Origin: Gammaproteobacteria bacterium
GTDB lineage: Bacteria > Pseudomonadota > Gammaproteobacteria > Ga0077554 > Ga007554
NCBI GenBank assembly: GCA_033717875.1
Contig: JADDKJ010000002.1
Span: 2,820-66,819, forward strand
Direction of reading: 5' to 3'
Length of the DNA stretch: 64,000 bases
Both the position numbers and the translations under genes were made by a program. Under the pieces are notes generated by a model. It saw only the letters and a list, made by a program, of their open reading frames with translations, searched no databases and was not told the origin of the DNA. Positions 1 to 64,000 of this stretch are shown here, piece by piece; within the stretch, counting starts at the first letter, position 1, and each line of letters opens with the position of its first letter.

Positions 1-68
1 GCAACTTCACCCGTTTCAATCGTGACCGTGTGATCGCCGTATTGAAAAATCTTTTTGATAGGGGTCAC
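1..68 (-). CDS. pnp: Polynucleotide phosphorylase, N-terminal fragment (gene continues beyond window start)
   Basis: Minus-strand translation from 68 downward gives VTPIKKIFQYGDHTVTIETGEVA, matching the PNPase N-terminus (E. coli [21 protein letters not shown]). GTG start preceded by AAGGAA RBS with 6-nt spacer. Located downstream of rpsO as in the conserved rpsO-pnp arrangement. Confidence 0.55.
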   Translation of the reverse strand, partial: MTPIKKIFQYGDHTVTIETGEV

Positions 69-134
69 ATCAAATTCCTTAAAATTGCTGCAAGACCAGA
101 CGGCCGCGACGCAGCGGAGAACACGGGGCAACCC

Positions 135-404
135 TTAACGGCGCAAACCAAGACGCGCGATGAGTTCGCGGTAGCGTTCGGTATCCCTGCTCTTGACGTA
201 GTCCAGCAGCTTTCTGCGCTTGTTCACCATCTTCAGCAAACCCTGGCGGGAATGATGATCCTTGACGTGGGACTTGAAGTGCCCAGACAATTGTTCGATG
301 CGCGCGGTAAGCAGCGCCACTTGAACTTCCGTCGATCCGGTATCGCCGGACGAGCGTTGATACTGTTTGACCAGCTCGGCCTTTTCTTGAGCGCTCAGCG
401 GCAT
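135..404 (-). CDS. rpsO: 30S ribosomal protein S15
   Basis: ORF 135..428(-). Internal Met at 404 yields [36 protein letters not shown]...ARLGLRR, full-length S15 similarity. AGGAG RBS 7 nt upstream of the 404 start. Confidence 0.9.
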
Positions 405-581
405 GAATGACTCCTCTTTAATGTCCACCGACTAATAAAACGGGTATTTTACCCCTGTAAGATGATGGGTGACAAGACAAACTTGCACCCACGGTCACCG
501 CCCTCACCCTGACCCTCTCCCAGGGGGAGAGGGGAAGTAACTTTAAGAACAGGCTCCGCCGATCAAATGCGGGGGGCGCAG

Positions 582-1496
582 CTACCCGGCAACCAGCCTT
601 TTGGGCGCGACGCGGCCGTCGTCCAGCACGCGCCCCACGCCCAGGAATGCCCTCTGGCGCGTATAAAGCTTGACCCATTCACCGACCGGCGCCTGCGGCA
701 CGCGCACCGCCTGGCCCTGCCGGATAAAATAGGCCGCGTCCTCCGCGAGCAGGACATCCGGCCACTGCGCCAGGGCGCTGTCCATCGGCTGCAACAGGGC
801 ATCCAATCCCTCCAGCCCTTCCTTCGCCGCGGCTTCGAGCTGATCGAATGTCACCATCCGCGCCGCGCCGAAGGGACCGGCCTTGGTGCGATGCAAACCG
901 GCCACATGCGCACCACAACCCAGAGCCTCACCGATGTCCTCGGCCAGGGTGCGTATGTAGGTGCCCTTGGAACAATCAACGTCGATTTCCAGCAGGTCAT
1001 CGCTAAAGCGCAGCGGGGTGATGCCGTAAATCGTTATCTGGCGCGGCTTGCGCGCGACGATGATGCCGCGCTGCGCCAATTTATAAAGCGGCTGGCCATT
1101 TTGCTTGATGGCGGAGAACATCGGCGGCACTTGCTCGATCGATCCGGTGAACCGGTGCAGCACCTGTGCGATGCGTTGCTCGTCGATACCCTGTACCGGC
1201 CGCTCCGCCACCACCGCGCCTTCGGCATCGCCGGTGGTGGTTTTGATGCCTAGCTTGATGACGGTGCGATAGGATTTGTCGGCATCGAGCAGGAAGGCGG
1301 ACATTTTCGTGGCGTCACCCAGGCAGATCGGCAACAAGCCGGTCGCCAGCGGATCGAGATTGCCGGTATGGCCGGCCTTGCGCGCATGGAACAGGCGCTT
1401 GACGCGCTGCAAGGCCGGGTTGGAACCCACGTCATAGGGTTTGTCGAGCAGGATGATGCCGTGCACGTCACGGCGAGGGATGCGCGGGCGTTCCAT
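582..1496 (-). CDS. truB: tRNA pseudouridine(55) synthase
   Basis: 304-aa ORF with GHTGNLDPLATGLLPICLGDATK catalytic motif region typical of TruB. Conserved position between rbfA and rpsO. Confidence 0.9.
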   Translation of the reverse strand: MERPRIPRRDVHGIILLDKPYDVGSNPALQRVKRLFHARKAGHTGNLDPLATGLLPICLGDATKMSAFLLDADKSYRTVIKLGIKTTTGDAEGAVVAERPVQGIDEQRIAQVLHRFTGSIEQVPPMFSAIKQNGQPLYKLAQRGIIVARKPRQITIYGITPLRFSDDLLEIDVDCSKGTYIRTLAEDIGEALGCGAHVAGLHRTKAGPFGAARMVTFDQLEAAAKEGLEGLDALLQPMDSALAQWPDVLLAEDAAYFIRQGQAVRVPQAPVGEWVKLYTRQRAFLGVGRVLDDGRVAPKRLVAG

Positions 1497-1501
1497 GGGG
1501 C

Positions 1502-1876
1502 TTACTTTTTTTCTGATTTGTGATGATCCGCGGCGACCGCGGCATCGATCAGCGCGCTCAAGCTCGTCCCCTTCACCACCGAATCGTCATAGACGAAATG
1601 CAGCGCGGGGTTGGACCTCGTGGTCAGGCGTTGCGCCACTTCATGACGCAAGAAACCGGCCGCCTCACCCAAAACGTGCATCACTTCGCTGACCGGGCGG
1701 GTATTGCCTATCACGGTGATATACACCTTGGCGTTTTTCAGGTCGGGAGAAACATCGACATCCGAAACGGTGATCATACCCAACCCAGGCGCGCTGATTT
1801 CCTGCTGAATCAGGATCGCCAGCTCGCGCTGAATCAGGCTGGCGATGCGTTGTGTGCGACTGAATTCTTTGGCCAT
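1502..1876 (-). CDS. rbfA: Ribosome-binding factor A
   Basis: ORF 1502..1954(-). Start at internal Met (1876) gives MAKEFSRTQRIASLIQRELAILIQQEISAPGLGMITVSDVDVSPDLKNAKVYIT, classic RbfA. Confidence 0.9.
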   Translation of the reverse strand: MAKEFSRTQRIASLIQRELAILIQQEISAPGLGMITVSDVDVSPDLKNAKVYITVIGNTRPVSEVMHVLGEAAGFLRHEVAQRLTTRSNPALHFVYDDSVVKGTSLSALIDAAVAADHHKSEKK

Positions 1877-1894
1877 GGCGTGACAGTAACAAAC

Positions 1895-2021
1895 AATAAA
1901 TGTAGGGAGGGTAAGCGCCTTTTGCGTAACCCGCCGAGCGTGCGCAGCACACAACGTGTTTTTTTGAGTGCCTGGCGGGTTCGGCGTCCCTCACTCCAAC
2001 CCTCTCCCAAAGAGAGAGGGT
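1895..2021. repeat. Repeat family B copy plus CCCTCTCCC-type hairpin in rbfA-infB spacer
   Basis: Family B core at 1895-1990 followed by hairpin ACCCTCTCCC-AAAGA-GAGAGGGT (1999-2021). A sibling hairpin CCCTCTCCC-AGG-GGGAGAGGG at 513-533 lies in the truB-rpsO spacer, both preceded by TCAC(C/T)C(T/C)...ACCCTCTCCC. Confidence 0.55.
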
Positions 2022-2073
2022 GACCGGAAGAGAGATGCATAAAGCGCGCCTCACCCGCCCTACATCTTACTAT

Positions 2074-4653
2074 CTAGATCGTTCTCGCAACCTCGACGCG
2101 CTCGTAGACTTCGATCTGGTCGCCGACGCGCACATCGTTGTAGTCCTTGACACCGATACCGCATTCCGTGCCGGACCGGACCTCGCTCACGTCATCCTTG
2201 AAGCGGCGCAACGATTCGAGCTGGCCTTCGTAGATCACCACGTTGTCACGCAGCACGCGGATCGGGTTGTTGCGCTTCACCATGCCTTCCACTACCAGGC
2301 AACCGGCGATGGCGCCCAGCTTCGGCGAACGGAATACGTCGCGCACTTCGGCCAGACCGACGATCTGTTCCTTGATCTCGGGGGCGAGCATGCCGGAAAT
2401 GGACCGCTTCACCTCGTCAATGACATCATAGATGATACTGTAATAGTGCAGATCGATGCCCGCATCCGCCGCAAGCCGGCGCGCGCTGGCGTCGGCGCGC
2501 ACATTGAAGCCGACCATCACCGCCTGCGAAGCAATGGCGAGATTGACATCCGATTCATTGATGCCGCCCACGCCGCTGGCGATAACCTTGACCTGCACCT
2601 CGTCGGAGGACAGTCGCGTCAATGCCTCGCGCAGCGCCTCGACACTGCCCTGGACATCGGCCTTGACGACCAGATTCAGGGCGTGAACCTTGCCCTTCTC
2701 GATTTGCGAGAACACGTCTTCCAGTTTGGTCGCCTGCTGACGCGCCAGCTTCACGTCGCGGAATTTGCCTTGGCGGAACAGCGCGATCTCGCGCGCCTTG
2801 CGCTCCTCGGCCACCACCACGGCGGGATCGCCCGCATTGGGCGTGCCGGACAAACCGAGCACCACCACCGGCGTGGACGGCCCCGCCTCTTCGATATGCT
2901 TGCCGGCCTCGTCGAGCATGGCGCGCACGCGGCCGTATTCCTGACCGCTGAGCAGGATGTCGCCCTTGCGCAGCGTGCCGTTCTTCACCAGGATGGTGGC
3001 AACCGGGCCGCGCCCCTTGTCCAGGGTGGACTCGATCACCACACCGGACGCCGGAGAATCCTTGACGGCCGTCAGTTCCAGCACTTCGGCCTGCACCAGA
3101 ATGGCATCGAGCAACTCGTCGACACCCGCGCCAGTCTTGGCGGACACGTAAGCGAAAATATTCTCGCCGCCCCATTCCTCGGGAATCACGCCTTGCTGCA
3201 CGAGCTCCTGCTTGACGCGCTCGGCATCGGCGGCGGGCTTGTCGATCTTGTTGACGGCGACCACCAGCGGCACATTGCCCGCCTTGGCATGCTGAATGGC
3301 TTCCATGGTCTGCGGCATCACGCCGTCGTCGGCGGCCACCACCAGCACCACGATATCCGTGACCCTGGCGCCACGCGCGCGCATCGCGGTGAACGCCTCA
3401 TGGCCTGGCGTATCGAGGAAGGTGATCATGCCCTTGTCGGTTTCCACATGGTACGCGCCAATGTGCTGGGTAATGCCTCCCGCTTCGCCCGCCGCGACCT
3501 TGGTGCGGCGAATATAGTCGAGTAGCGAGGTCTTGCCGTGATCGACATGGCCCATGATGGTCACCACCGGGGCGCGCGTCACCTTCTCGCCCGTCACTTC
3601 CTCGGCCTTCGCCAATTCTTCTTCCAGGGCGCTCTCGCGCATCAAGCGGGGAGTGTGCCCCATTTCCTCCACGAGGATCGCCGCAGTATCCTGATCGAGC
3701 ACCTGGTTGATGGTGACCATGCTGCCCATTTTCATCAGGGCCTTGATCACCTCGACGGCCTTGACCGACATTTTCTGCGCCAGCTCGGCGACAGTGATCG
3801 TCTCCGGGATATTCACTTCGCGCACGATCGGCGCGGTGGGCTTTTCGAAACCATGCCTGGCGCCACCCGCCGCGAATGGAGCGGGCTTTTCCCTGACCTT
3901 CTTTCTGCGAAAACCGGTCTTTTCGGCGGCCACATGCAGTTCTTCGCGACCGTATTTGGTAACACGCTCTTCCTTCTCGCCGCGATGTTTGCCTTTTTTG
4001 GCGGCTTCCCGCTCCGCGATGGACTCTTCTTTCGCCCGAGGCGCCGCAGCGGGTGCAGCAGGAGCAACTTTGGGCTTGGTCTCGCGGACGGTCTTGCGCC
4101 GGGTTTCTTCCTCGGTCTTGCGCCGGGTCTCTTCCTCGGCCTTACGCTTGGCTTCCTGCTCCTCCTTGAGCCTTCTCTCCTGCTCGGCCTTTAGGCGCGC
4201 CGCCTCTTGCTCCCGGAGTTGCCGTTCCTCGATTTCCCGTTGTCGCACATCGTCCAGCACGGCGCGCTCTTCGGCCTCTTGACGGCCACGCTCGGCGAGG
4301 TGAGTTTCGAGCTTCGCCATTTCCTCGGCGGCGGCAATGCCGCGCTTGACCAGGGTGCGTCTGCCGCGCACTTCAACGTTGACCGTTTTGGTCTTGCCCG
4401 TCGAAGTCACCTGCCTCACTTCACTGACCGTTTTGCGCTTCACCGTCACCTTCTTGGGTTCGGCGACCGCCAGAGCCTCGCCTTCCACCCCATGTGACTG
4501 GCGCAAGTGCCGGAGCAAGAGCAATTTTTCCTTGTCGCTAATGGCCTCGCCTGCGCCTTTGACCGGCAAACCGGCCGCCCCTAACTGCGACAGCAGTTTC
4601 TCAACGGGGATGCCAACCGCGTTGGCAAATTGTTCAACTGTAACCTGCGACAT
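2074..4653 (-). CDS. infB: Translation initiation factor IF-2
   Basis: 872-aa ORF. N-terminus [25 protein letters not shown] at internal Met 4653. Lys/Glu/Arg-rich linker, GTPase motifs [16 protein letters not shown]...DTPGHEAF...NKIDK. Directly downstream of nusA. Confidence 0.95.
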
Positions 4654-4678
4654 TGCTCTCTCTTGCTCCTTCCTACCA

Positions 4679-6169
4679 CTATTCGGCCGCAAACCAGGGA
4701 GCGCGCGCGGCCATGATCAATTTGCTGGCCAGGGCCGCATCCAGCCCTTCGATGTCCGTGAGGTCATCGACAGCCTGATCGGCCAGATCTTCCCGTGTCA
4801 CAACGCCATGCTCGGCCAGCAGATAGGCCAGGCGCTGATCCATGCCTTCCAATTCCAGCAGATCGGGGGCAGGCGCGGTCTTTTCCAGATTTTCCTCGCT
4901 GGCGATGGCGCGGGTCAGCAGCACATCGCGCGCGCGGTTGCGCAGCTCATTGACGATGTCCTCGTCGAATTCCTCGATCTGCGTCATTTCCTGCACCGGC
5001 ACATACGCCACTTCCTCGATGCTGGAGAAACCTTCCTGCACCAGGATGGCGGCGACTTCCTCATCGACGTCGAGCTGTTCCATGAACATCGCACGCAGCG
5101 TCTGCGCCTCGACCTCGCCCTTCTCCTCGGCCTGGCGTTCGGTCATCACGTTCAGTTCCCAAGCGGTCAACTGGCTGGCGAGGCGGACGTTCTGCCCACC
5201 GCGTCCGATGGCTTGCGACAGGTTGTCCTCCGCCACCGCGACATCCATGCTGTGCGCATCTTCGTCCACCACGATGGAGGTCACCTCGGCGGGCGACATG
5301 GCGTTTATGACAAACTGAGCGGAGTTTTCGTTCCATAGCACGATGTCGATGCGCTCGCCCGCCAGTTCGTTGGAGACCGCCTGCACGCGCGAGCCGCGCA
5401 TGCCGACGCAGGCGCCCACGGGATCGATGCGCGGATCGTTCGACTTGACGGCGATCTTGGCGCGCGCGCCAGGGTCACGGGCGGCACCCATGATCTCGAT
5501 CAACCCCTCGCCCGCTTCCGGCACTTCGAGCTTGAACAGCTCGATAAGGAACTCCGGCGCGGTGCGGCTGACGAAAAGCTGCGGGCCACGGCTTTCGGTG
5601 CGCACATCGCGCAGATAGCCGCGCAGACGGTCGCCGGAACGCACCGCCTCGCGCGGAATCAAGTCCTCGCGCCCCAGCAGCGCCTCGACATTGCCGCCCA
5701 GGTCGAGAATGACGCTGCCACGCTCGACACGCTTGATCACACCGGTCACCAACTGACCAATCCGGTCTTTGTACGCATCGACGACCTGCGCGCGTTCCGC
5801 TTCGCGCACCTTCTGCACGATCACTTGCTTGGCGGTCTGCGCCGCGATACGGCCGAAGGCAATGGATTCCATCGGCTCCTCAATATAACCGCCGGCCACC
5901 ACCGCCGGGTCCTTCTGGCGCGCCTCGCCGAGCGTAAGCTCCTTGTCAGGAAATTCCGGCTCCACGGCGTCATCCACCACCAGCCAGCGGCGGAATGTTT
6001 CATAATTTCCGGTGGTGCGATCAATGGAGACACGCACATCGATATCGCTCTCATAACGCTTTTTGGTTGCTGTCGCAAGCGCCGCCTCGATCGCGCCAAA
6101 AATCACTTCCTTGCTGACGCCCTTTTCATTGGACACCGCATCCACTACCAGCAAAATCTCTTTACTCAT
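4679..6169 (-). CDS. nusA: Transcription termination/antitermination factor NusA
   Basis: 496 aa, [41 protein letters not shown]-terminus, S1/KH regions and acidic C-terminal repeats. Between rimP and infB. Confidence 0.95.
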
Positions 6170-6249
6170 GACTCCACCCTCGAATCATCGATCAGTTCAC
6201 AGCAACCAAATTTCTTAAGGAGCCCATGCAATATATGGGCTTTTCGGCC

Positions 6250-6717
6250 TTAATCAAACTCCGGCACCAACCGCGCCGCTTCTATCTTTTCCAGCGGCAG
6301 CGCCCATTCCTTGCCTTCTTCCTCGATCAGCACATTGCCGTCCCGCACACCCCGCAGCACACCACTGAAATTACGCCGGCCCTCGACCATGACACCGGCC
6401 CCCAGGCGAATCTTCGCCCGCTTGCCGGAAAACCGGACAAAATGCTCGGCGCTGAACAACAGCCGGTCCGCCCCCGGTGATGACACCTCCAGGGTATACT
6501 GGCCGGGAATAGGGTCTTCCACATCGAGGGTCCCGGACACTTGATGACTGACACGTTCGCAGTCATCCAGCGTGATGCCGTCGGGCGCATCAATGTATAT
6601 CCTGAGCAGGGAATGCCGCCCTTGAGGAATGTGCTGGATACCGACCAGCTCATAACCCAGCATGGTCACCACCGGCTCGATCAACTGCTGCAAATGCGAG
6701 GACGCCTGACGTACCAT
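6250..6717 (-). CDS. rimP: Ribosome maturation factor RimP
   Basis: 155 aa with LIEPVVTMLGYELVGIQHI...YTLEVSSPGADRLL motif typical of RimP/YhbC. Immediately upstream of nusA and downstream of tRNA-fMet. Confidence 0.9.
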   Translation of the reverse strand: MVRQASSHLQQLIEPVVTMLGYELVGIQHIPQGRHSLLRIYIDAPDGITLDDCERVSHQVSGTLDVEDPIPGQYTLEVSSPGADRLLFSAEHFVRFSGKRAKIRLGAGVMVEGRRNFSGVLRGVRDGNVLIEEEGKEWALPLEKIEAARLVPEFD

Positions 6718-6841
6718 CTAAGTAACGAAAACAATCCGCTGAAACAAAAAAAGGGCCCAAGGCCCACTCCAAAAACCACTACAACTGCGAGCCCATTATA
6801 AATGACTCGCCGCCATAAAACCAATGACCTGAAATAACAAA

Positions 6842-6856
6842 GCCCCGAAACGGGGC
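6842..6856 (-). terminator. Rho-independent terminator hairpin immediately 3' of tRNA-fMet (second hairpin at 6744..6765)
   Basis: Minus strand reads GGCCCCGTTTCGGGGC followed by TTTGTTATTT. A second hairpin GGGCC-TTG-GGCCC followed by TTTTTTTG lies at 6744-6765, before rimP. Confidence 0.5.
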
Positions 6857-6870
6857 CTATTGTTATCGTT

Positions 6871-6947
6871 TGGTAGCGGGGGCAGGATTTGAACCTGCGA
6901 CCTTCGGGTTATGAGCCCGACGAGCTGCCAGACTGCTCCACCCCGCA
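6871..6947 (-). tRNA. metY: Initiator tRNA-fMet (anticodon CAT)
   Basis: Minus-strand 77-nt sequence (T)GCGGGGTGGAGCAGTCTGGCAGCTCGTCGGGCTCATAACCCGAAGGTCGCAGGTTCAAATCCTGCCCCCGCTACCA. Anticodon loop CTCATAA with three consecutive G-C pairs in the anticodon stem (GGG/CCC), unpaired 1-72, encoded CCA. Near-identical to E. coli tRNA-fMet, in the conserved metY-rimP-nusA-infB position. Confidence 0.92.
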
Positions 6948-7076
6948 TCATTCAGTCCGCATATAATAAGGGAGTGCGGGGGCTTTTTCAAGTTTTTGTT
7001 GTCAGGTGTTCAACCTGGATGCCATTGACAAAAAAATCTAAAGGAAGATGATGGGAATCCGATAGCGTGTGTTAGC

Positions 7077-7119
7077 GATCAGGCAGAGCCGCCGGACAGC
7101 GATCAACCTCTGTCTGATC
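7077..7119 (+). promoter_or_regulatory. Candidate operator: inverted repeat GATCAGGCAGAG-N19-CTCTGTCTGATC upstream of catalase
   Basis: 12-bp arms with one mismatch, centred about 55 nt upstream of the katA start codon. Possible OxyR/PerR-type peroxide-regulator site; no consensus match claimed. Confidence 0.3.
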
Positions 7120-7151
7120 ATAACTTCCCCCCTGTTTAAATGGAGCTTGAT

Positions 7152-8591
7152 ATGGCAGAGAACAAGACACTGACAACGGCCAACGGCATACCCGTCGCCG
7201 ACAACCAGAATTCGCTGACCGCTGGCGAGCACGGCCCGGTACTGATCCAGGATCATCACCTCATCGAAAAGCTCGCGCACTTCAACCGCGAGCGCATTCC
7301 TGAGCGGATCGTCCACGCCAAAGGCGCCGGAGCCTACGGTCACTTCGAAGTGACCCATGACGTAAGCCGGTGGACCAAGGCGAAGTTCCTGGAAAAGATC
7401 GGCAAGAAGACCGAAGTTTTCTTGCGCTTTTCAACGGTGGGCGGTGAAAAGGGCTCCGCCGATACCGAGCGCGATCCGCGCGGCTTTGCCGTGAAATTCT
7501 ATACCGAGGAAGGCAATTACGATATCACAGGCAACAATACCCCTGTCTTCTTCTTACGCGATCCACTCAAGTTTCCCGATTTCGTTCACACCCAGAAACG
7601 CAACCCGCAGACCAACCTGAAAGATCCCGACGCCGTCTGGGACTTCCTGTCACTCACCCCGGAATCGATCCACCAGGTCACGATCCTCTTTTCCAGCCGC
7701 GGCACACCTAAATCCTACCGCCACATGGACGGCTTTGGTTCGCATACCTTCATGTGGATCAACGCCGAAGGCAAGGGCGTATGGATCAAGTACCACTTCA
7801 AGACCGAAACCGGCATTCAAAGCATGACGCGGCAAGAAGCGACACGCCTGGCGGGCGAAGACCCCGATTATGCCACGCGTGATCTGTTCAACCACATCAA
7901 AAACGGCGGCGAGGCGGCATGGAAGCTCTATGTGCAGATCATGCCCTTCGAGGATGCGCCGAAATACCGCTTCAATCCCTTTGACGTGACCAAGGTATGG
8001 CCGCATAAGGATTATCCCTTGATCCCCGTGGGACGTATGGTGCTCAACCGCAACCCGGAGAATTATTTCGCCGAAGTCGAACAGGCGGCGTTTTCGCCGG
8101 GCAATATCGTGCCGGGCATCGGCTTCTCGCCGGACAAGATGCTGCAAGGGCGCATCTTCGCGTATGGCGATGCGCACCGCTACCGCCTCGGCGCGAACCA
8201 TCAACTCCTGCCCGTCAACCGGCCGCGCGCCACCGAGGGGATCAATCACCAGCGTGATGGCGCCATGCGCTTCGACGGCAACGGTGGCTCAAGCCCCAAT
8301 TATGAGCCCAACAGTTTTGACGGCATCAAGGAAGCGCCCCAACACGCGCCTTTCCCCTTGCCGGTTGAAGGCATCGCCGGCCATCATACCCTGTCGCATG
8401 GCGATGATTACGTGCAAGCGGGTAATCTGTACCGCCTGATGCCAGAAGCGGAAAAGGCCATGCTGGTCGATAACATCGCCTCTCATCTCAAAAACGCCAG
8501 GAAAGACATTCAACTGCGGCAGGTTGAACACTTCCGCCGCGCGGATGAGGATTATGGGAAGCGTGTCGCCAAGGGGTTAGGTTTGGAATAA
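7152..8591 (+). CDS. katA: Catalase (monofunctional, small-subunit clade)
   Basis: ORF 7140..8591. Likely start at second ATG (7152, GGAG 6 nt upstream). Contains [63 protein letters not shown] catalase signatures. About 480 aa. Confidence 0.9.
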
Positions 8592-8694
8592 AGCCGTTTC
8601 TGGGCGCACCGGAATCCCCGGGGAATCCCATGGATGAGGTTTCTCGGGGGATTATGTAATAATTGAGGGCAATCATCACAGGACGCCCGTCGCC

Positions 8695-9138
8695 ATGCAA
8701 TTCAACCTGGAACGCGACCCTCGCACCCATACCATCGTCTCCCACCGCCCCGGCCAGGTGATCGTCAGCGTTCCGTGGCGGGAAGGCGATGACACGCCTC
8801 TGTTGGTCGACGTGGACGGGCAGTTGCGGGGGCGCATCCGCCACGAAACTCTCACCGGCAGCCTCGTCGTCACGCCCGAGCATTTGATCCGGGATTGGTC
8901 GCCGCAGACCCCGGCAGAGATCACCCTCGCCCATTTCGAGGCCGTCGCCCACCTCGCCCCCGAGGTGGTTCTGTTCGGCTCCGGCACCCGGTTGTGCTGG
9001 CCACCCGGCACCCTGCTTGAACCGCTCATCCAGCGCGGCATCGGCATTGAAGTGATGGACACGTCTGCGGCCTGCCGCACCTATAACATTCTGGTTTATG
9101 AAGGGCGGAATGTCGCGGCGGCGTTGCTGATGACTTGA
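8695..9138 (+). CDS. Mth938-like (DUF498 / NDUFAF3-like) domain protein
   Basis: 147 aa. C-terminal GIGIEVMDTSAACRTYNILVYEGRNVAAALL matches the conserved Mth938/DUF498 core. Confidence 0.65.
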   Translation: MQFNLERDPRTHTIVSHRPGQVIVSVPWREGDDTPLLVDVDGQLRGRIRHETLTGSLVVTPEHLIRDWSPQTPAEITLAHFEAVAHLAPEVVLFGSGTRLCWPPGTLLEPLIQRGIGIEVMDTSAACRTYNILVYEGRNVAAALLMT

Positions 9139-9145
9139 CGCAAAC

Positions 9146-9418
9146 TCAGCGGGTTTCAAAACCGTCGATCCCGGCCGGCGATTCGACTGGCGTACACGCC
9201 ACATCGGTCACCCGCGCCAGCGGCGGCCCGGCCCACAACCATTCACGCAATTGCTCAACCTGATCCTGCCCGCCGCACGCCAGCACTTCGACCCGGCCAT
9301 CGGGGAGGTTGCGCGCCCAGCCTTTGAGACCCAGCCCCAAGGCATGCCGGCGCGTTGCGGCACGGAATGATACGCCCTGCACCCGTCCCGATATCAGACA
9401 ACGCAAACAGACAGTCAT
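9146..9418 (-). CDS. acyP: Acylphosphatase
   Basis: ORF 9146..9481(-). From internal Met 9418: MTVCLRCLISGRVQGVSFRAATRRHALGLGLKGWARNLPDGRVEVLACG, the acylphosphatase signature (VxGxVQGVxFR ... GWVxNxxDGxVE). Confidence 0.85.
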   Translation of the reverse strand: MTVCLRCLISGRVQGVSFRAATRRHALGLGLKGWARNLPDGRVEVLACGGQDQVEQLREWLWAGPPLARVTDVACTPVESPAGIDGFETR

Positions 9419-9497
9419 GGATAATCCAGGTTTATAATCTGCAAAAATCTTTCCGTATTCTCCCGCCTTTATGCGCGGCAAAAATCAAGGAGTCCTT

Positions 9498-10895
9498 ATG
9501 TCCAACAATACCACCCACCGCACCGAAAAAGACAGCCTGGGCGAATTCCAGGTGCCGGCGGACGCCTGGTACGGCATCCAGACCGCGCGCGCCGTCGCCA
9601 ATTTCCCTATCAGCGGGCGCGGGCCGGACCGCGATTTCGTCGTCGCCCATGTGCGCATCAAACGCGCCGCCGCCATCGCCAACCAGCAGGCCGGCTGGCT
9701 GGAGGATTCGCTTGCCAATGCCATCGTCGCGGCCTGCGACAAGATTATCGCCGGGGAATATCTCGACCAGTTCGTCGTCGATCGTTTCCAGGCCGGCGCG
9801 GGCACCAGCCACAACATGAACAGCAACGAGGTGATCGCCAACCTCGCCAACGTCGCCCTCGGCGGCCGTTGTGGCGTGTACAAGCCGGTGAATCCCAACG
9901 ACCATGTCAACATGGGGCAGAGCACCAACGACACCATTCCCACCGCCATCCGCCTCACCGCGCTCGCCAAGTTGCCGCGCCTGGTCGACGCCGTGGAAAC
10001 GATGGCTGGCGAGTATGCGCGCATTGCCGCCGACGAGGCCGATACCGTCAAGAGCGGCCGCACACACCTGCAAGACGCCGTGCCCACCACCATCGGCCAC
10101 GAGTTCAACGCCTACGCTTGGACTCTACGCCGCTGCCGCCAGGGCCTGGAGCAGGTCCGCGCCCCGCTATGCGAGATCGGCCTGGGAGGCAGCGCCGCCG
10201 GCACCGGGCTGAACACCGCGCCGGACTATGCCGCCAATGCCGCCACGGAACTGGCCCGGCTGAGCGGCGAACCGATTCGCCCGGCCAGCAACCTGGTGGC
10301 GCAGATGCAGTCGATGCACGATATCCAGCGCGTGTCCTCGGCGATCCGCGATCTCACCCTGGAACTGATCCGCATCGCCAACGACATGCGCCTGCTGTGC
10401 TCCGGCCCGCGCACCGGCCTGGGCGAGATCGTGCTGCCGCCGGTGCAACCCGGCTCCAGCATCATGCCCGGCAAGGTCAATCCGGTGATGTTCGAGATGC
10501 TCAATCAAGTGTGCTACCAGGTATTGGGGCAAGACACCGCCATCACCGCGATGACCCAGGCCGGACAGTTGGAGCTGAACGTGATGATGCCGGGGCTGGG
10601 ATCGGCGCTTTTCGACGCCATGGATTGGCTGACCAACGCCATCAACGCCGCCACCGAACGCAATCTCAAGGGCCTGAAGGTGGATCGCGAACGCTGCAAG
10701 ACCTTCCTGCATAGCAGCGTGGGACTGGCCACCCTGCTCAACACCCGCATCGGCTACGCCGCCGCCGCCGAGATCGCCAAAACCTCGGAAAAAACCGGCC
10801 GCCCCGTGCGCGATATCGTCGCCGAACAAAAACTGATGACGGCGCAGGAGTTCGATGCGCTGGTGCTCAAGGCGGCGCGGGAGGGGAATATTTGA
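9498..10895 (+). CDS. aspA: Aspartate ammonia-lyase (class II fumarase/aspartase family)
   Basis: ORF 9471..10895. Start MSNNTT at 9498 with AAGGAG 5 nt upstream. GSSIMPGKVNPV signature, AACDKIIAGEYLDQFVVDRFQAGAGTSHNMN closely parallels E. coli AspA (AACDEVL...QFPVDVYQGGAGTSVNMN). Confidence 0.85.
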   Translation: MSNNTTHRTEKDSLGEFQVPADAWYGIQTARAVANFPISGRGPDRDFVVAHVRIKRAAAIANQQAGWLEDSLANAIVAACDKIIAGEYLDQFVVDRFQAGAGTSHNMNSNEVIANLANVALGGRCGVYKPVNPNDHVNMGQSTNDTIPTAIRLTALAKLPRLVDAVETMAGEYARIAADEADTVKSGRTHLQDAVPTTIGHEFNAYAWTLRRCRQGLEQVRAPLCEIGLGGSAAGTGLNTAPDYAANAATELARLSGEPIRPASNLVAQMQSMHDIQRVSSAIRDLTLELIRIANDMRLLCSGPRTGLGEIVLPPVQPGSSIMPGKVNPVMFEMLNQVCYQVLGQDTAITAMTQAGQLELNVMMPGLGSALFDAMDWLTNAINAATERNLKGLKVDRERCKTFLHSSVGLATLLNTRIGYAAAAEIAKTSEKTGRPVRDIVAEQKLMTAQEFDALVLKAAREGNI

Positions 10896-10904
10896 GGCAC
10901 CCTT

Positions 10905-10991
10905 TGATTTTTGCCTTTCTCCATTTCTCAATCACTTGCCGTGATTGAACAATGCCGGCACATCGGTAGGCCGAGGAATCCCTGAATTATT
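10905..10991. mobile_element. Repeat family A MITE, 5'-truncated copy spanning aspA-cupin convergent junction
   Basis: TGATTTTTGCCTTTCTCCATTTCTCAATCACTTGCCGTGATTGAACAATGCCGGCACATC...GGAATCCCTGAATTATTCAGAGGTTCC matches the internal and right-end portions of the 20726 copy. 10932-10991 are read as the last codons and stop of the cupin ORF. Confidence 0.75.
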
Positions 10992-11424
10992 CAGAGGTTC
11001 CTCGCCTTCTTTCACAGACAGCTTTTGACCAACAACACCCCCATAAAATACGATAATTTTTAATGGGCTTTGGCCAACATTGCGGCCATTGTGCAGAGCA
11101 TTCGTCACCTCCGCCAGAGCTTCACCGGCCGTAAATCGCTTTGCTTGACCTGTTTTGAGCTGAACCTCAAGCTCACCCTCAAGCACCATGCCAAATGAAG
11201 GCACCGGGTGTGAATGCCAGCCCGTTTCACCACCTGGGGCAATCTCTACGACCACGCCGGTAATTTCCGGTTTTCCTTCTGGATAAACGATCGGCTGACC
11301 ATCCCAACTCTTATCCGTTTTGAGAACCGTGGAGACTTTTACAGCGCTGGATAGCTCAATGGCATGGACCGAAAAAGACGACACCAAGCAGGAAACAACC
11401 GAAAACAAAATGCTTTTATATTTC
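10932..11424 (-). CDS. Secreted cupin-domain protein (C-terminus and stop codon derived from MITE repeat)
   Basis: ORF 10932..11492(-). Probable GTG start at about 11424 (GGGAGG RBS, 6-nt spacer) giving signal peptide KYKSILFSVVSCLVSSFSVHA. Cupin motif GETGWHSHPVPSFGMVLEGELEV. Last ~20 codons (NNSGIPRPTDVPALFNHGK*) are encoded by the repeat-A element at 10905-10991. Confidence 0.65.
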
Positions 11425-11488
11425 ACGCGAATTCCTCCCTTTATTCTCACGGTTTTTTTTAGTTTTTGCTCCAAAGCCCGCACGCCCA

Positions 11489-11518
11489 ACAAAAAAGGCG
11501 GAGAATCTCTTCTCCGCC
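11489..11518 (-). terminator. Rho-independent terminator after fba (bidirectional hairpin)
   Basis: Minus strand reads GGCGGAGAA-GAGA-TTCTCCGCC followed by TTTTTTGTT. Plus strand has the same stem followed by TTTGCGTTT. Lies between fba stop (11548) and the cupin gene. Confidence 0.75.
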
Positions 11519-11547
11519 TTTGCGTTTACTTCCTAACAAGTAAAGAC

Positions 11548-12612
11548 TTACTTGACCTGCGGGTCCAGCTCGCCCTTGGTGTAACGCTTGATCATCTGCT
11601 CCAGGGACACGGGCTTGATCTTGGAAGCGTTGCCGGCGGTGCCGAAGGCTTCGTAGCGGGCCTTGCAGATGTCCTTCATAGCCTTGGTGGAGGCTTTCAG
11701 GAATTTGCGCGGGTCGAATTCCTTCTTGTTTTCGGCCAGGAACTTGCGGACGGCGCCGGTGGAGGCCATGCGCAGGTCGGTGTCGATGTTCACCTTGCGC
11801 ACGCCGTGCTTGATGCCGTTGACGATCTCTTCGACCGGCACGCCATAGGTCTGGCCCATGTCACCGCCGTAGTTGTTGATGATTTCCAGCCATTCCTGCG
11901 GCACCGAGCTGGAGCCGTGCATCACCAGATGGGTGTTGGGGATGCGGGCGTGAATTTCCTTGATGCGGCCGATCGCCAGGATGTCGCCGGTGGGCGGACG
12001 GGTGAACTTGTACGCGCCGTGGCTGGTGCCGATGGCGATGGCCAGGGCGTCGACCTTGGTCGCCTTGACGAACTGGGCGGCTTCTTCGGGGTCGGTCAGC
12101 AACTGGGAATGATCCAGCGTGCCTTCGGCGCCCACGCCGTCTTCCTCGCCGGCCATACCGGTTTCCAGCGAGCCCAGGCAGCCCAGCTCGCCTTCCACGG
12201 ACACGCCGCAGGCGTGCGCCATGTCGACCACGCGGCGGGTCACATCGACGTTGTACTCATAAGTGGCCGGGGTTTTGGCGTCTTCCAGCAGCGAGCCGTC
12301 CATCATCACCGAGGTGAAGCCGCTCTGAATAGAGCGCATGCACACGCCGGGGGACGCGCCATGATCCTGGTGCACGACGATGGGAATGTGCGGATACATT
12401 TCCACGGCGGCATACATCAGGTGACGCAGGAAGGGTTCGCCGGCATAGGAACGGGCGCCCGCCGAAGCCTGCACGATCACCGGGCTGTCGGTTTCGTCCG
12501 CCGCCTGCATGATGGAGTGCATCTGCTCCAGGTTGTTGACGTTGAAAGCCGGCACGCCATAACCGCGCTCGGCGGCATGGTCCAGAAGCTGGCGCAGGGA
12601 TATCAGAGCCAT
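11548..12612 (-). CDS. fba: Fructose-1,6-bisphosphate aldolase, class II (Calvin-cycle/CbbA subtype)
   Basis: 354 aa. [35 protein letters not shown] zinc ligands, KVNIDTDLR. Length and sequence typical of the CbbA-type class II FBA of autotrophic beta/gamma-proteobacteria. Confidence 0.9.
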
Positions 12613-12752
12613 AGGATTCTCCTTTGAAGGTTATTGAAACAAAAAATCATTTGCGCGCGCCTGATTCAGGGAAGCTCTGACACATCAAAAGTTCGTCAGA
12701 AAGAGGGGCGCTCTTGTTATAGGGCCAATGATTCAACAGTTGAACCCATCCG

Positions 12753-14198
12753 TCAACCTTGCGGCGCGACCATATCGCCCACCCGCACGATCTTCATGGC
12801 GTTGGTGCCGCCATGCACACCCATCAGATCGCCCTTGGTGATGATGACCAGATCGCCATCGCGCACCGCGCCGCGGCGAACCAGCTCGTCGATGGCCTCC
12901 TTGTTGACGAGGACGTGATCCGTGGTGTTCACATCGAAACTCACCGGATAGACGCCGCGATAGAGGGTCACCTTGCGGCGTGTCGCCACATGGGGCGTCA
13001 GGGCATAGATCGGGATCGAGGAACTGATGCGCGACATCCACTGCGGGGTGGAGCCCGACTCGGTCAATGCCGCGATGGCCTTGACCCCGAGATGATTCGC
13101 CGTATACATCGACGCCATGGCGATGGCCTCGTCGATCCGGCCGAAGTGGGTGTTGATGCGGTGATCGGAAATGATGGCCAGGGGCTGTTTTTCCGCCTCC
13201 AGGCAGATCCGGCTCATCGCCGCCACCGCCTTCGCCGGATATTTGCCGCTAGCGGACTCCGCCGACAACATCACGGCATCCGTTCCGTCCAGCACGGCGT
13301 TCGCCACGTCAAACACCTCGGCGCGGGTCGGAATCGGATTCTCGATCATCGACTCCATCATCTGCGTGGCGGTGATAACCACCCGGTTCATGCTGCGGGC
13401 CAGTTTGATGATGCGTTTTTGCACGGCGGGCAATTCGGCATCGCCGATTTCCACGCCCAGATCACCGCGCGCCACCATCGCCGCATCGGAAGCGGCGATG
13501 ATTTCCTCCAGACATTCAAGCGCCTCGGCGCGTTCGATTTTCGCCACGATACCGCCATGGCCGCCCGCCGCGCGCAGCAAGTCGCGCGCCAGGTTAACGT
13601 CGGCGGCGCTGCGCGGAAAAGACACCGCGATATAATCAGCCTGAATCTCCGCCGCGACGATGATGTCGGCGCGGTCCTTGTCGGTGAGCGCCGCCGCCGA
13701 CAAGCCACCCCCCTGGCGGTTGATCCCCTTGTTGTTGGACAGCACGCCACCGACGGTCACCCGGCAGACGATCTGCTCGCCGGCAACCTCATCCACCCAC
13801 AGCACGATGCGGCCATCGTCGAGCAGCAGGGTATCGCCACGATTCACGTCATTGGGCAGCGCCTTGTAGGTGAGCCCCACCCGCTGCTGATCGCCGTCAT
13901 GCGTGCCGCAGCGCGCATCGAGAATGAACTTGTCGCCCTCGGCAAGGAGGATTTTTCCTTCCTTGAAGCGTTCGATCCTGATCTTGGGACCTTGCAGATC
14001 GGCCAACACACCCACTTGGCGGCCATAGGCCACGGCGCGATTGCGCACCGCCTCAGCACGCCGCTTGTGATCCTCCGGCGAGCCGTGAGAGAAATTGAGT
14101 CGCACCACATCGACACCGGCCTCGATGACGCCATCGAGGACTTTCGAATCGTCCGTGGCCGGGCCAAGTGTTGCGACAATTTTGGTTCGTCTTAGCAA
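12753..14198 (-). CDS. pyk: Pyruvate kinase
   Basis: 481 aa. [40 protein letters not shown] signatures. Confidence 0.92.
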
Positions 14199-14277
14199 AT
14201 GTATAACTCCAGAAACCGAGACAAGGACACGAAGGCGCGCGGAAAACCGGGATCCTGGCTGTTTGCGTTAATCAAGA

Positions 14278-15456
14278 TCACTTCACCGCGCGCTCTTCCA
14301 GAATCACCACCGCCGGCAATTTCTTGCCTTCCAGGAATTCCAGGAACGCACCGCCGCCGGTGGAGATATAGGAGATCTTGTCGGCGATATTGTATTTGGC
14401 GATCGCCGCCAGGGTATCACCGCCACCGGCGATCGAGAACGCCGGGCTTTCGGCGATGGCCAGCGCCAATTGTTTGGTGCCTTCGCCGAACTGGTCGAAT
14501 TCGAATACGCCGACCGGACCGTTCCAGACGATGGTACCGGCCTTCTTCAGGATCTCGGCAAAGGCGGCGGAGGTCTGCGGACCGATGTCGAAGATCATGT
14601 CGTCATCGGCGACCGCATCGATCTTCTTCAACGTCGCGGCGGCGCTTTCCGAGAACTCCTTGCCCACCACGACATCGGTCGGCACGGGGATGGCGGCGTT
14701 ACGCGCCTTGGCCTGTTCGGTGAGGCGCTGCGCCTCGGCGATCAGATCCTTCTCGTACAAGGATTTGCCGACGTTGTGGCCGGCCGCGGCGATGAAGGTG
14801 TTGGCGATACCGCCACCGACGATCATCTGGTCGACCACATTGGACAAGGACTCCAGCACGGTGAGCTTGGTGGAAACCTTGGAACCGCCGACGATGGCCA
14901 CCAGCGGACGCTTGGGATTCTTCAGCGCCATGGCCAGCGCCTCCAGTTCGGCGGCCAGCAGCGGACCGGCGCAGGCGACCGGGGCGAACTTGGCGACACC
15001 ATGCGTGGAGCCTTCCGCGCGGTGGGCGGTGCCGAAGGCGTCCATCACGAACACATCGCACAGCGCCGCGTATTTCCGGGCCAGCTCGTCGCTGTTCTTC
15101 TTCTCGCCCTTGTTGAAGCGCACGTTCTCGAATACCACCACTTCGCCAGGAGCGACATCGACGCCGCCCAGGTAGTCCTTGACCACTTCCACCGGCTTGC
15201 CCAGCAGGCTCGACAGGTGTTCGGCGACGGGTTTCATGGAATTCTCATCGCTGTAAACGCCTTCTTCGGGACGGCCCAGATGCGACATCACCATCACCCT
15301 GGCGCCAGCCTTCATCGCCCGCTCGATGGTCGGCAGCGACGCACGGATGCGGGTATCATCGGCCACCTTGCCATTCTTGAGCGGCACGTTGAGGTCTTCG
15401 CGGATCAGCACGCGCTTGCCGGCAAGATCGAGGTCGGTCATTTTGATTACGGACAT
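14278..15456 (-). CDS. pgk: Phosphoglycerate kinase
   Basis: 392 aa. [29 protein letters not shown] motifs. Confidence 0.92.
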
Positions 15457-15526
15457 GGGTGTACTCCTGGCTGAATTTAAAAGTCATCAGCGAAGGCGGG
15501 CGCCTTGGCTGATGGCTCTTTGATAA

Positions 15527-15553
15527 GGAAGCTCTGAATAATTCAGAGGTTCC
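15527..15553. repeat. Solo family A terminal hairpin (27-nt perfect palindrome GGAAGCTCTGAATAATTCAGAGGTTCC) in pgk-gap spacer
   Basis: Identical to MITE termini. A degenerate version (GGGAAGCTCTGACACATCAAAAGTTC) occurs at 12669-12694 in the pyk-fba spacer. Confidence 0.7.
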
Positions 15554-15607
15554 TTAAGCAAAAAACAGGGCGGGTTAGGCAAAATACGCCAACCCGCCCG
15601 ACATTTT

Positions 15608-16666
<1,059 letters not shown>

Positions 16667-16743
16667 TCACGCGGCCAACCCAGGCCGATAATTCTTGATT
16701 TCAGAACGCAGGGCACGCCCTGCACACCCTGCGTTCCTGATGG

Positions 16744-18741
16744 TCAGAGAACGCTCTGGACGGCCTTGACGACATTGTCCACGGTGAAGCCGAACTCCTT
16801 GAACAAATCGCCCGCCGGGGCCGATTCGCCGAAGGTGTCGATACCGACCACCGCGCCTTCCAGGCCGACATATTTGCGCCAGCCGTCGGTCACACCGGCC
16901 TCGACGGCGACACGCACCACGCCCTTGGGCAGCACGCTGTCCTTGTAGGCCTGATCCTGGCGGTCGAACACGTTGGTGGACGGCATAGAAACGACGCGCA
17001 CCGGCACACCCGCCGAAGCCAGCGCCTTCTGCGCATCCATGGCGAGCTGGACTTCCGAGCCGGTGGCGATGATCACGGCCTTGGGCTTGCCGCCCGCCGC
17101 TTCGGACAGAACATAACCGCCCTTGGCGATATTGGCAATGGTAGCCGCGTCGCGCTTCTGGAAGGCCAGATTCTGGCGGCTGAAGATCAGACTGCTCGGC
17201 CCCTTGGCGCGCTCGATGGCGGCGATCCAGGACACGGCGGATTCGACGGTATCGCACGGGCGCCACACATCCATATTCGGAATCAGGCGCAGCGTGGCGG
17301 TTTGTTCGACGGGCTGGTGGGTCGGGCCATCTTCGCCCAGGCCGATGGAGTCGTGGGTGAAGACGAAAATCGAGCGGATCTTCATCAGCGCCGCCATGCG
17401 CACGGCGTTGCGGGCATACTCGGAGAACATGAGGAAGGTCGCGCCGTAAGGAATCAGGCCGCCGTGCAGGGTAAGGCCGTTCATGATGGCGGCCATGCCG
17501 AACTCGCGCACGCCGTAATAGATGTAGTTGCCGCCACTCTCTTTGGACACGCCGCGCGAACCGGACCACAAGGTCAGGTTGGAGCTGGCCAGGTCCGCCG
17601 AACCGCCGATCAACTCGGGCAGGGCCGGAGCCAGACCTTCGATGCTGTTCTGCGAAGCCTTGCGGGTAGCAATGGTCTCGCCCTTGTCGTTCACTTTCGC
17701 CAGGAAGGCGGCGGCATGCGCCTGCCAATTGGCGGGCAGCTCACCGCTCATGCGGCGCTTGAACTCAGCGGCCTCGGCGGGATAAGCCTTGGCGTATTCG
17801 GCGAATTTGTTCTCCCACAACTTCTCCACGCCCTCGCCCTTCACCTTGGCGTCCCAGCCGTCATACACCTCTTGCGGGATCTCGAAGGGAGGATAATTCC
17901 AGCCGATATTGGCACGGGTGGCGGCCACTTCGGCATCGCCCAGCGCGGCACCGTGGCAGTCGTGGCTGCCGGCCTTGTTGGGCGAACCCTTGCCGATGAT
18001 GGTCTTGCAGCAGATCAGGGTCGGCATGCCGGTGTTGGCCTTGGCCTGCTGGATCGCGGCATCGACCGCCGCGAAATCGTGGCCGTCGACATTCGGGATC
18101 ACATGCCAGCCATAAGCCTCGAAACGCTTCGGGGTGTTGTCGGTGAACCAGCCCTCGACGTGACCGTCGATGGAGATGCCATTGTCGTCATAGAAGGCGA
18201 TCAGCTTGCCCAGCCCCAGCGTGCCGGCCAGCGAACAAGCCTCATGGGAAATGCCTTCCATCAGGCAGCCGTCGCCAAGGAAGACATAGGTATGGTGATT
18301 GACGATTTCGTGGCCGGGCTTGTTGAATTCGGCGGCCAGCACCTTTTCGGCGATCGCCATGCCCACCGCATTGGTGATGCCCTGCCCCAGCGGGCCGGTG
18401 GTGGTTTCGATACCGGGCGCATAGCCGTATTCAGGATGGCCGGGCGTTTTGGAGTGCAACTGACGGAAGCGCTTGATCTCTTCCATCGGCAGATCATAGC
18501 CGGTCAGGTGCAACAGCGCGTATTGCAGCATGGAACCGTGGCCGTTGGAGAGGACGAAACGGTCGCGATCGGCCCACTTGGGGTTGGCCGGATTGTGCCG
18601 CAGATGATTATTCCACAAGACTTCCGCAATTTCCGCCATGCCCATGGGCGCACCGGGATGCCCTGAGTTGGCCTTTTGGACGGCATCCATCGCAAGCGCG
18701 CGGATGGCATTGGCTAAATCTTTACGGGAAGCAGCAGACAT
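16744..18741 (-). CDS. tkt: Transketolase
   Basis: 665 aa. N-terminal [37 protein letters not shown]-binding [13 protein letters not shown] motif. Heads the tkt-gap-pgk-pyk-fba cluster. Confidence 0.92.
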
Positions 18742-18873
18742 TTATCTTTATCCTCTGAAGGTTCTGAAAACTATCACATCACAGTCGAAATCAACCCGGG
18801 CTTTCGGGGGCGGAAAAGCTGCTATTTTCCCTTAGATCGGGCTGATCGGCAATACTAACGCCGGAAAAAGCGC

Positions 18874-19431
18874 TTATGCGGCGTCTTTCCACTTGATCGA
18901 ACACCCCATGCTGGGAATCTGCTCGCGCGGACCCTGGCCCGTCAGCGCCACCTCCCTCATGGCCTCGAACAAATCGCGCCGCGCATCGGCCACGGCTTCT
19001 TTGCGGCTGGCATCGAGACGACCGCGGTACTGGAGTTGCAGGTCGGCGTTGTAGCCGAAGAAATCCGGGGTGCAGACCGCGCCGTAAGCCTTGGCGATTT
19101 CCTGGGTCTCGTCCAGCAGATAGGGGAAGGGGAAATTGTATTCGCGCGCGATTTTCCGCATGTTGTCGAAGGAGTCTTCGGGGTAATCGCTGGGATCGTT
19201 GGACATGATGGCGACGCTGTTGACGCCGTAATCGCGCAACTCTTTCGTGTCGCGCACGACGCGGTCGATCACCGCCTTGACATAAGGGCAGTGGTTACAA
19301 ATGAACATCACCAGTAAACCCTTCTCGCCCCTGCACTGATCGAGGGTCCAGACTTTGCCGTCGACGCCGGGCAGGGCAAAATCGACAGCGGGTTTACCGA
19401 ATTCGCAAATCGGGGTTTCCGTACGCACCAT
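18874..19431 (-). CDS. Thioredoxin-fold thiol-disulfide oxidoreductase (AhpC/TSA-like family)
   Basis: 185 aa with ICNHCPYVK CxxC-type motif in a thioredoxin-like context. Divergent from metK. Confidence 0.65.
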   Translation of the reverse strand: MVRTETPICEFGKPAVDFALPGVDGKVWTLDQCRGEKGLLVMFICNHCPYVKAVIDRVVRDTKELRDYGVNSVAIMSNDPSDYPEDSFDNMRKIAREYNFPFPYLLDETQEIAKAYGAVCTPDFFGYNADLQLQYRGRLDASRKEAVADARRDLFEAMREVALTGQGPREQIPSMGCSIKWKDAA

Positions 19432-19555
19432 TTGTGTTTCCTCTCTGATTTCGTGGATAATTGGGGGTTTTTACAGTGGAATAATTGGAATACGCCAAGC
19501 TTCGGGCTACACTATGGCGATATTTTAGCGTCACTTGCAGAGGAAATGGGCACAC

Positions 19556-20719
19556 ATGTCGAAAAATAACTATTTATTTACCTCCGAATCGGTCTCCGAA
19601 GGCCATCCTGACAAAATCGCCGACCAGGTGTCGGATGCGATTCTGGACGCCATCCTCAGCCAGGACAGAACCGCGCGCGTGGCCTGCGAGACGCTGGTGA
19701 AGACCGGCATGGTGATGATCGCAGGGGAAATCACCACCTCGGCCTGGGTGGACATGGAAAGCGTGGTGCGCCAGACCGTCAAGAATATCGGCTACGACAA
19801 GCCCGAGATGGGTTTTGACTGGGAATCCTGCGCCGTGTTGACCGCCATCGGCAAGCAGTCCGTGGACATCGCGGTGGGCGTGGACGAAACGGCCGAGCAT
19901 GAGCAGGGTGCCGGCGACCAGGGCCTGATGTTCGGCTACGCCACCAACGAAACCGACGTGCTGATGCCCGCCCCCATCACCTACGCCCACCGACTGGTGC
20001 AACGGCAGGCGCAGATGCGTAAAAGCGGCGTGCTGCACTGGCTGCGCCCGGACGCCAAGAGCCAGGTCACCTTCCGCTACGAGAACAACAAGCCGGTCGG
20101 CATCGACGCCGTGGTGCTGTCCACTCAGCATTCGCCGGACATCAAGCACAGCGACCTCACAGAGGCCGTAATGGAAGAGATCATCAAGCCGGTGCTGCCC
20201 GCCGAATGGCTGGACAAGAACACCCGCTACTATATCAACCCGACCGGGCGTTTCGTCATCGGCGGGCCGGTCGGCGACTGCGGCCTGACCGGGCGCAAGA
20301 TCATCGTCGACAGCTACGGCGGCATGGGACGTCATGGCGGCGGCTGTTTCTCCGGCAAGGACCCCTCCAAGGTCGACCGCTCCGCGGCTTATGCCGCGCG
20401 CTACGTGGCCAAGAACATCGTCGCCGCCGGCCTGGCCGAGCGCTGCGAGATCCAGGTGTCCTACGCCATCGGCGTCGCCGAACCGACCTCGATCACCGTC
20501 GACACCTTCGGCACCGGCAAGATCGCTGACGAGCAGATCACCACGCTGGTGCGCGAGCATTTCGACCTGCGCCCCAAGGGTCTCATCAAGATGCTCGATC
20601 TGCTGCGGCCGATCTACACCAAAACGGCGGCCTACGGCCATTTCGGCCGCACCGAGGCTGAACTGACCTGGGAGCGCACTGATAAAGCCGAGGCGCTACG
20701 CAAGGCGGCGGGGATCTGA
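19556..20719 (+). CDS. metK: S-adenosylmethionine synthetase
   Basis: ORF 19535..20719. Start [34 protein letters not shown] at 19556. [19 protein letters not shown] signature. Confidence 0.95.
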
Positions 20720-20725
20720 TATTTA

Positions 20726-20875
20726 GGAAGCTCTGAATAATTCCATCCTGGAATTCTCAGAGCACGAAAAGCAAAAATGTGATTTTCGCTTTTCTTCATT
20801 TTTCAATCACTGGCCGTGATTGAAAAATGCCGGCACATCCTTGTGCCATGAAACCTCTGACACATCAGAGGTTCC
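20726..20875. mobile_element. Repeat family A: about 150-bp Correia-like MITE with hairpin termini GGAAGCTCTGAATAATTCC...GAAACCTCTGACACATCAGAGGTTCC (full copy, metK-ahcY spacer)
   Basis: Same element occurs reverse-complemented at 34898-35048 (about 93% identical), flanked by TTTA on both sides in both copies (possible target duplication). Internal palindrome TTCAATCAC-TGGCC-GTGATTGAA. Confidence 0.8.
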
Positions 20876-20911
20876 TTTACACGCCGCCGCGAGGTGCGAC
20901 GGCGCGGTTCT

Positions 20912-20990
20912 TTCTTCGAGGAGCGTTGCAACAGGGCTTTACCCTGCCAGGCTCGAAGAAAACATTCCACTTGCAACAACGGCGCTCGTT
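20912..20990 (+). promoter_or_regulatory. SAH riboswitch (S-adenosylhomocysteine-responsive) in the ahcY 5' leader
   Basis: TTCTTCGAGGAGCGTTGCAACAGGGCTTTACCCTGCCAGGCTCGAAGAA...CAACGGCGCTCG. P1 CTTCGAG/CTCGAAG, conserved GAGGAGCGYUGCAAC and AGGCUCG segments, and GAGCG/CGCUC pseudoknot partner AACGGCGCUC just upstream of the ahcY RBS. Matches the SAH-riboswitch consensus as recalled from the literature; RF01057 is the Rfam model I believe corresponds to it, and a Rfam search is needed to confirm. Confidence 0.75.
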
Positions 20991-21010
20991 CATCCATGGA
21001 GAATATGCCA

Positions 21011-22426
<1,416 letters not shown>

Positions 22427-22430
22427 ATGT

Positions 22431-22540
22431 AAAATGTAGGGCGGGTTAGCGTAGCGTAACCCGCCATGCCGCGCCGCAAGGCGCACCTTAAGGAATCGTT
22501 ACGCGACGGTTGGCGGGTTTAGCCCGCCCTACATTTTTTG
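22431..22540. repeat. Repeat family B (AAATGTAGGGCGGGTTA...TAACCCGCC REP-like element), complete palindromic copy in ahcY-metF spacer
   Basis: AAAATGTAGGGCGGGTTAGCGTAGCGTAACCCGCC...GGCGGGTTTAGCCCGCCCTACATTTTTT. Nested hairpins with an outer inverted repeat. Related copies at 1895-1990 (rbfA-infB spacer) and 30262-30378 (after epmB), sharing AAATGTAGGG(A/C)GGGT(T)A and CAAGCGTGCG(C/A)AGCACACAA. Confidence 0.65.
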
Positions 22541-22550
22541 CTGGACTATC

Positions 22551-23408
22551 ATGAACTCCCAAAAAAAATACCCCCGCACTTACAGCTTCGAGTTCTTCCC
22601 GCCCAAGACCGCCGAGGGTGCGGCCAAGCTGCGCGTGGTGCGCGACACGCTGGCGCAGCTCAAGCCGCTGTATTTCTCGGTCACCTTCGGCGCAGGCGGC
22701 AGCACGCGCGATCATACCTTCGACGCCGTGGTCGAAATCCAGCGCGACACCGGCATCGACGCCGCACCGCATCTTTCCTGCATCGCCTCCAGCCGCGACA
22801 GCATTCGCGCCCTGCTCCAGGCCTATATCGCCAACGGCATCCACCGCATCGTGGCCTTGCGCGGCGACATGCCTTCGGGGATGCGCGATATCGGCGAATT
22901 CCGCCATGCCAACGAACTGGTCGCCTTCATCCGCGAAGAAACCGGTGATCACTTTCACATCGAAGTCGCCGCCTACCCCGAGTTTCATCCCCAGGCGCCG
23001 TCCGCGCAGGCCGACCTGCTCAACTTCAAGCGCAAGGTCGAGGCCGGCGCCAGCGGCGCCCTGACGCAATACTTCTACAATGCGGACGCCTATTTCCGCT
23101 TCGTCGAGGCTTGCGAAAAGCTCGGCCTCGATCTGCCCATCGTACCCGGCATCATGCCCATCACCAACCATACCCAGCTCGCCCGCTTCTCCGACATGTG
23201 CGGCGCCGAGATTCCGCGCTGGCTGCGCAAGCGCCTGGAGGACTTCGGTGATGATATGGAGTCGTTGCGCGCCTTCGGCCTGGACGTCACCGCCGAACTG
23301 TGCCGCAAACTGCTCGACGGCGGCGCGCCGGGGCTGCATTTCTACACCATGAACCAGGCGGGGGCGACGATGGCGGTTTGGGAGGGTTTGGGATTGGGTA
23401 AACCATAA
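22551..23408 (+). CDS. metF: 5,10-methylenetetrahydrofolate reductase
   Basis: 285 aa. YSFEFFPPKTAEGAAKL, SVTFGAGGSTRD, HLSCIASSRDSI motifs of MetF. Completes the metK-ahcY-metF activated methyl cycle cluster. Confidence 0.9.
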   Translation: MNSQKKYPRTYSFEFFPPKTAEGAAKLRVVRDTLAQLKPLYFSVTFGAGGSTRDHTFDAVVEIQRDTGIDAAPHLSCIASSRDSIRALLQAYIANGIHRIVALRGDMPSGMRDIGEFRHANELVAFIREETGDHFHIEVAAYPEFHPQAPSAQADLLNFKRKVEAGASGALTQYFYNADAYFRFVEACEKLGLDLPIVPGIMPITNHTQLARFSDMCGAEIPRWLRKRLEDFGDDMESLRAFGLDVTAELCRKLLDGGAPGLHFYTMNQAGATMAVWEGLGLGKP

Positions 23409-23469
23409 ATTCGTCCGAGAGCATGAGCACCTCCAGGAAATTCGCCGCCTCTATGAACGAGGTATAACG

Positions 23470-23769
23470 ATGCCGACAAAGAAACTGTCTCCCGTTCATC
23501 CAGGCGAGATTTTGCTGGAAGAATTCCTGATCCCTATGAACATCAGCCAAAACCGGCTTGCCCTGGACATGGGCATCTCAGCGCGGCGCATCAACGAGAT
23601 CGTGCATGGCAAACGCGCTATCACAGCGGATACGGCCCTGCGCCTGGGACGGTATTTCGGCATGTCGCCTCAATTCTGGCTGGGATTGCAAATGGATTAT
23701 GATCTGGATGTTACCGAAGATCGGTTCGCGGAAAAGATCATGCGCCAAGTGCATCCTCGCGCGGCATAA
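23470..23769 (+). CDS. higA: HigA-family (XRE HTH) antitoxin, orphan (no adjacent toxin gene)
   Basis: 99 aa. VHPGEILLEEFLIPMNISQNRLALDMGISARRINEIVHGKRAITADTALRLGRYFGMSPQFWLGLQMDYDL. About 65% identical to the HigA at 61938-62243. Only 61 nt separate it from the metF stop, so no room for a higB. Confidence 0.75.
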   Translation: MPTKKLSPVHPGEILLEEFLIPMNISQNRLALDMGISARRINEIVHGKRAITADTALRLGRYFGMSPQFWLGLQMDYDLDVTEDRFAEKIMRQVHPRAA

Positions 23770-25017
23770 CTACTCATACCTCAACGCCACCACCGGCCGC
23801 ATCCTCGCCGCGCGGCGGGCGGGGTAGTAGCCGGAGAGGACGCCGACGCCGACCGAGACGGTGAGGGCGACCACGACCATGAACCAGGAGGGCGCCAGGG
23901 GGAAACCGGTCGCCAATGCCAGTCCGTAACTCGCCAGCGCCCCCACCATCAAGCCCAGCATGCCGCCAAGGGTGGAGATGAAGACCGCCTCCGCCAGAAA
24001 CTGAAGCAGAATATCGCGCCGGCGCGCGCCGATGGCCTTGCGCAGGCCGATTTCGCGCGTCCGTTCCAGCACCGAGGTGCTCATGATGTTCATGATCCCC
24101 AGGCCCCCGACCAGCAGTGATACCGAAGCCGCCACCACACCGATCAGCGCCACGCCTTGCAGGATGCGATCGGCCGTGTCGATATACTGCGCCATCATCT
24201 CTCCCTTGTAGGCATAGCGGTCGCCGTGGCGGCGCTTGAGGGTGTCGATGATCTGGCTTACCGCGGCGCTGGCCTGGTCCTGGCGGACAGCTTCGGCTTG
24301 CAGCCAGTTGATTTCTTTTTTGCCAAGCTGCTGTTGATACAATGTGTAGGGTATCAGGATGCGATTGTTCGCGTCCTGCCCGCCGGCCGAGCCGATGCTG
24401 GCGAGAAAGCTGCGGCTCTTGGCTTTGAGCACGCCGACCACGGTGTATTTTTGCTGGCCGATGCGAATTTCCCTGCCGAGCGGATTTTGCGCCGCGCCGA
24501 ACAGATCGGCATGCGGCTGGGGGCCGATGATGGCCACAGGGCGGCGGCGCTCTTCGTCCTGGATGCGGAAGGAACGGCCCAGCGCAAGGGTATCGTTGGT
24601 GATCGCGGTATATTCGCTGCCCACACCCTCGACGCTGGCGTTGCTGTAGCGGTTCCCGGCGCGGACCAACTGCCGTTTGCCGAAGTCATACACCACGGGG
24701 CTGACACGGCTGACCGCCGGGCAGCAGCCGGCGCGGACGGCGGCGTAATCATCGTTATCGATGCCGGTGCCCTTGCGCACGGCGCGGTGCGGGTCTTTGT
24801 CCTGCCGGTCGCGGAACACCCACACCGACTTGAGCCCGAACGTCTCCAGCTCGGAGAACACCAGATAATGACCGCCCTTGCTGATCGTACCCACCGCCAT
24901 CACGGCGGTGATGCCGACCGCGATACCGAGCACGCTCAGCACGCTGCGCAGCCAGTTGTCCCTGAGCGCCCACCACGCCTGGACGACGATGTCGCGCCAA
25001 TAACCGACAACTTTCAC
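23770..25017 (-). CDS. ABC transporter permease (FtsX/MacB/DevC-like)
   Basis: 415 aa. N-terminal TM helix, large periplasmic domain, C-terminal FtsX-like 3-TM bundle (LGGLGIMNIM...). Translationally coupled downstream of the ATPase gene. Confidence 0.85.
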   Translation of the reverse strand: MKVVGYWRDIVVQAWWALRDNWLRSVLSVLGIAVGITAVMAVGTISKGGHYLVFSELETFGLKSVWVFRDRQDKDPHRAVRKGTGIDNDDYAAVRAGCCPAVSRVSPVVYDFGKRQLVRAGNRYSNASVEGVGSEYTAITNDTLALGRSFRIQDEERRRPVAIIGPQPHADLFGAAQNPLGREIRIGQQKYTVVGVLKAKSRSFLASIGSAGGQDANNRILIPYTLYQQQLGKKEINWLQAEAVRQDQASAAVSQIIDTLKRRHGDRYAYKGEMMAQYIDTADRILQGVALIGVVAASVSLLVGGLGIMNIMSTSVLERTREIGLRKAIGARRRDILLQFLAEAVFISTLGGMLGLMVGALASYGLALATGFPLAPSWFMVVVALTVSVGVGVLSGYYPARRAARMRPVVALRYE

Positions 25018-25688
25018 CTGCGCTCGTCCTTTTCGATCACACCATCCCGCAAGCGGATGACACGCCGCGCATAGGTCGCGATCTCTTCCTCGTGCGTCAC
25101 CATCACGATGGTCTTGCCTTGCTGATGCAGATTAGAAAACAGGCGCATGATGTCGTGGCCCGACACCGAATCGAGACTGCCGGTCGGCTCGTCGGCGATG
25201 ATGATGTCGGGATCGTTGATCAGCGCCCGCGCGATCGCCACGCGCTGCTGCTGCCCGCCGGACAGCCGGGCCGGGGAATGCGTTGCGCGACCCTCCAGCC
25301 CGACCCTCTTCAGCGCCGCATAGGCGCGACGCTGGCGCTCGGCGGGCGCAACGCGATGATAAACCATGGGCAGCTCGACATTGCGCAGGGCATTGATGCG
25401 CGGGATGAGATTGAACGACTGGAAAACGAACCCCAGGCGCGCATTGCGAAGCGCCGCCAGCTCATCCTCGGAGGCCGCCTCGATGGTAACGCCATCCAGC
25501 CGGTAGCTGCCCTGATCCACCGTATCCAGACAACCGATCACATTCAGCAGCGTGGACTTGCCCGAGCCAGAGGGTCCCATGATGGCAACAAACTCGCCCG
25601 CCTCGATATGTAGCGACAACCCCTTCAGCACCGGCAGCACCACTTCGCCGAAGCGATAGGATTTGCCGGCGTCTCGCAACTCTATCAT
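25014..25688 (-). CDS. ABC transporter ATP-binding protein (MacB/LolD/DevA-like)
   Basis: 224 aa. Walker [10 protein letters not shown], signature [15 protein letters not shown], Walker [13 protein letters not shown]. Confidence 0.9.
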
Positions 25689-26773
25689 CGCGGCTTTCTT
25701 GCCTCCACGCGCACGCGGTCGCCCTCGTTCAGCGTCTTGCCTTCGGCGAGGATGACCTGCTGCCCGGCGCTGACGCCTTGCAGAATCTCGGTATGCGTCA
25801 GATCCTCGATGCCGGTGACCACGGGCAGCAGCTTCACACGACCCTGCTCGATCGCCGCCACCCAGGTCTTTTCGTCCTTGCTGATCAACGCGGCGAACGG
25901 CACTTTGAGCGCCTTGGACCGGAAAGCGGTGCGGATCTTCACATCCACCTGTTGACCAAGGCGCAGCGGCGGCGCGCCATTGTCTATATCAGCGCCCAGA
26001 CTCAGATAGACATTGACGGTATTGGCGGCTTCCTCTTTCTCCACCGACGGCGCCAGGCGCATCACCCGCTCGGACCACTGCCGTCCGGGAAAGGCGTCGC
26101 TGGACAGCGTGACTTCCTGCCCCACCGCGATGCCGGCGCTGTCGTCGGCGTCGACTTTCACCTCGATTTCGCGCCGCTCGAGATCGGCCAGCGTGAACAA
26201 GGCTTCGGGCGGCACGATCCACTGCCCGGCGCGCACCGGGCTCAGGGTGATCAGGCCGGCAAAAGGCGCCGTCACATTCAGATTGTCCAGCGCCACATGC
26301 GCCAGACGCAGCTCCGCTGCGGCGACACCTTCCTTCGCCTGAGCGCTCTTGAGCTGCGCTTCGGCATCCTCCAGTTTATAGGCCGGTTCAAGGCCGGACG
26401 GCACCACCCGCCGGAAACGCGCCACGGTCTGCGCCACCTGCGCCACCTCGGCCTGCGCCAGACGCAGCGCCGCCTCCACCTTGCCCATCTGGGCGCGCAC
26501 CTCCTTGTCATCCAGCCGCGCCAGCACCTCTCCCGCCGCGACACGCTGCCCTTCCTTTGCATAAACCGCCTCCACCTGCCCCGCCGAGCGGGCGGTCACC
26601 TTCACTTCATGTCCGCTGGTAACCTTGCCTGTGGCGATAAGAAAAACCGACAGCGGTCCTTCCTCCACGGCGGCTGTCGTCACCGACACCCCTTCGGCGG
26701 CGCTGAATTTCCAGGCGGCAAGCGCGCCGGCCACTGCCAATGACAAGATGGCGATAACGATCAATTTACGCAT
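25685..26773 (-). CDS. Efflux periplasmic adaptor subunit (HlyD/MacA/DevB family)
   Basis: 362 aa. Signal/TM anchor MRKLIVIAILSLAVAGALA, coiled-coil region, beta-barrel/lipoyl-like C-terminus. First gene of the adaptor-ATPase-permease operon. Confidence 0.85.
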   Translation of the reverse strand: MRKLIVIAILSLAVAGALAAWKFSAAEGVSVTTAAVEEGPLSVFLIATGKVTSGHEVKVTARSAGQVEAVYAKEGQRVAAGEVLARLDDKEVRAQMGKVEAALRLAQAEVAQVAQTVARFRRVVPSGLEPAYKLEDAEAQLKSAQAKEGVAAAELRLAHVALDNLNVTAPFAGLITLSPVRAGQWIVPPEALFTLADLERREIEVKVDADDSAGIAVGQEVTLSSDAFPGRQWSERVMRLAPSVEKEEAANTVNVYLSLGADIDNGAPPLRLGQQVDVKIRTAFRSKALKVPFAALISKDEKTWVAAIEQGRVKLLPVVTGIEDLTHTEILQGVSAGQQVILAEGKTLNEGDRVRVEARKPR

Positions 26774-26834
26774 TGATAAACTCTACCAAGAACCCAACAT
26801 TTTCACTATCAAGGCTTTTCGAGAGGAATAAATC

Positions 26835-27023
26835 ATGCATCCCAAACCGGATACACGCCAGGAAGGAATGTTGAGCTGTGAAGTCTGTATGAAGGAGATT
26901 CCCGCGTCGACCGCCAAAAGCTGCGAGGCGGAGGACTATGTGCACTATTTCTGCGGGGCGGAATGCTTTGAGAAATGGCGAAAAAGAGCGGCGGACAATG
27001 CTTTCAGGGAAAAATCGAAGTAA
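26835..27023 (+). CDS. Small Cys-rich protein, DUF3330-like
   Basis: 62 aa. CEVCMKEIPASTAKSCEAEDYVHYFCGAECFEKW resembles DUF3330 proteins (often near metal-resistance loci). Confidence 0.55.
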   Translation: MHPKPDTRQEGMLSCEVCMKEIPASTAKSCEAEDYVHYFCGAECFEKWRKRAADNAFREKSK

Positions 27024-27038
27024 AGCGTTTCTTGGTCT

Positions 27039-27374
27039 TCAGTGCGGATGCTCGTCGGACGGTTCCTTGTAGCGCAGCACTTCTTGCAAGGAACGGAAAG
27101 TGATCGCATCGAAATCACGAAACATGAAACCGACGCCATCGCCTGTCGCACGCACGACCTTGGCCCTGATTTTATGCTTTATCGGTTTGCCCCCTGACTT
27201 CAGCATGAAAATCAGTTCGACGTGCGCTTCCAGCGGCAGGGGCAACTCCGCAGCTTCGAGAAATACCCCGCCCAGGCCGATGTCCCGGGCCTTGCGCACC
27301 CCGACTTCTCCGCCCTTGTAAAAAATTCCGACATCTACGTGTATGGGCGTCCGCGTTGCCCAGCGGCGTTCCAT
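27039..27374 (-). CDS. PilZ domain protein (small, single-domain)
   Basis: 111 aa. Basic RxxxR-like segment (RRWATR) and DIGLGGVFLEA (DxGxGG) motif of c-di-GMP-binding PilZ domains. Confidence 0.7.
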   Translation of the reverse strand: MERRWATRTPIHVDVGIFYKGGEVGVRKARDIGLGGVFLEAAELPLPLEAHVELIFMLKSGGKPIKHKIRAKVVRATGDGVGFMFRDFDAITFRSLQEVLRYKEPSDEHPH

Positions 27375-27616
27375 GACAATAACCTCCGTTTTCGTTGCTT
27401 GAACCTGGAAACGCCAATCATCTGTACTGATTATCAGCGTAACGCCCCCGCTTTAACGAGTAGCAAAATACGCACCAAATGCCGGGGCAAAAACAATAAC
27501 AAACGAAAAAACAAAGAGATAAAATATAATCAAATGATTGTTTTCTGATTCTCAGACAGGAAACACCCGGTATGGTGTAAATTTTTTCGACACTTCGACA
27601 GATAATTGGCGAGGCG

Positions 27617-28603
27617 CTACACGCGGAAGAGAGGAAACGCCATAACTTCGTCAAGCGCTCGCGCCTGCGCAGCGATCATGAGCACGCGGTCGACGCCCAA
27701 CGCCACGCCGGAACAATCAGGCAATCCATGCTCCAGGGCCGCAAGCAAACGCTCGTCAACTGGAACATCGCTCAACCTGGCATCCCGCCGCCGCGCCCGA
27801 TCAGCCTCGAAACGGTACCGCTGCTCACGGGCATCTCCCAGCTCATGATAACCATTGGCCAGCTCGATCCCGTCGATATACAGCTCGAAACGCTCCGCTA
27901 CAGGCGGATTTCCAGGGCGGATGCGGGCCAGGGCGGCTTGCGAGGGCGGGTAATCAAAAATAAATATCGGCCGCTCCTTGCCCAGATGAGGCTCGACCAA
28001 ATGCGTCAGCAGCAGATCGAGCCAGCCATCTCTGTCGTCGCCCGCAAGACTGAGTGATTCACTAAACTTTTCGACCGAAGCGATACGTTGAAGTTCAGCG
28101 GCGGTTGCCGCATGCGGATCGATACCCGCATAGCGGATGAACGCTTCGGCATAGCTGAGACGTTCGGCGGCGGGCGTGCCCAACAGGCTCGCCATCAGCG
28201 CATCCATCTCGTCCATCAAGGCATGCAGATCGAACCCCGGGCGATACCATTCGAGCAGGGTGAACTCGGGATTGTGGCGCCGCCCCGCCTCGCCATTTCT
28301 AAACACCTTGCCCAGTTGATAGATGGACCCGCTGCCGGCGGCGAGCAGGCGTTTCATAGCGAACTCCGGCGAGGTTTGAAGATAGAGGGTTTGGCCGGCG
28401 GCGGCGCCGGGGCCGGTATAGCGGGCGACAAAACTGTCCAGGTGCGGATCGGTCGCTGTCGTGGAAGACAGTAGCGGCGTCTCCACCTCCAGCACACCGC
28501 GCTCGGCGAAAAAAGCGCGAATGGCGGCCAGCATGCGGGCGCGCAGCCGCAGGTTTTCAAGCGTTGCGGTGGGCCGCCATTCGAGGGGAGAGTCGTTTTG
28601 CAA
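27617..28603 (-). CDS. epmA: EF-P lysine-34 lysyltransferase (GenX/PoxA)
   Basis: ORF 27617..28867(-). Homology to EpmA begins near [40 protein letters not shown] (E. coli ...[34 protein letters not shown]). Class II aaRS core motifs follow. Proposed TTG start at 28603, 9 nt after the efp stop; start is uncertain. Confidence 0.75.
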   Translation of the reverse strand: [328 protein letters not shown]

Positions 28604-28611
28604 ACGGCGCG

Positions 28612-29181
28612 TCAGGCCTTGGCCCGCGACAGATACTCCCCTGTGCGGGTGTTCACCTTGAGGATGTCGCCGATCTCGACGAACAGCGGCACGCGCACCA
28701 CGGCGCCCGTCTCCAGCGTGGCGGGCTTGCCGCCGCCGCCCGAGGTGTCGCCGCGCAGGCCGGGATCGGTGTCGACCACCTTGAGCGTGACGGTATTCGG
28801 CGGCGTGACGCTCAGAGGCACGCCATTCCATAGCGTAACCACACAGACATCCTGCTCCTTCAGCCACTTGATGGCGTCTTCCACGGCGGGTTTGTCCGCG
28901 GCCACCTGCTCGAAAGTCTCCGGCACCATGAAATGCCAGTGCTGACCATCGTTATACAGATATTGCATCTCGACATCGACCACGTCCGCGCCTTCCACGG
29001 TATCGCCGGATTTGAAGGTGCGCTCGATGACGCGGCCGGTCTTTAGATTGCGGAATTTGACGCGGTTGAACGCCTGTCCCTTGCCGGGCTTGACGAATTC
29101 GTTCTCCAGAATCGCACAAGGGTCGCCGTCCATCATGATCTTGAGACCCGATTTGAATTCGTTGGTGCTGAATGTGGCCAT
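28612..29181 (-). CDS. efp: Elongation factor P
   Basis: ORF 28612..29256(-). Start [50 protein letters not shown] at 29181. Conserved modified-lysine loop KPGKGQAF. Confidence 0.95.
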
Positions 29182-29256
29182 GCCTTCCTCGCTGAGATAG
29201 GTGTTTGTGGATACGGAGGTGCCCGGAACTTTCGTACTGCTGTAAACTGTGCGCAT

Positions 29257-30261
29257 ATGTTACCGCGAACTCTCCATTCTGGGCAGCCTTCCCAATGGCA
29301 AAAATTATTGGCCCAGGCGATCAGCGACCCTTTTGAGCTGTTAGCGCGGCTGGGCCTGCCCCCGGACATCCTTCCCCCCAGCGCCATCGCCCGCCGCCAG
29401 TTCTCGCTGCGCGTGCCGCGCGGCTATGTGGCGCGGATGCGCAAGGGCGACCCCGGCGACCCGTTGCTGCGCCAGATATTTCCGCATCAGGATGAAGAAC
29501 ACGATGCGCCGGGATTCAGCCCGGATCCGGTCGGGGATCTCGCCGCCATGCCGCTTCCCGGCCTATTGCACAAATACCACGGCCGCGCCCTGCTGGTCGC
29601 CACCGGGGCCTGCGCCATTCATTGCCGTTATTGCTTCCGCCGACACTTTCCCTATGGCGATGCCAATCCCGCCGCCGGCCAGTGGGACGCGGCGCTGGAC
29701 TATCTCGCCTCGGACGCCTCGATCACCGAGATCATCCTGAGCGGCGGCGATCCCCTCACGCTCACCGACTTGCGCCTGGCGCCCCTGGCGCAGCGGCTCT
29801 CCGCCATCCCGCACCTGAAAAGGCTGCGCATCCATACCCGCCTGCCCGTGGTGTTGCCCGAGCGCGTCGATGACGGACTGCTCGCCTGGCTTGGGAACAC
29901 ACGCCTGAAACCGGTCATGGTGATCCACGCCAACCACGCCAACGAGATCGACGATCAGGTGCGCCATGCCCTGGCGATGCTGGCCGAGGCGGGTGTGACG
30001 CTATTCAACCAATCGGTGCTGCTGCGCGGAGTGAACGACAGCGCGCAGGCATTGGCCAACCTCAGCGAAACGCTGTTCGACAGCGGCGTCACGCCCTATT
30101 ACCTGCACCTGCTGGACAAGGTGCGCGGCGCCACCCATTTCGACACCGGCGCCTCCCGCGCCGAAACGCTCCTGACCGAGCTGCGCAATCGCCTGCCCGG
30201 CTATCTCGTCCCGCGCCTGGTTCGCGAAGAAGCGGGCGCCCCCAGCAAATTACCTTTGTAA
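29257..30261 (+). CDS. epmB: EF-P beta-lysylation protein EpmB (lysine 2,3-aminomutase-like radical SAM)
   Basis: 334 aa. [23 protein letters not shown] parallels E. coli EpmB DWLTQLADVVTDPDELLRLLNI. Radical-SAM CxxxCxxC ([11 protein letters not shown]). Divergent from efp. Confidence 0.9.
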
Positions 30262-30378
30262 AATAAATGTAGGGCGGGTTAACAACCCACCAAGCGTGCG
30301 AAGCACACAAGCTGTTTACGGAGCGCCTGGCGCCACGAATGGCGGATTACGGCGCCGAAAAGAGCGCCTAACCCGCTC
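30262..30378. repeat. Repeat family B copy downstream of epmB
   Basis: AAATGTAGGGCGGGTTAACAACCCACCAAGCGTGCGAAGCACACAAGC... ending CGCCTAACCCGCTCC. Compare 1901-1960 AAATGTAGGGAGGGTAAGCGCC...GCGTAACCCGCCGAGCGTGCGCAGCACACAACG. Confidence 0.6.
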
Positions 30379-30525
30379 CACATCAATTCGCTCTCCCCCC
30401 AGAAAATTATCTTTCCAAAACAAGGAGCAAGGAAACACCCCTGTTTCCCGCAAGAATCCTGCTAAGCATCCCGCAGCCTTGGCCGATACAGTGGTGACAA
30501 AACTTTTCACCCTGGAACACTCGCC

Positions 30526-32277
30526 ATGATGGACAATTGCGATCTGAGACTATACCTTCCGCCCAAGCAGGAATCCCAGAATCTGGCCTGCGAGCCCCAC
30601 CCTCCCAAGGTGAAGGAATGGCTGGAACGGCTGCCGTTAAGCAATACCGGTGAAACCGCACGCCTGGTTTATCACGAACTGAAGGCGCTGAACCGGATGA
30701 GCATCGCCATCCAGTCGCGGCTCCAGATTCTCGAATTGTTCAAATCGCCGGTGCGGCACATCACCGGCGAACTGAAAAAACATTATCTTGGCGCGCCACT
30801 GCCGCTGGCCGAGATCAACTTCAAGGCCGCCCACCTGGTCCGCGAACTCCACGCGGAGATGGCCAATGGTTACAAGATCATCGCCACCAGCCTGCTGACC
30901 AATGAAGCCACGGCCAGCATGACGCTCCCTCACCTTCATCGCGCCATGCGCCATCTCAGCGAAATGGCGCTGACTTCTTATCTGATGTACGCACCATGCC
31001 CGCAAACGCTATGGCGCGACCTTCATGAGATCTACCGCTTCACGGAACAGAAGAAGCTTCATGAAAGCCCCTTGCCGGACAACGAGGATACGGCGGGCCG
31101 GCCACGCAGCATCAGCGAAATGTACAAACACGCGCTGCTGCTGGCCCTGGCAAATCCTTACCAGCTCGCCCAGGAAGGCATCATGGAAGTCACGACGGCG
31201 CTCAACATGCTGGCCTCACATAGCCATCTGAACACGCTGTCCAGCCCGGCCGATGCGACAGGATCGTTCGTCATCAACCTGGAAAAAGACGCGCCGCCGA
31301 TGTCACTGGCGAACAACAAGGATTGCGGCCTTGATTCCTGCCGGGCACTCGACACCACGGACCTGATCCATCGCCTCTACCTTGCCGCAAGCGCCATCGA
31401 AGCGCCCGAACCCTCTCAGGAAGACAGCGATGAACCGGCACCGCTGTCAGCCGGCCTTGCACGCTGGCTGATCTCGGCCTGGGGCATCGTTTCCAGGCGG
31501 TCCTTGCCGCGTCTGCGGAAAACCGGACATGTCGTTGTCACGACGGGGCTGGACGCCATTTATAACGCGCTCAGCAGAACTTCCGTGGTGGATGCGGCGC
31601 ACTCCTTCAGGAAAAAGGACACATCCGTGGCGGAAAAAGCGCCTGGAGAAACAACCGCCGCCGTGCTGTCACGCGGCGATCATTTCAAGAAACAGCGCGA
31701 GCAAAAAACGGCCGCGCCGAAAAATCCGCTTTATACAACGCACATCTGCGCGGTCATCAACGAAAGCGAGTGCGGCGCCTGTCTGTCATGGAAAACGAAC
31801 GATACGAAAAAGCCGCCCTTCGACGCCGATGAGCTAATCGCCATTCAGGAAAACAACGAATCAGACACGAACGAATGGAGCATCGCGGTTATTCGCTGGA
31901 CGAAAAACACATCGAACTCGGAACTGGAGTTCGGCCTTGAAATGTTATCGCCTTCTGCGGAGCCGGTGCTTGTCCGCACCCTCCGGGCGGATCGTTCCGA
32001 TGAAACACCCTTGACCGGCCTGTTGTTGCCCGAGCTAAAGGCCAGCAATGCGCCCGCCAGACTGATAACGCCGGCAAAAGCATTCCAGACAGGCGCCCAG
32101 ATCATCATCAACACTCCCGGCGGAACACAGCATGCGTTACTCACCGAGATCACGGAAAGCAACCGCAACTTCACTCAATTTCATTTCATGCCCGTCCAGG
32201 CGGCCAGCCACGGCATGCTTTCCCCCGCAGCGCAGGAACAGGACATGAGCTTCGATCTGTTGTGGAACTCCCTCTAG
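30526..32277 (+). CDS. Hypothetical protein, paralog 1; large N-terminal uncharacterized domain plus C-terminal degenerate PilZ-like domain
   Basis: 583 aa. Full-length homology to the next ORF. C-terminus CAVINESECGACLSW ... WSIAVIRW ... LEFGLEML follows the PilZ (D/N)xSxxG and beta-barrel pattern (compare YcgR DLSLGGMGALL...GVFHFDAQLISI...RLSFRFL). The upstream RxxxR motif is replaced by Lys-rich FKKQREQK. Confidence 0.7.
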   Translation: MMDNCDLRLYLPPKQESQNLACEPHPPKVKEWLERLPLSNTGETARLVYHELKALNRMSIAIQSRLQILELFKSPVRHITGELKKHYLGAPLPLAEINFKAAHLVRELHAEMANGYKIIATSLLTNEATASMTLPHLHRAMRHLSEMALTSYLMYAPCPQTLWRDLHEIYRFTEQKKLHESPLPDNEDTAGRPRSISEMYKHALLLALANPYQLAQEGIMEVTTALNMLASHSHLNTLSSPADATGSFVINLEKDAPPMSLANNKDCGLDSCRALDTTDLIHRLYLAASAIEAPEPSQEDSDEPAPLSAGLARWLISAWGIVSRRSLPRLRKTGHVVVTTGLDAIYNALSRTSVVDAAHSFRKKDTSVAEKAPGETTAAVLSRGDHFKKQREQKTAAPKNPLYTTHICAVINESECGACLSWKTNDTKKPPFDADELIAIQENNESDTNEWSIAVIRWTKNTSNSELEFGLEMLSPSAEPVLVRTLRADRSDETPLTGLLLPELKASNAPARLITPAKAFQTGAQIIINTPGGTQHALLTEITESNRNFTQFHFMPVQAASHGMLSPAAQEQDMSFDLLWNSL

Positions 32278-32442
32278 CAAACCTCGCACCCTGCACAGCC
32301 TGCCAATGACAGGCTGCCAGTCTGACTCCACCTGACAGCGGAAGACCGGCCTCTTCCTCGCATCACCGCTCGTCTAAAGCTTTCAAAAACCGCGCCGATA
32401 ATACGGATAACCCTTTAACGATCAAGCGGGAGGATCAGCGCC

Positions 32443-34281
32443 GTGGAAAATGCCGCCATTCACCTGAGCACTCCGTGCCCGGAAAAGCAACAAACATTGG
32501 CGTTTGACGCGCATCCTGTCAAAGTCAAGTCCTGGATCGACAATCTCCCCTTGGCCAACTCTGGCGAGACCGCACATTCAATCTACCACGCGCTGACTTC
32601 CATCAACCGTACCATCATACCCGTACAGCATCGCTGCCAAATCCTGAAGCTTTTTAGACCACCCCTGCGACATGTCATGAATATGCTCAGAAAACATTAT
32701 ATCGGCGCCTCCTTCCCATTATCCGATACCGGCATGAAAGCCGCGCTGCTGGCCCGTGAACTCCAAATTGAAATGGCCCATGGTTACAAGATCGCGCTCA
32801 ACAACCTGGTGAGCCATCCTTCCACGCTACCTACAACGGCGAAAACGCTGCCGCTACTGCATCACGCGATGCGGTATCTGATCGAAGCGCTGCTCACTTC
32901 GTATCAAACCTACATATCATCCCCGGGCGCCGTGTGGCGGGATATCCACCAAATGTATCTTTATGCCGAGAGCAAGAGGCTTCATGAAAGCGCCATTCAT
33001 GACAAGGAAGATCCGCTGATTTCGCATCATAGTATCAGCGACCTCTACAAACAGGCGCTGCTGTTGGCGCTTGCCAGTCCTTATCACCTGCCGCAACGCG
33101 ACATCGGAACCATCGCAACAACCTTGGACAACTGGCCGACTTACGCGAAATTAAGTTTTGTTATTGACCTTGAAACTCCGCCGGAATCGTTTTTAATCGA
33201 CCTTGAAAAGGACGAACCAACCTCCGCCCCGGCAACACAAAGAAACCCCCGCCTGACATCGTACCGGCTGCTGGAACTCACTGACTTGATCAATCATCTA
33301 CGCGAATTGAGCAGCGAGGAGCATACGCAAACCGACAAGACACCTTCGCATGAACTACTGAGAAAGCTGATCACGGCCTGGGGCGCGCCGGCGAAACGCC
33401 ATTTCTCCCGCATGAATAAAAATAGCCGTATCACCGTTGTGCTGGGCTTGGATGCGCTATATCAGGCCTACGGCGGCGCATCCTCAACGTCCGACCCTCC
33501 AGCAACATCCCTGGAGTTATCCACAAAGAATCAGGGCAAGGCACGGTTCACCAGCCGCCCCGTGATGGGCATGCACGGGCCGCAGGAAAACTGGGACGGC
33601 GAGGAAAGAGAAGACGAAGAGCGGAATGCGCCGGATGTATGGGATGTTACCACTCAAACAGCCTATTTCAAAAAACAACACGCCGAGAAAGAAGCGCAAA
33701 CCCAGAAAAAGGCTGTCCAGGCAGCAGCCCCCTATACAGCGTATGATTGTGAGGTCATCAATGAAAGCGCCGGCGGCGCATGCCTAGCCTGGGAAGGCGA
33801 CAAAAAAGAAGCGAAATTCAAGATCGGTGAACTGATCGGTGTGAGCATCGTCGACCAGTCGGATGCTCACGAATGGGGTGTGGCGGTCATCCGCTGGATG
33901 AAACACGTCAAGAAGTCGCGGATGGAATTTGGCATTCAGATGATCACTCCTACCGCCGAAGCCGTTTCGCTGCGCCACAGCGATGACGCAACACAAAGCG
34001 CGGTTCACGAAATGGGCTTGCTACTGCCGGAAATCAAAGTTATCCAGCAGGCCGCAACGCTGATAGTTTCGAGTCATCTGTTCAGATCGGGAGACAAACT
34101 GACCTGCACTACGAGTGATGGCGTGCTCCGGCAAATCGTGCTCACCGAATTGACCCAAGATAACGGTCTGTTCGCGCAGTTCCGCTTCACGCCGCTGGAA
34201 AGTATGGCCTCTTACAAAACCACCGCATCACAGGAAAAACCGGAGCGCAATGATTTCGAAATGCTTTGGAATTCCATTTGA
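32443..34281 (+). CDS. Hypothetical protein, paralog 2; same architecture as 30526-32277
   Basis: 612 aa. About 40% identical over the whole length to paralog 1 (for example HPVKVKSWIDNLPLANSGETAHSIYHAL versus HPPKVKEWLERLPLSNTGETARLVYHEL). C-terminal CEVINESAGGACLAW...EWGVAVIRW...MEFGIQMI PilZ-like fold with degenerate RxxxR (YFKKQHAEK). Confidence 0.7.
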   Translation: MENAAIHLSTPCPEKQQTLAFDAHPVKVKSWIDNLPLANSGETAHSIYHALTSINRTIIPVQHRCQILKLFRPPLRHVMNMLRKHYIGASFPLSDTGMKAALLARELQIEMAHGYKIALNNLVSHPSTLPTTAKTLPLLHHAMRYLIEALLTSYQTYISSPGAVWRDIHQMYLYAESKRLHESAIHDKEDPLISHHSISDLYKQALLLALASPYHLPQRDIGTIATTLDNWPTYAKLSFVIDLETPPESFLIDLEKDEPTSAPATQRNPRLTSYRLLELTDLINHLRELSSEEHTQTDKTPSHELLRKLITAWGAPAKRHFSRMNKNSRITVVLGLDALYQAYGGASSTSDPPATSLELSTKNQGKARFTSRPVMGMHGPQENWDGEEREDEERNAPDVWDVTTQTAYFKKQHAEKEAQTQKKAVQAAAPYTAYDCEVINESAGGACLAWEGDKKEAKFKIGELIGVSIVDQSDAHEWGVAVIRWMKHVKKSRMEFGIQMITPTAEAVSLRHSDDATQSAVHEMGLLLPEIKVIQQAATLIVSSHLFRSGDKLTCTTSDGVLRQIVLTELTQDNGLFAQFRFTPLESMASYKTTASQEKPERNDFEMLWNSI

Positions 34282-34316
34282 AGCGGTAAATCAATACCGC
34301 ACCATATCCGAACTCT

Positions 34317-34865
34317 CTATCCGGCACCTTTGGTTCGCTGAAAAAACTCCGTCAGCGCCACCGGATAATGAATGGCGCCGCCTCCCGCCAGCGATCCCTT
34401 GATCAGCTCTATCGCCTGCACGGATTCTTCCGGCACCGGCAGAGGACATTGGATGTTCCGCCTGGAAGCCTTCTCGAAGCCGAACTTCGCATAAAACTCG
34501 GGATGGCCCACGACGATGATGGCGCGCCAGCCGAGGCTCGCCGCCTTGGTAAGCGCCGCGCGCACCAGCGCCGAACCTATGCCGCGATGAGACTGGGAAG
34601 GCACCACGGCCATGGGCGCCAGGGCCAACACGTCGATCTCGCCAGCGGGCTGAGCAAGGTGCGCCCGTGACAAAAGGATATGGCCGACGATACGGTGATC
34701 GATCTCGGCCACCAGAGATAATTCCGGGATGAAGTCTTCGGACTTGCGCAGCGCCGTCACCAGCACCGCCTCCGCCTCCCCTTGAAAAGCGCTGAGGTTG
34801 ACCACGTCAATCGCACGAATGTCATCGGCGCTCTCTTGCCGGACGATAATATCGGTCATGCTCAT
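34317..34865 (-). CDS. GNAT family N-acetyltransferase (YhbS-like)
   Basis: 182 aa. Acetyl-CoA binding segment RGIGSALVRAAL..GWRAIIVVG. Confidence 0.8.
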   Translation of the reverse strand: MSMTDIIVRQESADDIRAIDVVNLSAFQGEAEAVLVTALRKSEDFIPELSLVAEIDHRIVGHILLSRAHLAQPAGEIDVLALAPMAVVPSQSHRGIGSALVRAALTKAASLGWRAIIVVGHPEFYAKFGFEKASRRNIQCPLPVPEESVQAIELIKGSLAGGGAIHYPVALTEFFQRTKGAG

Positions 34866-34897
34866 TTTTGTTCTCCTTGTTCCATTTCAATTCTTTA

Positions 34898-35048
34898 GGA
34901 ACCTCTGAATAATTCAGAGGTTCCGCAGCACAGGGATGTGCCGGCATTGTTCAATCACTTGCCGTGATTGAACAATGAAGAAAAGCAAAAATCGCATTTT
35001 TGCTTTTCGTGCTCTGAGAATTCCAGGATGGAATTATTCAGAGCTTCC
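34898..35048. mobile_element. Repeat family A MITE, full copy in inverse orientation (GNAT-htpX spacer)
   Basis: Reverse complement aligns end-to-end with 20726-20875. Left terminus here is the perfect 27-nt palindrome GGAACCTCTGAATAATTCAGAGGTTCC. Flanked by TTTA/TTTA. Confidence 0.8.
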
Positions 35049-35110
35049 TTTAGCGCCCCAAAAACAGAGACACCCGCGAAGGGGTGTCTCTGGGGTCTTT
35101 CCTGTTACTG

Positions 35111-35998
35111 TTAATCGCGCGCGGCGCGCAATGCCGCGATACGTTCATCCAGCGGCGGATGACTCATGAACAGGCGCCGCAGACCGTGGCCGATACCGCC
35201 GGAGATGCCGAATGCCGCCATCTGGTCGGGCAGGTGCGGCTGACCCGCGTTCGCCTTCAAGCGCTCCAGGGCCGAGATCATTTTCTCGCGGCCGGCAAGA
35301 CTGGCGCCACCGGCATCGGCGCGGAATTCACGCCGACGGCTGAACCACATGACGATGATGCTCGCCAACACCCCGAGCACCAGTTCGGCGACAATGGAAG
35401 TCACCCAGAAGGCCGGGCCATGGCCGCGTTCGGTCTTGAACACCACTCTGTCCACCAGATGACCGACCACCCGCGACAGCACGATGACGAAGGTATTCAC
35501 CACACCCTGTATCAGCGCCAGGGTCACCATGTCGCCATTGGCGACATGGCTGACCTCGTGCGCCAGCACCGCCTCGGCTTCGTCCTGGTTCATGGAGCGC
35601 AACAGCCCCGTGCTCACCGCCACCAGGGCGTTATTGCGCCGCATGCCGGTGGCGAAGGCATTGACATCGGGCGAATCATAGATCGCCACTTCCGGCATAC
35701 CGATCCCAGCCTTCTGCGCCTGACGCCGCACCACCTCCACCAGCCACGCCTCGGTGGCGTTCGCCGGGCGTTCTATGACGCGCGCCCCGGTCATGTTCTT
35801 GGCGCTCCACTTGGACATCGCCAGCGAGATGAACGAACCGCTCATGCCGATGATCGCTGCGTAGATGAGCAGCGAATTCATGTTCAGATCGACGCCCTGC
35901 TGGTCGAGAATACCTTCTATCCCGAGCACTCGCATCGAAATGCTGAGAACGACCAGCACGGCAATATTGGTGGCCAGGAACAGAAAAATGCGTTTCAT
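35111..35998 (-). CDS. htpX: Zinc metalloprotease HtpX (M48 family)
   Basis: 295 aa. Two N-terminal TM helices, [10 protein letters not shown] zinc-binding HExxH motif, further TM pair. Overall HtpX collinearity. Confidence 0.9.
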
Positions 35999-36133
35999 TC
36001 AAAACCTCGTAAGTTATAAACACGAATCATTAGATAGGGTCAACCGCCAAAGAGTTCAAGTCTTTTGCGCCGGACAATCCACACAAATGAGATTGTATTT
36101 TGCCATAATTACAATAAGTTATAAATAGGCGAC

Positions 36134-36601
36134 CTATTTCCCGCCGCTGGCCTGCCAGGCCGTCAGCTTGCCGTGCATGCGCCGCACATGGCTTCCTTCC
36201 CAATAAACCTTGCCGCACTGAGGACAATAAAAAAGGTGGTTGATCGTCACCCGGGAGCGGTGCGGCACGTCGCACCACTGTTCCGGCGCAGCCTCGGTGA
36301 GCGGCGTATTGCACACCAGGCAACGTGTGAAGGGTTGAAACGTCCAGTCGATACCGAGCCGCCCCGTCAGTTCCTGGATGCAATCCTGCACGGCATTCGA
36401 ACGCAGCAGAATCACCACCCCCGGCGCCTCGCGAAATTCCATGAGTTTGCGGTCGCGCGTGATCAACAGCCGTCCTTCACGCACCGCCCGCTGGATCAGA
36501 TCGCGGTCGCTGACACCGTCACCCTCGATCACCGTGTCATACCCCGCCGCGCGTAGCCAGCGCCCAAGGCGCTTGAGCATCTCGTCGCACAAAAACTTCA
36601 T
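36134..36601 (-). CDS. Mut7-C RNase domain (DUF82) protein with C-terminal zinc ribbon
   Basis: 155 aa. MKFLCDEMLKRLGRWLRAAGYD N-terminus characteristic of Mut7-C/DUF82 PIN-like proteins. C-terminal CLVCNTPL...CPQCGK zinc-ribbon. Confidence 0.65.
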   Translation of the reverse strand: MKFLCDEMLKRLGRWLRAAGYDTVIEGDGVSDRDLIQRAVREGRLLITRDRKLMEFREAPGVVILLRSNAVQDCIQELTGRLGIDWTFQPFTRCLVCNTPLTEAAPEQWCDVPHRSRVTINHLFYCPQCGKVYWEGSHVRRMHGKLTAWQASGGK

Positions 36602-37014
36602 GGCGTTTCGATAAGCGCCCGCACCACCGCCGTCCAGGCGCGCGCCAGGTTATCCAGATCATACCCGCCACCCCCCAGTGCCAGGATGCGCCCCTGACAG
36701 CACTCCTCGGCGATCTCGCACAACCGGGCCGCCGCCCGGGCGTGGCTGGCGGGCGAATACGTCAGATTTGCCAAAGGATCACCGGCAAGACTATCGGCGC
36801 CGCATTGCAGAATGATGAATTCGGGGCGGGCATGACGCACAAACGCCTCGATACGCGGCCAGACTTGTAAAAAAGCCCTGTCCCCGGCACCGGGCGGCAA
36901 GGAGATGTTGAGCTTGGTGCCCGCCGCCACGCCACGGCCGGTCTCGTGCGCCTCGCCGGTGCCGGGGAAGAGATAGCGGCCATCCTCATGGACATCGGCG
37001 TTTTTAGGATCCAT
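36598..37014 (-). pseudogene. Histone deacetylase/AcuC-family C-terminal fragment (5'-truncated remnant)
   Basis: 138-aa ORF matching only the C-terminal third of HDAC/acetoin-utilisation AcuC enzymes (DVHEDGRYLFPGTGEAHETG...ILQCGADSLAGDPLANLTYS...LGGGGYDLDNLARAW). Upstream sequence is the secF terminator, so the N-terminal about 170 residues are absent. Its stop overlaps the Mut7-C start. Confidence 0.5.
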
Positions 37015-37073
37015 ACGCCATACGCTAACTTAGCGGGGTGGCAGGGTCAAGGAGGGAACAACAAAACAGGCGC

Positions 37074-37108
37074 GCACAAAAAAGCCCGCAACCGCGGGCC
37101 TTTTTGTG
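37074..37108. terminator. Bidirectional rho-independent terminator downstream of secF
   Basis: CACAAAAAA-GCCCGCAACCGCGGGC-CTTTTTGTG. A GC stem flanked by A-run and T-run serves either strand. Confidence 0.75.
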
Positions 37109-37159
37109 CTCTCGACATTCTGCCAAGGAAGCGCTGATTTATTGGCGCCTCCCTAAAAC

Positions 37160-38095
37160 TCAAGGCCGCGCATCCACGCCCTCGCCTTCCTTCTTTACCG
37201 GCATCAGGTTGCTTCTGCTAACACCCAACCACATCACGATAGGACTAGCCACCAGCACCGAGGAATAGATGCCGAATACGATACCGATGGTGAGTGCCAG
37301 TGCGAAATAGAACAGCGTCTCGCCGCCGAAGAACAGCATCGACAGCACCACCAGTTCGGTCATCCCATGAGTGATGACGGTACGGGACATGGTGCGGGTG
37401 ATGGCGTTGTCGATAATCTCGGGAACAGTAGCTTTGCGCATCTTGCGGAAGTTTTCGCGGATCCGGTCGAACACCACCACCGATTCGTTCACCGAATACC
37501 CGAGGATGGCGAGCACACCCGCCAGTACGGTGAGAGAGAATTCCCACTGAAACAAGGCAAAAAAACCCAGGATGATAACGACGTCATGTATGTTGGCGAT
37601 GATCGCCGCAACCGAGAAACGCCATTCGAAACGCACCGCCAGATAGGCCATGATGCCAATGCACACCAACAGCAGTGCCAGTCCGCCACCCTCGTACAAC
37701 TCCTGCCCCACCTGCGGGCCGACGAATTCGGCCCGTCGCAGCTCCACGCTGGCATCCTGCGTCTTGAGTGCGTGCATGATCTCGTCGCTGAGCATCGCCG
37801 ACGACACATTCTTCTTCGCCGGCAGACGAATGAGCACATCCTGGGTAGTGCCGAAGTTTTGCACCGTCACATCGTGATATCCGCTCCCTTGCAGCGCGGT
37901 ACGGATCTGCTGCACATCCACCGCATGGGAATAATGCACCTCCACCACGGTGCCGCCCGTAAACTCGATGCTCAGATTCAATCCCCGCGCAACAATGGCT
38001 CCGACCGCGACGACAAACATCACGACCGAGATCACCGTGGTGATGCGCGCATAACGCATGAACGGGATATCATGCTTGATGCGGAAAAGTTCCAT
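37160..38095 (-). CDS. secF: Protein translocase subunit SecF
   Basis: 311 aa. Multi-TM protein with the SecF conserved LSIEFTGGT and RFEWRF regions. Downstream of secD. Confidence 0.9.
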   Translation of the reverse strand: MELFRIKHDIPFMRYARITTVISVVMFVVAVGAIVARGLNLSIEFTGGTVVEVHYSHAVDVQQIRTALQGSGYHDVTVQNFGTTQDVLIRLPAKKNVSSAMLSDEIMHALKTQDASVELRRAEFVGPQVGQELYEGGGLALLLVCIGIMAYLAVRFEWRFSVAAIIANIHDVVIILGFFALFQWEFSLTVLAGVLAILGYSVNESVVVFDRIRENFRKMRKATVPEIIDNAITRTMSRTVITHGMTELVVLSMLFFGGETLFYFALALTIGIVFGIYSSVLVASPIVMWLGVSRSNLMPVKKEGEGVDARP

Positions 38096-38111
38096 GTAAC
38101 TACCCTCGAGT

Positions 38112-39968
38112 TTAAATCGGCAGTCTGGCGAGCCTGCGCTGGCCGTATATCAAATTGACCATGGAGCGCGACACCATCACCGCGCTGAACATGGATGTCA
38201 GAATACCGATGCACAACACCACCGCGAAGCCGCGCACCGGCCCGGAACCGAGAAGAAACAACGCGAAACCGGCGATCAATGTCGTGACGTTCGAATCCAG
38301 AATCGTGCCCCACGCGCGCTCATAGCCGGCGTGAATCGACGCCTGAGGCGTGTTCCCACCGCGCAGCTCCTCACGTATTCGTTCAAAGATCAGCACGTTG
38401 GCGTCGATGGCCATGCCGACGGTAAGGGCGATGGCCGCGATACCCGGCAAGGTGAGCGTAGCCTGCAGCATGGACAAAACCGCCACCAACAACACCATAT
38501 TCAAGAACAACGATACACTCGCGATGACACCAAAAATCCGATAATAGACGCTCATGAAGATGGCGATGGCGGCAAAACCGGCGAGTGTCGAGTTGAATCC
38601 CTTGGCGATGTTCTCCGCACCCAGGCTGGGACCAACGGTGCGCTCTTCCACGATATCCATCGGTGCGGCCAGCGCGCCGGCGCGCAGCAGCAGAGCAAGA
38701 TCGCGCGCCTCATTGGAACTATCCAGGCCGGTGATCTGGAAGCGTTTGCTGAGCGCCTCACGTATGGTTGCGACGTTGATCACCTCTTCGACTATTTTCC
38801 TGGTCTTGATGGCCTTGCCATCGACAATGCGTGTCTCACTCTTGCTCTCGATGAACACAACGGCCATCGGTTTGCCGACGTTATCCTTGGTGACGTTATA
38901 CATCATCTTGGAACCCTTTCCATCGAGCGAGATGAACACCGCTGGACTACCGTCACGCTGGTCGATGCCGGAGGAGGCATCGACGATGTCCTGACCGGTG
39001 ATGATCACGCGCTTCTGTAATAGGATGGGGGCGCCGCCGCGTTCCTTGTAGAGTTTGGCGCTCGGCGGCACACGCCCGGCCACGGCATCCTGCGCATTGT
39101 GTTCTGTATCCACCAGCCGGAATTCCAGGGTCGCGGTGGCGCCGAGGATCTCCTTGGCACGCGCGGTATCCTGCACGCCGGGCAGTTGCACCACGATGCG
39201 GTCCGACCCTTGCTGCTGGATGACCGGCTCGGACACGCCCAGTTCATTGACGCGGTTGCGTAACGCGGTAATGTTCTGCTGTACAGCGAACTTTCGAATC
39301 TCGCGTCGCTCCGCCTCATTGATCGAAGCCGTCACATAAAACTCGGCGCCACGCTCATCGTCCCTAAGCACCAGACCCGGAAATTCGGTCTTCATCTTGG
39401 CCAGCGCCTGATCGCGCTCATCAGCCGCGCGGAACTTGATCTCCAGGCCGCCGGCGCCCTGCCGGACGACGGTGAGATAACGCAACTTCTCGTTACGCAG
39501 CAGGGTACGAATATCCCCGACATAACGCTCTTCGGCCTGAGCCAGCGCGGCCACAGTATCCACCTGCATCTGGAAATGCACACCACCGCGCAGGTCCAAC
39601 CCCAGATACATCGGCGAAGCGCCAAGCGAATTCAGCCACGCCGGCGTCGTAGGCGCCAGATTCAGCGCGACCACGAAATCGTCGCCCAGCGCCGCGCCGA
39701 CGATATCCTTGGCCTTGAGCTGATCATCGGTATTCGCAAACCGCACCAGCAAGCCGTTGGCCGCGGTCTCGATCGGCTGAGAAGCAATACCGGCCTGCTT
39801 CAAAACATCCTGAACCTTGCCGCGCGTCGCCATATCGATCGGCGTGCCACGGCTCGACGAGATCTGCAAGGCCGGGTCTTCCCCGTACAGATTGGGCAGC
39901 GCGTATACCGCCGCCACGGCGAGAATCGCCCCGATCAGCAGGTATTTCCATAACGGATACTTATTCAT
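38112..39968 (-). CDS. secD: Protein translocase subunit SecD
   Basis: 618 aa. MNKYPLWKYLLIGAILAVAAVYALPNLYGEDPA N-terminus, large periplasmic domain, C-terminal TM bundle. Confidence 0.92.
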   Translation of the reverse strand: MNKYPLWKYLLIGAILAVAAVYALPNLYGEDPALQISSSRGTPIDMATRGKVQDVLKQAGIASQPIETAANGLLVRFANTDDQLKAKDIVGAALGDDFVVALNLAPTTPAWLNSLGASPMYLGLDLRGGVHFQMQVDTVAALAQAEERYVGDIRTLLRNEKLRYLTVVRQGAGGLEIKFRAADERDQALAKMKTEFPGLVLRDDERGAEFYVTASINEAERREIRKFAVQQNITALRNRVNELGVSEPVIQQQGSDRIVVQLPGVQDTARAKEILGATATLEFRLVDTEHNAQDAVAGRVPPSAKLYKERGGAPILLQKRVIITGQDIVDASSGIDQRDGSPAVFISLDGKGSKMMYNVTKDNVGKPMAVVFIESKSETRIVDGKAIKTRKIVEEVINVATIREALSKRFQITGLDSSNEARDLALLLRAGALAAPMDIVEERTVGPSLGAENIAKGFNSTLAGFAAIAIFMSVYYRIFGVIASVSLFLNMVLLVAVLSMLQATLTLPGIAAIALTVGMAIDANVLIFERIREELRGGNTPQASIHAGYERAWGTILDSNVTTLIAGFALFLLGSGPVRGFAVVLCIGILTSMFSAVMVSRSMVNLIYGQRRLARLPI

Positions 39969-40000
39969 GAATCATCCTTCCGGCCGGAAGCAAGTAAGAG

Positions 40001-40330
40001 CTATGACTTGTAAGTCCCCTTCGGCATCAGCGCGGAGATGGCATTGCGCTGCACCTTGACCTCGACGCCTTGGGCGATTTCCAGCATGACAAAAGTTTCC
40101 TCGACGCGCGTGATTTTGCCGAGCAGGCCGCCGGTGGTGACCACCTCATCATTCTTGGACAGCGCCTCGGTCATCTTGCGGTGTTCCTTGGCACGCTTCA
40201 TCTGCGGCCGGATCAGCAGGAAATAGAAAACAATGAAAATCAGCAGCAGCGGAACGAATTCCAGCAGACCGGGAGCGGGCGAAGCGGCGGGGGCGGCTTC
40301 CGCCCAGGCATCGGAGATGAAAAAGCTCAT
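40001..40330 (-). CDS. yajC: Preprotein translocase subunit YajC
   Basis: ORF 40001..40465(-). Start MSFFISDAWA at 40330 (AAGGAA RBS). Single TM helix plus PQMKRAKEHRKM motif. Confidence 0.9.
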   Translation of the reverse strand: MSFFISDAWAEAAPAASPAPGLLEFVPLLLIFIVFYFLLIRPQMKRAKEHRKMTEALSKNDEVVTTGGLLGKITRVEETFVMLEIAQGVEVKVQRNAISALMPKGTYKS

Positions 40331-40370
40331 ACTATTTCCTTCTTGGTCCTTGGGGTTTGCAAACTGGCAA

Positions 40371-41495
<1,125 letters not shown>

Positions 41496-41632
41496 TTATA
41501 GCCGGATTTTTGGTAGAGTTTTAACCTAAAAACGTGCCCCGCAGACACGGAGGCGCCGAGACAAAAGAACTTTATTTCATCGCCATCCGCCTTTGCGCCT
41601 TTGCATTCCGTTTTAGCAGGAGTCATCTCGCC

Positions 41633-41923
41633 TTGACCAAGAAAAAATCCCCCACCCCACCCGATTTCGAGTCGGCGCTCAAGGAACTGGAATCCCTCGT
41701 GGCGCGCATGGAACAGGGTGATATCTCCCTTGAAGAATCGCTGGCCTGCTTCGAGCGCGGCATCGGCCTGACGCGCGCCTGTCAGCAGTCGCTCAAGGAA
41801 GCCGAGCAGAAGGTGCAGATGTTGATTGAAAAAAACGGGCGGGAAGAACTGCGCCCCTTCGATCAACCTCAGGGCGACTCCCTCACATCCTCGCCAGGCG
41901 GCACCGAATCCAATGAAGTCTGA
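41633..41923 (+). CDS. xseB: Exodeoxyribonuclease VII small subunit
   Basis: ORF 41534..41923. XseB homology (FESALKELESLVARMEQGDISLEESLACFERGIGLTRACQQSLKEAEQKVQ) starts at a probable TTG (41633) with AGGAG 9 nt upstream. Stop overlaps the ispA start. Confidence 0.8.
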   Translation: MTKKKSPTPPDFESALKELESLVARMEQGDISLEESLACFERGIGLTRACQQSLKEAEQKVQMLIEKNGREELRPFDQPQGDSLTSSPGGTESNEV

Positions 41924-42809
41924 ATTCAAAGACTGGCTGACGGCCTGCCAGTCGCGCATCGAACAGAAACTCGATCACTGGCTGCCTGCCGCCGGCATTC
42001 ATCCCACCGGCCTGCATGAGGCGATGCGCTATGCCGTACTGGGCGGGGGCAAGCGCATACGCCCGCTGCTGGTCTATGCCGCCGGAGGCGCGCTGGGAGT
42101 GGCGGAAGAAGCGCTGGATGGCCCGGCCTGCGCCGTGGAATTCATCCACGTCTACTCGCTGGTGCACGATGACCTGCCGGCGATGGACGATGACGATCTG
42201 CGCCGCGGCAAACCGACTTGCCATAAGGCGTTCGACGAGCCCACCGCTATCCTCGCCGGCGACGCGCTGCAAACCCTGGCGTTTTATGTCCTCGCCCACG
42301 ACCCCGCTATCCAGACGGACGCCGGCTCGCGCCTGAAGATGATCGAAACCCTGGCGCTGGCTACGGGCAGCCGCGGCATGGCGGGCGGTCAGGCCATTGA
42401 TCTCGCCGCCGTTGGGCGCGCGCTGACGCTTGCCGAACTGGAAGACATGCACATCCACAAGACCGGCGCCCTGATCCGCGCCAGCGTGACGCTGGGCGCA
42501 CTCAGCCTGCCCGGCGTCGATCACACCCTGCTGGAACGGCTCGACCGTTACGCCAAGTGCATCGGCCTGGCCTTCCAGATCCGCGACGACATCATCGACA
42601 TCGAAAGCGACACCGCCACCTTGGGCAAGACCCAGGGCGCCGATGCCGCCCGCAACAAGCCCACCTACCCCGCCCTGCTCGGCATGGCGGAGGCCAAGCA
42701 GCGCGCCCTGGATCTCCACCAGGAGGCATTGCAGTGTCTCGACGCGCTCGACGAACGCGCCGACCCCCTGCGCTGGATTGCCGGGTATATCGTGGAAAGA
42801 ATCAGTTGA
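41913..42809 (+). CDS. ispA: Farnesyl diphosphate synthase (geranyltranstransferase)
   Basis: ORF 41826..42809. Start MKSEFKDWL at 41913. First and second Asp-rich motifs LVHDDLPAMDDDDLRRGK and FQIRDDIIDI. Confidence 0.9.
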   Translation: MKSEFKDWLTACQSRIEQKLDHWLPAAGIHPTGLHEAMRYAVLGGGKRIRPLLVYAAGGALGVAEEALDGPACAVEFIHVYSLVHDDLPAMDDDDLRRGKPTCHKAFDEPTAILAGDALQTLAFYVLAHDPAIQTDAGSRLKMIETLALATGSRGMAGGQAIDLAAVGRALTLAELEDMHIHKTGALIRASVTLGALSLPGVDHTLLERLDRYAKCIGLAFQIRDDIIDIESDTATLGKTQGADAARNKPTYPALLGMAEAKQRALDLHQEALQCLDALDERADPLRWIAGYIVERIS

Positions 42810-43269
42810 TGGTAACCAATGCCAGCTTTACTGCGCTCTCCAGCGCATCGAGATTGGGAATATAGGCGGCCTGCCCCTGAACATTGATGTGTTTGAGAAT
42901 CAATGGCGCGGTTACGTCATGGCTGTCCGGCGCCACCATTTCCTTATCCACCCGGAGCGCGCGCGGAATACCCTGCATCACGAGGGCAATGAAAGGCAGC
43001 TCGGGATCATTACCCAGCGTCTTCAACACCACGATTTTTTGCTGCGCCGGCGGCGACACGGGCAGGGATTCGCCGCACGCGCCTTCGAAAAAGATCAGTG
43101 GAATGCGCAGCCCGCGCCAAAGCAACATGCCGGCCAGCCAGGCCGGGGCATGCGACACCGGCTCGGCCTTCTGGTACGCCACGACTTCCGCGACGGTGGC
43201 ATGCGGCAACAGCATTTTGCCATGCACCGGCAAAAGCAAACTATGAATCATATCGGGCATCATGGCCAT
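42802..43269 (-). CDS. CheW-like coupling protein (ChpC-like) of the Chp/Pil chemosensory system
   Basis: 155 aa. VAEVVAYQKAEPVSHAPAWLAGMLLWRGLRIPLIFFE follows the CheW pattern (I.EV....PV.P.......G..N.RG..IP...L). Immediately downstream of chpA. Confidence 0.7.
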   Translation of the reverse strand: MAMMPDMIHSLLLPVHGKMLLPHATVAEVVAYQKAEPVSHAPAWLAGMLLWRGLRIPLIFFEGACGESLPVSPPAQQKIVVLKTLGNDPELPFIALVMQGIPRALRVDKEMVAPDSHDVTAPLILKHINVQGQAAYIPNLDALESAVKLALVTIN

Positions 43270-43286
43270 TTCTCGTGCTCCAATGC

Positions 43287-46200
43287 TCAGGCCGCCCGTT
43301 CGGCGGCATGGCGGCCCGTCAGCCGCCGGACGTGGTCGAGCAATTCCTGCTCCTGATAGGGCTTGCCCAGATACTCGTTCACCCCGATGCGCAAGGCGTG
43401 TTCGCGGTGCTTGTCGCCGGTGCGCGAAGTGATCATGATGATGGGGATATGCTTCAAGCGTTCATCGTTGCGGATGGCGGAAGCCAGTTCGTAGCCGTCC
43501 ATGCGTGGCATTTCGATATCCAGCAGCATGATGTCGGGCAGATGGTGCTGCAATACCTCCAGCGCGTCCACGCCATCTTTTGCTACGAGCACTTGCATCT
43601 GGTTGCGTTCCAGCAGGCGTGAAGTGATCTTTCGCACCGTGATGGAGTCGTCCACCACCATGACAGTCACCGCTCCGGCGCCATGCACCTGGCTGCCCGA
43701 TACATTTTGCCGCGCCATCGGCGCTGGCGCATGACCGGCAACCGATCCCATGCGCAACAAAGCGGGGATATCCAGAATCAACGCCACGCCGCCATCGCCC
43801 ATAATGGTCGCGCCCATCACGCCCCGCACTTCGCTCAACTGTGGCCCCAGCGATTTGACGACGATTTCGCGGCTTTCCACGAATGCATCGATGCGCAACG
43901 CGGCGCGCTGACCGCCGCCATGAACCATCAGCAGCAGATGACGGTCATCTTGCCCCGGCGGCAAGAGAGACGCATCTTCACCCAGCAAATCACGCAACGC
44001 TCGCAATGGATAGGATACACCGCCGTATTCGATGGCCGGAGCCTCGCCGCGCCACGCCCGTTCCAGCGTGGCGCGGCTGACCCGCATGACACCGGCGATG
44101 CTGGAATGGGGAATGGCATACATTTGCTCAACGTCGCGGACGATCAGGGCCTTGGTGATGGACAGCGCGACAGGCAAGCGAATGGTGAAAACGCTGCCCT
44201 GCCCCGTCACGGATTCGATATACAAGCTGCCGCCGAGCTGTTTGATCTGGCTATTCACCACGTCCATGCCGACGCCACGGCCCGAGACCTGTGTCACTTG
44301 GCTGGCGGTGCTGAAGCCCGAGTCGAGCACGAATTGCATCAGACTTTGATCGTCGATCGCGGCGTTTTCCTGCAACAAGCCGCGCTCGATGGCTTTACGC
44401 CGAATCGCTGGCAAATTCAGACCGCGCCCGTCGTCGCTCAGGCGCAACACCATTTCCACGCCCTCCTTGCTCAACCTCAGCGTAAGCGAGCCCATATCGG
44501 GTTTACCCAAAGCATGACGATCGGCGGGACTTTCAATGCCATGATCGACGGCATTGCGCACCATGTGCTCCAGCGGCGCGATGATACGGTCGAGCACGGT
44601 GCGATCCATTTCAAGATCCGCGCCGGCAACATGCAGCCCGGCCTGTTTTCCCACGTCCCGCGCGGTCTGACGGACCACGCGCCGCAGCCGCGATACCACA
44701 CCGGCAAAGGGCAACATGCGGGTGCGCATCATGCCTTCCTGCAATTCGGTATTGAGCCGCGCCTGTTGCAGCAATATCACTTCGGAATCGCTGATCTGTT
44801 TGTCCAGGTGATCCTCGATGCTGACAAGGTCAGCGACCGACTCCATCATGCCGCGCGCCAATTGCTGCACCAGTGAATAACGGTCGAATTCCAGCGGATC
44901 GAATTCCTGGCCTTGCAAGCTCAGCTCTTGATGGCGGAACAGGACTTGCGCCTCGGTTTCGATGTCCAGCTTGCGCAATTGCTCGCGCATGCGCGCGACC
45001 GTCTGCTTCATTTCCGCGACGCCGCTACGGAAGGCATGAACCTGCTGTTCCAGGCGGGCGCGTGAAATGCTGAGCTCACCGCCCTGATTCACGAGATGAT
45101 CCAGCAGATCGGCACGCACGCGGATCTGTTCAGCGGCGGGTGTACGATCCAGCCACACCGGCTCGGCATCGCCTCCCGGGGACTCGTCGCCCTCCGCAAC
45201 GGAAGGCGATGATGCTTGCAAAACCACGGCGTCCGCCTCATCGATCTCGCTGGCGACAAGTGCGCCTTCCTCGCGATCATGCTGCGTTCCGGCATCTCTC
45301 TCCACCTCGATCACCGGAAGCGCGTCCGCGAGTTCTTCCGTGACGGAGGCCATGACCATTGACTGTTCCGAATCCATCGGAATATCTTGGCCGTCCTCCG
45401 TACCCGCCAAGGCTTCCAGGCGCAGAACAAAATCCTGGGCATCCCTGACGGGCTGGCGCATCATCGCCTGCTCCAGCATTTCCTGAAGACGGTCATAAGA
45501 TTGCTCGAATATCCCGAAAATATCATCCGTGACCGTGACCTGTCCGTTCGCAATGGCACGCAACAAGGATTCGAAACTGTGGCTGAGGTCGCCAAGCGCG
45601 GCGATGCCCGCGGTGCGTGCACTGCCCTTGAAGGTATGCAGTTCGCGTTCCAGTCTTGCCACTGCCTCCCGGTCGCCCGGCTCCCGCATCCAGCGCCGCA
45701 ACAGGGTTTCGATGTTACCCAGAATTTCCGCCGCCTCTTCCAGAAAGACCGCCAGTACCTCGTCCATGTCATTGCGTGGCGCCGCCCTGGCGGTCCTGTC
45801 CAGTTCTTCGGAGGTGGTCACCGACTGTTCCTCGTCAGCGATAAAATTCGCTGCCCGGCGCGTCAATCCAGCGATTCTTTCCAGCATCGCCGCCTTTTCC
45901 GGCGATTCGCCCAGAGGCTGCGCCAGTCCCAGTGTTTCATGAAACACGTCGACGAATTCGCTCAAGGCGCGCATCGCATCTTCCGTGACTTCGCCCTGGC
46001 CGCGATTGAGCAGAGTGACATAGTCCTCGAAGCAACCGCTCAAGTCGGCAATCTCCACAAACCCGGCCATGTGCGCACTGCCCTGCAAGGTGTGCAGGTT
46101 GCGCAACAGCGATTCCGTCACACGGCCTCGCCCCGCCGGGCTGCAAGCGTTGATGAAATTCCGCACTTCCGCCAAACGTCCTTGCGATTCGTGCTTGAAG

Positions 46201-48599
46201 ATCTCCAGCAGCACAGGATCGCTCTGCGGCGCGTGTTCGCTTGTGTCATCTGACGTTGCGATCCGCGGTTGTTCCATTTCATCGGCGGCGGAACGGGGCG
46301 GTACGCTCAATGCCTGCGCCTCGTCTATCAGCGCCTGGACAGTGCTGTCGATATCCGTCTCGCCTTTCGCGCATTGGAATTGCCGCAATAATCCAGGCAT
46401 TGCCGCATGCGCACGCGCCACCACATCGAATATCGCGGGGCCAGCCGGGATCTCACCGGCGATCACGGTATTCAGAAGATGTTCTATCGCCCACGCCACT
46501 TCGCCGATCACCTTCGCCCCGACCAGCCGTCCACTACCTTTCAGGGTATGAAACGAGCGGCGGATGGTCTTGAGCGCATCCTCGCTACCTTGCCGCCAGC
46601 GGGTATGATTTTCGGCGATCGATGTCAGCTCTTCGCCCGCTTCTTCAGCAAAGACCTCCATGACCTCATCCGCCATGTCTTCGTCCTGCCCGGGCACCGG
46701 AGCCGGCGCAGTATCGGCGGGCATGGACACAGTGACGCCTTCCACCACCGGCGCATCCGCGATGCTCTCCAGGGCGTGAGTCTCGATGATCACCATGGGT
46801 TGATCGACAACTTCCGGCGCTTGCACCGCGCATTCCGCGTTATCGGCAATGACGGCGGACTCTCCCTCGGAGCCGGAAACATCCGCGCCCCCATCATCCA
46901 TCGGTATATCGCCAACCACATCGATCGGATAACCCAGCGTCGCGACCTGCCCTTCCGCCATTTCGAGCAGCGAATCAAGATTCATCTGACTCTCGGCCAG
47001 TGTTTCGAGATAAAACTCGACACTGGTCAATACATCGGCCAGGGTATTGAGCACATCCTGGGAACAAGCCGTCTGGTTTGCGGATAGATCACGACGGAGA
47101 TAGTGGAAAATCGATTTCAACAGAGTGGCCGGACGCGGTAGCGATAGCACGATCAGAACACCTATGATACGCCGCAGCGTGGCAGGACATGAGGCGATCA
47201 GACCGTATTGCGCGGGCGCGCTGGCGAACGCCATGATGTCTTCCTTGACCCGAGTCATATCGGCCATGGTCTCGCGGATGACGGTGCAACGTATCTCGTG
47301 ATATTCAACTGCGCTTATCAGCGCGGCATTTTCCGAAAGCGCCTTATCCGGCGCGTCCGATGCCGAATCTTCCGGCATTGGAACATCGCGCAGCAACGAT
47401 TGCACATAGACCAGGGCATTGGCCACTTCCACCAGGCGTGGATCGTTGAGTATCGTTCCTTCTTCGATAACCGTGTCGATCACCCCGGTTTGCTGGCGCA
47501 CCCGCTGGCGCAATTCCCAGCGGCCCAGCATATCGAACGTGTTCGATACTCGCTTCAACACATCCGCGATGGAGCGCAAATCCCGGGGCGTGTGCCGCCC
47601 GCCGGCGCGTGCAAACTCATCCAGCTTATCCTTCGCCCATGCCAGCTCTTCCTTGACGGCATCGGCGGCCATCTCCAGCAAGATGGGATTCGCGGCAGCC
47701 GGGCTGTCGCCTTGCCCCGGCGAAGATTGCCCGGCAACAGCCATCGCTCCTTCCATGGCCGGCGCGCTTTTTGTATCGGCATAGGCGATGTAATAAAGAA
47801 GATTCTTGATGAGCTCCGCCGGGGGATGGTCACGCAGATCCTGGGCGCCGGAAGCGGCAACCCGGCCAATCTGCCGCTCCACCTGTCCCAGCAGCAGCTT
47901 GATGGCGGGATTGACTTCGAGTGCATCCTTGAGGAGTCTTTCGATCAACCCCTCGGCCACCATCCACAGCCCCTCTTCCGGGCAAGACTGCTGAAGTTGC
48001 GTGACCACTTGCATCAGCCGCCGCAAGGCCGCCTTGTTGCCGGAATCCCGGTACCATACCAGCAAGCCGGCCTGATATACCGGCCGCAGGCGCTGCGCCA
48101 GGACCGTCATATCGTCCGCGACCGCATCTTCCGTTTCGGGATGGCTCGGGTTGATAACAGAGAGGGCATCCGGCCCGAACACCATGCTCTCGGAGAGCGG
48201 CGGCATACCCGCCGCCACGCGCAGATCATTGATCAATGGGAGGAGAGTTTTCGGAGTGTCATGGCGCCCTTCTTGCAGCCGCGCCACAGACTCGCTCAAG
48301 CTTGTGATCGCCCGAGCCAGGGTCTCATAAGCCCATGTCTTGCACTTGCTGCTGTCCCTGCCCATCGCTGAAACAGCATGTCCCGTCGCTTCCGCAAGCG
48401 CCGCAAGACCCGTGAGATCCAGCATCTTCAGCGCACCGTGAACCTCATGCAACAGCGCAACACAAGATTGCACTTGCGCGTCATCGCCAGAACACAGGCA
48501 AAATGTTTCCAGCACATGACGCGCCTGTTGCAGATTCACATCGATCTCGCCCTTGACCCATTTCAGGGCGTTATAGTCCATCTGATCGGTCGCTATCAT
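43287..48599 (-). CDS. chpA: ChpA/PilL-like hybrid CheA histidine kinase with multiple Hpt domains and C-terminal receiver
   Basis: 1770 aa. At least four Hpt-like HxxKG motifs (HEVHGALKML, FHTLKGSGRL, LHTLQGSAHM, LHTFKGSART), a CheA dimerisation/HATPase_c core (GRGVGMDVV...GQGSVFTIRLP), a CheW-like domain, and a C-terminal REC domain (VMVVDDSITVRK...LLDIEMPRMDG...KPY). Confidence 0.9.
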   Translation of the reverse strand: MIATDQMDYNALKWVKGEIDVNLQQARHVLETFCLCSGDDAQVQSCVALLHEVHGALKMLDLTGLAALAEATGHAVSAMGRDSSKCKTWAYETLARAITSLSESVARLQEGRHDTPKTLLPLINDLRVAAGMPPLSESMVFGPDALSVINPSHPETEDAVADDMTVLAQRLRPVYQAGLLVWYRDSGNKAALRRLMQVVTQLQQSCPEEGLWMVAEGLIERLLKDALEVNPAIKLLLGQVERQIGRVAASGAQDLRDHPPAELIKNLLYYIAYADTKSAPAMEGAMAVAGQSSPGQGDSPAAANPILLEMAADAVKEELAWAKDKLDEFARAGGRHTPRDLRSIADVLKRVSNTFDMLGRWELRQRVRQQTGVIDTVIEEGTILNDPRLVEVANALVYVQSLLRDVPMPEDSASDAPDKALSENAALISAVEYHEIRCTVIRETMADMTRVKEDIMAFASAPAQYGLIASCPATLRRIIGVLIVLSLPRPATLLKSIFHYLRRDLSANQTACSQDVLNTLADVLTSVEFYLETLAESQMNLDSLLEMAEGQVATLGYPIDVVGDIPMDDGGADVSGSEGESAVIADNAECAVQAPEVVDQPMVIIETHALESIADAPVVEGVTVSMPADTAPAPVPGQDEDMADEVMEVFAEEAGEELTSIAENHTRWRQGSEDALKTIRRSFHTLKGSGRLVGAKVIGEVAWAIEHLLNTVIAGEIPAGPAIFDVVARAHAAMPGLLRQFQCAKGETDIDSTVQALIDEAQALSVPPRSAADEMEQPRIATSDDTSEHAPQSDPVLLEIFKHESQGRLAEVRNFINACSPAGRGRVTESLLRNLHTLQGSAHMAGFVEIADLSGCFEDYVTLLNRGQGEVTEDAMRALSEFVDVFHETLGLAQPLGESPEKAAMLERIAGLTRRAANFIADEEQSVTTSEELDRTARAAPRNDMDEVLAVFLEEAAEILGNIETLLRRWMREPGDREAVARLERELHTFKGSARTAGIAALGDLSHSFESLLRAIANGQVTVTDDIFGIFEQSYDRLQEMLEQAMMRQPVRDAQDFVLRLEALAGTEDGQDIPMDSEQSMVMASVTEELADALPVIEVERDAGTQHDREEGALVASEIDEADAVVLQASSPSVAEGDESPGGDAEPVWLDRTPAAEQIRVRADLLDHLVNQGGELSISRARLEQQVHAFRSGVAEMKQTVARMREQLRKLDIETEAQVLFRHQELSLQGQEFDPLEFDRYSLVQQLARGMMESVADLVSIEDHLDKQISDSEVILLQQARLNTELQEGMMRTRMLPFAGVVSRLRRVVRQTARDVGKQAGLHVAGADLEMDRTVLDRIIAPLEHMVRNAVDHGIESPADRHALGKPDMGSLTLRLSKEGVEMVLRLSDDGRGLNLPAIRRKAIERGLLQENAAIDDQSLMQFVLDSGFSTASQVTQVSGRGVGMDVVNSQIKQLGGSLYIESVTGQGSVFTIRLPVALSITKALIVRDVEQMYAIPHSSIAGVMRVSRATLERAWRGEAPAIEYGGVSYPLRALRDLLGEDASLLPPGQDDRHLLLMVHGGGQRAALRIDAFVESREIVVKSLGPQLSEVRGVMGATIMGDGGVALILDIPALLRMGSVAGHAPAPMARQNVSGSQVHGAGAVTVMVVDDSITVRKITSRLLERNQMQVLVAKDGVDALEVLQHHLPDIMLLDIEMPRMDGYELASAIRNDERLKHIPIIMITSRTGDKHREHALRIGVNEYLGKPYQEQELLDHVRRLTGRHAAERAA

Positions 48600-48630
48600 G
48601 CCGTTGTCACCTGTTCATGATCCAATGCGC

Positions 48631-48784
48631 CTCTGAGAATCGGTTCAAGATCTCGATCAAGGGATGCAGCGCAAGGCGAAAGTGGCCGAAAAAGCGGAGC
48701 ATACACGGAGTATGTGAGCATTTTGAGGACACTTTCAACGCCGCGATGCGCCCTTCAGCGAGATCTTGAACAGGTTCTGAGAGG
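48631..48784. mobile_element. Repeat family D: about 155-bp long imperfect-palindrome element (MITE-like) in pilJ-chpA spacer
   Basis: CTCTGAGAATCGGTTCAAGATCTCGATCAAGG...CGAAAAAGCGGAGCATACACGGAGT...CATTTTGAGGACACTTTCAACGCCGCGATGCG...CAGCGAGATCTTGAACAGGTTCTGAGAGG. About 55-bp imperfect terminal inverted repeats. A second copy at 55201-55356 shares the central core. Confidence 0.65.
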
Positions 48785-48803
48785 CTAATGAGAACCTTGC
48801 CAT

Positions 48804-50576
48804 CTACGCTGGCAATTTAAAGCCCGCCACCGAGCTCTTGAGCTGACCGGCCATGATGGTCAATTCGCCGATCGAGTTTGCCGCCTGCCGGGTTCCAAGC
48901 GAGGTTTGCGTGGTGACATTCTGTATCGTCTTCATGGTATCAGCCACGCTGTTGGCGATCACCGTCTGCTGCTGGGCAGCGCCGGAGATGTCGTCGATCA
49001 GGTGAGCAAGATCCGTGGAAACGTTTTCGATTTCACCCAGCGCTTGACCCGCCGCTTGAGCCAGGCGGGTACCACTCACCACACCGGCGGTACTCTTCTC
49101 CATAGAGATAACCGCTTCGTTGGTGTCGGTCTGAATGGTTTTCACCAGCGTGGCGATCTGCTTGGTGGAGTTCGCCACACGTTCCGAGAGACGCTGCACC
49201 TCGTCGGCAACCACCGCGAAGCCGCGCCCCGCTTCACCGGCCATCGCCGCCTGAATCGAGGCATTCAAGGCCAGGATGTTGGTCTGGTCGGCGATGTCGT
49301 TGATCAGGCCGACGATTTCACCGATCTCCTGTGAGCTTTCGCCCAGCCGCTTGATACGTTTCGACGTTTCCTGAATCTGCTCGCGAATCGCCTCCATGCC
49401 GGCGATGGTATCCTGCACCGTTTGCGAACCCTTCTTGGCGATATCCACCGACTTTTCCGCCACCGCCGTCGATTGAGCGGCGTTGGCCGACACACGCTCG
49501 CTGGACTTGGTCATTTCATAAATCGCCACGCCCGCGGTTTCAATCTCCTGCGCCTGCAGGTCACTGGCCTCGGTCAACCGGACGGCAGTGGATTGCGTTT
49601 CCGCGGCAGCGGTGGAAACTTTCAGCGCCGTGTCATTGATTGATCCCACCACACCGCGCAACGTTTCGATGGCATAGCCCAGCGAATCGGCGATGGCGCC
49701 GGTGAAATCCTCGGTCACGAGAGGTTTCTTGGTCAAATCACCATCCGCCAGATCGCCCACCTCGTCGAGCAAGCGTAGAATCGCATCCTGGTTGCGGCGG
49801 TTCTGTTGTTCGGCCTCGGCCAGCATGGTGTTCACCTTGTTGACGGCCTGATTGACGCCACGCCGGATAGGAAACGCCAAGGCGAAGGTGATCACCAGAG
49901 CCGCGATCACCACGATGACAAAAATCATACTGCTGCGAGCAAAGGCTTCTTGCGCCTCTTGCTTGTCCTTCTCAAGATTATTGGTAATATGAGCATCCAT
50001 GCTTTTGATCAATGTCTCCATCTGCTCCGTAGAGGCACGGTCCTGCCCCTTCACCAGATCATCCACAAGACGGGCGCTTTCGCCGGCGCGGGCCTGATCA
50101 TACCCCTTCAATGCCTCCTTATAGCGAGCCCCCAGCTCCGCGTGTTTCTTCAACAACGCATCCACCTGCTCGACATCAAGCCCTGGCTGCTGCGTCATCA
50201 CCTGCCGTAATTCCTTGAGATTCGATTGCACCTTCGCTTCTTCCTTCTCGAAAGCACCAAGGTGATTGGCATAACGTTCTGGATCACCCCCCCAGAGCAG
50301 GATATCCTTCCACTCCTGAATTTGCTTCTTGAACGTTATTTCAGCCCCCTGCGCAAGCTTGACCATCTTGAGATCCTGCTCCGCGTCATTAACGGTCCGG
50401 GCAACAAGCGCTTGCTCCTTGTAGGTACTGTAAAACCCGAATGCTCCGATACTCACAATCGCCAGCGACATCAGCCCCACCAGTAACCACAGCAGTGTGT
50501 TAACGCCCATGTTCCTGAACGCATCGAGGCCACGGAACCCGCCCGCGCCGATAGTTTTAAGACCACTCATTTTCAT
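48804..50576 (-). CDS. pilJ: Methyl-accepting chemotaxis protein (PilJ-like)
   Basis: 590 aa. Two TM segments with periplasmic domain, HAMP, and highly conserved MCP signalling hairpin (DQTNILALNASIQAAMAGEAGRGFAVVADEVQRLSERV). Confidence 0.9.
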   Translation of the reverse strand: MKMSGLKTIGAGGFRGLDAFRNMGVNTLLWLLVGLMSLAIVSIGAFGFYSTYKEQALVARTVNDAEQDLKMVKLAQGAEITFKKQIQEWKDILLWGGDPERYANHLGAFEKEEAKVQSNLKELRQVMTQQPGLDVEQVDALLKKHAELGARYKEALKGYDQARAGESARLVDDLVKGQDRASTEQMETLIKSMDAHITNNLEKDKQEAQEAFARSSMIFVIVVIAALVITFALAFPIRRGVNQAVNKVNTMLAEAEQQNRRNQDAILRLLDEVGDLADGDLTKKPLVTEDFTGAIADSLGYAIETLRGVVGSINDTALKVSTAAAETQSTAVRLTEASDLQAQEIETAGVAIYEMTKSSERVSANAAQSTAVAEKSVDIAKKGSQTVQDTIAGMEAIREQIQETSKRIKRLGESSQEIGEIVGLINDIADQTNILALNASIQAAMAGEAGRGFAVVADEVQRLSERVANSTKQIATLVKTIQTDTNEAVISMEKSTAGVVSGTRLAQAAGQALGEIENVSTDLAHLIDDISGAAQQQTVIANSVADTMKTIQNVTTQTSLGTRQAANSIGELTIMAGQLKSSVAGFKLPA

Positions 50577-50621
50577 ATCCTTTATCCTCTACAGCCTAAA
50601 CACAACACAATAACCCCCGGT

Positions 50622-51182
50622 TCATTGCGCCGCATGCATGAATTCCGGCTCCACCAGCAATTTACGGGCATCGAACACCAACCATACATCGCGGTCTTTG
50701 CGATAGGCGAACGGCCGCACATAGTTCATCACGCCCCCCGATTCCAGCGTCGGCAGCGGACAGCGATCCTCGTCAAGGAAATGTCTTTGCCCAAGCACTT
50801 CGTCGACCAGAATTCCAACCGACAACATGCCGTGCCTGAGAACGAGAATGCGCGCGGCTCGTAGCGAAGGTGTTTTTTCCCCGCCAAGATATACACTCAG
50901 ATCAATGATGGGCAGCAAATGCCCACGCACATTGGCGATCCCCTTCAACCATGCCTTGGTTCGTGGCACCGGCGTGTATGGAGGGCAGTCCATAACCTCC
51001 GCTATATCATGCAGCGAAGCCGCCAGAAGATTGCTGTCCAGCTTGAAGACAACTCCCGCCCATTCCGGCTTCCTTTCCTCTTCTCTCGGAAGTTCAGCGC
51101 CGGATGCGAGACTGCGCCGCTCGATGTCGCGCAGCAGCCCGAACGGCGTCTCATCGGCGCTCAACGACGTCATGCGTTTCAT
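50622..51182 (-). CDS. pilI: CheW-like protein PilI
   Basis: 186 aa. CheW-domain pattern (AGVVFKLDSNLLAASLHDIAEVMDCPPYTPVPRTKAWLKGIANVRGHLLPIIDL). Between pilH and pilJ. Confidence 0.8.
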   Translation of the reverse strand: MKRMTSLSADETPFGLLRDIERRSLASGAELPREEERKPEWAGVVFKLDSNLLAASLHDIAEVMDCPPYTPVPRTKAWLKGIANVRGHLLPIIDLSVYLGGEKTPSLRAARILVLRHGMLSVGILVDEVLGQRHFLDEDRCPLPTLESGGVMNYVRPFAYRKDRDVWLVFDARKLLVEPEFMHAAQ

Positions 51183-51544
51183 CTCCCCATCACGGTTTTG
51201 ACCTTGCTCATCAGCTCCGATTCATCGACCGGCTTGGTGACATAATCCTTGGCACCCTGGCGCAAGCCCCACACCTTGTCGGTTTCCTGATTCTTGGTGG
51301 TGACGATGATGACCGGAATGGCGGCGGTCTCCGGGTCCTTGGTGATCTGCCGGGTGGCCTGAAACCCATTGAGCCCCGGCATCACCACGTCCATCAGAAT
51401 CAGATCCGGTTTTTCCGTCTTGGATTTGGCGATGCCTTCCTCTCCGCTGCTGGCGGCCACCGTCTGATAGCCATTCTTCTCCAGCATGCCTTTCAGCACA
51501 TACGCCTCCGTGGGTGAATCATCCACAATCAATACACGAGCCAT
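51179..51544 (-). CDS. pilH: Single-domain response regulator PilH
   Basis: 121 aa CheY-like. DDSPTE, phospho-acceptor LILMDVVMPGLNG, KP motif. Confidence 0.85.
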   Translation of the reverse strand: MARVLIVDDSPTEAYVLKGMLEKNGYQTVAASSGEEGIAKSKTEKPDLILMDVVMPGLNGFQATRQITKDPETAAIPVIIVTTKNQETDKVWGLRQGAKDYVTKPVDESELMSKVKTVMGR

Positions 51545-51559
51545 TTTTGCTCCTCCTCG

Positions 51560-52039
51560 TTACAATCCCGTCAACACAAGTTCTTCACCTTCAATACCGG
51601 CCTGCTCCGCCGTGCCCTGCCCGCGACGAACATGGCGCTTGACCGCTTCCAGCAACTCCTCACCGGTGAAAGGTTTGGTCAAATACTCTTCCGCGCCGAC
51701 CAGCCGCCCCTTCGCCTTGTCGAACAACCCATCCTTGCTGGACAGCATGATCAGCGGCGTGCGTTGAAAAACGAGATTGTGTTTGATCAAGGCGCAGGTC
51801 TGATAACCATCCAGGCGCGGCATCATGATGTCGCAAAAAATGATGTCGGGGGCATGATCGACGATCTTCGCCAGCGACTCGAAGCCATCGCTCGCGGCAA
51901 TCACCTCGCACCCCGCCTTTTGCAAAATGATCTCCGCCGTGCGGCGTATCGTCTTGCTGTCATCGATCACCATCACCTTGACGCCAGTAAAGCTGTACTC
52001 GCCGGCATTGCTTTCCATCATCATGTAACCCCTTTTCAT
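51560..52039 (-). CDS. pilG: Single-domain response regulator PilG (with short C-terminal extension)
   Basis: 159 aa CheY-like. VMVIDDSKTIR, IIFCDIMMPRLDG, LSSKDG, TKPF. Exact start among MKRGYMMMES is uncertain. Confidence 0.85.
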   Translation of the reverse strand: MKRGYMMMESNAGEYSFTGVKVMVIDDSKTIRRTAEIILQKAGCEVIAASDGFESLAKIVDHAPDIIFCDIMMPRLDGYQTCALIKHNLVFQRTPLIMLSSKDGLFDKAKGRLVGAEEYLTKPFTGEELLEAVKRHVRRGQGTAEQAGIEGEELVLTGL

Positions 52040-52241
52040 CGCTTGAAACGCGATTTGCTCCGCTCTTGTATCGGCAGAAAGGAAGAGATCTTTAAAGCGT
52101 GCCGACGAACAACGCGGCCGTCCGATGCGCGAAGCAATATGGGGTGTGGAAGAACGACTGCCCGCAGAGGGGGGCGTCGTGAAGGAAGGGGGAGTAAAAG
52201 TCCGCGAAGAGCCCTCCTTGGCTCCCCCGGCAGAAGGACCT

Positions 52242-52736
52242 TTAATGCGCCGGCTTGTGCATCAATCGGTCGGTATAAGCCATCGCCACAGCGGAAGCGA
52301 CGAACGTCAGATGGATGATCACCTGCCACATCATGGTTTTTTCCTCCAGGTGCGGGGCGTTGATGAAGGTCTTGAGCAGGTGGATGGAAGAGATGCCGAT
52401 CAGCGCCATCGACAGCTTGATCTTCATGGTGCTGGCATTGACGTGGCTCAGCCATTCGGGGTGATCGGGATGGCCTTCCTTGTAGAGGCGGGAGACGAAG
52501 GTTTCATAACCGCCGATGATCACCATGATCAGCAGATTGGCGATCATCACCACGTCGATCAGACCGAGCACGATGAGCATGATCTCGGTTTCGCCGATGG
52601 TCACTGCCTTGTGCACCAGATGCCACAGTTCCACCATGAAGTGAAAGACATACACCCCCTGGGCGACGATCAGCCCGAGGTAGAGCGGCGCTTGCAGCCA
52701 GCGGCTCCAGAAAACCAGGTTTCTCAGGACCGTCAT
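52242..52736 (-). CDS. yqhA: UPF0114/YqhA family inner-membrane protein
   Basis: ORF 52242..52826(-). From Met 52736, [24 protein letters not shown]...[14 protein letters not shown]...[23 protein letters not shown] parallels E. coli YqhA. Start is uncertain. Confidence 0.7.
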
Positions 52737-52844
52737 GGAGCGGCGTTCGGGCACAACGGCAGACGTTGAATCAGGCGAAGGTGAATTGTTAGCCATGCGA
52801 TTTTTCCATACGAAAACGATTGACAAAACCTGTTAATGATACCA

Positions 52845-53855
52845 TCATCCCGTCCCCTTTGTTTTCGCCGCCATCTCCAGCGCGGCCTGGATAGCGGCCT
52901 CAAGACTGCCGCTATCAACCTTGCCAGTCCCGGCAAGATCCAGCGCCGTGCCATGATCCACCGAAGTGCGGATGATGGGCAGGCCAAGGGTGATATTGAT
53001 CGCGCGGCCGAACCCGGCGTGCTTGAGCACCGGCAGGCCCTGGTCGTGATACATCGCCAGCACCGCATCGGCGGCGTGCAGGTATTTGGGGATGAACAGG
53101 GTATCGGCGGGCAACGGGCCGACGAGGCGCATGTCCTCGGTGCGCAACCGCTCCAGCACCGGCGCGATGATCTCTTCGTCTTCCCCGCCCAGATGACCGC
53201 CCTCGCCGGCGTGAGGGTTGAGGCCGCACACCAGAATGCGGGGCACGGCGATGCCGAAGTGTCTTTGCAGATCACCATGCAGCATGCGCAGCACGCTTTC
53301 CAGCAGCGGCGCAGTGATGGCGTCGGCCACTTGCCGCAATGGCAGGTGGGTGGTGGCCAGCGCCACACGCAGCCCCGGTATCGCCAGCATCATCACCACC
53401 TGCGGCGATTGCGTCAGCTCGGCGAGAAACTCGGTATGGCCGGTAAACGGCATGCCCGCCTGGTTGATCACGCTCTTTTGCACCGGCCCGGTTACCAGCG
53501 CATCGCACTGCCCGGCGAGGCAGGCGTGGGTAGCCGCGCGCAGCGTTTCGAGCACATACGCCGCATTGCCGGTGTCAAGCCGGCCGCAAACGGCGGGGTT
53601 GGCGAGCGGCACCCGCAAGATCTTGAGTGTGCCCGGCTGATGGGCTTCGGGAGGATGCGCGGGATCGAACTCCTCCAATCGCAACGGCAAACCCAGCAAG
53701 CGGGCGCGCGATAGCAACAGCTCACCATCGGCCACCGCGACCAGCTCGGCGGCATACGCCTGCTGGGCAATCCGCACGCACAGGTCGGGGCCGATGCCGG
53801 CCGGTTCTCCGGGAGTGATTGCGAGACGAGGAAGCATGGCTGGCTCGGAGACCAC
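52845..53855 (-). CDS. pdxA: 4-hydroxythreonine-4-phosphate dehydrogenase
   Basis: 336 aa. [34 protein letters not shown] motifs. Overlaps the surA stop. Confidence 0.9.
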
Positions 53856-55171
53856 TAGGAAGCGGCATCCTCCAGCCGGTATTCCACATAAGCTTCGTCA
53901 CGCAAACGGCGCAGCCAGGTCTGGTATTCCTCTTCGACCTTGCGGTTGCGAATCGCCTCGAAGGCCTGGCTGCGGTTGAATTGCTCGGTGTTGTCCTGCT
54001 CGCGCCGCTGCTGTACCTGGACGATATGCCAGCCGAATTCACTCCTGAACGGCTTGCTGATCTCGCCCGGCTGTAGCTGGCCCATAGCCTGCTCGAAGGC
54101 GGAGACCATTTCGCCCGGACTGACCCAGCCCAGCTCGCCGCCGCTGGCGGCGCTGCCCTTGTCGTCGGAATTGGCACGCGCCAACTCGGCGAAATCCGCG
54201 CCCTTTTCGATGCGTTGCCGCAATTGTTCGAGGCGGATGCTGGCATCATCGTCGCTGATCAGCTCGTTGGTCTTGATCAGAATGTGACGCGCCTGGGTCT
54301 GCGTGACCATGTGCTGCTTGCCGCCACGGTAATCGGCCACTTTTATGATGTGGAAACCGGACGGCGAACGGATGAGATCGCTCAATTCGCCTTTTTTCAT
54401 TTTCACCACCAATGGCGCGAACAGCGAGGGGAGTTGCGCAGGGCCACGCCAGCCCAAATCCCCTCCTTCGAGCGCCTGCGCGCCATCAGAAACGGCGACC
54501 GCCGTCTCGCGGAAATCAGCTCCACCGCGCAGACTGTCCAACACCCCCTGCGCTTTTTGTTTAGCCTCCTGGATCTGCTCCGGCGAAGCGGCCTCGGGCA
54601 CGCCGATCAGAATGTGCATTACGCGGTATTCATCATCCGCTCGGCCCTGACCGGCCTTATCGGCAAGCAGGCGATTGACCTCCTGCTCCGTCACGGTGAT
54701 GCGGCTATCGACTTGGCGCTGCCGCAAGCGGGTGATGGTGATTTCCTCGCGGATGTTCTCGCGGAAGCTGGCGAAATTGAATCCGTCCTTCTCCAGCGCA
54801 TCGCGAAACTCCGCCAGCGACAGCTTGTTTTGTTCGGCGATGCGCCCTATCGCGCGATTGAGCGCGTCGTCATCGACACGGATGCCGGTGCTGGCGGCGA
54901 GTTGCAATTGCAGACGATTGATCACCAGACGTTCGAGCACCTGCTTGCGCAGCGCGGCCTCGGGGGGCGTGCCACCGCCGCGCTGGCGCATCTGCTGCTT
55001 GATCACGCCGATCTCTTCATCCAGCTCGCCGCGCGTGATGATGTCGTCATTGACAATGGCAACGATACGATCGATGGCAACGGCATCCGCCGCCACCACG
55101 CCGGGCACAAGCACGGCGGCCGGCAGCATCAGCATCAAACCTGCGACTATTCTTTGTATAAACCGGATCAT
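53855..55171 (-). CDS. surA: Periplasmic chaperone / peptidyl-prolyl isomerase SurA
   Basis: 438 aa. Signal peptide, N-terminal chaperone domain ([18 protein letters not shown]), two parvulin PPIase domains (HILI motifs). Confidence 0.9.
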
Positions 55172-55200
55172 GTCATCACAACCTTCATATAAAAATGGGC

Positions 55201-55356
55201 ACCTCTAAAAATTCGATCAAGGCGCGAGGGCAAGGCCCCCTGTTTATAAAGGGGGGGCGAAAAAGCGGAGTGTACACGCAGTCTGCCGCTTCCCGGCCCC
55301 GCATTTTGAGCCACTTTTCAACGCCGCCATCGCGGCTTTAGCGGATTTTTAGAGGT
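55201..55356. mobile_element. Repeat family D copy in surA-lptD spacer
   Basis: ACCTCTAAAAATTCGATCAAGGCGCGAGGGCAAGGCC...CGAAAAAGCGGAGTGTACACGCAGT...CATTTTGAGCCACTTTTCAACGCCGCCATCGCGGC...GGATTTTTAGAGGTAC. Core about 80% identical to the 48631 copy. Outermost termini differ. Confidence 0.65.
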
Positions 55357-55362
55357 ACCCTC

Positions 55363-57696
55363 TTATCGCCCACCTTGATAACCCAAAATACCACGCTCCA
55401 ACACCGTCCTGATCGACTGTCCGACACTCATCAGCCCCTTGAGTTCCAATTGCATCATCAACGCCCGGGTGGTCGTCGCGGTGCCCGTGGTATAACTCCG
55501 GGTGAGGATGGTGAATGCCCAGCAGCAACTGTTGTACTCCAGCCCCGCCAGCGATTCCAGGACGCGGTTATCGGGCATCGAATAGTACCAGCGCCCGATG
55601 GCGTTCCAGTTGCGGTGCAGCGGCCAGAAAAACGAGATATCCATCTGTTCAAGCTGATCGCGCCGATAGCGATAGGCCAGATTCAGGATATGATTCCGCC
55701 GCGGCTGATACTGAAGGCGGACGGATCCGCGCGCGGTCTCCTCGACATGCGGATTCCAGTGCAGATCGGCGCTCGCGGTCCAGCCCGGCGTCAGGTTGAC
55801 CGCCGCCTCGCCGATGATATTGGAGGTCGGCCGGGTTTCCACCGCGCCGCCCGGAAACGCCACGCGGCGGTCCTGCATATAGTATATCTGACCAATGCTT
55901 GCGCGGATAAGCTCCTCGCCACTGTCTCGGTTGAGCAGACGGCTCGCCAGCGCGGCGCTGAACTGATTGGCGTCACCCACGCGATCCACGCCGCTGTAGC
56001 GATTGTCGCGGAACAACTGCGTGGCGTTGAAATCCATCGCGGCACTGTCGAACACCGGCAACGCGGACTGGTCACGATACGGCGCATACAGATAAAACAG
56101 GCGCGGCTCCAGCGTCTGCAACAGCGGTGAACGGCCGATATCGAGATCACGCTCGAAAAACAGGCCGCTGTCCAGCGTGGCGACCGGCAGTGTGCGGGTC
56201 GGGTTTTCCGGCGCTCCCGGCGCGGTATTGTCCAGCGCATAGCGCGTGTGCCGCAGCACCAGCCGGGGAGTGACATAGCCCGCCGCCCGCTCCCATGGCA
56301 GGCTCACCTCGGGCTGCATATCAAGACGCGAGCCGGTCAGCTTGTCTTCCTGGTCGAACCGCACGAGCTCGCTCTGAAGACGGTAGTTCAGCGCCCCCGA
56401 ACCCGCCGGCCATGCGGCGGTCAGCAGCAATTGCGGCAGGCGGCGATAGGGGCGCAAAGCCGATGGCAGCGTCCTGTCGACCGGCTGCAAGCCTTGCACG
56501 CGCCCCAGAAAAGATAGGTTTTCCCGCTGATACGTCACATCGAAGCGGCGCTCCACAAAAGGCGTGCTGGCAACGCCCAGACTCGTGCCGAAATTCCTGA
56601 AATAATCCTTGTCGGAAACGTAATTGAGATTCAGATCGGTACCCCAGCCAGAAAGCAGACTACCCGCATGCTTATAAGCAAACATGGCGCGATCGCTGCC
56701 GTACACAGCGTCGTCTGGCAAATACTCGGCATCCACCTGCCCACGGCTGGCGCGGTTGAGATAACGGAACTCGCCATCCATCATCAAACCGCGCCGGCTC
56801 ATGTAACGGGCCGCGATCGTCGCATCGCGGTTGGGGGCGAGATTGAGATAGTACGGTATCCTGATATCCATGCCCGACACGGAGGTGTTACCGATGCGCG
56901 GGATCAAAAATCCGCTTTTGCGCTGGTTGTCGATCGGAAAGGAGATATAAGGCAAATATAAAAACGGCACCCCCATGAACCGCACCGTGGCGTTATACAT
57001 CTCGCCGGTGCCTTTGGCCTGGTCCAGCTTGATCGTGGACGAGCGCAACAACCATGCCTCGCCGCCCGGATTGCAGGTGGTGTAAGTGGATTGCTTGAGT
57101 CGCAACACATCACGGCTTTCCCTGATCGCGGTAACCGCCTCGCCACGGGCATGCTGCTCTTCGAGACGGTATTTCGCATTGTCGAATTGGCCCGTCTCCG
57201 CCCCCAGCTCGACATGCCCGGCATCGCCATCGACCGACAGATTTTCGTCGCGGTAGCGCACGTTGCCCTGCGCCTGCGCGGTATCTTTCCCCTGATCATA
57301 GATCACCGTATCGGCTTGCAACTGCTCCGGGCCACGGCGCACCAGCACATCGCCGCTGAACACCGCCAGGCTATCCTTGACGGCAAAGCCGTGATCGGCG
57401 CTTAGGTGCGTCGGCAACTCCTTCGGCGAGACCGCGCTCTTTGTGCGCGGTTTGGGCGCGGCGTGCATGTCGCACAGCCCCCACGCCCCTTCCGTCACCG
57501 GCTCCGCGGGCGCGGCGGCAAAAGCGATCGGTGCAAAGGCGCTCGACGCCAGCAGCACGAATGTAGCCAGCCGGAGGATGTTCACGAAGCGGGATTCATC
57601 TTGGTTGTTGGCCGGAAAGTTGCTTATACAAGGAGCTATACTTAGAATTTTACGCCATGACACAGCAGAGATAGACCAATCTCCACGATCCGGCAA
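55363..57696 (-). CDS. lptD: LPS-assembly outer-membrane protein LptD
   Basis: 777-aa ORF. N-terminal beta-jellyroll plus large beta-barrel, collinear with E. coli LptD (for example GFLIPRIGNTSVSGMDIRIPYYLNLAPNRDATI). Biological start probably an internal GTG near 57585 giving signal peptide (M)NILRLATFVLLASSAFAPIAFA. Confidence 0.9.
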   Translation of the reverse strand: MPDRGDWSISAVSWRKILSIAPCISNFPANNQDESRFVNILRLATFVLLASSAFAPIAFAAAPAEPVTEGAWGLCDMHAAPKPRTKSAVSPKELPTHLSADHGFAVKDSLAVFSGDVLVRRGPEQLQADTVIYDQGKDTAQAQGNVRYRDENLSVDGDAGHVELGAETGQFDNAKYRLEEQHARGEAVTAIRESRDVLRLKQSTYTTCNPGGEAWLLRSSTIKLDQAKGTGEMYNATVRFMGVPFLYLPYISFPIDNQRKSGFLIPRIGNTSVSGMDIRIPYYLNLAPNRDATIAARYMSRRGLMMDGEFRYLNRASRGQVDAEYLPDDAVYGSDRAMFAYKHAGSLLSGWGTDLNLNYVSDKDYFRNFGTSLGVASTPFVERRFDVTYQRENLSFLGRVQGLQPVDRTLPSALRPYRRLPQLLLTAAWPAGSGALNYRLQSELVRFDQEDKLTGSRLDMQPEVSLPWERAAGYVTPRLVLRHTRYALDNTAPGAPENPTRTLPVATLDSGLFFERDLDIGRSPLLQTLEPRLFYLYAPYRDQSALPVFDSAAMDFNATQLFRDNRYSGVDRVGDANQFSAALASRLLNRDSGEELIRASIGQIYYMQDRRVAFPGGAVETRPTSNIIGEAAVNLTPGWTASADLHWNPHVEETARGSVRLQYQPRRNHILNLAYRYRRDQLEQMDISFFWPLHRNWNAIGRWYYSMPDNRVLESLAGLEYNSCCWAFTILTRSYTTGTATTTRALMMQLELKGLMSVGQSIRTVLERGILGYQGGR

Positions 57697-57754
57697 ATTT
57701 TATAAAACAGTCATTATATCGTTTCTTGACCACCCGCTCCCGAGAATAAACCCC

Positions 57755-58795
57755 ATGCCCGACCGCCTGAATGAACTCACCCGCTGGCTGCGTACCGATG
57801 CCGGCCTGCCCTCGTTCGAAATCGCTCCCGCCTCGTCGGACGCCAGTTTCCGCCGTTATTTCCGCGTCCGCTATGCCGATCAGAGCCGCATCGTCATGGA
57901 CGCCCCGCCGGACAAGGAAGATTGCCGCCCGTTCATTTCCGTGGCCCGCGCCTTCCATGCACTGGGCCTGAACGTCCCCGAAATACTGGAAATCAACCTG
58001 GATCAGGGGTTTTTGCTGCTGAGCGACCTGGGCGATCGCCAATATCTGAGCGAACTCAACGAAACCAGCGTTACTTCGCTGTATGGCGATGCCATGCACG
58101 CACTGCGCATGCTGCAACATCCGGCCGCCCGCCGCACCGGTCTGCTGCCTCCTTATGACCGCGCCTTGCTGCTGCGCGAGATGGCGCTGTTCCGTGACTG
58201 GTTCATGGAAAAGCATCTGGGACTTACGCCAACTCAGGCGTTGGACAGCGTATTCGACACCCTCGCCCGTTCGGCACTGGAACAACCGCAGGTATGGGTG
58301 CACCGCGATTACCACTCGCGCAACCTGATGATCACCGCGCACGGCAACCCCGGCATTCTCGACTTCCAGGACGCCGTCACCGGCCCCGTGACCTACGACC
58401 TGGTGTCGCTGCTGCGCGACTGCTACATCGCCTGGCCGCGCGAACAGGTGGAAAGCTGGGTTGAAGAGTATCACGGCAGAGCCCTGGAAGCCGGCATCAT
58501 CGAAGATGTGGGGACGGCGCAATTCCTGCGCTGGTTCGACCTGATGGGCGTGCAGCGCCACCTCAAGGCCATCGGCATCTTCGCCCGGCTCAACATCCGC
58601 GATGGCAAACCGGGCTACCTCAAGGATATTCCGCGCACGCTGGGATATGTGGCAGACGTCAGCAGCCGTTACCCGGAGCTGGACGGTTTGAGCAGGCTGA
58701 TTCAGGAAGAGGTGCTACCGAGGATGGCACTACCGGCGCAATACGGCTATCGCCTATTGCGTCCTACACGGACTGGTGAGCGCCCGGTTGACTGA
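57755..58795 (+). CDS. amgK: N-acetylmuramate/N-acetylglucosamine anomeric kinase AmgK-like (APH-family phosphotransferase)
   Basis: ORF 57443..58795. From Met 57755, MPDRLNELTRWLRTDAGLPSFEIAPASSDASFRRYFRVRYADQSRIVMDAPPDKEDCRPFISVARAF closely parallels Pseudomonas AmgK (...ASSDASFRRYFRW...VMDAPPPQEDCRPFV). Brenner motif HRDYHSRNLM and ILDFQDA. Divergent from lptD as in Pseudomonas. Confidence 0.85.
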   Translation: MPDRLNELTRWLRTDAGLPSFEIAPASSDASFRRYFRVRYADQSRIVMDAPPDKEDCRPFISVARAFHALGLNVPEILEINLDQGFLLLSDLGDRQYLSELNETSVTSLYGDAMHALRMLQHPAARRTGLLPPYDRALLLREMALFRDWFMEKHLGLTPTQALDSVFDTLARSALEQPQVWVHRDYHSRNLMITAHGNPGILDFQDAVTGPVTYDLVSLLRDCYIAWPREQVESWVEEYHGRALEAGIIEDVGTAQFLRWFDLMGVQRHLKAIGIFARLNIRDGKPGYLKDIPRTLGYVADVSSRYPELDGLSRLIQEEVLPRMALPAQYGYRLLRPTRTGERPVD

Positions 58796-58799
58796 ACTT

Positions 58800-59081
58800 T
58801 TATGCCGCTGACTCAAGCGGAACATCCCAGCCGGGGAACAGAAGAACAGCCGGATGGCATTTCAGGGCACGAGCGAGTACTTTGGCGCGCTCCACCCCAA
58901 GGTTGACGCGACCATTTTCAATGGCTGAAATGGTAGCCTGCGGAATACCGGTAAGCTCCGACAATTGATTTTGGCTCAGTTCTTGAAGCTCGCGAATAAT
59001 GCGTACAGATTCACCGACAGAAACTTCAATGCGTTTTTTAGCAGGGCGAAACTCTTTCATGCTACGGCCTCCGATAATCAT
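58800..59081 (-). CDS. HTH (XRE-family) antitoxin of a RelE/HigB-2-type TA pair
   Basis: 93 aa. ELSQNQLSELTGIPQATISAIENGRVNLGVERAKVLARAL helix-turn-helix. Overlaps by 20 nt the upstream toxin gene. Confidence 0.8.
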   Translation of the reverse strand: MIIGGRSMKEFRPAKKRIEVSVGESVRIIRELQELSQNQLSELTGIPQATISAIENGRVNLGVERAKVLARALKCHPAVLLFPGWDVPLESAA

Positions 59082-59346
59082 GCGGTGTAACCTGAATCAC
59101 CTGAACCAACAAAACGTCAGCGACAACCCGATAGATAACCCGCCATTGCAGCCCTAAACGAGAAGAGCGATAGCCCTTCCACTCACCTGATAAGGCCTCA
59201 TCGTGGAACCCTTTGATTGCGCGCAGCCCAGGCGGGCCGGAAATTGCGGCAACATCTTTCCACTTCTCATACCGCTTTAGCACCTCCTTCGGCACGCTAG
59301 CGGAGAGCTGTTTATCGACACGGCGGTGTTCTTCAATTCTCCACAT
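59062..59346 (-). CDS. RelE/ParE-superfamily toxin (HigB-2-like mRNA interferase)
   Basis: 94 aa. MWRIEEHRRVDKQL...GLRAIKGFHDEALSGEWKGYRSSRLGLQWRVIYRVVADVLLVQVIQVTPHDY matches RelE-like fold conservation. Toxin-first arrangement. Confidence 0.8.
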   Translation of the reverse strand: MWRIEEHRRVDKQLSASVPKEVLKRYEKWKDVAAISGPPGLRAIKGFHDEALSGEWKGYRSSRLGLQWRVIYRVVADVLLVQVIQVTPHDYRRP

Positions 59347-59540
59347 ACCAAATTATGCTTATATTATTTTTGATATGTCAAGGGGCGTGACTCTTAAGCG
59401 GTATGATGTCTTGTTTAACCGGCAGCACGTAGGGCGAAAAACCTGCTGGCATTGTGCCAGATGAGACAACAACCATTCGGCGCAATACGGCTATCGCCTA
59501 TTGCACCCTACGCGGGCTGCAGATACTTGTTGGATTGCGT

Positions 59541-60290
59541 CTAAACATATACGTTTCGGTCGTCTCGAGAATAAAGAACCGGAACTTGCTTTAAGCCAGA
59601 TCTTTCTAACAGCTGTTTCGCGGCTGCCGCGCACTCTTCTGTTGCCTTTGGCGACATAACCACGGCTTCGATAAGTACGTCCAATTGCACCGGCAACCAG
59701 ACGTTTTCTGGTGGGCTATCAGCGATATTGGGCCAGTGTACAATTCGTATTTCGTTTTCGAGGCTAAAGTGAAGATCTTTCCAGAAAAAGATACTCGGTG
59801 TTCCAAAATAGTCAATCCACTGTCCGCCCGCATGATCAAAATAGTTGACCAAAGAAATATCCAGGGGCCACTTTTCAATCGCTTCATCACACGCTCTTTC
59901 GAGCGCCGCTACAGTCGACTTAACCGCGACACCCGGTGACTTTCGGACATAGCCCTTCCACATTAGGTCGAAGTCAGTATCGCCCACACACCAGCAATTG
60001 ATATAGGTACGGAGCCGATCCCGCGCTCTCGCTTCGCGCTCATTTAGAACCTCATCGGAGTCAGTAACCTTTTCAATCCACTGTTCCATATCCACCAATT
60101 GACGGCGCGAGTATGTGCCTTCAAAGCGGTCTTCAAGCCGATCTGCCCTACATAGATACAATGATCGTGTATTCAAAAGAGATTCGAACTTATACCAGTC
60201 CATGTACCGCCATACGCTAGTCGACCGATCTTCGGGCAAGCAACACTTCGAATGCACGTCTCGCTTCAGGTTTATGTACTGGTCGCTCAT
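59541..60290 (-). CDS. Hypothetical protein, possibly DUF2971-like; low-GC, likely horizontally acquired
   Basis: 249 aa. GC content visibly lower (about 50%) than flanks. N-terminal WRYMDWYKFESLLNTRSLYLCRADRLEDRFEG resembles the DUF2971 pattern (Y.S...L...L....L..S....FND..E). Family assignment is tentative. Confidence 0.45.
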   Translation of the reverse strand: MSDQYINLKRDVHSKCCLPEDRSTSVWRYMDWYKFESLLNTRSLYLCRADRLEDRFEGTYSRRQLVDMEQWIEKVTDSDEVLNEREARARDRLRTYINCWCVGDTDFDLMWKGYVRKSPGVAVKSTVAALERACDEAIEKWPLDISLVNYFDHAGGQWIDYFGTPSIFFWKDLHFSLENEIRIVHWPNIADSPPENVWLPVQLDVLIEAVVMSPKATEECAAAAKQLLERSGLKQVPVLYSRDDRNVYV

Positions 60291-60536
60291 GTTAAGAAAT
60301 CCAAACGTGAATCAACCTCACTTTCGACGCAAAAAAAGGCGTCAATAGTGAAATCTAATCCGCATTTCTTTTGCTATATTTATGAATCTTCTACAGTGAA
60401 AAAATAAAAATCATCACTATCAAAAGAAGTTTTACTGCATGGCGTCACGATCCATCAAGCACCGTTTGCTGCGGGACCACCTTCTCCCGCTGGGAAAAGA
60501 AAACAGGCGGACATAAGATAAAGAGCGCCCAGCACA

Positions 60537-61901
60537 TCACCTGACCCAAATCGTTTTCGCATTCACGAACTCACGCAGGCCGTGATATGACAGCTCGCGG
60601 CCGTAGCCGGAGGCTTTGATGCCGCCGAAGGGCAGGCGCGGATCGCTTTTGACCATGCCGTTGACGAAGCACGCGCCCGCCTCCACGCGCCGGGCCAAGG
60701 CTTCGCCGCGCGCGGCATCGCGCGTCCAGACGCTGCCGCCGAGGCCGAAACGTGAGCCGTTGGCGAGGCACAGCGCGTCTTCCTCGTCGCGTGCGCGAAT
60801 GACGATGGCCACCGGGCCGAACAATTCTTCGTCGAAGGCGCGTTGGCCGGTAGTGACATGATCGAGGATCGACGCCTGATAATAGGCGCCTGAACCGGAC
60901 AGTGGCGCGCAGCCGGTCACGGCAACGGCGCCTTGGCGGATGCTGTCGGCAACCTGCTGGTGCAGCTCGTCACGCAGGTCGGCGCGCGCCATCGGCGCCA
61001 ACGTGGTCGACTCGCTGAGTGGATCGCCGGGCTTGAGCTGCTCTACCACCGCTTTGAATCGCGCGACGAACTCGTCGGCAATGGTCTCGACGACGATGAA
61101 GCGCTTGGCGGCGATGCAGCTCTGCCCCGCATTGAGAAAACGCGAGGCCACGGCGTTGCTCACCGCCAGCTCCAGATCGGCATCCTCCAGCACGATGAAG
61201 GCATCCGACCCACCCAGCTCCAGCACCGATTTCTTCAAGTGGGCTCCGGCCACCGCCGCCACCTTGCGCCCCGCCGCTTCGCTGCCGGTGAGCGTGACGG
61301 CGTGAATGCGCGGGTCGGCGATGACCTGCTCGACCTGGGCGGCGGAAATCATCAGGGTGCGGAACACGCCCGGGGGAAACCCGCTTTCGCCAAACACCCG
61401 TTCGATGGCCTGAGCGCACTGCGGCACGTTGGAGGCGTGCTTCAAGACGCCGGTGTTACCCGCCACCAGTGCGGGCGCGGCGAAGCGGAACACCTGCCAG
61501 AAGGGGAAATTCCACGGCATGACCGCCAGCACCGTGCCCAGCGGCTGATAGGCGACGTAGCTCTTGCCGGCATCGGAAACAATCACTTCGTCGGCAAGAA
61601 AGGCCGGGCCGTGCTCGGCGTAGTAGTCGCAGGCCAGCGCGCACTTCTCGATCTCCGCCCTGGCTTCCTTGATCAGCTTGCCCATCTCCAGGGTGATAAT
61701 GCGCGCCAGCGCGTCGCGATGATCGCGCAAATACTGCGCGGCCCGGCGCATCAGGCGGCAACGTTCCGGCAGCGGCGTGACGGCCCAGCCAGGCGCGGCA
61801 GCGGTGGCCTGCGTCAGCGCCGTCTCAAGCTGCGCCGCGTCCCAGACTGGAAATTCCGCGAGCACGGCGCTGTCTACGGGGTTTATCGACTGGAATGTCA
61901 T
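60537..61901 (-). CDS. gabD: NAD(P)-dependent succinate-semialdehyde dehydrogenase (aldehyde dehydrogenase family)
   Basis: 454 aa. VMPWNFPFWQ, catalytic ELGGSDAFIV and GQSCIAAKRF, FGGIKASGYGRE. Collinear with short-form SSADH. Confidence 0.85.
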   Translation of the reverse strand: MTFQSINPVDSAVLAEFPVWDAAQLETALTQATAAAPGWAVTPLPERCRLMRRAAQYLRDHRDALARIITLEMGKLIKEARAEIEKCALACDYYAEHGPAFLADEVIVSDAGKSYVAYQPLGTVLAVMPWNFPFWQVFRFAAPALVAGNTGVLKHASNVPQCAQAIERVFGESGFPPGVFRTLMISAAQVEQVIADPRIHAVTLTGSEAAGRKVAAVAGAHLKKSVLELGGSDAFIVLEDADLELAVSNAVASRFLNAGQSCIAAKRFIVVETIADEFVARFKAVVEQLKPGDPLSESTTLAPMARADLRDELHQQVADSIRQGAVAVTGCAPLSGSGAYYQASILDHVTTGQRAFDEELFGPVAIVIRARDEEDALCLANGSRFGLGGSVWTRDAARGEALARRVEAGACFVNGMVKSDPRLPFGGIKASGYGRELSYHGLREFVNAKTIWVR

Positions 61902-61937
61902 GATGGACTCCTTGGAAGCTGTTGGCGTTTCGGGGCA

Positions 61938-62243
61938 TCACGCTGCACGTGACAGGGGATGAACTTCCTTTTCCAGCCTGTCCTCAAGCGCCTCCAACGC
62001 CACTTCCATGTCATAGTGGGATTGGAGGTTGAGCCAAAACTGCGCCTCCATGTTGAAATATCGCCCAAGCCGCAATGCGGTATCGGCGGTGATCGCACGG
62101 CGGCCATGCACAATTTCATTGATGCGCCGGGGGGTGACTCCAATATCTTTTGCGAGCCGATACTGGCTGATCCCCAGAGGCTCCAGAAATTCCGCAAGGA
62201 GAATTTCGCCAGGATGAATGGGAGAAAAATCACGCTTTGCCAT
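61938..62243 (-). CDS. higA: HigA antitoxin (XRE HTH)
   Basis: 101 aa. IHPGEILLAEFLEPLGISQYRLAKDIGVTPRRINEIVHGRRAITADTALRLGRYFNMEAQFWLNLQSHYDME. Downstream of higB with 9-nt gap. Confidence 0.85.
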   Translation of the reverse strand: MAKRDFSPIHPGEILLAEFLEPLGISQYRLAKDIGVTPRRINEIVHGRRAITADTALRLGRYFNMEAQFWLNLQSHYDMEVALEALEDRLEKEVHPLSRAA

Positions 62244-62252
62244 AATGACCTC

Positions 62253-62534
62253 TCAATGGTAGTCGGCAATTTCGACGTCGTAAGCATCGCTGCCTTGCCA
62301 TACGAAACAGATCCGCCACTGCTTGTTGATGCGTATGCTGTATTGACCTTTTCTGTCGCCACGAAGCGCCTCCAGGTGATTCGACGGTGGAACACGGAGC
62401 GTTTCAAGAAGACCTGCGGCATTCAATATCTTAAGCTTCATGCTTGCTGCGCGCTGGATTGTTTGCGGCAACTTTGTCGAAAACCGGCCGTGGAAGAGCT
62501 TTTCCGTCTCTCGACATTTGAAGGATTTGATCAT
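62253..62534 (-). CDS. higB: HigB toxin (plasmid-maintenance killer protein, RelE/ParE superfamily)
   Basis: 93 aa. MIKSFKCRETEKLFHG...LEALRGDRKGQYSIRINKQWRICFVWQGSDAYDVEIADYH, canonical HigB. Confidence 0.85.
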   Translation of the reverse strand: MIKSFKCRETEKLFHGRFSTKLPQTIQRAASMKLKILNAAGLLETLRVPPSNHLEALRGDRKGQYSIRINKQWRICFVWQGSDAYDVEIADYH

Positions 62535-62603
62535 GCTTTTTTGATACTATCCTTCCAGGATAATATCGTCAAGAGATATTAGACGGGTGCAGAGCGCCAC
62601 CTC

Positions 62604-62632
62604 TTGACATTTAAATGATAATGATTATCATT
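62604..62632 (+). promoter_or_regulatory. Sigma70-like promoter (TTGACA-16-TATCAT) overlapped by a near-perfect Fur box
   Basis: TTGACA at 62604-62609. 19-bp palindrome AATGATAATGATTATCATT (62614-62632) matches the Fur consensus GATAATGATAATCATTATC and covers the -10 TATCAT (62626-62631). Followed by GGAGG RBS and ATG at 62665. Confidence 0.65.
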
Positions 62633-62664
62633 TACAGATATCTGTTCGTGCAAGGAGGTGCCGT

Positions 62665-62943
62665 ATGCGATACATCATTGACGCCTGGCTGGAAGATGGA
62701 GATCCTCGCTTGAGCATCCGCGACGCGGACACGGGGGCGGTACGGATGCAGTGGGACTATGAGAGGCCGCGCGATGCGGTGGCGCGTGAGCGTGCGGCCA
62801 GCAAGGCGCTCCAGGGTTTGTTCAGGAAGCTGATGCTGCTGTCGTGCGCCGACAGGATCAGTCTACCGGCGCGAAGCGCCTCCCCCGGCTTCGGCGCGGA
62901 ATGCCTTGATTGCGGAGAGTGTGTCGCAGAGAAGGAGCGCTAA
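62665..62943 (+). CDS. Hypothetical small protein (92 aa) with C-terminal CxxCxxC, putatively Fur/iron-regulated
   Basis: Strong RBS CAAGGAGGTGCCGT-ATG. MRYIIDAWLEDGDPRLSIRDADTGAVRMQWDYERPRDAVARERAASKALQGLFRKLMLLSCADRISLPARSASPGFGAECLDCGECVAEKER. No family recognised. Confidence 0.55.
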   Translation: MRYIIDAWLEDGDPRLSIRDADTGAVRMQWDYERPRDAVARERAASKALQGLFRKLMLLSCADRISLPARSASPGFGAECLDCGECVAEKER

Positions 62944-63054
62944 GACTTCGAACAAGTTCGAGCAACACACCGTTCTTGACCATCACCCGCCAGACAAGGA
63001 CAATCAACGGGAAAATTTCGAGGGCCGTTGATCGTGTTTGAAGTTGAACCAGAA

Positions 63055-64000
63055 ATGAAGAAACGCAGCATTTGTGTATTGGGGGCCAGCGGCTTTGTCG
63101 GCCGTCACCTGGTCAATCAGTTGGTCAAGGAAGGCTGCCGGCTGAGGCTGATCGTGCGGCACCCGGAGCGGCACCGTGACTTGACGGTGTGGCCGGGTGT
63201 GGAAGTGGTGGATGCCGATGTTCACGATCCCGAGGCGCTCAAACGCGCCTTTGCGGGCTGCGACACCGTCATCAATCTGATCGGCATCCTCAACGAGAAC
63301 CGCAAGACCACCTTCCAGGCCACGCATGTCGAACTGCCGCGAAAGGTGGTGCAAGCCTGCGTTGCCCAGGGTGTGACGCGCCTGCTGCACATGAGCGCGC
63401 TCAATGCCGATGCCGCGAAAGGCCCCAGCCGCTATCTGCGCAGCAAGGGCGAAGGCGAGGGTATTGTCCACGCCGCGTCGGCGCAGGGACTGCGTGTAAC
63501 CAGTTTCCGTCCCTCCGTGATCTTCGGCCCCGGCGACCATTTCTTCAATCGCTTCGCGACGCTGCTGAAACTTGCACCCATCCTGCCGCTGGCCTGCCCC
63601 GAGGCGCGCTTCGCCCCGGTGTATGTCGGCGATGTCGTTCACGCCTTTGTCACCGCGCTGCGCGACAAGGCCACGGTCGGTGAACGCTACGATCTGTGCG
63701 GTCCGCGCGGCTATACGCTCAAACAACTGGTCGAATATGCCGCCCATGTGCTGAGCATCGACCGTGTCATTATCGGCCTGGGTGATTCGCTGTCGCGGCT
63801 GATGGCAGGCGTAATGCAATTCGCCCCCGGCAAACCGCTCAGCCCCGACAATTACCTGTCGATGCGGGTGGACAGCGAGTGCAAGGGAGAATTCCCCGCC
63901 GTGTTCGGCATCCAGCCGACGGCCATCGAGGCGGTGGTTCCGTTTTATCTGAACAAGCGTGATCAGCGCGCCCGCTATTATGACTTCCGGCGGGTAGCGC
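63055..64000 (+). CDS. NAD(P)H-binding NmrA/NDUFA9-like (complex I 39-kDa subunit family) oxidoreductase, 3'-partial
   Basis: Open frame from ATG 63055 to window end (not in ORF track because no stop). MKKRSICVLGASGFVGRHLVNQLVKEGCRLRLIVRHPE... Rossmann GASGFVG, ...RPSVIFGPGDHFFNRFATLLKLAPILPLACPEARFAPVYVGDVVHAF, typical of bacterial NDUFA9-like SDR proteins. The opposite-strand ORF 63004..63819 is a GC shadow. Confidence 0.7.
   Translation, partial: MKKRSICVLGASGFVGRHLVNQLVKEGCRLRLIVRHPERHRDLTVWPGVEVVDADVHDPEALKRAFAGCDTVINLIGILNENRKTTFQATHVELPRKVVQACVAQGVTRLLHMSALNADAAKGPSRYLRSKGEGEGIVHAASAQGLRVTSFRPSVIFGPGDHFFNRFATLLKLAPILPLACPEARFAPVYVGDVVHAFVTALRDKATVGERYDLCGPRGYTLKQLVEYAAHVLSIDRVIIGLGDSLSRLMAGVMQFAPGKPLSPDNYLSMRVDSECKGEFPAVFGIQPTAIEAVVPFYLNKRDQRARYYDFRRVA

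Follow-up and report, generated by a model that had tools for sequence, protein, structure and literature searches.

Does the protein encoded by the cupin gene beside aspA owe its C-terminus to a mobile repeat? The window, a stretch of 64,000 nucleotides from a Gammaproteobacteria bacterium assembly (contig JADDKJ010000002.1), carries aspA, the gene for aspartate ammonia-lyase, on the plus strand (9498..10895), and the cupin gene converges with it on the minus strand (10932..11426). A sequence-only reading of this locus had proposed that insertion of a MITE, truncated and occupying 10905-10991, supplied the last 20 codons of the cupin gene together with its stop codon. It is very likely that this MITE abuts a horizontally acquired gene for a periplasmic cupin that has lost its native stop, giving rise to a read-through tail of 21 residues that ends at a TGA within a palindrome of the element.

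As now present, the cupin CDS has a GTG start and 164 codons followed by TGA. The start is preceded by GGGAGG, rated as a good ribosome-binding site, and the N-terminus, KYKSILFSVVSCLVSSFSVHA, resembles a Sec signal peptide when judged by eye. Residues 60-129 match Cupin_2 (PF07883) at 53.4 bits, compared with a gathering cut-off of 27.2, and the tail falls outside this domain. The reading frame is intact and retains every residue that is invariant in the family, including the metal-site His. The protein is identical to P0001, a cupin domain-containing protein recorded at NCBI from a Gammaproteobacteria MAG, and a PDB sequence search gave a weak cupin match only (3es1, E = 8e-4) that is silent on the C-terminus. 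The C-terminus is ...KEGEEPLNNSGIPRPTDVPALFNHGK immediately before the stop, and the tryptic peptide of the tail is EGEEPLNNSGIPRPTDVPALFNHGK.

Searching 5.8 billion proteins for cupin homologs gave 725 matches, and the best 120 were examined for their C-termini. Only one homolog exceeds 73% identity, and it is this very protein, recorded in an NCBI MAG under the label Gammaproteobacteria bacterium. Among the best 120 of the 725, 82 are 143 aa long, and in 96 the chain runs exactly 17 residues past the conserved FY, compared with 38 in the window protein; these 96 proteins end exactly at the position where the element starts, which answers the earlier reading's question of where homology ends. 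In the alignment, the homologs end in ...SVKEG plus two residues and the window protein runs on past KEGEE. Nucleotide homology to the three nearest homologs extends through GTGAAAGAAGG(C/T)G and stops at GTGAAAGAAGGCGA, and beyond this point the three homologous genes each have two more codons and then a stop. From the homolog ends and the DNA alignment together, it is clear that residues 1-143 (10998..11426, minus strand), which end ...FYGGVVGQKLSVKEGEE and equal the modal length of the family, constitute the whole ancestral protein and that PLNNSGIPRPTDVPALFNHGK and the TGA are extra.

These 21 extra codons (10935..10997, minus strand) were assigned to the element by alignment and frame analysis, and the stop (10932..10934, minus strand) is supplied by the element in the 3' arm of its central palindrome, as judged from the ORF list and a palindrome match. 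The claim that a repeat element had remodelled the 3' end of the protein is thus borne out, as the family ends at residue 143 and both the tail and the stop lie in the element, although the count is 21 codons rather than 20. The open reading frame crosses into the MITE at the exact terminus of the element, where the terminal GGAA overlaps codons 142-143 (GAG GAA), the native end of the protein, and the exact breakpoint is therefore ambiguous by 4-5 nt.

The repetitive nature of the region is apparent within the window. A 27-nt hairpin, GGAACCTCTGAATAATTCAGGGATTCC, found on the minus strand at 10975-11001, recurs with no more than 3 mismatches at 15527-15553 and 34898-34924 (0 expected from shuffles), and a 19-nt palindrome, CAATCACGGCAAGTGATTG, at 10929-10947 has relatives at 20804 and 34952 (0.04 expected by chance). 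A repeat finder and a seven-way alignment placed 10905-11001 against the right-hand ∼97 nt of an element of ∼151 bp. The copy is truncated, as described previously, but alignment to the full copies puts its right end at 11001 and not at 10991. The copy (plus strand) covers consensus positions ∼56-151 with 88.5% identity over 96 nt; it retains the whole right terminus, TTCAGAGGTTCC, but lacks the left ∼55 nt. It lies between the convergent genes as first reported, with the stop of aspA 9 nt from its truncated end. Match searches and folding identified the terminal hairpin, which is the right inverted repeat folded on itself (10975..11001) and now forms cupin codons 142-151, and the central palindrome (10929..10947) that holds the stop codon, consistent with the earlier observation that the cupin frame passes through both structures.

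The window contains four copies in all. Two are full-length, one on the plus strand (20726..20875) flanked by the duplication TTTA/TTTA and located between the stop of an upstream gene and an SAH riboswitch, and one on the minus strand (34898..35048) flanked by TAAA/TAAA, as defined by alignment and flank analysis. The fourth, at 15527..15553, is a 27-nt mini derivative composed of the two termini only (GGAAGCTCTGAATAATTCAGAGGTTCC), recognised by match search and alignment. A search of a genome collection with the interior pattern added three copies, located in two related MAGs, and at least 120 stretches of metagenome DNA contained a match to the 18-nt terminus. BLAST with the consensus recovered 57 full-length copies with 73-99% identity from the window, MAG and metagenome loci, most of them in metagenome contigs. 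The element begins GGAAGCTCTGAATAATTC and ends TTCAGAGGTTCC, and its interior consists of five hairpins. The inverted repeats GGAAGCTCTGAA and TTCAGAGGTTCC are kept in all copies, and the ∼151 bp include no transposase gene and no internal frame longer than 51 codons. No description of this family could be found in the sources searched, although it is widespread in environmental metagenomes: nothing exceeded the Rfam gathering thresholds at the element (the only matches in the window being the SAH riboswitch and a tRNA), distant blastn of the element against PLSDB plasmids gave no match, and a full-text literature search for the terminus sequence returned unrelated primers only.

Several variants were seen among the copies. 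A short form of ∼85 nt, in which consensus 1-40 is joined to 108-151, recurs in L011, L019, L027, L047, L071, L079, L127 and L128, and parallels the long and short forms of the Correia elements. The 27-nt mini element is either the smallest mobile form or a product of internal deletion; a copy in L010 is flanked by a perfect CTAA/CTAA duplication. In the copy at 34952-34970 the central palindrome has its loop in the opposite orientation to that at 10929-10947 and 20804-20822 (GGCAA vs TTGCC in element orientation), which is a hairpin-loop flip. The SAH riboswitch (20912-20994, plus strand, 68 bits) is 36 nt downstream of the full copy at 20726-20875, and this MITE is therefore in the leader or promoter region of a riboswitch-controlled gene. 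The window also contains two copies (48629-48785 and 55197-55360) of a second, unrelated element of ∼157 nt with 35-nt inverted ends (GCCTCTGAGAATCGGTTCAAGATCTCGATCAAGGG...), and a 42-nt direct repeat, 90% identical, at 58734-58775 and 59478-59519, the copies being 744 nt apart.

As the left end of the cupin copy is deleted, target-site duplication was judged on the 54 other copies with readable flanks. Identical 4-nt flanks are present in 39 of the 54, and 8 more differ by one base. The 39 identical pairs include TTAA (15), TTAG (8), CTAA (4) and CTAG (1), giving the consensus YTAR; by position, the 54 flanks have T or C in 52, T in 42, A in 48, and A or G in 51. YTAR, duplicated over 4 bp, is also the target of IS5 (PMC5009759). 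The element shares this duplication with IS5, and its terminus begins GGAAG; it differs in having no transposase and an interior made of five hairpins. In the metagenome locus L017, the identical 18-nt terminus adjoins an open reading frame with the DUF772 and DDE_Tnp_1 domains of an IS5-family transposase. L017 is the only fetched locus with a transposase beside the terminus, with one end recovered, and none was found in the window's own lineage. On the evidence of its target duplication, the element is best classed as an IS5-type MITE. The same 18-nt terminus, following YTAR, also heads unrelated interiors in L014/L029, L042/L053/L107, L067/L090/L120 and L040/L126. The occurrence of one terminus on several unrelated interiors suggests sister MITE families mobilised by one type of transposase, and these families probably use the same IS5-type enzyme. 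A MITE family of uncultured proteobacteria is thereby brought to light, with a terminus common to several sister families.

The direction of derivation follows from this mobility: copies with target-site duplications occur in numerous unrelated settings, so the repeat is the source of the tail rather than its product. That the repeat was instead derived from the cupin gene, or that the likeness is a coincidence, is virtually impossible given the 57 full-length copies with duplications in unrelated surroundings and the best 120 of the 725 homologs, 0 of which carry any of the tail motifs sought. Element-free orthologs sharing the tail, the finding that the earlier reading had said would count against it, are thus absent from these 120, and the idea of a gene-derived or coincidental repeat was rejected on the flank duplications and the tail-less homologs.

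The reading frames of the element account for the form of the tail. In essentially all copies, translation into the element from either end runs into TAA or TGA within 3-4 codons in frames 1 and 3. Frame 2 has no stop for 21-51 codons, and from the right end its local consensus is EEPLNNSEVPRHRDVPAFFNHGK followed by a stop. The cupin gene reads the element in frame 2, the one open inward frame. One random junction in three would therefore be expected to yield a tail of this kind, and no selection need be invoked.

In 9 of the 54 copies, the flanking TAR serves as the stop codon of a frame 90 codons long or longer, and 6 of these 9 frames are Pfam-verified, namely those for a protein with an N-terminal methylation motif (typical of pilins), cytochrome c1, Hsp70, a GGDEF-EAL protein, a thioredoxin-TPR protein and a tRNA pseudouridine synthase. 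A preference for stop codons was rejected in a comparison with 1591 YTAR sites in the same loci, of which 13% end a frame this long (p = 0.26), and the habit therefore follows from the target motif with no additional preference. Two other candidates for deep fusion to an open reading frame were seen among the 54 copies, L024 and L036, but neither has a Pfam match and L024 looks spurious, so the cupin gene is the only verified fusion among the copies examined. It is doubtful that the family is built for harmless landings at gene ends and serves as a recurrent source of C-terminal tails. Features that fit such a design are a YTAR target that includes TAA or TAG and is preserved by the duplication, and termini that both carry stops in two frames and, in the third, a conserved peptide (EE[PT]L[NI]NSE[VF]PR...). 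If this were true, the conserved frame-2 peptide would be appended repeatedly to unrelated proteins.

A possible route for the loss of the native stop can be proposed from the junction. On the cupin strand, the intact terminus is flanked by GCGA, which is native cupin sequence (GGC GA-). GCGA does not conform to YTAR and no copy has G at flank position 3 (0/54), and the junction is therefore not that of a plain canonical insertion. The MITE adjoins the end of the gene as first described, but a simple insertion there is not borne out. The most economical route would begin with canonical insertion at a stop of the form xTAA, which would yield ...GGCG-AGGAA-TA-AGGAA-CCTCTG; slippage between the two AGGAA repeats would then cost 7 nt, the stop among them, and move translation out of the closed frame 1 into the open frame 2. 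Under this route, the native-stop allele would be GTGAAAGAAGGCGAGGAATAA, and the allele with a canonical insertion and a retained stop would be ...GAATAAGGAACCTCTG. Insertion followed by a 7-nt slippage fits the bases exactly. The alternative would be a non-canonical insertion, joining GCGA to GGAACC. Among the genomes examined, no intermediate was found in which either the whole element or the stop had been kept. By either path, with the native stop after ...KEGEE gone, the ribosome would enter the element in its sole open inward frame, add 21 residues and halt at the TGA in the central palindrome. The MITE remnant, its left third deleted, would double as the 3' UTR of the cupin gene. The native 3' flank of the gene has been lost, and the junction begins 9 nt past the aspA stop.

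The nearest relative found, a Pseudomonadota MAG with an aspA gene 96% identical to that of the window, has aspA and fba adjacent with a spacer of 217 nt. The cupin gene is absent from this spacer, and a MITE remnant was sought there and rejected, as local alignments scored no better than shuffled sequence. Homology between the two genomes resumes at the fba intrinsic terminator (11494..11521, minus strand), which is directly upstream of the cupin gene, marks the right limit of the sequence common to both and bounds the cupin insert on the outside. The segment 10998-11470 has the appearance of a bare cassette, a ribosome-binding site plus an open reading frame, with the stop of aspA on one side and the terminator of fba on the other. 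A REP-like palindrome (GTAGGGTGCGTCTCACGCACC...GGTGCGTGAGACGCACCCTAC) was observed in related MAGs (L005, 5467-5517; L003, 6826-6876), and one of these copies falls within the aspA-fba spacer of the cupin-less relative.

The cupin gene has a GC content of 49%. The GC3 of its body is 47%, whereas that of aspA and fba is 85%, that of pyk 78% and that of the genome about 80%. Low GC3 and absence from the nearest relative mark the gene as lineage-specific, and its composition and context indicate that it is probably a recent horizontal acquisition between aspA and fba; since synteny is not conserved in deeper relatives, composition is the basis for the polarity of this event. The truncated MITE is nearest to copies in this lineage and in the MAGs of its relatives (83-88% identity), which makes it probable that gene and element came together inside this lineage.

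An independent Logan assembly (L004, from SRR12901017) reproduces the order aspA, truncated element, cupin gene and fba exactly across both junctions. Repeats are classic breakpoints in MAG assembly and this copy of the element is truncated on one side, features that would suit a repeat-collapsed contig or a frameshift error, but the base-for-base match over both junctions in a different sequencing run argues against an artefact and makes this explanation highly improbable. L004 differs from the window by 4 substitutions in the cupin CDS, all of them synonymous and none in the tail (0), which points weakly to purifying selection on the cupin.

It was also considered that the cupin gene might be a decaying, unexpressed relic of horizontal transfer, with the tail a symptom of erosion that affects no protein. 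The contrast in GC3 between the gene and the genome, its absence from the nearest relative and the truncation of the adjoining MITE would be in keeping with a relic, as would the failure of a search for a convincing cupin promoter and the position of the fba terminator directly upstream. This is nevertheless unlikely, since the frame is intact with all family-invariant residues and the metal-site His in place, the ribosome-binding site is good, and only synonymous changes separate the cupin CDS of the two assemblies, although four sites are weak evidence.

An AF2 model of the cupin, built on a shallow alignment, shows a moderate cupin barrel with a mean pLDDT of 62.7, and the tail, at pLDDT 27-36, has no secondary structure; as the model is moderate overall, disorder of the tail is weakly supported. 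The 3' end of the cupin mRNA is predicted to fold at -43.7 kcal/mol (z -4.5). Strong folding is expected because the element is rich in hairpins, and it is common to every copy. No intrinsic terminator was predicted between the convergent aspA and cupin genes. Relative to the element consensus, five clustered substitutions at 10964-10972 abolish the fourth hairpin (GGCACATCCCTGTGCC to GGCACATCGGTAGGCC) and five residues of the cupin tail are altered; loss of this hairpin was seen only in the now-coding cupin copy.

This folding, the clustered substitutions with their altered residues and the presence of the fusion in two assemblies could be taken to mean that the fusion is adaptive, i.e. that the tail or the hairpin-rich mRNA 3' end has been selected for mRNA stability, RNase III processing or protein behaviour. 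That is very unlikely: with one of the three inward frames open, chance suffices to produce a tail like this, the prediction for the tail is disorder, no other cupin among the best 120 of the 725 homologs has one, and the strong folding belongs to every copy of the element. The tail is most likely a tolerated, disordered and selectively near-neutral by-product.

The locus is a clean, datable case of a non-autonomous transposon rewriting a protein C-terminus and a 3' UTR, where the modal length of the cupin family gives the ancestral end and the sister genome the empty locus. For genome annotation, it means that MITEs of this family at gene ends can lengthen open reading frames by 21-51 codons. 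No new biological question is raised, because MITE-derived C-termini have been documented in Coxiella, Neisseria and the enterobacteria. In Coxiella burnetii, QMITE1 and QMITE2 overlap the 3' ends of several genes, and in strain Dugway QMITE2 adds 33 aa to the product of enhC; a stop lies immediately downstream, and an indel decides whether a stop precedes the QMITE (PMC5896051). The cupin gene resembles this case in that a MITE adjoining the 3' end of a functional gene gives rise to C-terminal residues, but the element family and host differ, the MITE at the cupin being truncated, with an IS5-type terminus and a YTAR duplication.

The Correia or NEMIS elements, with which the cupin locus had been compared, have a 24-bp TIR, with TA at the termini and as the duplication (PMC2229807, Table 1), and a 107-bp Correia form has been found fused to open reading frames, as have ERIC and RU-3 (PMC2229807). 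The consequence is the same, but the likeness ends there: the terminus of the cupin MITE, GGAAGCTCTGAATAATTC, has no sequence relationship to that of Correia elements, and its duplication is the 4-bp YTAR of an IS5-type MITE. Rickettsia palindromic elements (RPE) and the ERIC and RU-1 fusions likewise provide examples of a mobile repeat translated within a host protein (PMC2229807). However, RPE insert internally and in frame without a stop (PMC2229807), whereas the MITE at the cupin gene replaces the C-terminus and supplies the stop codon.

Follow-up and report, generated by a model that had tools for sequence, protein, structure and literature searches.

A family of hairpin-rich MITEs with IS5-type ends, probably mobile, in intergenic DNA of Gammaproteobacteria

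Introduction

What is the 150-bp sequence that lies between metK and ahcY in this gammaproteobacterial DNA, and how did it get there? Its sequence, GGAAGCTCTGAATAATTCC…CAGAGGTTCC, has TTTA on either side, and its reverse complement recurs at a second locus of the window, i.e. the whole 64-kb stretch of DNA that was analysed. The original prediction, made from the letters of this stretch, took the sequence for a mobile, non-autonomous MITE of "Correia-like" type, present in whole or in part at five loci. We have examined the copies in the window, their relatives across sequenced genomes and metagenomes, the corresponding loci in a sister species and the insertion sequences that carry the same ends, and have weighed the MITE reading against a structured RNA gene, a REP/BIME-type palindrome and a regulatory module of the host.

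Results and Discussion

Copies and pieces of the element in the window

The element is 150-151 bp long, non-coding and made of hairpins throughout, with only spurious ORF calls across its copies. It carries terminal inverted repeats (GGAAGCTCTGAATAATTC versus GGAACCTCTGAATTATTC), and its G+C content is 43%, as against 59.6% for the window. The two full copies are reported by a repeat finder as a 136-nt inverted repeat that is 90% complementary, and are identical at 136 of 152 positions in a global alignment, i.e. 89.5% rather than the approximately 93% first estimated. The repeat finder also picked up a 97-nt partial copy at 10906-11002. The five loci initially proposed are all found at the positions given for them (Table 1), and four are significant in a search of the window with a profile model built from 39 relatives of the element. 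The exception is the degenerate hairpin at 12669, which this profile does not recover at E<=10. The truncated copy, approximately 81-83% identical to the full copies, begins 10 nt past the fumC stop, and no recognisable target duplication was seen when its flanks were inspected.

The 27-nt sequence GGAAGCTCTGAATAATTCAGAGGTTCC at the element ends, previously called a perfect palindrome, has one mismatch, with the G at position 5 facing another G. Allowing up to 3 mismatches, it has 6 matches in the window versus 0 in 100 shuffles. It does also stand alone, as had been noticed, namely at 15527, where the left arm (GGAAGC) is of the left-end type and the right arm (GGTTCC) of the right-end type.

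Several other repeats and features were encountered in the window. A second repeat, present twice, has 35-nt inverted arms (GCCTCTGAGAATCGGTTC… and GGCACCTCTAAAAATTC…); its ends loosely resemble the IS5-type end and it may be another MITE family, its alignment similarity to the approximately 160-nt MITEs sharing that end being weak. A GTAG-headed, REP-like palindrome, GTAGGGCGGGTTAG, has 9 matches at up to 2 mismatches versus 0.26 expected, some of them as inverted pairs in spacers. The window also holds a 42-nt direct repeat, CGGCGCAATACGGCTATCGCCTATTGCG…, and a 1770-aa ORF.

Table 1. Positions of the element, its parts and other features in the window
Feature	Position	Strand	Size	Context and remarks
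Full MITE copy 1	20726-20875	+	150 bp	Between metK stop (20719) and SAH riboswitch/ahcY; profile E 2e-38
Copy 1, H1	20730-20763			From the fold
Copy 1, H2	20766-20794			From the fold
Copy 1, H3	20797-20829			From the fold
Copy 1, H4	20832-20847			From the fold
Copy 1, H5	20850-20875			From the fold
Copy 1, TTTA target-site duplication	20722-20725 (left); 20876-20879 (right)
Full MITE copy 2	34898-35048	-	151 bp	Between htpX-like terminator (35065-35092) and GNAT; profile E 1e-41
Copy 2, TTTA duplications	34894-34897; 35049-35052
5'-truncated copy	10905-11001	+	97 nt	H2 3' arm through H5; profile E 2e-19
Solo hairpin	15527-15553		27 nt	pgk-gap spacer; flanks ATAA / TTAA; profile E 3e-4
Degenerate hairpin GGAAGCTCTGACACATCAAAAGTTCG	12669-12694		26 nt	fba-pyk spacer; flanks TCAG/TCAG
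Possible sixth piece, degenerate hairpin GGAAGCGCTGATTTATTGGCGCCTCC then CTAA	37127-37152			Uncertain; profile E 4-7, not significant
SAH riboswitch (RF01057)	20912-20994	+		68.2 bits versus gathering score 37
Second repeat	48629-48785; 55197-55360		~157-164 nt
GTAG-headed palindromes	1902, 2050, 15565, 15589, 22436, 22519, 30269, 30368, 42665
Cupin-domain gene (PF07883)	11059-11492	-		Small gene, with ~430 nt of extra DNA, in the fumC-fba spacer
42-nt direct repeat	58734-58775; 59478-59519		42 nt	90% identical, 744 nt apart
1770-aa ORF	43287-48599	-	1770 aa	Largest ORF of the window

Target-site duplications and the wider family

TTTA flanks had been claimed for both full copies, and it is indeed repeated directly on the + strand around the + copy and the - copy alike, so it is not part of the inverted repeat. 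The wider family was collected by scanning 185,579 species genomes (596 Gb) with the end GGAASCTCTGAATWATTC, which gave at least 117 loci. Since approximately 70 matches to an exact 18-mer are calculated to arise by chance in 596 Gb, single isolated matches prove nothing. Among the matches listed, many genomes contain several each, and the bases preceding the 18-mer are almost always TTAA, CTAA, TTAG or TTAT.

At least 59 elements for which both ends were located are flanked by a perfect 4-bp direct repeat, in 12 or more different sequences, versus 1 in a control that uses the four bases lying next outward. Among the matches listed, the duplications are TTAA (19), CTAA (13), TTAG (9), TTTA (5), TTAT (5) and others, a preference for A/T-rich targets in the order TTAA > CTAA > TTAG > TTTA, TTAT; sequences of YTAR type (TTAA, CTAA, TTAG, CTAG) make up 42 of the 59, and TTTA, with 5 of the 59, is a minority. 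The TTTA in the window is thus a true, if minority, target duplication, and TA, the alternative that had been left open, gives way to a duplication of 4 bp that is YTAR-like.

No match to the element was found by blastn against 72,556 plasmids. In a number of cases (L005, L027, L035, L036, L048, L078, L084 and L003), contigs end inside the element, with matches 16-52 nt from the contig end, and the element appears to break short-read metagenome assemblies.

Presence and absence in a sister species

The window belongs to an uncultured gammaproteobacterium, and its MetK has 100% identity to a protein of a genome labelled "Gammaproteobacteria bacterium". Comparison of syntenic loci, proposed earlier as a check for insertion polymorphism, is possible with a sister species that has been assembled independently four times and that has the fumC-…-metF region in common with the window (MetK 97% identical, coding DNA approximately 91-95%). 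Within the common 15 kb, the sister species lacks all four comparable pieces. Its fumC-fba spacer is missing precisely the truncated copy, its fba-pyk spacer is without the 26-nt hairpin plus one TCAG, its pgk-gap spacer differs from that of the window, and its metK-ahcY spacer has an unrelated palindrome followed by a T-run instead of copy 1. Three full copies sit elsewhere in the sister species: at ahcY-metF, with a TTAG duplication, at L125 14850, and at ~18170. Nor is the metK-ahcY copy present in two species whose MetK is 89% identical. A clean empty site at metK-ahcY was not obtained, given the different palindrome in the sister species and the greater divergence of remoter relatives. 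Copies of the element come and go between sister species.

Three further observations concern these loci. The palindrome of the sister species, TGTAGGGTGCGCC…, lies exactly at the copy 1 site and is related to the GTAG family. The cupin-domain gene with its approximately 430 nt of extra DNA adjoins the truncated MITE and is absent from the sister species. At L125 14837-15025, a 62-residue gene call of the public assembly, with no Pfam domain, sits on a MITE copy (14850-15001) and is probably a spurious ORF.

IS5-type elements with the same ends

The 18-nt MITE end, GGAAsCTCTGAATAATTC, is also the end of insertion sequences of the IS5 group that are approximately 1.17 kb long. The cognate insertion sequence with matching ends, which had been suggested as something to look for, is thus present in other genomes and metagenomes. 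Intact is the 1191-bp element of L132, with the structure TTAG|GGAACGTCTGAATAATTC … TTCAGAGGTTCC|TTAG, whose end GGAACGTCTGAATAATTC shares 17 of 18 positions with that of the MITE. Its 320-aa ORF scores 343.6 bits against the NCBIfam model NF033581 (IS5 family; cut-off 140) and carries the Pfam domains DUF772 and DDE_Tnp_1. Among the matches listed, remnants of InsH-type transposases occur at three loci, in two of which the 18-nt end heads the element: L082 holds a decayed, internally deleted IS5-type element with the same 18-nt end and the terminus …TTCAGAGGTTCC, L080 a decayed remnant of approximately 790 bp with the same end and a TTAA duplication, and L048 a C-terminal transposase fragment only. 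Plasmid relatives of the transposase are annotated "IS5 family transposase", and the end of a Paraburkholderia IS5 element is built on the same general lines, with TTAG followed by GGCAATGCTGATTAAGTCC.

A metagenome scan with a reconstructed transposase protein gave 80 loci, 79 of which have an end of the GGAAsCTCTGAAyAA or TTrTTCAGAssTTCC type. At 55 of the 80, both ends are found 1.10-1.25 kb apart, with mostly YTAR-type flanks that are identical in 24 cases; the other two-ended loci, where the flanks are unequal, may reflect chimeric assembly of an element present in many copies. Hairpins resembling those of the MITE interior (H1-H5, see below) were sought in the subterminal DNA of the matching insertion sequences and none were seen, so simple internal deletion of such an insertion sequence does not account for the interior of the MITE.

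In agreement with the earlier statement that no transposase is present, a tblastn screen of the window for the IS5 type found none. Since no transposase of this type lies within the 64 kb, mobilisation in the source organism is something that we infer, the enzyme presumably coming in trans from an IS5-type element in another part of the genome. A point against this model is that TTTA, the target used in the window, departs from canonical YTAR. The duplication census, the absences in the sister species and the cognate insertion sequence ends all uphold the mobile, non-autonomous MITE that had been proposed, and with a probability of roughly 0.88 we consider the repeat to be a real mobile non-coding MITE family with IS5-type ends, whose copies are moved by an IS5-type transposase encoded elsewhere.

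Hairpin architecture and its conservation

On one strand, the element consists of five consecutive palindromic hairpins, H1 to H5. Each terminus is a hairpin, as had been described: H1 is the outer left end paired with an inverted inner copy of that end, and H5 is an inverted inner end copy paired with the outer right end. Between these are H2 (stem GAAAAGCAAAAAT/ATTTTTGCTTTTC), H3 (stem TTCAATCAC/GTGATTGAA, extended) and H4 (stem GGCACA/TGTGCC), and the loops of H1 and H4 have a conserved CATCCnTG. The predicted minimum free energy is -65.8 kcal/mol for an RNA fold (z = -9.45) and -54.6 kcal/mol for a DNA fold (z = -13.45).

Conservation of the stems was examined in an alignment of 39 distinct full-length copies with pairwise identities of 61-99%. 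The genomes they come from are labelled Gammaproteobacteria, Halothiobacillus, Lysobacterales, Wenzhouxiangellaceae, Chromatiales, "Deltaproteobacteria" and Thermodesulfobacteriota, which would span two phyla (Pseudomonadota and Thermodesulfobacteriota), bearing in mind that labels of metagenome-assembled genomes may be unreliable. As every related locus was retrieved via the exact left-end 18-mer, the extreme conservation of the left end is partly by construction.

Standard pairs fill 85.5% of the paired cells, versus 76.9% in shuffled alignments and 34-52% when the structure is slid along the alignment. Changes on both sides are seen in 30 of 60 pairs (shuffled 20.8 ± 1.7, slid 12-21) and in 202 cells (shuffled 69 ± 6, slid 19-76), with the caveat that DNA palindromes can gain compensatory changes by template-switch repair without selection. 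On none of these measures was the observed value reached by any of 500 shuffles, and RNAalifold recovered H2-H4 independently. Unpaired columns have 1.8 changes each versus 1.1 for paired ones, and among private changes within subfamilies 56 break pairs versus 30 that compensate. Stems are thus kept by compensatory change between subfamilies, and individual insertions decay.

Could the element then be a structured non-coding RNA gene or cis-regulatory RNA and not a mobile repeat, a possibility that the original prediction had itself named? The very stable fold and the strong covariation are what such an RNA would have. However, neither strand is preferred, given that G-T and A-C mismatches (63 versus 99) are balanced, nor is there an orientation bias, copies between co-directional genes being sense in 10 cases and antisense in 8. 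Searching the element against Rfam gave no match at gathering score or at E<=0.1, and up to E<=10 only chance matches, the best of them a 16-nt fragment with an E value of 0.2. These three observations argue against an RNA gene, as do the varied 4-bp target duplications, the presence/absence polymorphism between sister species and terminal inverted repeats in common with IS5 elements; we regard it as very improbable.

In our reading, the palindromes are upheld as the element propagates or else through correction of near-palindromes by template switching, and a strand-specific RNA function does not fit. On the side of the element, the hairpin architecture may be kept because only structurally intact "master" copies would propagate; candidate sites for protein binding are the inner copies of the ends and the loops with CATCCnTG in H1 and H4. 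Template switching that corrects near-palindromes could also keep the stems paired. A need of the host as the cause of the kept stems is less likely than master-copy propagation. It is a tentative and, in our estimate, doubtful step further to suppose that the five-hairpin interior is more than filler and serves as a functional nucleic-acid module required by the element itself. Three features prompt this suggestion: H1 and H5 contain inverted inner copies of the ends, H1 and H4 have the conserved CATCCnTG in their loops, and the stems of H2-H4 covary.

Short forms and other interiors behind the same ends

Shorter forms of the element also exist. A 41-nt form, consisting of H1 alone, occurs with a target duplication, and a form of 80-86 nt (H1+H4+H5) has target duplications in several genomes. 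Solo 27-mers outside longer copies mostly join a GGAAGC left-end arm to a right-end arm, like the one at 15527. The outer left end recurs in direct orientation as the inner right copy, and recombination between the two would yield a solo 27-mer, in the manner of a solo LTR. The solo hairpins and the 41-nt and 80-86-nt forms would then be collapse or deletion derivatives that retain two ends; alternatively, solo hairpins could be explained if a minimal two-end unit is itself transposed.

Solo hairpins had been likened to REP/BIME units, and a palindrome of that type, spread by a RAYT (HUH) transposase, is the corresponding alternative for the element as a whole. The likeness is that both are small intergenic palindromes, some of them solitary, and a genuine GTAG-headed REP family coexists in the window. 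REPs, including GTAG-tagged palindromes, differ in having a GTAG or CGTC head, a RAYT partner and no target duplication (PMC3733652). The element has no GTAG or CGTC head, has 4-bp target duplications that REPs do not have, and has ends that match DDE elements of the IS5 type; moreover, its solo hairpins are a left-end arm joined to a right-end arm of the full element, and so the likeness first drawn for them does not hold. The missing GTAG head and the target duplications rule out membership, and we give this alternative next to no credence.

The same 18-nt end also encloses sequences other than the five hairpins. It surrounds a GTAG-type palindrome at L043 588-686 and L111 1387-1456, and quite different interiors in two further sets of loci (L004/L036/L052/L053 and L001/L031/L072/L077/L106/L108), namely a 111-nt element in a ruminant-gut proteobacterium and an element of approximately 190-220 nt in a Thermoguttaceae genome. 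The same ends around unrelated interiors define a superfamily of IS5-mobilised MITEs with modular interiors.

Gene context and effects on neighbours

The gene context by Pfam (fumC, fba, pyk, pgk, gap, metK, ahcY, GNAT and an M48/HtpX peptidase) bears out the metK-ahcY, pgk-gap and GNAT-htpX settings given in the original prediction. Copy 1 begins 6 nt past the metK stop and ends 36 nt ahead of the ahcY SAH riboswitch, which it may separate from whatever promoter served it. Copy 2 has the htpX terminator on one side and the GNAT ribosome-binding site on the other, and the GNAT start codon (34865) follows 32 nt downstream of it. Inside the element, two hairpins score as terminator-like, one for each strand: H2, with a T-rich run behind it, and in the opposite direction H4, with GCATTTTT behind it. 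A scan of both full copies and adjoining DNA on the relevant strand found no sigma-70-like promoter site. Terminator or promoter activity of the element, as read from its letters, is speculation, and effects on neighbours, such as termination after metK or GNAT being cut off from its upstream region, would be by-products of insertion.

The converse would be a module co-opted or selected by the host, acting as bidirectional terminators, mRNA stabilisers or RNase targets, which is compatible with an origin as a MITE. The terminator-like H2 and H4, one per strand, would suit such a role, as would the covarying stems, the filling of the metK-ahcY slot of the sister species by another palindrome with a T-run, and the location of 40 of 41 copies (by crude gene calls) in intergenic DNA. 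Yet no terminator is called for between divergent genes, where many of the copies are found. With G-C in only 3 of 13 pairs, the stem of H2 is A/T-rich, and the copies have no orientation bias. Pair-breaking changes build up in individual copies, which are not kept at orthologous sites between sister species. We therefore consider host use unlikely, and retain the reading of the copies as insertions of a mobile MITE.

Relationship to known elements

The family is an IS5-type MITE, a kind already known, and its closest characterised relative is MITEPsy1/ISPsy2 of Pseudomonas syringae, an IS5-derived MITE that transposed in vivo (PMC3189936). MITEPsy1 has 100 nt, the ends GGAAGGTCTGAAAAAGCC and terminal inverted repeats of 18 nt (PMC3189936). 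Its ends begin with GGAAGGTCTGAA, 12 nt that are identical to the right end of several subfamilies described here, and it is likewise non-coding, with an IS5-family parent and a 4-nt duplication at CTAG/YTAA (PMC3189936). However, it is 100 nt long as against 150 nt, its ends diverge past position 12 (…AAAAGCC versus …TAATTC here), the five-hairpin interior is not described for it, and its well-conserved copies lie within a single genomospecies of P. syringae, looser homologues being present in other Gammaproteobacteria (PMC3189936). Searching the open literature by the end and internal 12-15-mer sequences led only to MITEPsy1, via the common GGAAGGTCTGAA. With its different size and the different distal half of its end, the present element is not a member of the MITEPsy1 family.

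In eukaryotes, the Tourist/mPing MITEs are short, non-autonomous derivatives moved in trans by PIF/Harbinger transposases, the eukaryotic relatives of IS5, with an A/T-rich target of TTA/TAA type. They differ in their eukaryotic hosts, their 3-bp duplication and their unrelated sequence, and the analogy is one of mechanism only. The Correia elements (CREE) of Neisseria are MITEs of approximately 100-155 bp that carry terminal inverted repeats, occur in many intergenic copies and give strongly folded transcripts. As generally described, they are like the present element in size, terminal inverted repeats, intergenic copies and strong folding; to our knowledge, no IS5 partner has been identified for them. 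The 4-bp duplication and IS5-type ends of the present element set it apart from the Correia elements, and it is not placed among them. Correia elements duplicate TA, have unrelated 26-bp ends and are not known outside Neisseria (see also PMC10969869). The label "Correia-like" is thus apt as an analogy and misleading as a statement of relationship.

Implications

The five-hairpin architecture, the compensatory change, the occurrence under labels of two phyla and the series of minimal derivatives take this family slightly beyond the routine. Bacterial MITEs are poorly catalogued, and gene callers put spurious ORFs inside them. Here, the family has a defined target, a defined minimal unit and a clear enzyme partner, and its natural size series of 27, 41, ~83 and 150 nt is convenient for asking what an IS5 transposase needs beyond the terminal repeat. 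If the interior is indeed a module that the element requires, the family would represent a lineage of IS5-mobilised MITEs that depends on structure and has held to one architecture across bacterial phyla; such spread would be rare, bacterial MITEs being usually limited to a species or genus. Since copies adjoin a SAH riboswitch and a start codon, they may matter for the annotation of promoters and terminators, and with this family one can ask whether the transcription units of uncultured sulfur-cycle Gammaproteobacteria are reshaped by hairpin MITEs.

Follow-up and report, generated by a model that had tools for sequence, protein, structure and literature searches.

The window, that is the whole 64-kb stretch of DNA analysed here, contains two related repeats, which we call copy A and copy B. 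Copy A lies between the genes for a PilJ-like methyl-accepting chemotaxis protein and a ChpA-like hybrid histidine kinase, copy B between lptD and surA. The spacers holding them separate same-strand genes that are approximately 190-205 nt apart. The orientation of the two copies is given as the strand of their core, and the host genes are encoded on the minus strand. The features are the following.

43287 to 48599, minus strand: ChpA-like hybrid histidine kinase gene (Pfam Hpt/HATPase_c/CheW/Response_reg), downstream of copy A
48629 to 48633, no strand: GCCTC half-palindrome left of copy A, read directly from the sequence
48634 to 48636, no strand: target-site duplication TGA, left copy, flanking copy A
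48637 to 48777, plus strand (core strand): copy A, canonical 141-nt element with arms of the A-type class, GAAyCnGTTCA.GATCTCGATCAAGGG... (profile E 1.2e-36)
48687 to 48727, plus strand: conserved apical core of copy A, CGAAAAAGCGGAG-CATAC-ACGGA-GTATG-TGAGCATTTTGAG
48778 to 48780, no strand: target-site duplication TGA, right copy, flanking copy A
48781 to 48785, no strand: GAGGC half-palindrome right of copy A, read directly from the sequence
48804 to 50576, minus strand: PilJ-like methyl-accepting chemotaxis protein gene (Pfam MCPsignal), upstream of copy A
53855 to 55171, minus strand: surA (Pfam SurA), downstream of copy B
55197 to 55360, plus strand: copy B, 164-nt element with arms of the B-type class, GGGCACCTCTAAAAATTCGATCAAGG... 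(profile E 1.8e-24)
55236 to 55257, plus strand: extra mini-hairpin segment of copy B, CCCCCTGTTTATAAAGGGGGGG, standing in for the usual short box
55258 to 55310, plus strand: core of copy B, with a variant apex at 55283-55301, CTGCCGCTTCCCGGCCCCG replacing ACATGAG
55363 to 57696, minus strand: lptD (Pfam LptD), upstream of copy B

A sequence-only reading of the window had proposed two MITE-like repeats inserted into two essential operons. Both repeats are present, and their limits are refined to 48637-48777 and 55197-55360. The identities of the neighbouring genes are confirmed by Pfam assignments; "essential operons" is an overstatement, pilJ-chpA being a twitching and chemosensory cluster. 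The start codon of the chpA-like gene is located 34 nt from the TGA duplication of copy A. At the other locus, a 25-nt gap containing the ribosome-binding site of surA lies outside copy B, and only 2 nt separate the lptD stop codon from the element. Both downstream ribosome-binding sites were left intact by the insertions.

Local alignment of the two copies extends over about 98 columns around the core that the earlier reading had described. The core patterns CGAAAAAGCGGAGNNTACACGNAGT and GCATTTTGAG..CACTTT.CAACGCCGC occur exactly twice each in the window (0 expected from shuffled sequences), and a profile built from 50 related copies detects only copies A and B within the 64 kb. Terminal inverted repeats of 55 bp had been proposed. 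The symmetry instead runs through the entire element, and each copy is one long imperfect palindrome over its full length, its terminal arms being complementary over 35 nt at 86% (copy A) and 83% (copy B). Read on the gene strand, copy A is predicted to fold as RNA with a minimum free energy of -73.7 kcal/mol (z -8.3) and copy B with -83.4 kcal/mol (z -6.3). At 141 and 164 nt, the copies contain neither a conserved reading frame nor a transposase gene. A small ORF in the core was ruled out, as the core ATG is followed by a stop codon in the CATAC stem variant on the core strand and in the TTTAC variant on the reverse strand. A K-turn in the core was likewise dismissed, since U and not A follows the bulge, and a search by eye for an IHF consensus site found none. 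Scans of both copies revealed no terminator-like hairpin with a T tract and no convincing promoter. Copy A contains one weak promoter-like match (9/12) on the minus strand, formed by the conserved TTGAAA and the apical CATACT; the sole promoter-like match near copy B falls outside the element.

The flanks of the elements carry the marks of insertion. Copy A is bordered by TGA on both sides, and its insertion split a small older palindrome, GCCTC-TGA-GAGGC, of which GCCTC occurs in the element-free pilJ-chpA spacer of a related contig (L126; loci and contigs are designated by L numbers) as well. Among A-type copies in general, 15 of 17 are bordered on both sides by the same trinucleotide TNA, in which N varies, compared to a mean of 5.9 and a maximum of 12 upon permutation. 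B-type copies show identical and diverse 4-nt flanks in 13 of 22 cases (permuted mean 1.0), and other arm classes are invariably bordered by TA. Copy B itself is flanked by AAAT and TCTT and has no intact target duplication.

Contigs of relatives were obtained via SurA homologues; the gene order lptD-surA-pdxA-...-cheW-MCP-chpA is conserved in them. The lptD-surA spacer is free of any element and only 24 nt long in L118 and L119 (SurA 90% identical), and 39 nt long in L123 (SurA 78% identical), while a 95%-identical relative (L120-L122) shares the insertion of copy B with an identical junction. Element-free pilJ-chpA spacers of 66-68 nt are found in L126 and L127. When copy A and one TGA are subtracted from the pilJ-chpA spacer of the window, 60 nt remain, a size similar to that of these empty spacers. 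Moreover, L123 carries an A-type copy of its own in the pilJ-chpA spacer (16709-16854), inserted at a TTA approximately 7 nt from the insertion point in the window and in the same orientation. The TTA is intact and empty in L126 (6649-6716), a close relative of L123 (SurA 92%, MCP 94%). As the site in L123 is distinct and empty in L126, two independent insertions have occurred in one short spacer, which may point to a hot spot for insertion or to selection. The chemosensory cluster of the more distant relative L127 also contains two long spacers of 303 and 490 nt (12432-12736 and 10510-11001), in which the family profile finds no copy. Insertion of elements into the two spacers of the window is hereby established.

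The two copies belong to a dispersed family. CGAAAAAGCGGAGNNTACACGNAGT, the 22-base core pattern common to copies A and B, was found at at least 112 loci in a scan of one genome per species, the counts of which are lower bounds. Among the matches listed, the hosts belong to Gamma- and Betaproteobacteria and to Desulfobacterota; they comprise Gammaproteobacteria including Marinospirillum and Pseudomonas isolates, Burkholderiales, Nitrosomonas, Gallionella, Desulfobacterales and a single-cell genome of Thermodesulfobacteriota. The core was found in Halomonas and in chromosomes and plasmids of Enterobacterales, too. Some genomes among the matches listed harbour 6 to 14 copies, several of them combine A-type with B-type arms, and some environmental genomes contain near-identical copies, which are numerous in JAKFXX01, SBBG01, LNEJ01 and JACKLU01. 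The core has no match in viral contigs and thus there is no sign of carriage by phages. A nearly identical copy is found next to the gene for an RND efflux permease on numerous conjugative plasmids of Klebsiella, Citrobacter and Enterobacter (H52-H77), and another beside malF on Pantoea megaplasmids. Plasmids may transfer these elements between hosts.

Fifty copies of 138-150 nt can be aligned end to end (canonical length about 141-149 nt) and reveal a layered architecture. At least ten classes of terminal arms are joined to one nearly invariant apical hairpin of 41 nt. The variable arms form the outermost layer of about 40 nt; they enclose conserved, non-complementary CAAGGC and AACGCCG segments, followed by a covarying box of 4-5 nt and by the almost invariant centre, CGAAAAAGCGGAG - 5-nt stem - ACGNA - 5-nt stem - TGAGCATTTTGAG. 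In the consensus fold 92% of the cells are paired, compared to 32-44% in controls with the partners shifted by 1-3 columns. Of the 46 pairs, 34 show compensatory changes; two of these belong to the apical stem (UA/CG at one, UA/GC/AU at the other), and one G-U pair as well as a GGA/GA internal loop are invariant. The subfamilies that had been suspected from the different ends of copies A and B exist: the two arms represent distinct classes, each with many members elsewhere, which occur together in the same genomes.

Recombination between elements, also suspected earlier, finds its evidence in copy B. As compared to its orthologue in the 95%-identical relative L120-L122 (positions 1-100), which has the canonical apex and box, copy B contains two internal replacement segments, 55236-55257 and 55283-55301. 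The apex variant CTGCCGCTTCCCGGCCCCG recurs in L001, L073, L108, L109 and L112, that is at five loci with three arm classes, and other recurrent inserts, e.g. ACCAGAAGTAGGCGCCTCCAGGCG in L011, L030 and L099, show the same behaviour. The occurrence of one apex variant across three arm classes fits conversion between dispersed copies. Three independent metagenome contigs of a close relative (L120, L121 and L122) break off where the orthologue of copy B has its apex. Repeats of this kind break short-read metagenome assemblies, which is relevant to genome annotation.

Each of the 5,426 complete E. coli genomes carries a related element of 152 bp, with 1-9 copies per genome (median 5) and six in a K-12 derivative. 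The core of this element is 87-89% identical to the family core over about 45 nt, and the family profile detects it with an E value of 2.7e-10. Homology to the window copies is confined to the core, and the arms differ. The E. coli copies are mutually diverged (about 80% identity) and are old. At the hemE-nfi site, 308 E. coli genomes have TTA[148 bp]TTA, and in K-12 TTA, the hemE stop codon in reverse complement, occurs only once; another copy is intercistronic, between glrK and qseG. To our knowledge, function, origin or mobility of the RSA repeat of E. coli have been described nowhere. The K-12 record lists RSA with 150/151 bp and six copies, together with IRU, BoxC and Ter (PMC5172473, table 1). 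By size and copy number, the 152-bp element is probably this RSA repeat, and we term the family RSA-like. The current record has no annotated RSA feature at the E. coli site examined, so that the identity of the two remains an inference. If correct, the orphan RSA repeat would gain a probable identity as a transposon relic with a TNA duplication, having active-looking relatives in environmental bacteria. The naturally filled and empty strains at hemE-nfi, together with the operon copy between glrK and qseG, permit direct tests in E. coli.

The window harbours a second MITE family at 20726-20874, 34898-35048, 10905-11002 and 15527-15553. Its ends, GGAAGCTCTGAATAATTC, agree with B-type ends at 14 of 18 bases and with the inverted repeat of IS5 at 12-13 of 18, its interior is unrelated, and both full copies are flanked by a 4-bp duplication, TTTA|TTTA. 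Agreement with the IS5 repeat is low for A-type and E. coli ends (4-7/18). The copy at 15527-15553 is a 27-nt palindrome consisting of nothing but the two ends; it may be a minimal derivative or a footprint, and homologues of this second family occur in L078 and L092. Directly downstream of one copy of this family lies a SAH riboswitch (20912-20994, plus strand, 68 bits). Elsewhere in the window a tRNA gene is located at 6874-6947 on the minus strand.

Similar ends can enclose different interiors, as seen again in L030, where a 90-nt pair of B-type arms surrounds yet another one, and one core is joined to arm classes with TA, TNA and 4-bp duplications. In the IS5-family and PIF-Harbinger (PHIS) transposons, the duplications are short and AT-rich (TWA, TNA, AT) and differ, in length as well, from one clade of the superfamily to another (PMC4482050). 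We infer that the variable arms would serve as handles for DDE transposases of the IS5 / PIF-Harbinger type acting in trans, and that the 41-nt apical hairpin would be a conserved passenger or cis module common to different handles. The search for a partner transposase in about 0.9 Mb of loci, by arm pairs at IS-like spacing, yielded only neighbouring MITEs. When 1,504 ORFs of these loci were compared all against all, only orthologues and no multi-copy protein emerged, and in the plasmid collection core matches were found and no arm matches.

Taken together, both loci are, with good confidence, copies of non-autonomous cut-and-paste MITEs of a widespread RSA-like superfamily, possibly with an effect on the processing of host mRNA. 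The MITE character is evident from the small size without transposase gene, the terminal inverted repeats, the target duplications and the dispersal together with empty sites; the dispersed MITE-like repeat that had been postulated from two copies is hereby borne out by at least 112 core loci, element-free orthologous spacers and duplicated targets. Several points speak against a simple MITE. Simple recognition by a transposase does not explain an invariant core with conserved unpaired bases, a partner transposase was found neither in about 0.9 Mb of loci nor in the plasmid collection, copy B has no intact duplication, and only two copies are visible within 64 kb of the source genome. MITEs normally conserve their ends and not their middle. 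The kind of element is ordinary, and what is unusual is an apical hairpin conserved across phyla combined with variable ends. A MITE superfamily whose hairpin tip is preserved by selection across phyla would point to an unrecognised cis requirement or to a passenger function.

Concerning the host genes, the close spacing of same-strand neighbours makes it probable that both copies are transcribed within host mRNAs. There, the elements would fold into imperfect duplexes of roughly 70 bp, which by analogy with Correia, ERIC and REP sequences could be targets of RNase III or RNase E or could block exonucleases. As a result of such processing, the upstream cistron would no longer be coupled in level to the downstream one. 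An effect of the copies on mRNA stability or on attenuation is therefore a plausible proposal by analogy, and RSA-like copies at stop codons inside operons may, like Correia, ERIC and REP sequences, shift the expression of one cistron relative to another.

Elements retained because they benefit the host, as domesticated intercistronic sequences tuning pilJ versus chpA and lptD versus surA, are in our view unlikely. In two lineages an A-type copy has entered the same pilJ-chpA spacer in the same orientation, at most about 10 nt apart, E. coli has its operon copy between glrK and qseG, and copies cluster at the 3' ends of genes: among the matches listed, 35 of 92 stop codons and 5 of 59 start codons of neighbouring genes are no more than 10 nt away from the hairpin boundary. 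These observations would agree with a benefit. The TNA target, however, covers TAA and TGA, so that the clustering at stop codons may reflect target choice, selection or both, and a TNA target together with purifying selection against insertions in promoters would give the same placement without any benefit. In addition, the pilJ-chpA spacer provides only two independent events, and L118, L126 and L127 function with empty spacers. A role of the apical hairpin itself, as a structured RNA or single-stranded DNA module merely spread by transposon ends, is somewhat less doubtful, though still improbable. If true, the copies would be small-RNA or protein-binding sites and not neutral insertions. 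The near invariance of the core across at least ten arm classes and three duplication lengths, the covariation at two positions of the apical stem and the invariant G-U pair and GGA/GA loop argue for it, and the model of the sX9 RNA can be aligned with E. coli copies and with canonical copies of the B-type. G-U outnumbers A-C (86 versus 41 cells) on the core strand; per pair, however, the asymmetry is 18 versus 9 and not significant (p = 0.12). The orientation of the core relative to flanking genes is unbiased in tandem contexts (25 same-sense, 18 antisense; convergent contexts, 18, exceed divergent ones, 7; all among the matches listed), a result that speaks against any strand-specific function within host transcripts. 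The sX9 scores remain under the gathering score of 44, with no match for the window copies, and neither copy has a convincing promoter. Still tentative, and carrying slightly more weight, is the broader proposal that the 41-nt hairpin, with its covarying stem, ACGNA loop, GGA/GA internal loop and fixed G-U pair, is an independent structure-specific signal that has become coupled to transposase handles of no fewer than three classes (TA, TNA and 4-bp duplications). If so, a conserved host or mobilisation factor would recognise one strand of it, in the form of RNA or single-stranded DNA, RSA-like vehicles would have spread one structured module across Proteobacteria and Desulfobacterota, and the usual logic of MITEs, conserved ends and a free interior, would be reversed.

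Two further explanations concern the origin of the repeats. Stem-loops specific for each operon, i.e. attenuators or terminators that evolved in place and are not mobile DNA, would account for the intercistronic position and the strong predicted folding. Such structures are contradicted by the same sequence in hundreds of unrelated contexts, by empty orthologous spacers and by target duplications, and neither copy has an internal terminator-like hairpin with a T tract; we give this explanation practically no credence. It is here that the sequence-only reading had located its own possible failure, namely in a lack of further copies and in conserved spacers, and the comparison returned dispersed copies and spacers that are empty in relatives. 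Palindromes of the REP/REPIN type, whose single-stranded hairpins are the substrate of a RAYT (HUH tyrosine) transposase, are very improbable as well. They would agree with a full-length hairpin containing conserved unpaired bases, with the intergenic position next to gene 3' ends and with the weak hint of strand asymmetry. HUH transposition, however, makes no duplications of the kind seen here, where variable flanks (TNA with any N, diverse 4-mers) are truly duplicated. REP/REPIN sequences have no target duplication and consist of units of 20-40 nt arranged as inverted doublets; the present elements are four times the length of a REP, and the 141 nt fold into one hairpin that is not built from two shorter units. 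Non-autonomous MITE copies remain the preferred reading, and we compare them in the following with the systems already described.

Searching the whole window with Rfam at the gathering threshold gave nothing relevant to copies A and B, and neither did a search of the two copies at permissive E values. The core sequences hit published full texts only as chance primer matches, and a paper on a group IIC intron was checked and dismissed. A 75-nt RNA of Xanthomonas, sX9, has been detected on Northern blots (PMC3300014) and is among the sRNA families most often matched in bacterial genomes (PMC9029176), a frequency to be expected of a repeat. The sX9 model (RF02228) scores 31.7 bits with an E. coli copy and 21.5 bits with a canonical B-type copy, both aligned from the apical stem through the terminus. 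This suggests that sX9 is one half of a homologous element, possibly processed. It differs from the window copies in that scores in their relatives are below the gathering score, and copies A and B have no match at E values up to 10.

Among mobile elements, IS5 / PIF-Harbinger transposons and Tourist-like MITEs resemble the RSA-like elements in their short AT-rich duplications and in ends starting with GA or GG, and differ from them in that no transposase gene is linked to any of the RSA-like loci examined. The RSA-type element of E. coli shares with the window copies the full-length palindrome, a GAGCCTG-type end and the TNA duplication, whereas its arms show no relationship in sequence to the arms of either window copy. 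ERIC/IRU elements of Enterobacterales are intergenic imperfect palindromes of 127 bp, too, and nevertheless constitute a separate family: IRU is listed apart from RSA in E. coli K-12, with 127 bp and 19 copies (PMC5172473). ERIC sequences are transcribed with their neighbours and in Yersinia affect mRNA decay in an RNase E-dependent manner, and Correia elements are co-transcribed and their RNA hairpin is cut by RNase III (PMC10969869). The Correia elements of Neisseria (CREE/NEMIS) are, like the RSA-like elements, palindromic MITEs of about 100-200 bp in intergenic or intercistronic positions. By description, they have conserved ends, a TA duplication, an IHF site and promoters, and are restricted to Neisseria. 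We know of no cognate transposase for Correia elements. Copy A, by comparison, duplicates TGA and B-type copies 4 bp, and the RSA-like elements as a whole are distinguished from Correia by a conserved apex, variable ends, duplications of TNA, 4 bp or TA, and a range that extends across phyla.

Follow-up and report, generated by a model that had tools for sequence, protein, structure and literature searches.

Genes and repeats downstream of amgK

We analysed a 64-kb stretch of DNA, referred to as the window, in which an amgK-like gene is followed by a variable stretch of unusual composition. GC content is 43–53% across 58.75–60.55 kb vs. 60–68% in the flanks, in agreement with the first-pass annotation, which had recognized a low-GC accessory stretch here. 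We identified the following features (window coordinates, strand in parentheses):

57755–58795 (+), amgK-like anomeric MurNAc/GlcNAc kinase gene, 346 aa
58734–58775 (−), REP singlet (repeat copy 1), with the minus-strand reading GTAGGACGCAATA-GGCGATAGCCG-TATTGCGCC
58800–59060 (−), XRE-family HTH antitoxin gene, 86 aa, ATG at 59060 (PF01381 HTH_3, 8.3e-15)
59062–59346 (−), RelE/StbE-type toxin gene, 94 aa (TIGR02385)
59352–59381 (−), sigma-70-like promoter of the toxin-antitoxin operon, TTGACA-18-CATAAT, 11/12 positions
59429–59511 (no strand assigned), REPIN-like inverted REP doublet, 3′ of the gene for the 249-aa protein
59429–59458, left REP of the doublet, decayed, GTAGGGCGAAAAACCTGCTGGCATTGTGCC, followed by a 19-nt spacer
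59478–59511, right REP of the doublet, which is repeat copy 2; identity to copy 1 reaches 59519
59541–60290 (−), gene for a 249-aa protein, divergent DUF2971 superfamily, PADLOC PDC-S31, DarT-like ADP-ribosyltransferase fold
60291–60536 (no strand assigned), AT-rich spacer, ~43% GC, from the aldehyde dehydrogenase stop codon to the start of the gene for the 249-aa protein

The amgK product has an APH domain (PF01636, 1.3e-33). It scores 298 bits on the AmgK model NF045759, under the equivalog cutoff of 550, with model positions 2–321 of 324 aligned to residues 3–318 of the protein.

A toxin-antitoxin (TA) pair had been called at this locus from the letters, and the profile searches bear this out. 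The toxin scores 30.4 bits on TIGR02385 (RelE_StbE), a small margin over the cutoff of 27.9, and 18.8 bits on the Pfam YafQ_toxin model, which is below cutoff, as is its match to the Pfam HigB model. The toxin gene is located upstream of the antitoxin gene, and its stop codon (TAG) and the antitoxin ATG are separated by 1 nt, an order like that of higBA. The antitoxin start at 59060 has GGAGG 8 nt upstream; the alternative start at 59081 would give a protein of 93 aa. A small RelE-superfamily toxin, an XRE-HTH antitoxin 1 nt further on, a promoter of its own and low-GC accessory surroundings are features that the pair shares with HigBA/RelE-Xre systems, although its toxin is only marginally recognized (just over the TIGR02385 cutoff and under both Pfam cutoffs). 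As judged from sequence, this is an ordinary, intact predicted type II TA operon with its own promoter, in which the gene for a RelE/StbE-like toxin, probably an mRNA interferase, is followed by that for the XRE-HTH antitoxin.

The two TA genes are the only ORFs between the repeats, and neither a recombinase nor an integrase domain was identified from 58.7 to 60.6 kb. Scanning the region against Rfam and for tRNAs yielded no match. The spacer at 60291–60536 presumably holds the promoter of the gene for the 249-aa protein; no consensus promoter was scored in it and it has no Rfam match. The left arm of the REP doublet, when read on the minus strand, forms a terminator-like hairpin with a T-run (59460–59436) downstream of the same gene. 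Thus, between the TA operon and the gene for the 249-aa protein there is a REPIN, with its terminator-like hairpin, as well as a near-consensus promoter.

Identity of the direct repeat

The TA pair, and nothing else, is flanked by two copies of a direct repeat, as had been described. The copies (58734–58775 and 59478–59519) are 42 nt each and identical at 38 of 42 positions (4 mismatches), and none of 100 shuffles contained two matches. The first-pass annotation was correct that the repeat exists, but not in its details: the repeat starts at 58734 rather than 58732 and is longer than the 38 nt reported, and its 38-nt core has 3 mismatches between the copies, not 4. Nor is it the last 38 nt of amgK, as had been proposed, because the amgK ORF continues to 58795.

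Comparison with relatives indicates that the repeated letters are not native to amgK. The closest relative (locus L001; AmgK 93%) has an AmgK that ends PRMAADV*, and its homology to the window extends no further than 58728. The last position of the AmgK family profile falls at residue ~318–321, and the tail past this point is the longest observed (25 residues in the window vs. −1 to 17 in 79 relatives). On these grounds, the native part of amgK stops at ~58728, and the reading frame from 58729 through the stop codon (58793–58795) derives from a REP and its flank. The ORF reads through the REP because the REP singlet sits on the 3′ end of amgK. A REP copy appears to have rewritten the C-terminus of this cell-wall recycling kinase.

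At the same site, L001 also retains a decayed piece of this TA, 189 nt long and 92% identical. The repeat core is absent from its amgK end, yet the TA remnant is there. On the amgK side of the remnant we identified a left-type REP and spacer that are 84% identical to window positions 59426–59470. The core is absent from all 80 amgK loci of relatives.

Outside these loci the repeat is common. At least 120 metagenome stretches contain its exact 23-nt core, several contigs of single samples among them. The aligned contexts read GG(C/T)GCAATACGGCTATCGCCTATTGC(G/A)CCCTAC, and the core usually has an inverted partner (GTAGGGCGCAATAGCG..AGCGTATTGCGCC) ~20 nt away. Among the matches listed, 71 of 125 metagenome copies have the inverted partner within 70 nt (i.e., form a doublet) and 73 of 125 have the (A/G)CCCTAC end. 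In ~11 loci, ORFs beginning MP(D/N)YRR start 30–400 nt from the core. Two of these ORFs (in L182 and L098) are matched by NF047646, the model for REP-associated tyrosine transposases (RAYTs), with 204 and 189 bits (cutoff 80 bits).

In the window, the heads on the minus strand are GTAGGA at 58767 (copy 1) and GTAGGG at 59511 (copy 2), and the imperfect palindrome has a 9-bp stem and an 11-nt loop. Folded as DNA, copy 1 has a z-score of −3.1 and the doublet one of −2.9; copy 2 on its own was no different from shuffles (z = −0.7). The window contains two good REP copies and one decayed copy, and a search allowing up to 8 substitutions found no copies beyond the two, except for the decayed left-type REP. 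A GTAGGG palindrome at 22436 is unrelated to the repeat.

Because the core is found in so many stretches, has a GTAGG head by a hairpin, forms inverted doublets and has RAYT genes as neighbours, we interpret the repeat as two copies of a widespread mobile repetitive extragenic palindrome (REP), of a RAYT-associated family, rather than as an insertion scar. Like REP/REPIN elements, the repeat is short, imperfectly palindromic and headed by a GTAG-type motif, it is found as singlet and inverted doublet and in many metagenome copies at gene ends or between genes, and NF047646 RAYT genes adjoin copies of this very core. Some features differ, however. The identical core occurs in host DNA with GC contents of 31 to 69%, unusually broad for a REP family; one copy in the window lies within the extended amgK ORF; and there is no RAYT gene within the 64 kb. 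No match was found for the REPIN consensus in PLSDB plasmids or for the repeat core in viral contigs. A reading of the repeat as an integron attC site was dropped, as it has no R′/R″ core sites and the GTAG head and RAYT association fit a REP.

The result mainly corrects the earlier reading. With a direct repeat on either side, a small cassette seems to bear an integration scar, but here the repeat is a REP pair; REP pairs taken for att sites would yield false "islands".

The 249-aa protein

The first-pass annotation tentatively assigned the 249-aa protein to DUF2971 and proposed a search with PF11185. The protein itself had no match in Pfam (E ≤ 10, PF11185 included) or NCBIfam, but 20 of its 64 close homologues match PF11185 weakly (best 3.8e-4). 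More remote comparisons favour the assignment: tblastn reaches proteins annotated by PGAP as DUF2971 with E values down to 2e-21 over ~80–90% of the length, and 4 of 10 second-tier profile matches (~1e-37) pass the PF11185 threshold. Thus DUF2971 stands as a remote homology, whereas direct membership by the Pfam model does not. The protein is matched by PADLOC PDC-S31 (PDLC04993; E 1.5e-16, 58.4 bits, profile positions 11–225 of 245), and belongs to a separate, tight subfamily that this model matches; the protein itself falls under the PF11185 threshold. A profile of this family recovers 6,509 representative clusters at E ≤ 1e-10. Compared with PDB sequences, it gave nothing meaningful.

The structure model (pLDDT 92.6) has a DarT-like ADP-ribosyltransferase (ART) fold, with TM-scores to DarT of only 0.4–0.5. 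DarT is the DNA thymidine ADP-ribosyltransferase of DarTG toxin-antitoxin systems. The 249-aa protein differs from it in sequence (11–18% identity, with no match to DarT (DUF4433) in Pfam or PDB), and in gene context, as no gene for a macrodomain DarG-like antitoxin adjoins the gene or any homologue examined. In the model, E178-N-E180 starts a β strand (180–185). E180 and R48 are invariant among the 64 homologues, and position 178 is near-invariant D/E (D in at least 90%). The putative ExE-type motif E178-N-E180 and the conserved R48, catalytic residues assigned by sequence reading rather than structural superposition, argue for an active site under selection. No obvious histidine of motif I was seen.

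The literature describes DUF2971 as an ART-like family close to DarT (PMC12522546), and Aristaios, a single-gene DUF2971 system from a Lactococcus plasmid, has an abortive-infection phenotype (PMC11381338). By its description, Aristaios is similar to the gene studied here, which stands alone with no partner gene, is in the ~250–320 aa range, has an ART fold and DUF2971 homology, and is suspected of acting by abortive infection. We therefore regard the gene as a separate candidate anti-phage gene whose product is modelled with an ADP-ribosyltransferase fold. The protein would most likely be a single-gene abortive-infection effector that responds to phage infection by ADP-ribosylating a target, either nucleic acid or protein, with NAD+ as substrate.

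It is also conceivable, though we judge it unlikely, that the protein is not a defence enzyme; it might, for instance, have an ART fold but no activity, or act on an endogenous substrate. PDC-S31 is a candidate family of which no mention was found in the literature searched, some homologues are in plain housekeeping neighbourhoods, and the motif I histidine is missing from view. Conservation of E180, R48 and D/E178 across the homologues speaks against this reading, as does the patchy distribution of the gene, which occurs in low-GC islets and on plasmids beside Abi genes (e.g., a Bacillus plasmid homologue adjoins an AbiH gene). A role in defence is also favoured by experiments in which a DUF2971 protein acted as an antiphage system (PMC11381338). 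A confidently modelled DarT-like ART fold is now attached to candidate PDC-S31, and the candidate is linked to DUF2971, a family with an experimentally demonstrated antiphage member (Aristaios). A family of considerable size, with ~6,500 representative clusters at E ≤ 1e-10, thereby gains a specific mechanism that can be tested.

Relationship among the elements

We consider it probable that the variable stretch 3′ of amgK harbours three independent accessory elements next to one another, each of an already known kind. One is the REP element, present as a singlet on the 3′ end of amgK and as the right arm of a REPIN downstream of the gene for the 249-aa protein; the decayed left arm of the REPIN resembles an intrinsic terminator. 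The apparent direct repeat would be these two REP copies, not a target-site or att duplication. The second is the TA operon, which may already have been at the site in the common ancestor with L001, the closest known relative. The third is the gene for the 249-aa protein. Among the 80 relatives there is none with an empty junction between amgK and aldehyde dehydrogenase, none shares the downstream flank, and none has any of the downstream genes (aldehyde dehydrogenase, HigBA, NmrA-like) adjoining amgK; thus, the order of insertion events is one that we infer.

The first-pass annotation had suggested that the RelE/HTH pair and the DUF2971-like gene may act as a single three-gene abortive-infection module. 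The genes are adjacent and on the same strand, and there are parallels elsewhere: one homologue of the gene (in L204) adjoins a Gp49 (HigB-like)/HTH pair and another (in L207) is near HEPN/MNT. Nevertheless, the units are divided by the REPIN, hairpin and promoter noted above, and the neighbours of the homologues differ in each context examined. The adjoining TA families and their orientations vary from locus to locus, a TA beside the gene is absent from five other contexts, and L001 has a TA remnant but no gene for the 249-aa protein. A single module is thus highly improbable, although TA modules adjoin the gene in 3 of 8 contexts and there may be some functional link between the two. The repeats, for their part, could be tied to mobility of the TA, as a REPIN-bracketed cassette that enters or leaves by REP/REPIN recombination. 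The TA does have a copy at either end, both pointing the same way, and the left-type REP and spacer on the amgK side of the remnant in L001 also agree with such a cassette. This we find very unlikely, as TA genes are not enriched beside REP copies (the ORFs neighbouring 150 copies represent 155 different Pfam families), the REP copies of one genome are alike whatever stands between them, and we found neither a circular or excised form nor another copy of this TA between REPs. Because L001 keeps a left-type REP and spacer by its TA remnant, an ancestral REPIN-TA-REPIN layout is conceivable. The TA would once have been located between two near-identical REPIN doublets, and the halves of the left doublet would have survived separately, one in the window and one in L001. 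We give this specific scenario very little weight. If it were true, REPINs would serve as portable sites of homology where recombination brings in or removes small cassettes, TA modules for instance, and RAYT-associated repeats would have a role in building accessory islets.

The proposal that bears on amgK itself is that an addiction or defence islet integrated site-specifically in the 3′ end of this gene, duplicating 38 nt as attL/attR and pushing off murU. Two same-orientation copies do flank the TA, the stretch is low in GC, and murU directly follows amgK in ~35 of 80 relatives (it is displaced or absent in the rest). We nevertheless find this barely credible, and with it the earlier claim of a capture that duplicated the gene end: the repeated sequence is a REP foreign to amgK, it recurs beside RAYT genes and in 120 or more unrelated metagenome stretches, and the islet has no integrase or recombinase ORF. 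The L001 site, with a TA remnant and no core, also contradicts it. Furthermore, the repeats do not delimit the entire low-GC stretch, which continues for ~1 kb past the part that they bracket.

As reported in the first-pass annotation, murU (PF00483, N-terminal motif KAMILAAGRGERMRPLT) is lacking, and we identified none anywhere in the 64-kb window. Displacement by the islet is a poor explanation, however, as the nearest relatives (L001–L003) also have no murU next to amgK, and in 15 of 80 relatives the gap between amgK and murU contains ordinary genes at native GC. Judging by these gene orders, the missing murU most likely reflects gene-order variation in the lineage rather than displacement. 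We also dropped the idea that the amgK–murU gap is a defence hotspot; the gaps hold genes for Sel1, HDOD/tRNA-edit, OmpA, Tag, RlmJ and signal peptidase.

REP elements at the end of amgK

The region 3' of amgK is pieced together from elements of known kinds: REP/REPIN repeats, a type II toxin-antitoxin (TA) operon and a candidate defence gene. The first-pass annotation read it as an islet captured at the end of amgK, with a 38-nt repeat as the scar. The underlying observation is largely real, but this central interpretation does not hold. GC content is 43-53% across ~58.75-60.55 kb, versus 60-68% on both sides. The elements are as follows.

58734-58775, repeat copy 1, on the end of amgK
58800-59060 (alternative start 59081), minus strand, XRE-type HTH antitoxin ORF, one base 3' of the toxin
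59062-59346, minus strand, toxin ORF, 94 aa
59429-59458, decayed inverted REP relative, directly left of copy 2, GTAGGGCGAAAAACCTGCTGGCATTGTGCC
59478-59519, repeat copy 2
59541-60290, minus strand, 249-aa ORF
246 bp beyond the 249-aa ORF, AT-rich spacer

The two 42-nt direct copies are identical at 38 of 42 positions, and none of the window shuffles gave a two-match result. The repeat first described thus exists, but it starts 2 nt later than reported and its 38-nt core has three mismatches rather than four. On the minus strand both copies read GTAGG(A/G)(C/T)GCAATA-GGCGATAGCCG-TATTGCGCC, in which a hairpin (9-bp stem, 11-nt loop) comes after a GTAG-type head. Because the decayed inverted relative lies just left of copy 2, 59429-59511 forms an inverted doublet; hairpin folding of this doublet and of copy 1 is better than that of shuffles.

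The gene at 57755-58795 encodes an APH-family kinase with AmgK as its top NCBIfam match (298 bits, short of the 550-bit equivalog cutoff), and the profile match stops at residue 318 of 346. We compared 80 amgK-locus relatives. The alignment with the closest, L001 (93% protein identity, ~90% DNA identity across 1.6 kb), runs to window position 58728 and then diverges; AmgK ends ...LPRMAADV* in L001 versus ...LPRMALPAQYGYRLLRPTRTGERPVD* in the window. Counted from the equivalent of Met321, the protein ends at -1 to 17 residues in 79 relatives versus 25 in the window. Thus, the repeated 38-42 nt are not the native end of amgK, as a duplication of the gene end would require; one REP element has rewritten that end. 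The REP copy sits on the end of amgK, with the ORF reading on through it to the next stop. The amgK stop and the convergent antitoxin stop are four bases apart.

The exact 23-nt core, GCAATACGGCTATCGCCTATTGC (window 58738-58760 and 59482-59504), was used as a query against a metagenome collection and matched at least 120 stretches, from many samples and on many contigs per sample. The layout that recurs in aligned contexts is a left REP (GTAGGGCGCAATAGCG..AGCGTATTGCGCC), a ~20-nt spacer and a right REP, GG(C/T)GCAATACGGCTATCGCCTATTGC(G/A)CCCTAC. An inverted partner is at most 70 nt away in 71 of 125 copies, and 73 of the 125 have the (A/G)CCCTAC terminus. ORFs starting MP(D/N)YRR occur 30-400 nt from the core in about 11 loci; two of them reach 204 and 189 bits against the NCBIfam model NF047646, "REP-associated tyrosine transposase" (cutoff 80). 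Given the hairpin with GTAG head, the recurrence across metagenome stretches, the doublets and the adjoining NF047646 ORFs, the element qualifies, by its sequence, as a REP/REPIN family that has its own RAYT. No RAYT gene was identified in the 64-kb window. The 150 ORFs closest to REP copies represent 155 different Pfam families (at most three ORFs per family), and TA families are absent from the 25 largest. The core has no match in 2.9 M viral contigs, nor does the 86-nt REPIN consensus in PLSDB plasmids.

REP families are usually described as lineage-specific. Here, at least 120 metagenome stretches, with GC contents from 31% to 69%, share the core without a single base difference; this spread is far wider than the usual REP distribution and is a curiosity worth noting. 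A ~21-nt motif, ACGRATTGCGYCTTACGCGTT, comes once or twice after many REP copies (e.g., metagenome loci L098, at ~605-625, L116, L131 and L162), and a partial motif at window 59531-59545 (GGATTGCGTCTAAAC) overlaps the stop of the 249-aa gene. A palindrome headed GTAGGG with a different stem (22436-22465, plus strand, GTAGGGCGGGTTAGCGTAGCGTAACCCGCC) probably belongs to a different REP family of this genome.

The toxin-antitoxin operon and gene order around amgK

The RelE/HTH cassette proposed from the first reading is borne out: the toxin narrowly passes TIGR02385 (RelE/StbE; 30.4 bits, cutoff 27.9) and is below threshold for Pfam YafQ and HigB, and the antitoxin has a clear XRE-type HTH (HTH_3, 8e-15). 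Gene order is toxin then antitoxin (higBA-like) across the 1-base gap, with GGAGG ahead of the antitoxin ATG; a near-consensus promoter (TTGACA-18-CATAAT, 59381-59352, minus strand) immediately precedes the toxin start. The pair is predicted to be an ordinary type II operon. By analogy, the toxin would cleave mRNA in a ribosome-dependent manner and be checked by the antitoxin, which would also repress the promoter. A 14-nt inverted repeat with 93% complementarity (59267-59280 / 59393-59406) has its arms on either side of the toxin start and promoter region and could be an antitoxin operator.

Directly downstream of amgK in L001, 189 nt match window 58932-59119 at 92% identity and span the first ~43 antitoxin codons and the last ~19 toxin codons. 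This is a defunct relic of the TA operon, in the same place and orientation. Since L001 keeps this remnant at the same site, the TA pair would predate the divergence of the two genomes. The 23-mer core has no copy in L001, and a left-type REP with spacer, 84% identical to window 59426-59470, lies between amgK and the remnant. The TA operon is probably older than the surrounding repeats. That the two genomes do not carry the same REP copies fits mobile REPs and not a scar of TA insertion, which argues against a captured islet having duplicated the gene end. Further on (L001 1609-2068 and onward), amgK and the remnant run directly into the 3' end of rpoC/rpoB, absent from the window, either because the genome was rearranged at this TA/REP site or through an assembly mis-join in the MAG.

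Displacement of murU by the islet had also been suggested. A motif search and tblastn with the MurU of relative L006 identified no murU-like gene in the window. Of the 80 relatives, about 35 have murU beginning 30-120 nt past amgK, and in another 15 (loci in the L007-L046 range) 0.6-5.9 kb separates the two genes; in about 30, including the three nearest (L001-L003), it was not seen in the available flank of at most 6 kb. The gaps of the split pairs hold ordinary genes of native GC (Sel1-repeat, HDOD/tRNA-editing, OmpA-family, Tag glycosylase, RlmJ, signal peptidase). Because gene order varies in this way among relatives, the absence of murU is not evidence of displacement and reflects variation within the lineage. 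This clade conserves the amgK-murU "operon" far less strictly than Pseudomonas does.

A second TA pair (61938-62534, minus strand; HigB at 61 bits on PF05015, plus a HigA-type HTH) lies in a separate low-GC patch just past an aldehyde dehydrogenase gene. A pair homologous to this one (48-52% at the amino acid level) is found upstream of amgK in relative L002 (2777-3351).

The 249-aa protein and its genomic contexts

The 249-aa gene is the sole part of the locus with some forward value. Its product has no Pfam or NCBIfam match, even at E <= 10, and matches PADLOC PDC-S31 (1.5e-16, most of the model covered). A database search recovered 138 relatives from several phyla; most of the full-length sequences have 244-258 aa, and the named ones are "hypothetical protein". 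An identical protein (NCBI IDH49_01115, from a gammaproteobacterial MAG) is annotated as 220 aa from Met30. The 249-aa start is better, because over 60 homologues, each 247-249 aa long, can be aligned from around residue 3. PF11185 matches weakly in 20 of 64 aligned homologues (every other family in at most two), and tblastn on plasmids found PGAP "DUF2971 domain-containing proteins" (27-31% identity, E down to 2e-21). The family profile reached 6,509 representative clusters (E <= 1e-10); 4 of 10 sampled second-tier matches passed the PF11185 threshold. Thus, the label "DUF2971-like" stands as remote homology, although the formal Pfam test failed, and we place the protein as a predicted remote homologue in a DUF2971/PDC-S31 group.

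Across the 64 homologues there is no variation at E180, R48, Y29 or H174, and at least 90% of them have D at position 178. E178-N-E180 lies at a strand start, as expected of an ExE motif; we read E178, E180 and the other conserved residues as putative catalytic positions. DUF2971 has been placed in the ART superfamily, near DarT (PMC12522546), and Aristaios, a one-gene DUF2971 system, is reported to give Lactococcus protection with the phenotype of abortive infection (PMC11381338). Based on the DUF2971 homology and this published work, we lean slightly towards the product being a candidate single-gene, NAD+-dependent ADP-ribosylating abortive-infection effector.

Joint action of this gene and the TA pair as one abortive-infection module, as the first-pass annotation proposed, is argued against by the local architecture. 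A REPIN separates the two; past the end of the 249-aa gene its left arm makes a hairpin that resembles a terminator, T-run included. The TA pair has its own promoter. Seven homologue contexts also differ wholly from each other:

Context 1, small unknown ORFs beside purL
Context 2, Schlafen/AlbA_2 gene
Context 3, Gp49/HTH pair in convergent orientation
Context 4, FGE-sulfatase-domain gene upstream; the locus stops at the contig end
Context 5, IS element
Context 6, HEPN/MNT pair two genes off
Context 7, AbiH gene on a Bacillus plasmid

Neither a macrodomain nor any other conserved partner occurs across the seven. Nearby TA modules do recur, from differing families, and this fits co-residence in accessory islets and not a fixed system. 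The 249-aa gene is thus an independent candidate defence gene, with a predicted DarT-like fold.

Follow-up and report, generated by a model that had tools for sequence, protein, structure and literature searches.

Layout of the locus

Towards the 3' end of the window (the whole stretch of DNA that was analysed, 64,000 nt in length), a promoter with a candidate Fur operator is followed by a small gene and by the first part of an oxidoreductase gene. The features are:

62604..62631, plus strand: sigma-70-type promoter, TTGACA-16 nt-TATCAT, 11/12 match; as read from the sequence, the -35 hexamer TTGACA is at 62604-62609 and, after a 16-nt spacer, the -10 hexamer TATCAT is at 62626-62631
62614..62632: candidate Fur box, AATGATAAT-G-ATTATCATT, a palindrome over the promoter spacer and the entire -10 hexamer
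62652..62659, plus strand: Shine-Dalgarno sequence AAGGAGGT, 5-6 nt ahead of the ATG
62665..62943, plus strand: 92-aa gene, assigned to the long Cys4 subtype (C61, C80, C83, C86) of the PA4570 superfamily, with a shortened C-terminus
62944..63033, plus strand: spacer to the next gene, with no terminator-like site
63034..64000, plus strand: gene for an NDUFA9-like extended SDR that continues past the end of the window; matches to Pfam Epimerase, NAD_binding_10 and NmrA

Divergent from the small gene, on the minus strand at 61938-62534, is an intact toxin-antitoxin pair, higB (93 aa) and higA (101 aa). A 6-3-6 palindrome, TATCCT-TCC-AGGATA (62548-62562), overlaps the promoter-like site of higBA, probably as the operator for HigA. 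Related loci are referred to here by L numbers; in L004 the higBA module is reduced to a deletion remnant (about 2650-2900).

A candidate Fur operator over the promoter

A promoter scan of positions 62200-63200 ranked TTGACA-16-TATCAT as the top promoter-like site, matching at 11 of 12 positions. The Fur box is the 19-mer AATGATAATGATTATCATT, and the operator it would form overlaps core promoter elements, since 62614-62632 spans the -10 hexamer at 62626-62631. Its core TGATAATGATTATCA (62616-62630) has 0/14 mismatches to the 7-1-7 Fur motif TGATAATNATTATCA, and the box is unique in the 64 kb even when 2 mismatches to that motif are allowed (0.04 expected, from shuffles). Against the 19-bp E. 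coli-type consensus GATAATGATAATCATTATC the mismatches number 2 or 3, depending on the strand, and 0 of 100 shuffles produced a match to this consensus. Position 2 of the 15-mer is G and the last but one is C (TGATAAT/ATTATCA), which is presumably Fur-type rather than PerR-type, the reference being Bacillus Fur-family operators. A Fur operator placed over TTGACA-16-TATCAT had been proposed in the first-pass annotation, and both parts of that proposal, the operator and the promoter, were borne out.

The layout was also recognised independently. The sole sub-threshold match in an Rfam scan was PrrF (RF00444) at 62604-62644, with 23 bits against a gathering score of 90 and an E-value of 0.19, and it covers the 5' end of the model alone. 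That end of the model is the prrF promoter and Fur box (UUGAC..AAAUGAUAAUuaUUAUuAUuu), so the match identifies the layout as that of a classic Fur-repressed Pseudomonas promoter. Indeed, the likeness to prrF-type promoters extends to the whole arrangement TTGAC-N-AAATGATAAT-N-ATTAT-N-ATT, in which the box spans spacer and -10 element; the difference is in the product, which is an sRNA for prrF and a protein here. An sRNA at 62604-62644 was considered and rejected, the alignment being to the promoter and Fur box portion of the model. RF00444 is a trap for annotators in this respect: because the model includes the prrF promoter and Fur box, it yields sub-threshold matches on unrelated Fur-boxed promoters.

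What would this arrangement do? The evidence supports a candidate Fur operator that would occlude the promoter of a gene for a small Cys-containing protein. With the palindrome over the spacer and the -10 hexamer, Fe(II)-Fur sitting on the promoter should exclude RNA polymerase when iron is sufficient. When iron is limiting, the promoter would open and yield an mRNA that carries a strong ribosome-binding site in a leader about 25 nt long.

A small protein-coding gene

The Shine-Dalgarno sequence includes a GGAGG at 62654-62658, 6 nt ahead of the ATG at 62665, and the leader and start region fold less stably than shuffles (z +1.83), as a short, unstructured leader. The ORF runs to a TAA at 62941-62943, and the protein ends CLDCGECVAEKER. 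The earlier reading of a GGAGG ribosome-binding site followed by a 92-aa ORF with this ending was therefore accurate, at 62654-62658 and 62665-62943. The gene had also been described as unannotatable and easily missed, which was mistaken: the product is identical to MDX1250861.1, deposited from the source MAG as a hypothetical protein of Gammaproteobacteria bacterium. The protein looks cytoplasmic, with a pI of 5.4 and no signal peptide.

Relatives of the protein are numerous, and how many are found depends strongly on the search. Six close homologues have 60-86% identity. An exhaustive HMM search of 1.84 billion cluster representatives returned 175 relatives with E <= 1e-3, of which 50 have E <= 1e-10; the count is of 50%-identity clusters in the collections that were covered. 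Word-indexed protein searches are insensitive for the PA4570-like family, giving 7 and 17 matches as against these 175, and scans of genome contigs and metagenome contigs gave 1 and 2 loci, respectively.

There is evidence from nucleotide substitution that the ORF is a gene. Comparison of the window with the three DNA relatives nearest to it gives a dS of 0.23-0.50 and a dN/dS of 0.13-0.24. Among the three genomes with the shortened form of the gene, dS is 0.23-0.36 and dN/dS again 0.13-0.24, and the frame, the start, the Shine-Dalgarno sequence and all four cysteines are kept. On these comparisons, the shortened gene is still under purifying selection and the 92-aa ORF is a real protein-coding gene. 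Could it instead be a non-coding leader or a decaying remnant, with a Fur box that serves the downstream gene or is left over from a haem-uptake operon since lost? Most relatives have a longer C-terminus, and the hemP cluster of L004 is missing here, as a remnant might have it. However, the substitution ratios and the conserved signals and cysteines argue against decay, and the Fur box is perfect rather than degraded. The chance that the ORF is such a leader or remnant is accordingly very slim indeed.

A distant relative of PA4570

Does the protein belong to a described family? Pfam gave no family for the 92-aa ORF at E <= 1, and the ORF had been noted at first as having no recognisable family. 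This did not stand, since NCBIfam model NF050178 (PA4570 family protein), the basis of the kinship with PA4570 described here, matches with an E-value of 3.2e-9, aligning residues 1-34 to positions 1-34 of the 69 in the model. The match scores 36.9 bits and does not reach the curated equivalog cut-off of 100, while 136 of 149 representative relatives match the same model (best E 1.5e-23). The low score together with the breadth of matching relatives places the ORF in the PA4570 superfamily as a distant member rather than as a PA4570 equivalog. Its architecture differs accordingly from that of NF050178, which has about 70 aa and is without a C-terminal Cys motif: the window protein has 92 aa and carries C80-x2-C83-x2-C86.

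Several other assignments were tried and rejected. For HemP, there was no PF10636 match in Pfam and an hhalign probability of 0.5% against the HemP of L004. For the BFD-like [2Fe-2S] domain, there was no Pfam match at E <= 1. For a 4Fe-4S ferredoxin, CxxCxxC is present, with no CP after it and no Fer4 match in Pfam. For CsrA/RsmA, the hhalign probability was 0.3%, and fold searches returned no CsrA-like structure.

The P. aeruginosa gene pa4570 is informative because its regulation has been studied directly. It has a Fur box 5' of the gene that is conserved in other pseudomonads, and it is fully iron-repressed (bioRxiv 10.64898/2026.09.03.749296; PMC4950607; PMC13277308), on the evidence of qPCR and northern blot (bioRxiv 10.64898/2026.09.03.749296). 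In iron starvation the protein itself was detected (bioRxiv 10.64898/2026.09.03.749296), and PA4570 is co-expressed with sodM, hemO and hasAp (PMC10473638). The 3' UTR of pa4570 is processed into the sRNA RsmW (bioRxiv 10.64898/2026.09.03.749296; PMC4950607; PMC13277308).

How far does the likeness go? PA4570 and the window protein share a homologous N-terminal beta-meander and LFxxLxLL(S/T)C helix; both are small, acidic to neutral and without a signal peptide, and both have a Fur box on the promoter. They differ in length and at the C-terminus, PA4570 having 74 aa (PMC4950607) and its model 69 positions, as against 92 aa with a C-terminal CxxCxxC in the window protein. They may differ also in the 3' UTR: the RsmW-type sRNA is specific to P. 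aeruginosa, and none was matched 3' of the window ORF in Rfam at E <= 10, where RsmW may not be modelled.

PA4570 is 16-17% identical to RsmA and RsmN, and its 3' UTR contains RsmW (PMC4950607); a resemblance to RsmA has been proposed for PA4570 (PMC4950607). Is the 92-aa protein, then, an RsmA/CsrA-like RNA-binding regulator, maybe acting with an sRNA that is released from its own 3' UTR in the manner of RsmW? The lack of a terminator 3' of the ORF would be compatible with such an sRNA, but the hhalign probability and the fold searches given above speak against a CsrA-like protein. The spacer 3' of the ORF had no Rsm-type match in Rfam at E <= 10 (RsmW itself may not be in Rfam), its fold is non-significant (z -1.84), and it has two GGA motifs only. 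An Rsm-like role of the protein is highly improbable.

Conserved core and cysteine-rich tail

All members of the family have in common the N-terminal pattern M-x-Y-x-I-D-A-W-L-E-x-G-x-P-x-L-x-I-x-D-A-x-(T/S)-G-x-V-R-L-x-W. Past a variable linker there is a second shared element, L-x-x-L-F-x-x-L-x-L-L-(S/T)-C. An AlphaFold2 model built with 45 family sequences has a mean pLDDT of 82, with strands at residues 3-10, 13-20 and 26-31 and a helix at 38-71; the tail from about residue 72 is of low confidence, the Cys region having a pLDDT of about 60-70. Residues 1-71 are thus predicted to form the domain in common with PA4570, in which a beta-meander of three strands packs against a long helix.

The long form of the family, which includes the window protein and accounts for 45 of the 149 representatives, continues with S-x-x-F-G-x-E-C-(L/I/V)-x-C-x-x-C. 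About two thirds of the family, PA4570 among them, are without CxxCxxC, so the core function cannot depend on this motif. Long forms were picked by the CxxCxxC pattern, and the invariance of C80, C83 and C86 is therefore partly by construction. Independent of the selection are the fixed aligned position of the motif, its conserved FG-x-E flank and an enrichment of Cys61, which is present in 43/45 long forms as against 67/104 short forms (Fisher p = 3e-5).

The cysteines of the window protein are spaced C-x18-C-x2-C-x2-C. The C-terminal arm, FG-x-E-C-L-x-C-x-x-C, would together with Cys61 of the helix make up a metal or Fe-S site, and we tentatively regard C61, C80, C83 and C86 as four thiolates of such a putative site. 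Metal binding, raised in the first-pass annotation, is plausible given that the long subtype conserves Cys61 and CxxCxxC. The 92-aa protein matched no metal-site family in Pfam or in the PDB profile search; the latter gave nothing significant, returning CxxCxxC look-alike segments of PsaC/ferredoxin type alone (E 0.24-7; PsaC segments, E 0.8-7).

Many members (P0004, P0005, P0008, P0009, P0012, P0015, P0030, P0032, P0039 and others) have a C-terminal N-(V/I)-(V/I)-x-L-(R/x)-(D/E), of which N-(V/I)-(V/I)-x-L is found in many long forms. It sits 10-25 residues past the Cys motif, is missing in the window protein and its two closest relatives, and may be a docking peptide.

The Fur box across the family

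Is the Fur box a feature of this one locus or of the family? The comparison covered 13 independent lineages (the window, L001, L004, L007, L015, L016, L018, L020, L021, L022, L023, L009 and L011), those other than the window having proteins with 30-80% identity to the window protein, and in each the scan took in 200 bp, lying 5' of the family gene itself or, where it belongs to an operon, 5' of the operon's first gene. In 13/13 lineages the site most like AATGATAATnATTATCATT departs from it at 0-4 of 18 positions, and matches of this quality (<=4/18) occur in 0/153,698 of the other 19-mers of the same loci, taken as background. In most related loci there is a TTGAC-type -35 element a few bases 5' of the palindrome. 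The Fur box is thus, as far as sequence can tell, a hallmark of the family rather than a peculiarity of Pseudomonas.

Two loci very close to the window are incomplete at this point. L014 retains the 3' half of the Fur box at the start of its contig. L006, whose protein is 84% identical, has no Fur box within the 116 bp available before its contig ends; up to the contig end, positions 1-116 (MAG contig SBBG01000199.1) are unrelated sequence where the box would be expected, which may reflect a genuine replacement of the promoter or an error of assembly.

A variation on the arrangement is seen in the L009/L010 lineage. An 80-aa ORF with no Pfam match (L009 3759-4001, L010 535-777) overlaps the short-form family gene by one base, and the Fur-like box sits 5' of this ORF, which suggests a two-gene Fur-controlled operon.

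Conservation of the ORF and of its Fur box in relatives had been put forward as a check on the original prediction, and the result is favourable: 175 relatives, dN/dS of 0.13-0.24 and a box in 13/13 lineages. A candidate Fur operator over the promoter of a genuinely coding small gene would make an iron-starvation-induced small protein, as had been predicted, the right expectation, and the palindromes in all 13 lineages and the iron-repressed homologue pa4570 support it. We put the probability that a Fur-repressed promoter drives a small, predicted cytoplasmic protein of the PA4570 superfamily at roughly 0.7.

A synteny break and the NDUFA9-like neighbour

The gene 3' of the small ORF had been described as NmrA/NDUFA9-like and as beginning at 63055. 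The identity holds up, given the Pfam matches and nearest PDB relatives that are the NDUFA9 subunits of complex I (E about 3e-29). The start is probably instead the GTG at 63034, with a GAGGG 9 nt 5', since the ATG at 63055 is an ATT in L014 (400-420), where the gene is called from GTG.

How did the two genes come to be neighbours? The window and L004, its nearest hemP-linked relative, share the synteny of APH-kinase, aldehyde-dehydrogenase and ORF, and their alignment ends right after codon 88, past the Cys motif. Beyond the break, the ORF ends with ..AEKER in the window and L014 and with ..AERER in L006, and its stop codon is followed in all three by a conserved spacer of 90 nt and the gene for the NDUFA9-like SDR; in L004 the ORF goes on into the C-terminal tail, and hemP comes next. 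The position of the break makes adjacency to the SDR gene specific to the clade of the window, L006 and L014. In the likeliest history, a rearrangement presumably took away the hemP cluster along with the C-terminal tail and placed the gene beside that of the NDUFA9-like SDR.

A separate irregularity lies further upstream, where a low-GC stretch at about 58850-60530 (0.43-0.53, against about 0.62-0.68 in flanking genes) contains a 249-aa ORF on the minus strand (59541-60290) with no Pfam match. It sits between the APH-family kinase and aldehyde dehydrogenase genes, which abut in L004, and is probably a small insertion or island.

One reading, implied in the first-pass annotation, pairs the small protein with the NDUFA9-like oxidoreductase as its redox or metal partner, the two genes forming a Fur-controlled operon. 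The genes are on the same strand and ~90 nt apart, the arrangement is kept in L006 and L014, and four cysteines could carry a redox centre. With no terminator in the spacer, read-through into the SDR gene is possible. However, adjacency is confined to one shallow clade and begins where synteny breaks within the 3'-terminal part of the ORF; the SDR gene adjoins the family gene in no other lineage sampled; and the spacer has a weak promoter-like site of its own, TTGACC-17-GACAAT (62976-63004, 9/12), conserved in L006 and L014. Other long forms adjoin hemP and haem-uptake genes or bacterioferritin instead. A partnership with the oxidoreductase is therefore improbable, and the suggestion is not supported: the SDR is a neighbour only, and beyond possible read-through nothing links it functionally to the 92-aa ORF.

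Neighbours of the long forms

The surroundings of the family gene in other lineages are as follows:

L004/L005 (80% identity): hemP directly 3', then a TonB-dependent receptor, HmuY and HemS
L007 (45% identity): hemP, DUF2325 and a TonB-dependent receptor 3' of the gene
L015: a hemP-like ORF 3' of the gene, called by eye with no Pfam scan
L018/L019: hemP 3' of the gene, with stop and start codons overlapping
L016: the gene within a hemP-TBDR-TBDR-X-HmuY-ExbB-CobN cluster
L023 and L020: the gene immediately 5' of ferritin or bacterioferritin
L001, L021 and L022: long form, stand-alone

Thus, a hemP or bfr neighbourhood is found in 7/11 long-form lineages, a small and non-random sample, and the window has none. 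Long-form genes typically head or lie within a hemP and TonB-receptor cluster that has a candidate Fur box, or lie right before bacterioferritin. Like PA4570, the short forms in the sample are stand-alone genes, whereas long forms often accompany hemP, haem receptors or bfr. In L007, the protein between hemP and the TonB-dependent receptor (5626-6882) is a 418-aa DUF2325 protein, an uncharacterised component of clusters of this haem-uptake type.

Two kinds of small iron-regulated protein invite comparison. First, HemP/HmuP/ChuP (PF10636) are small iron-regulated proteins that head haem-uptake operons. They are not homologous to the window protein, although hemP is the immediate 3' neighbour of the long-form gene in at least four lineages; none adjoins the gene in the window. 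Second, Bfd is a small, Fur-repressed Cys4 protein, and some long-form relatives likewise lie immediately 5' of bfr or ferritin genes. Bfd and the window protein differ in Cys spacing and in predicted fold, and the window protein has no BFD-like domain match.

Could the long form nevertheless be a Bfd-like or ferredoxin-like Fe-S carrier, supplying electrons for the release of iron from bacterioferritin or haem in iron starvation? Cys61 with C-L-x-C-x-x-C resembles ferredoxin cluster motifs, the PDB matches, weak as they are, are PsaC-type, and the gene is immediately 5' of bfr or ferritin in L023 and L020. Against this, neither BFD-like nor Fer4 was matched in Pfam at E <= 1, the PDB matches have E-values of 0.24-7, short forms have Fur control and the core fold without the motif, and the predicted fold is not ferredoxin-like. 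An electron-carrier function is for these reasons unlikely, though less so than a partnership with the oxidoreductase.

What, then, might the predicted Fur-controlled protein do? It could act as an accessory or regulatory protein of the iron-starvation response that depends on metal status and was ancestrally coupled to HemP-dependent haem acquisition. Anatomy and neighbourhood point, tentatively, to an accessory or regulatory role tied to HemP haem uptake and, in some lineages, to bacterioferritin. A more specific proposal is that the long Cys4 forms are an undescribed class of Fur-controlled small metal or Fe-S proteins that, together with HemP and sometimes bacterioferritin, monitor iron or haem levels and adjust the uptake of haem or the release of iron. 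This is a speculative proposal, with perhaps somewhat better prospects than the electron-carrier reading.

Implications

What does this locus add to what is known? The regulatory logic and the PA4570 superfamily are already known. Relative to the literature searched, three aspects appear new: the long Cys4 subtype as such, the recurrence of hemP, haem receptors or bfr beside it, and the presence of the Fur box across the family outside Pseudomonas.

PA4570 has featured in studies of Pseudomonas expression in iron starvation, infection and biofilms since at least 2015. The PA4570-like family is broad (about 175 clusters), and about one third of it has the Cys4 signature and tends to adjoin hemP, haem-receptor or bacterioferritin genes. 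For annotation, the locus can be described as encoding a predicted Fur-regulon PA4570-like small protein instead of a bare hypothetical. If the long form is truly a Cys4 metal-binding partner of HemP or Bfr, this would provide the first functional handle on a family that counts, in pseudomonads, with the "hypothetical" genes under the strongest iron regulation.
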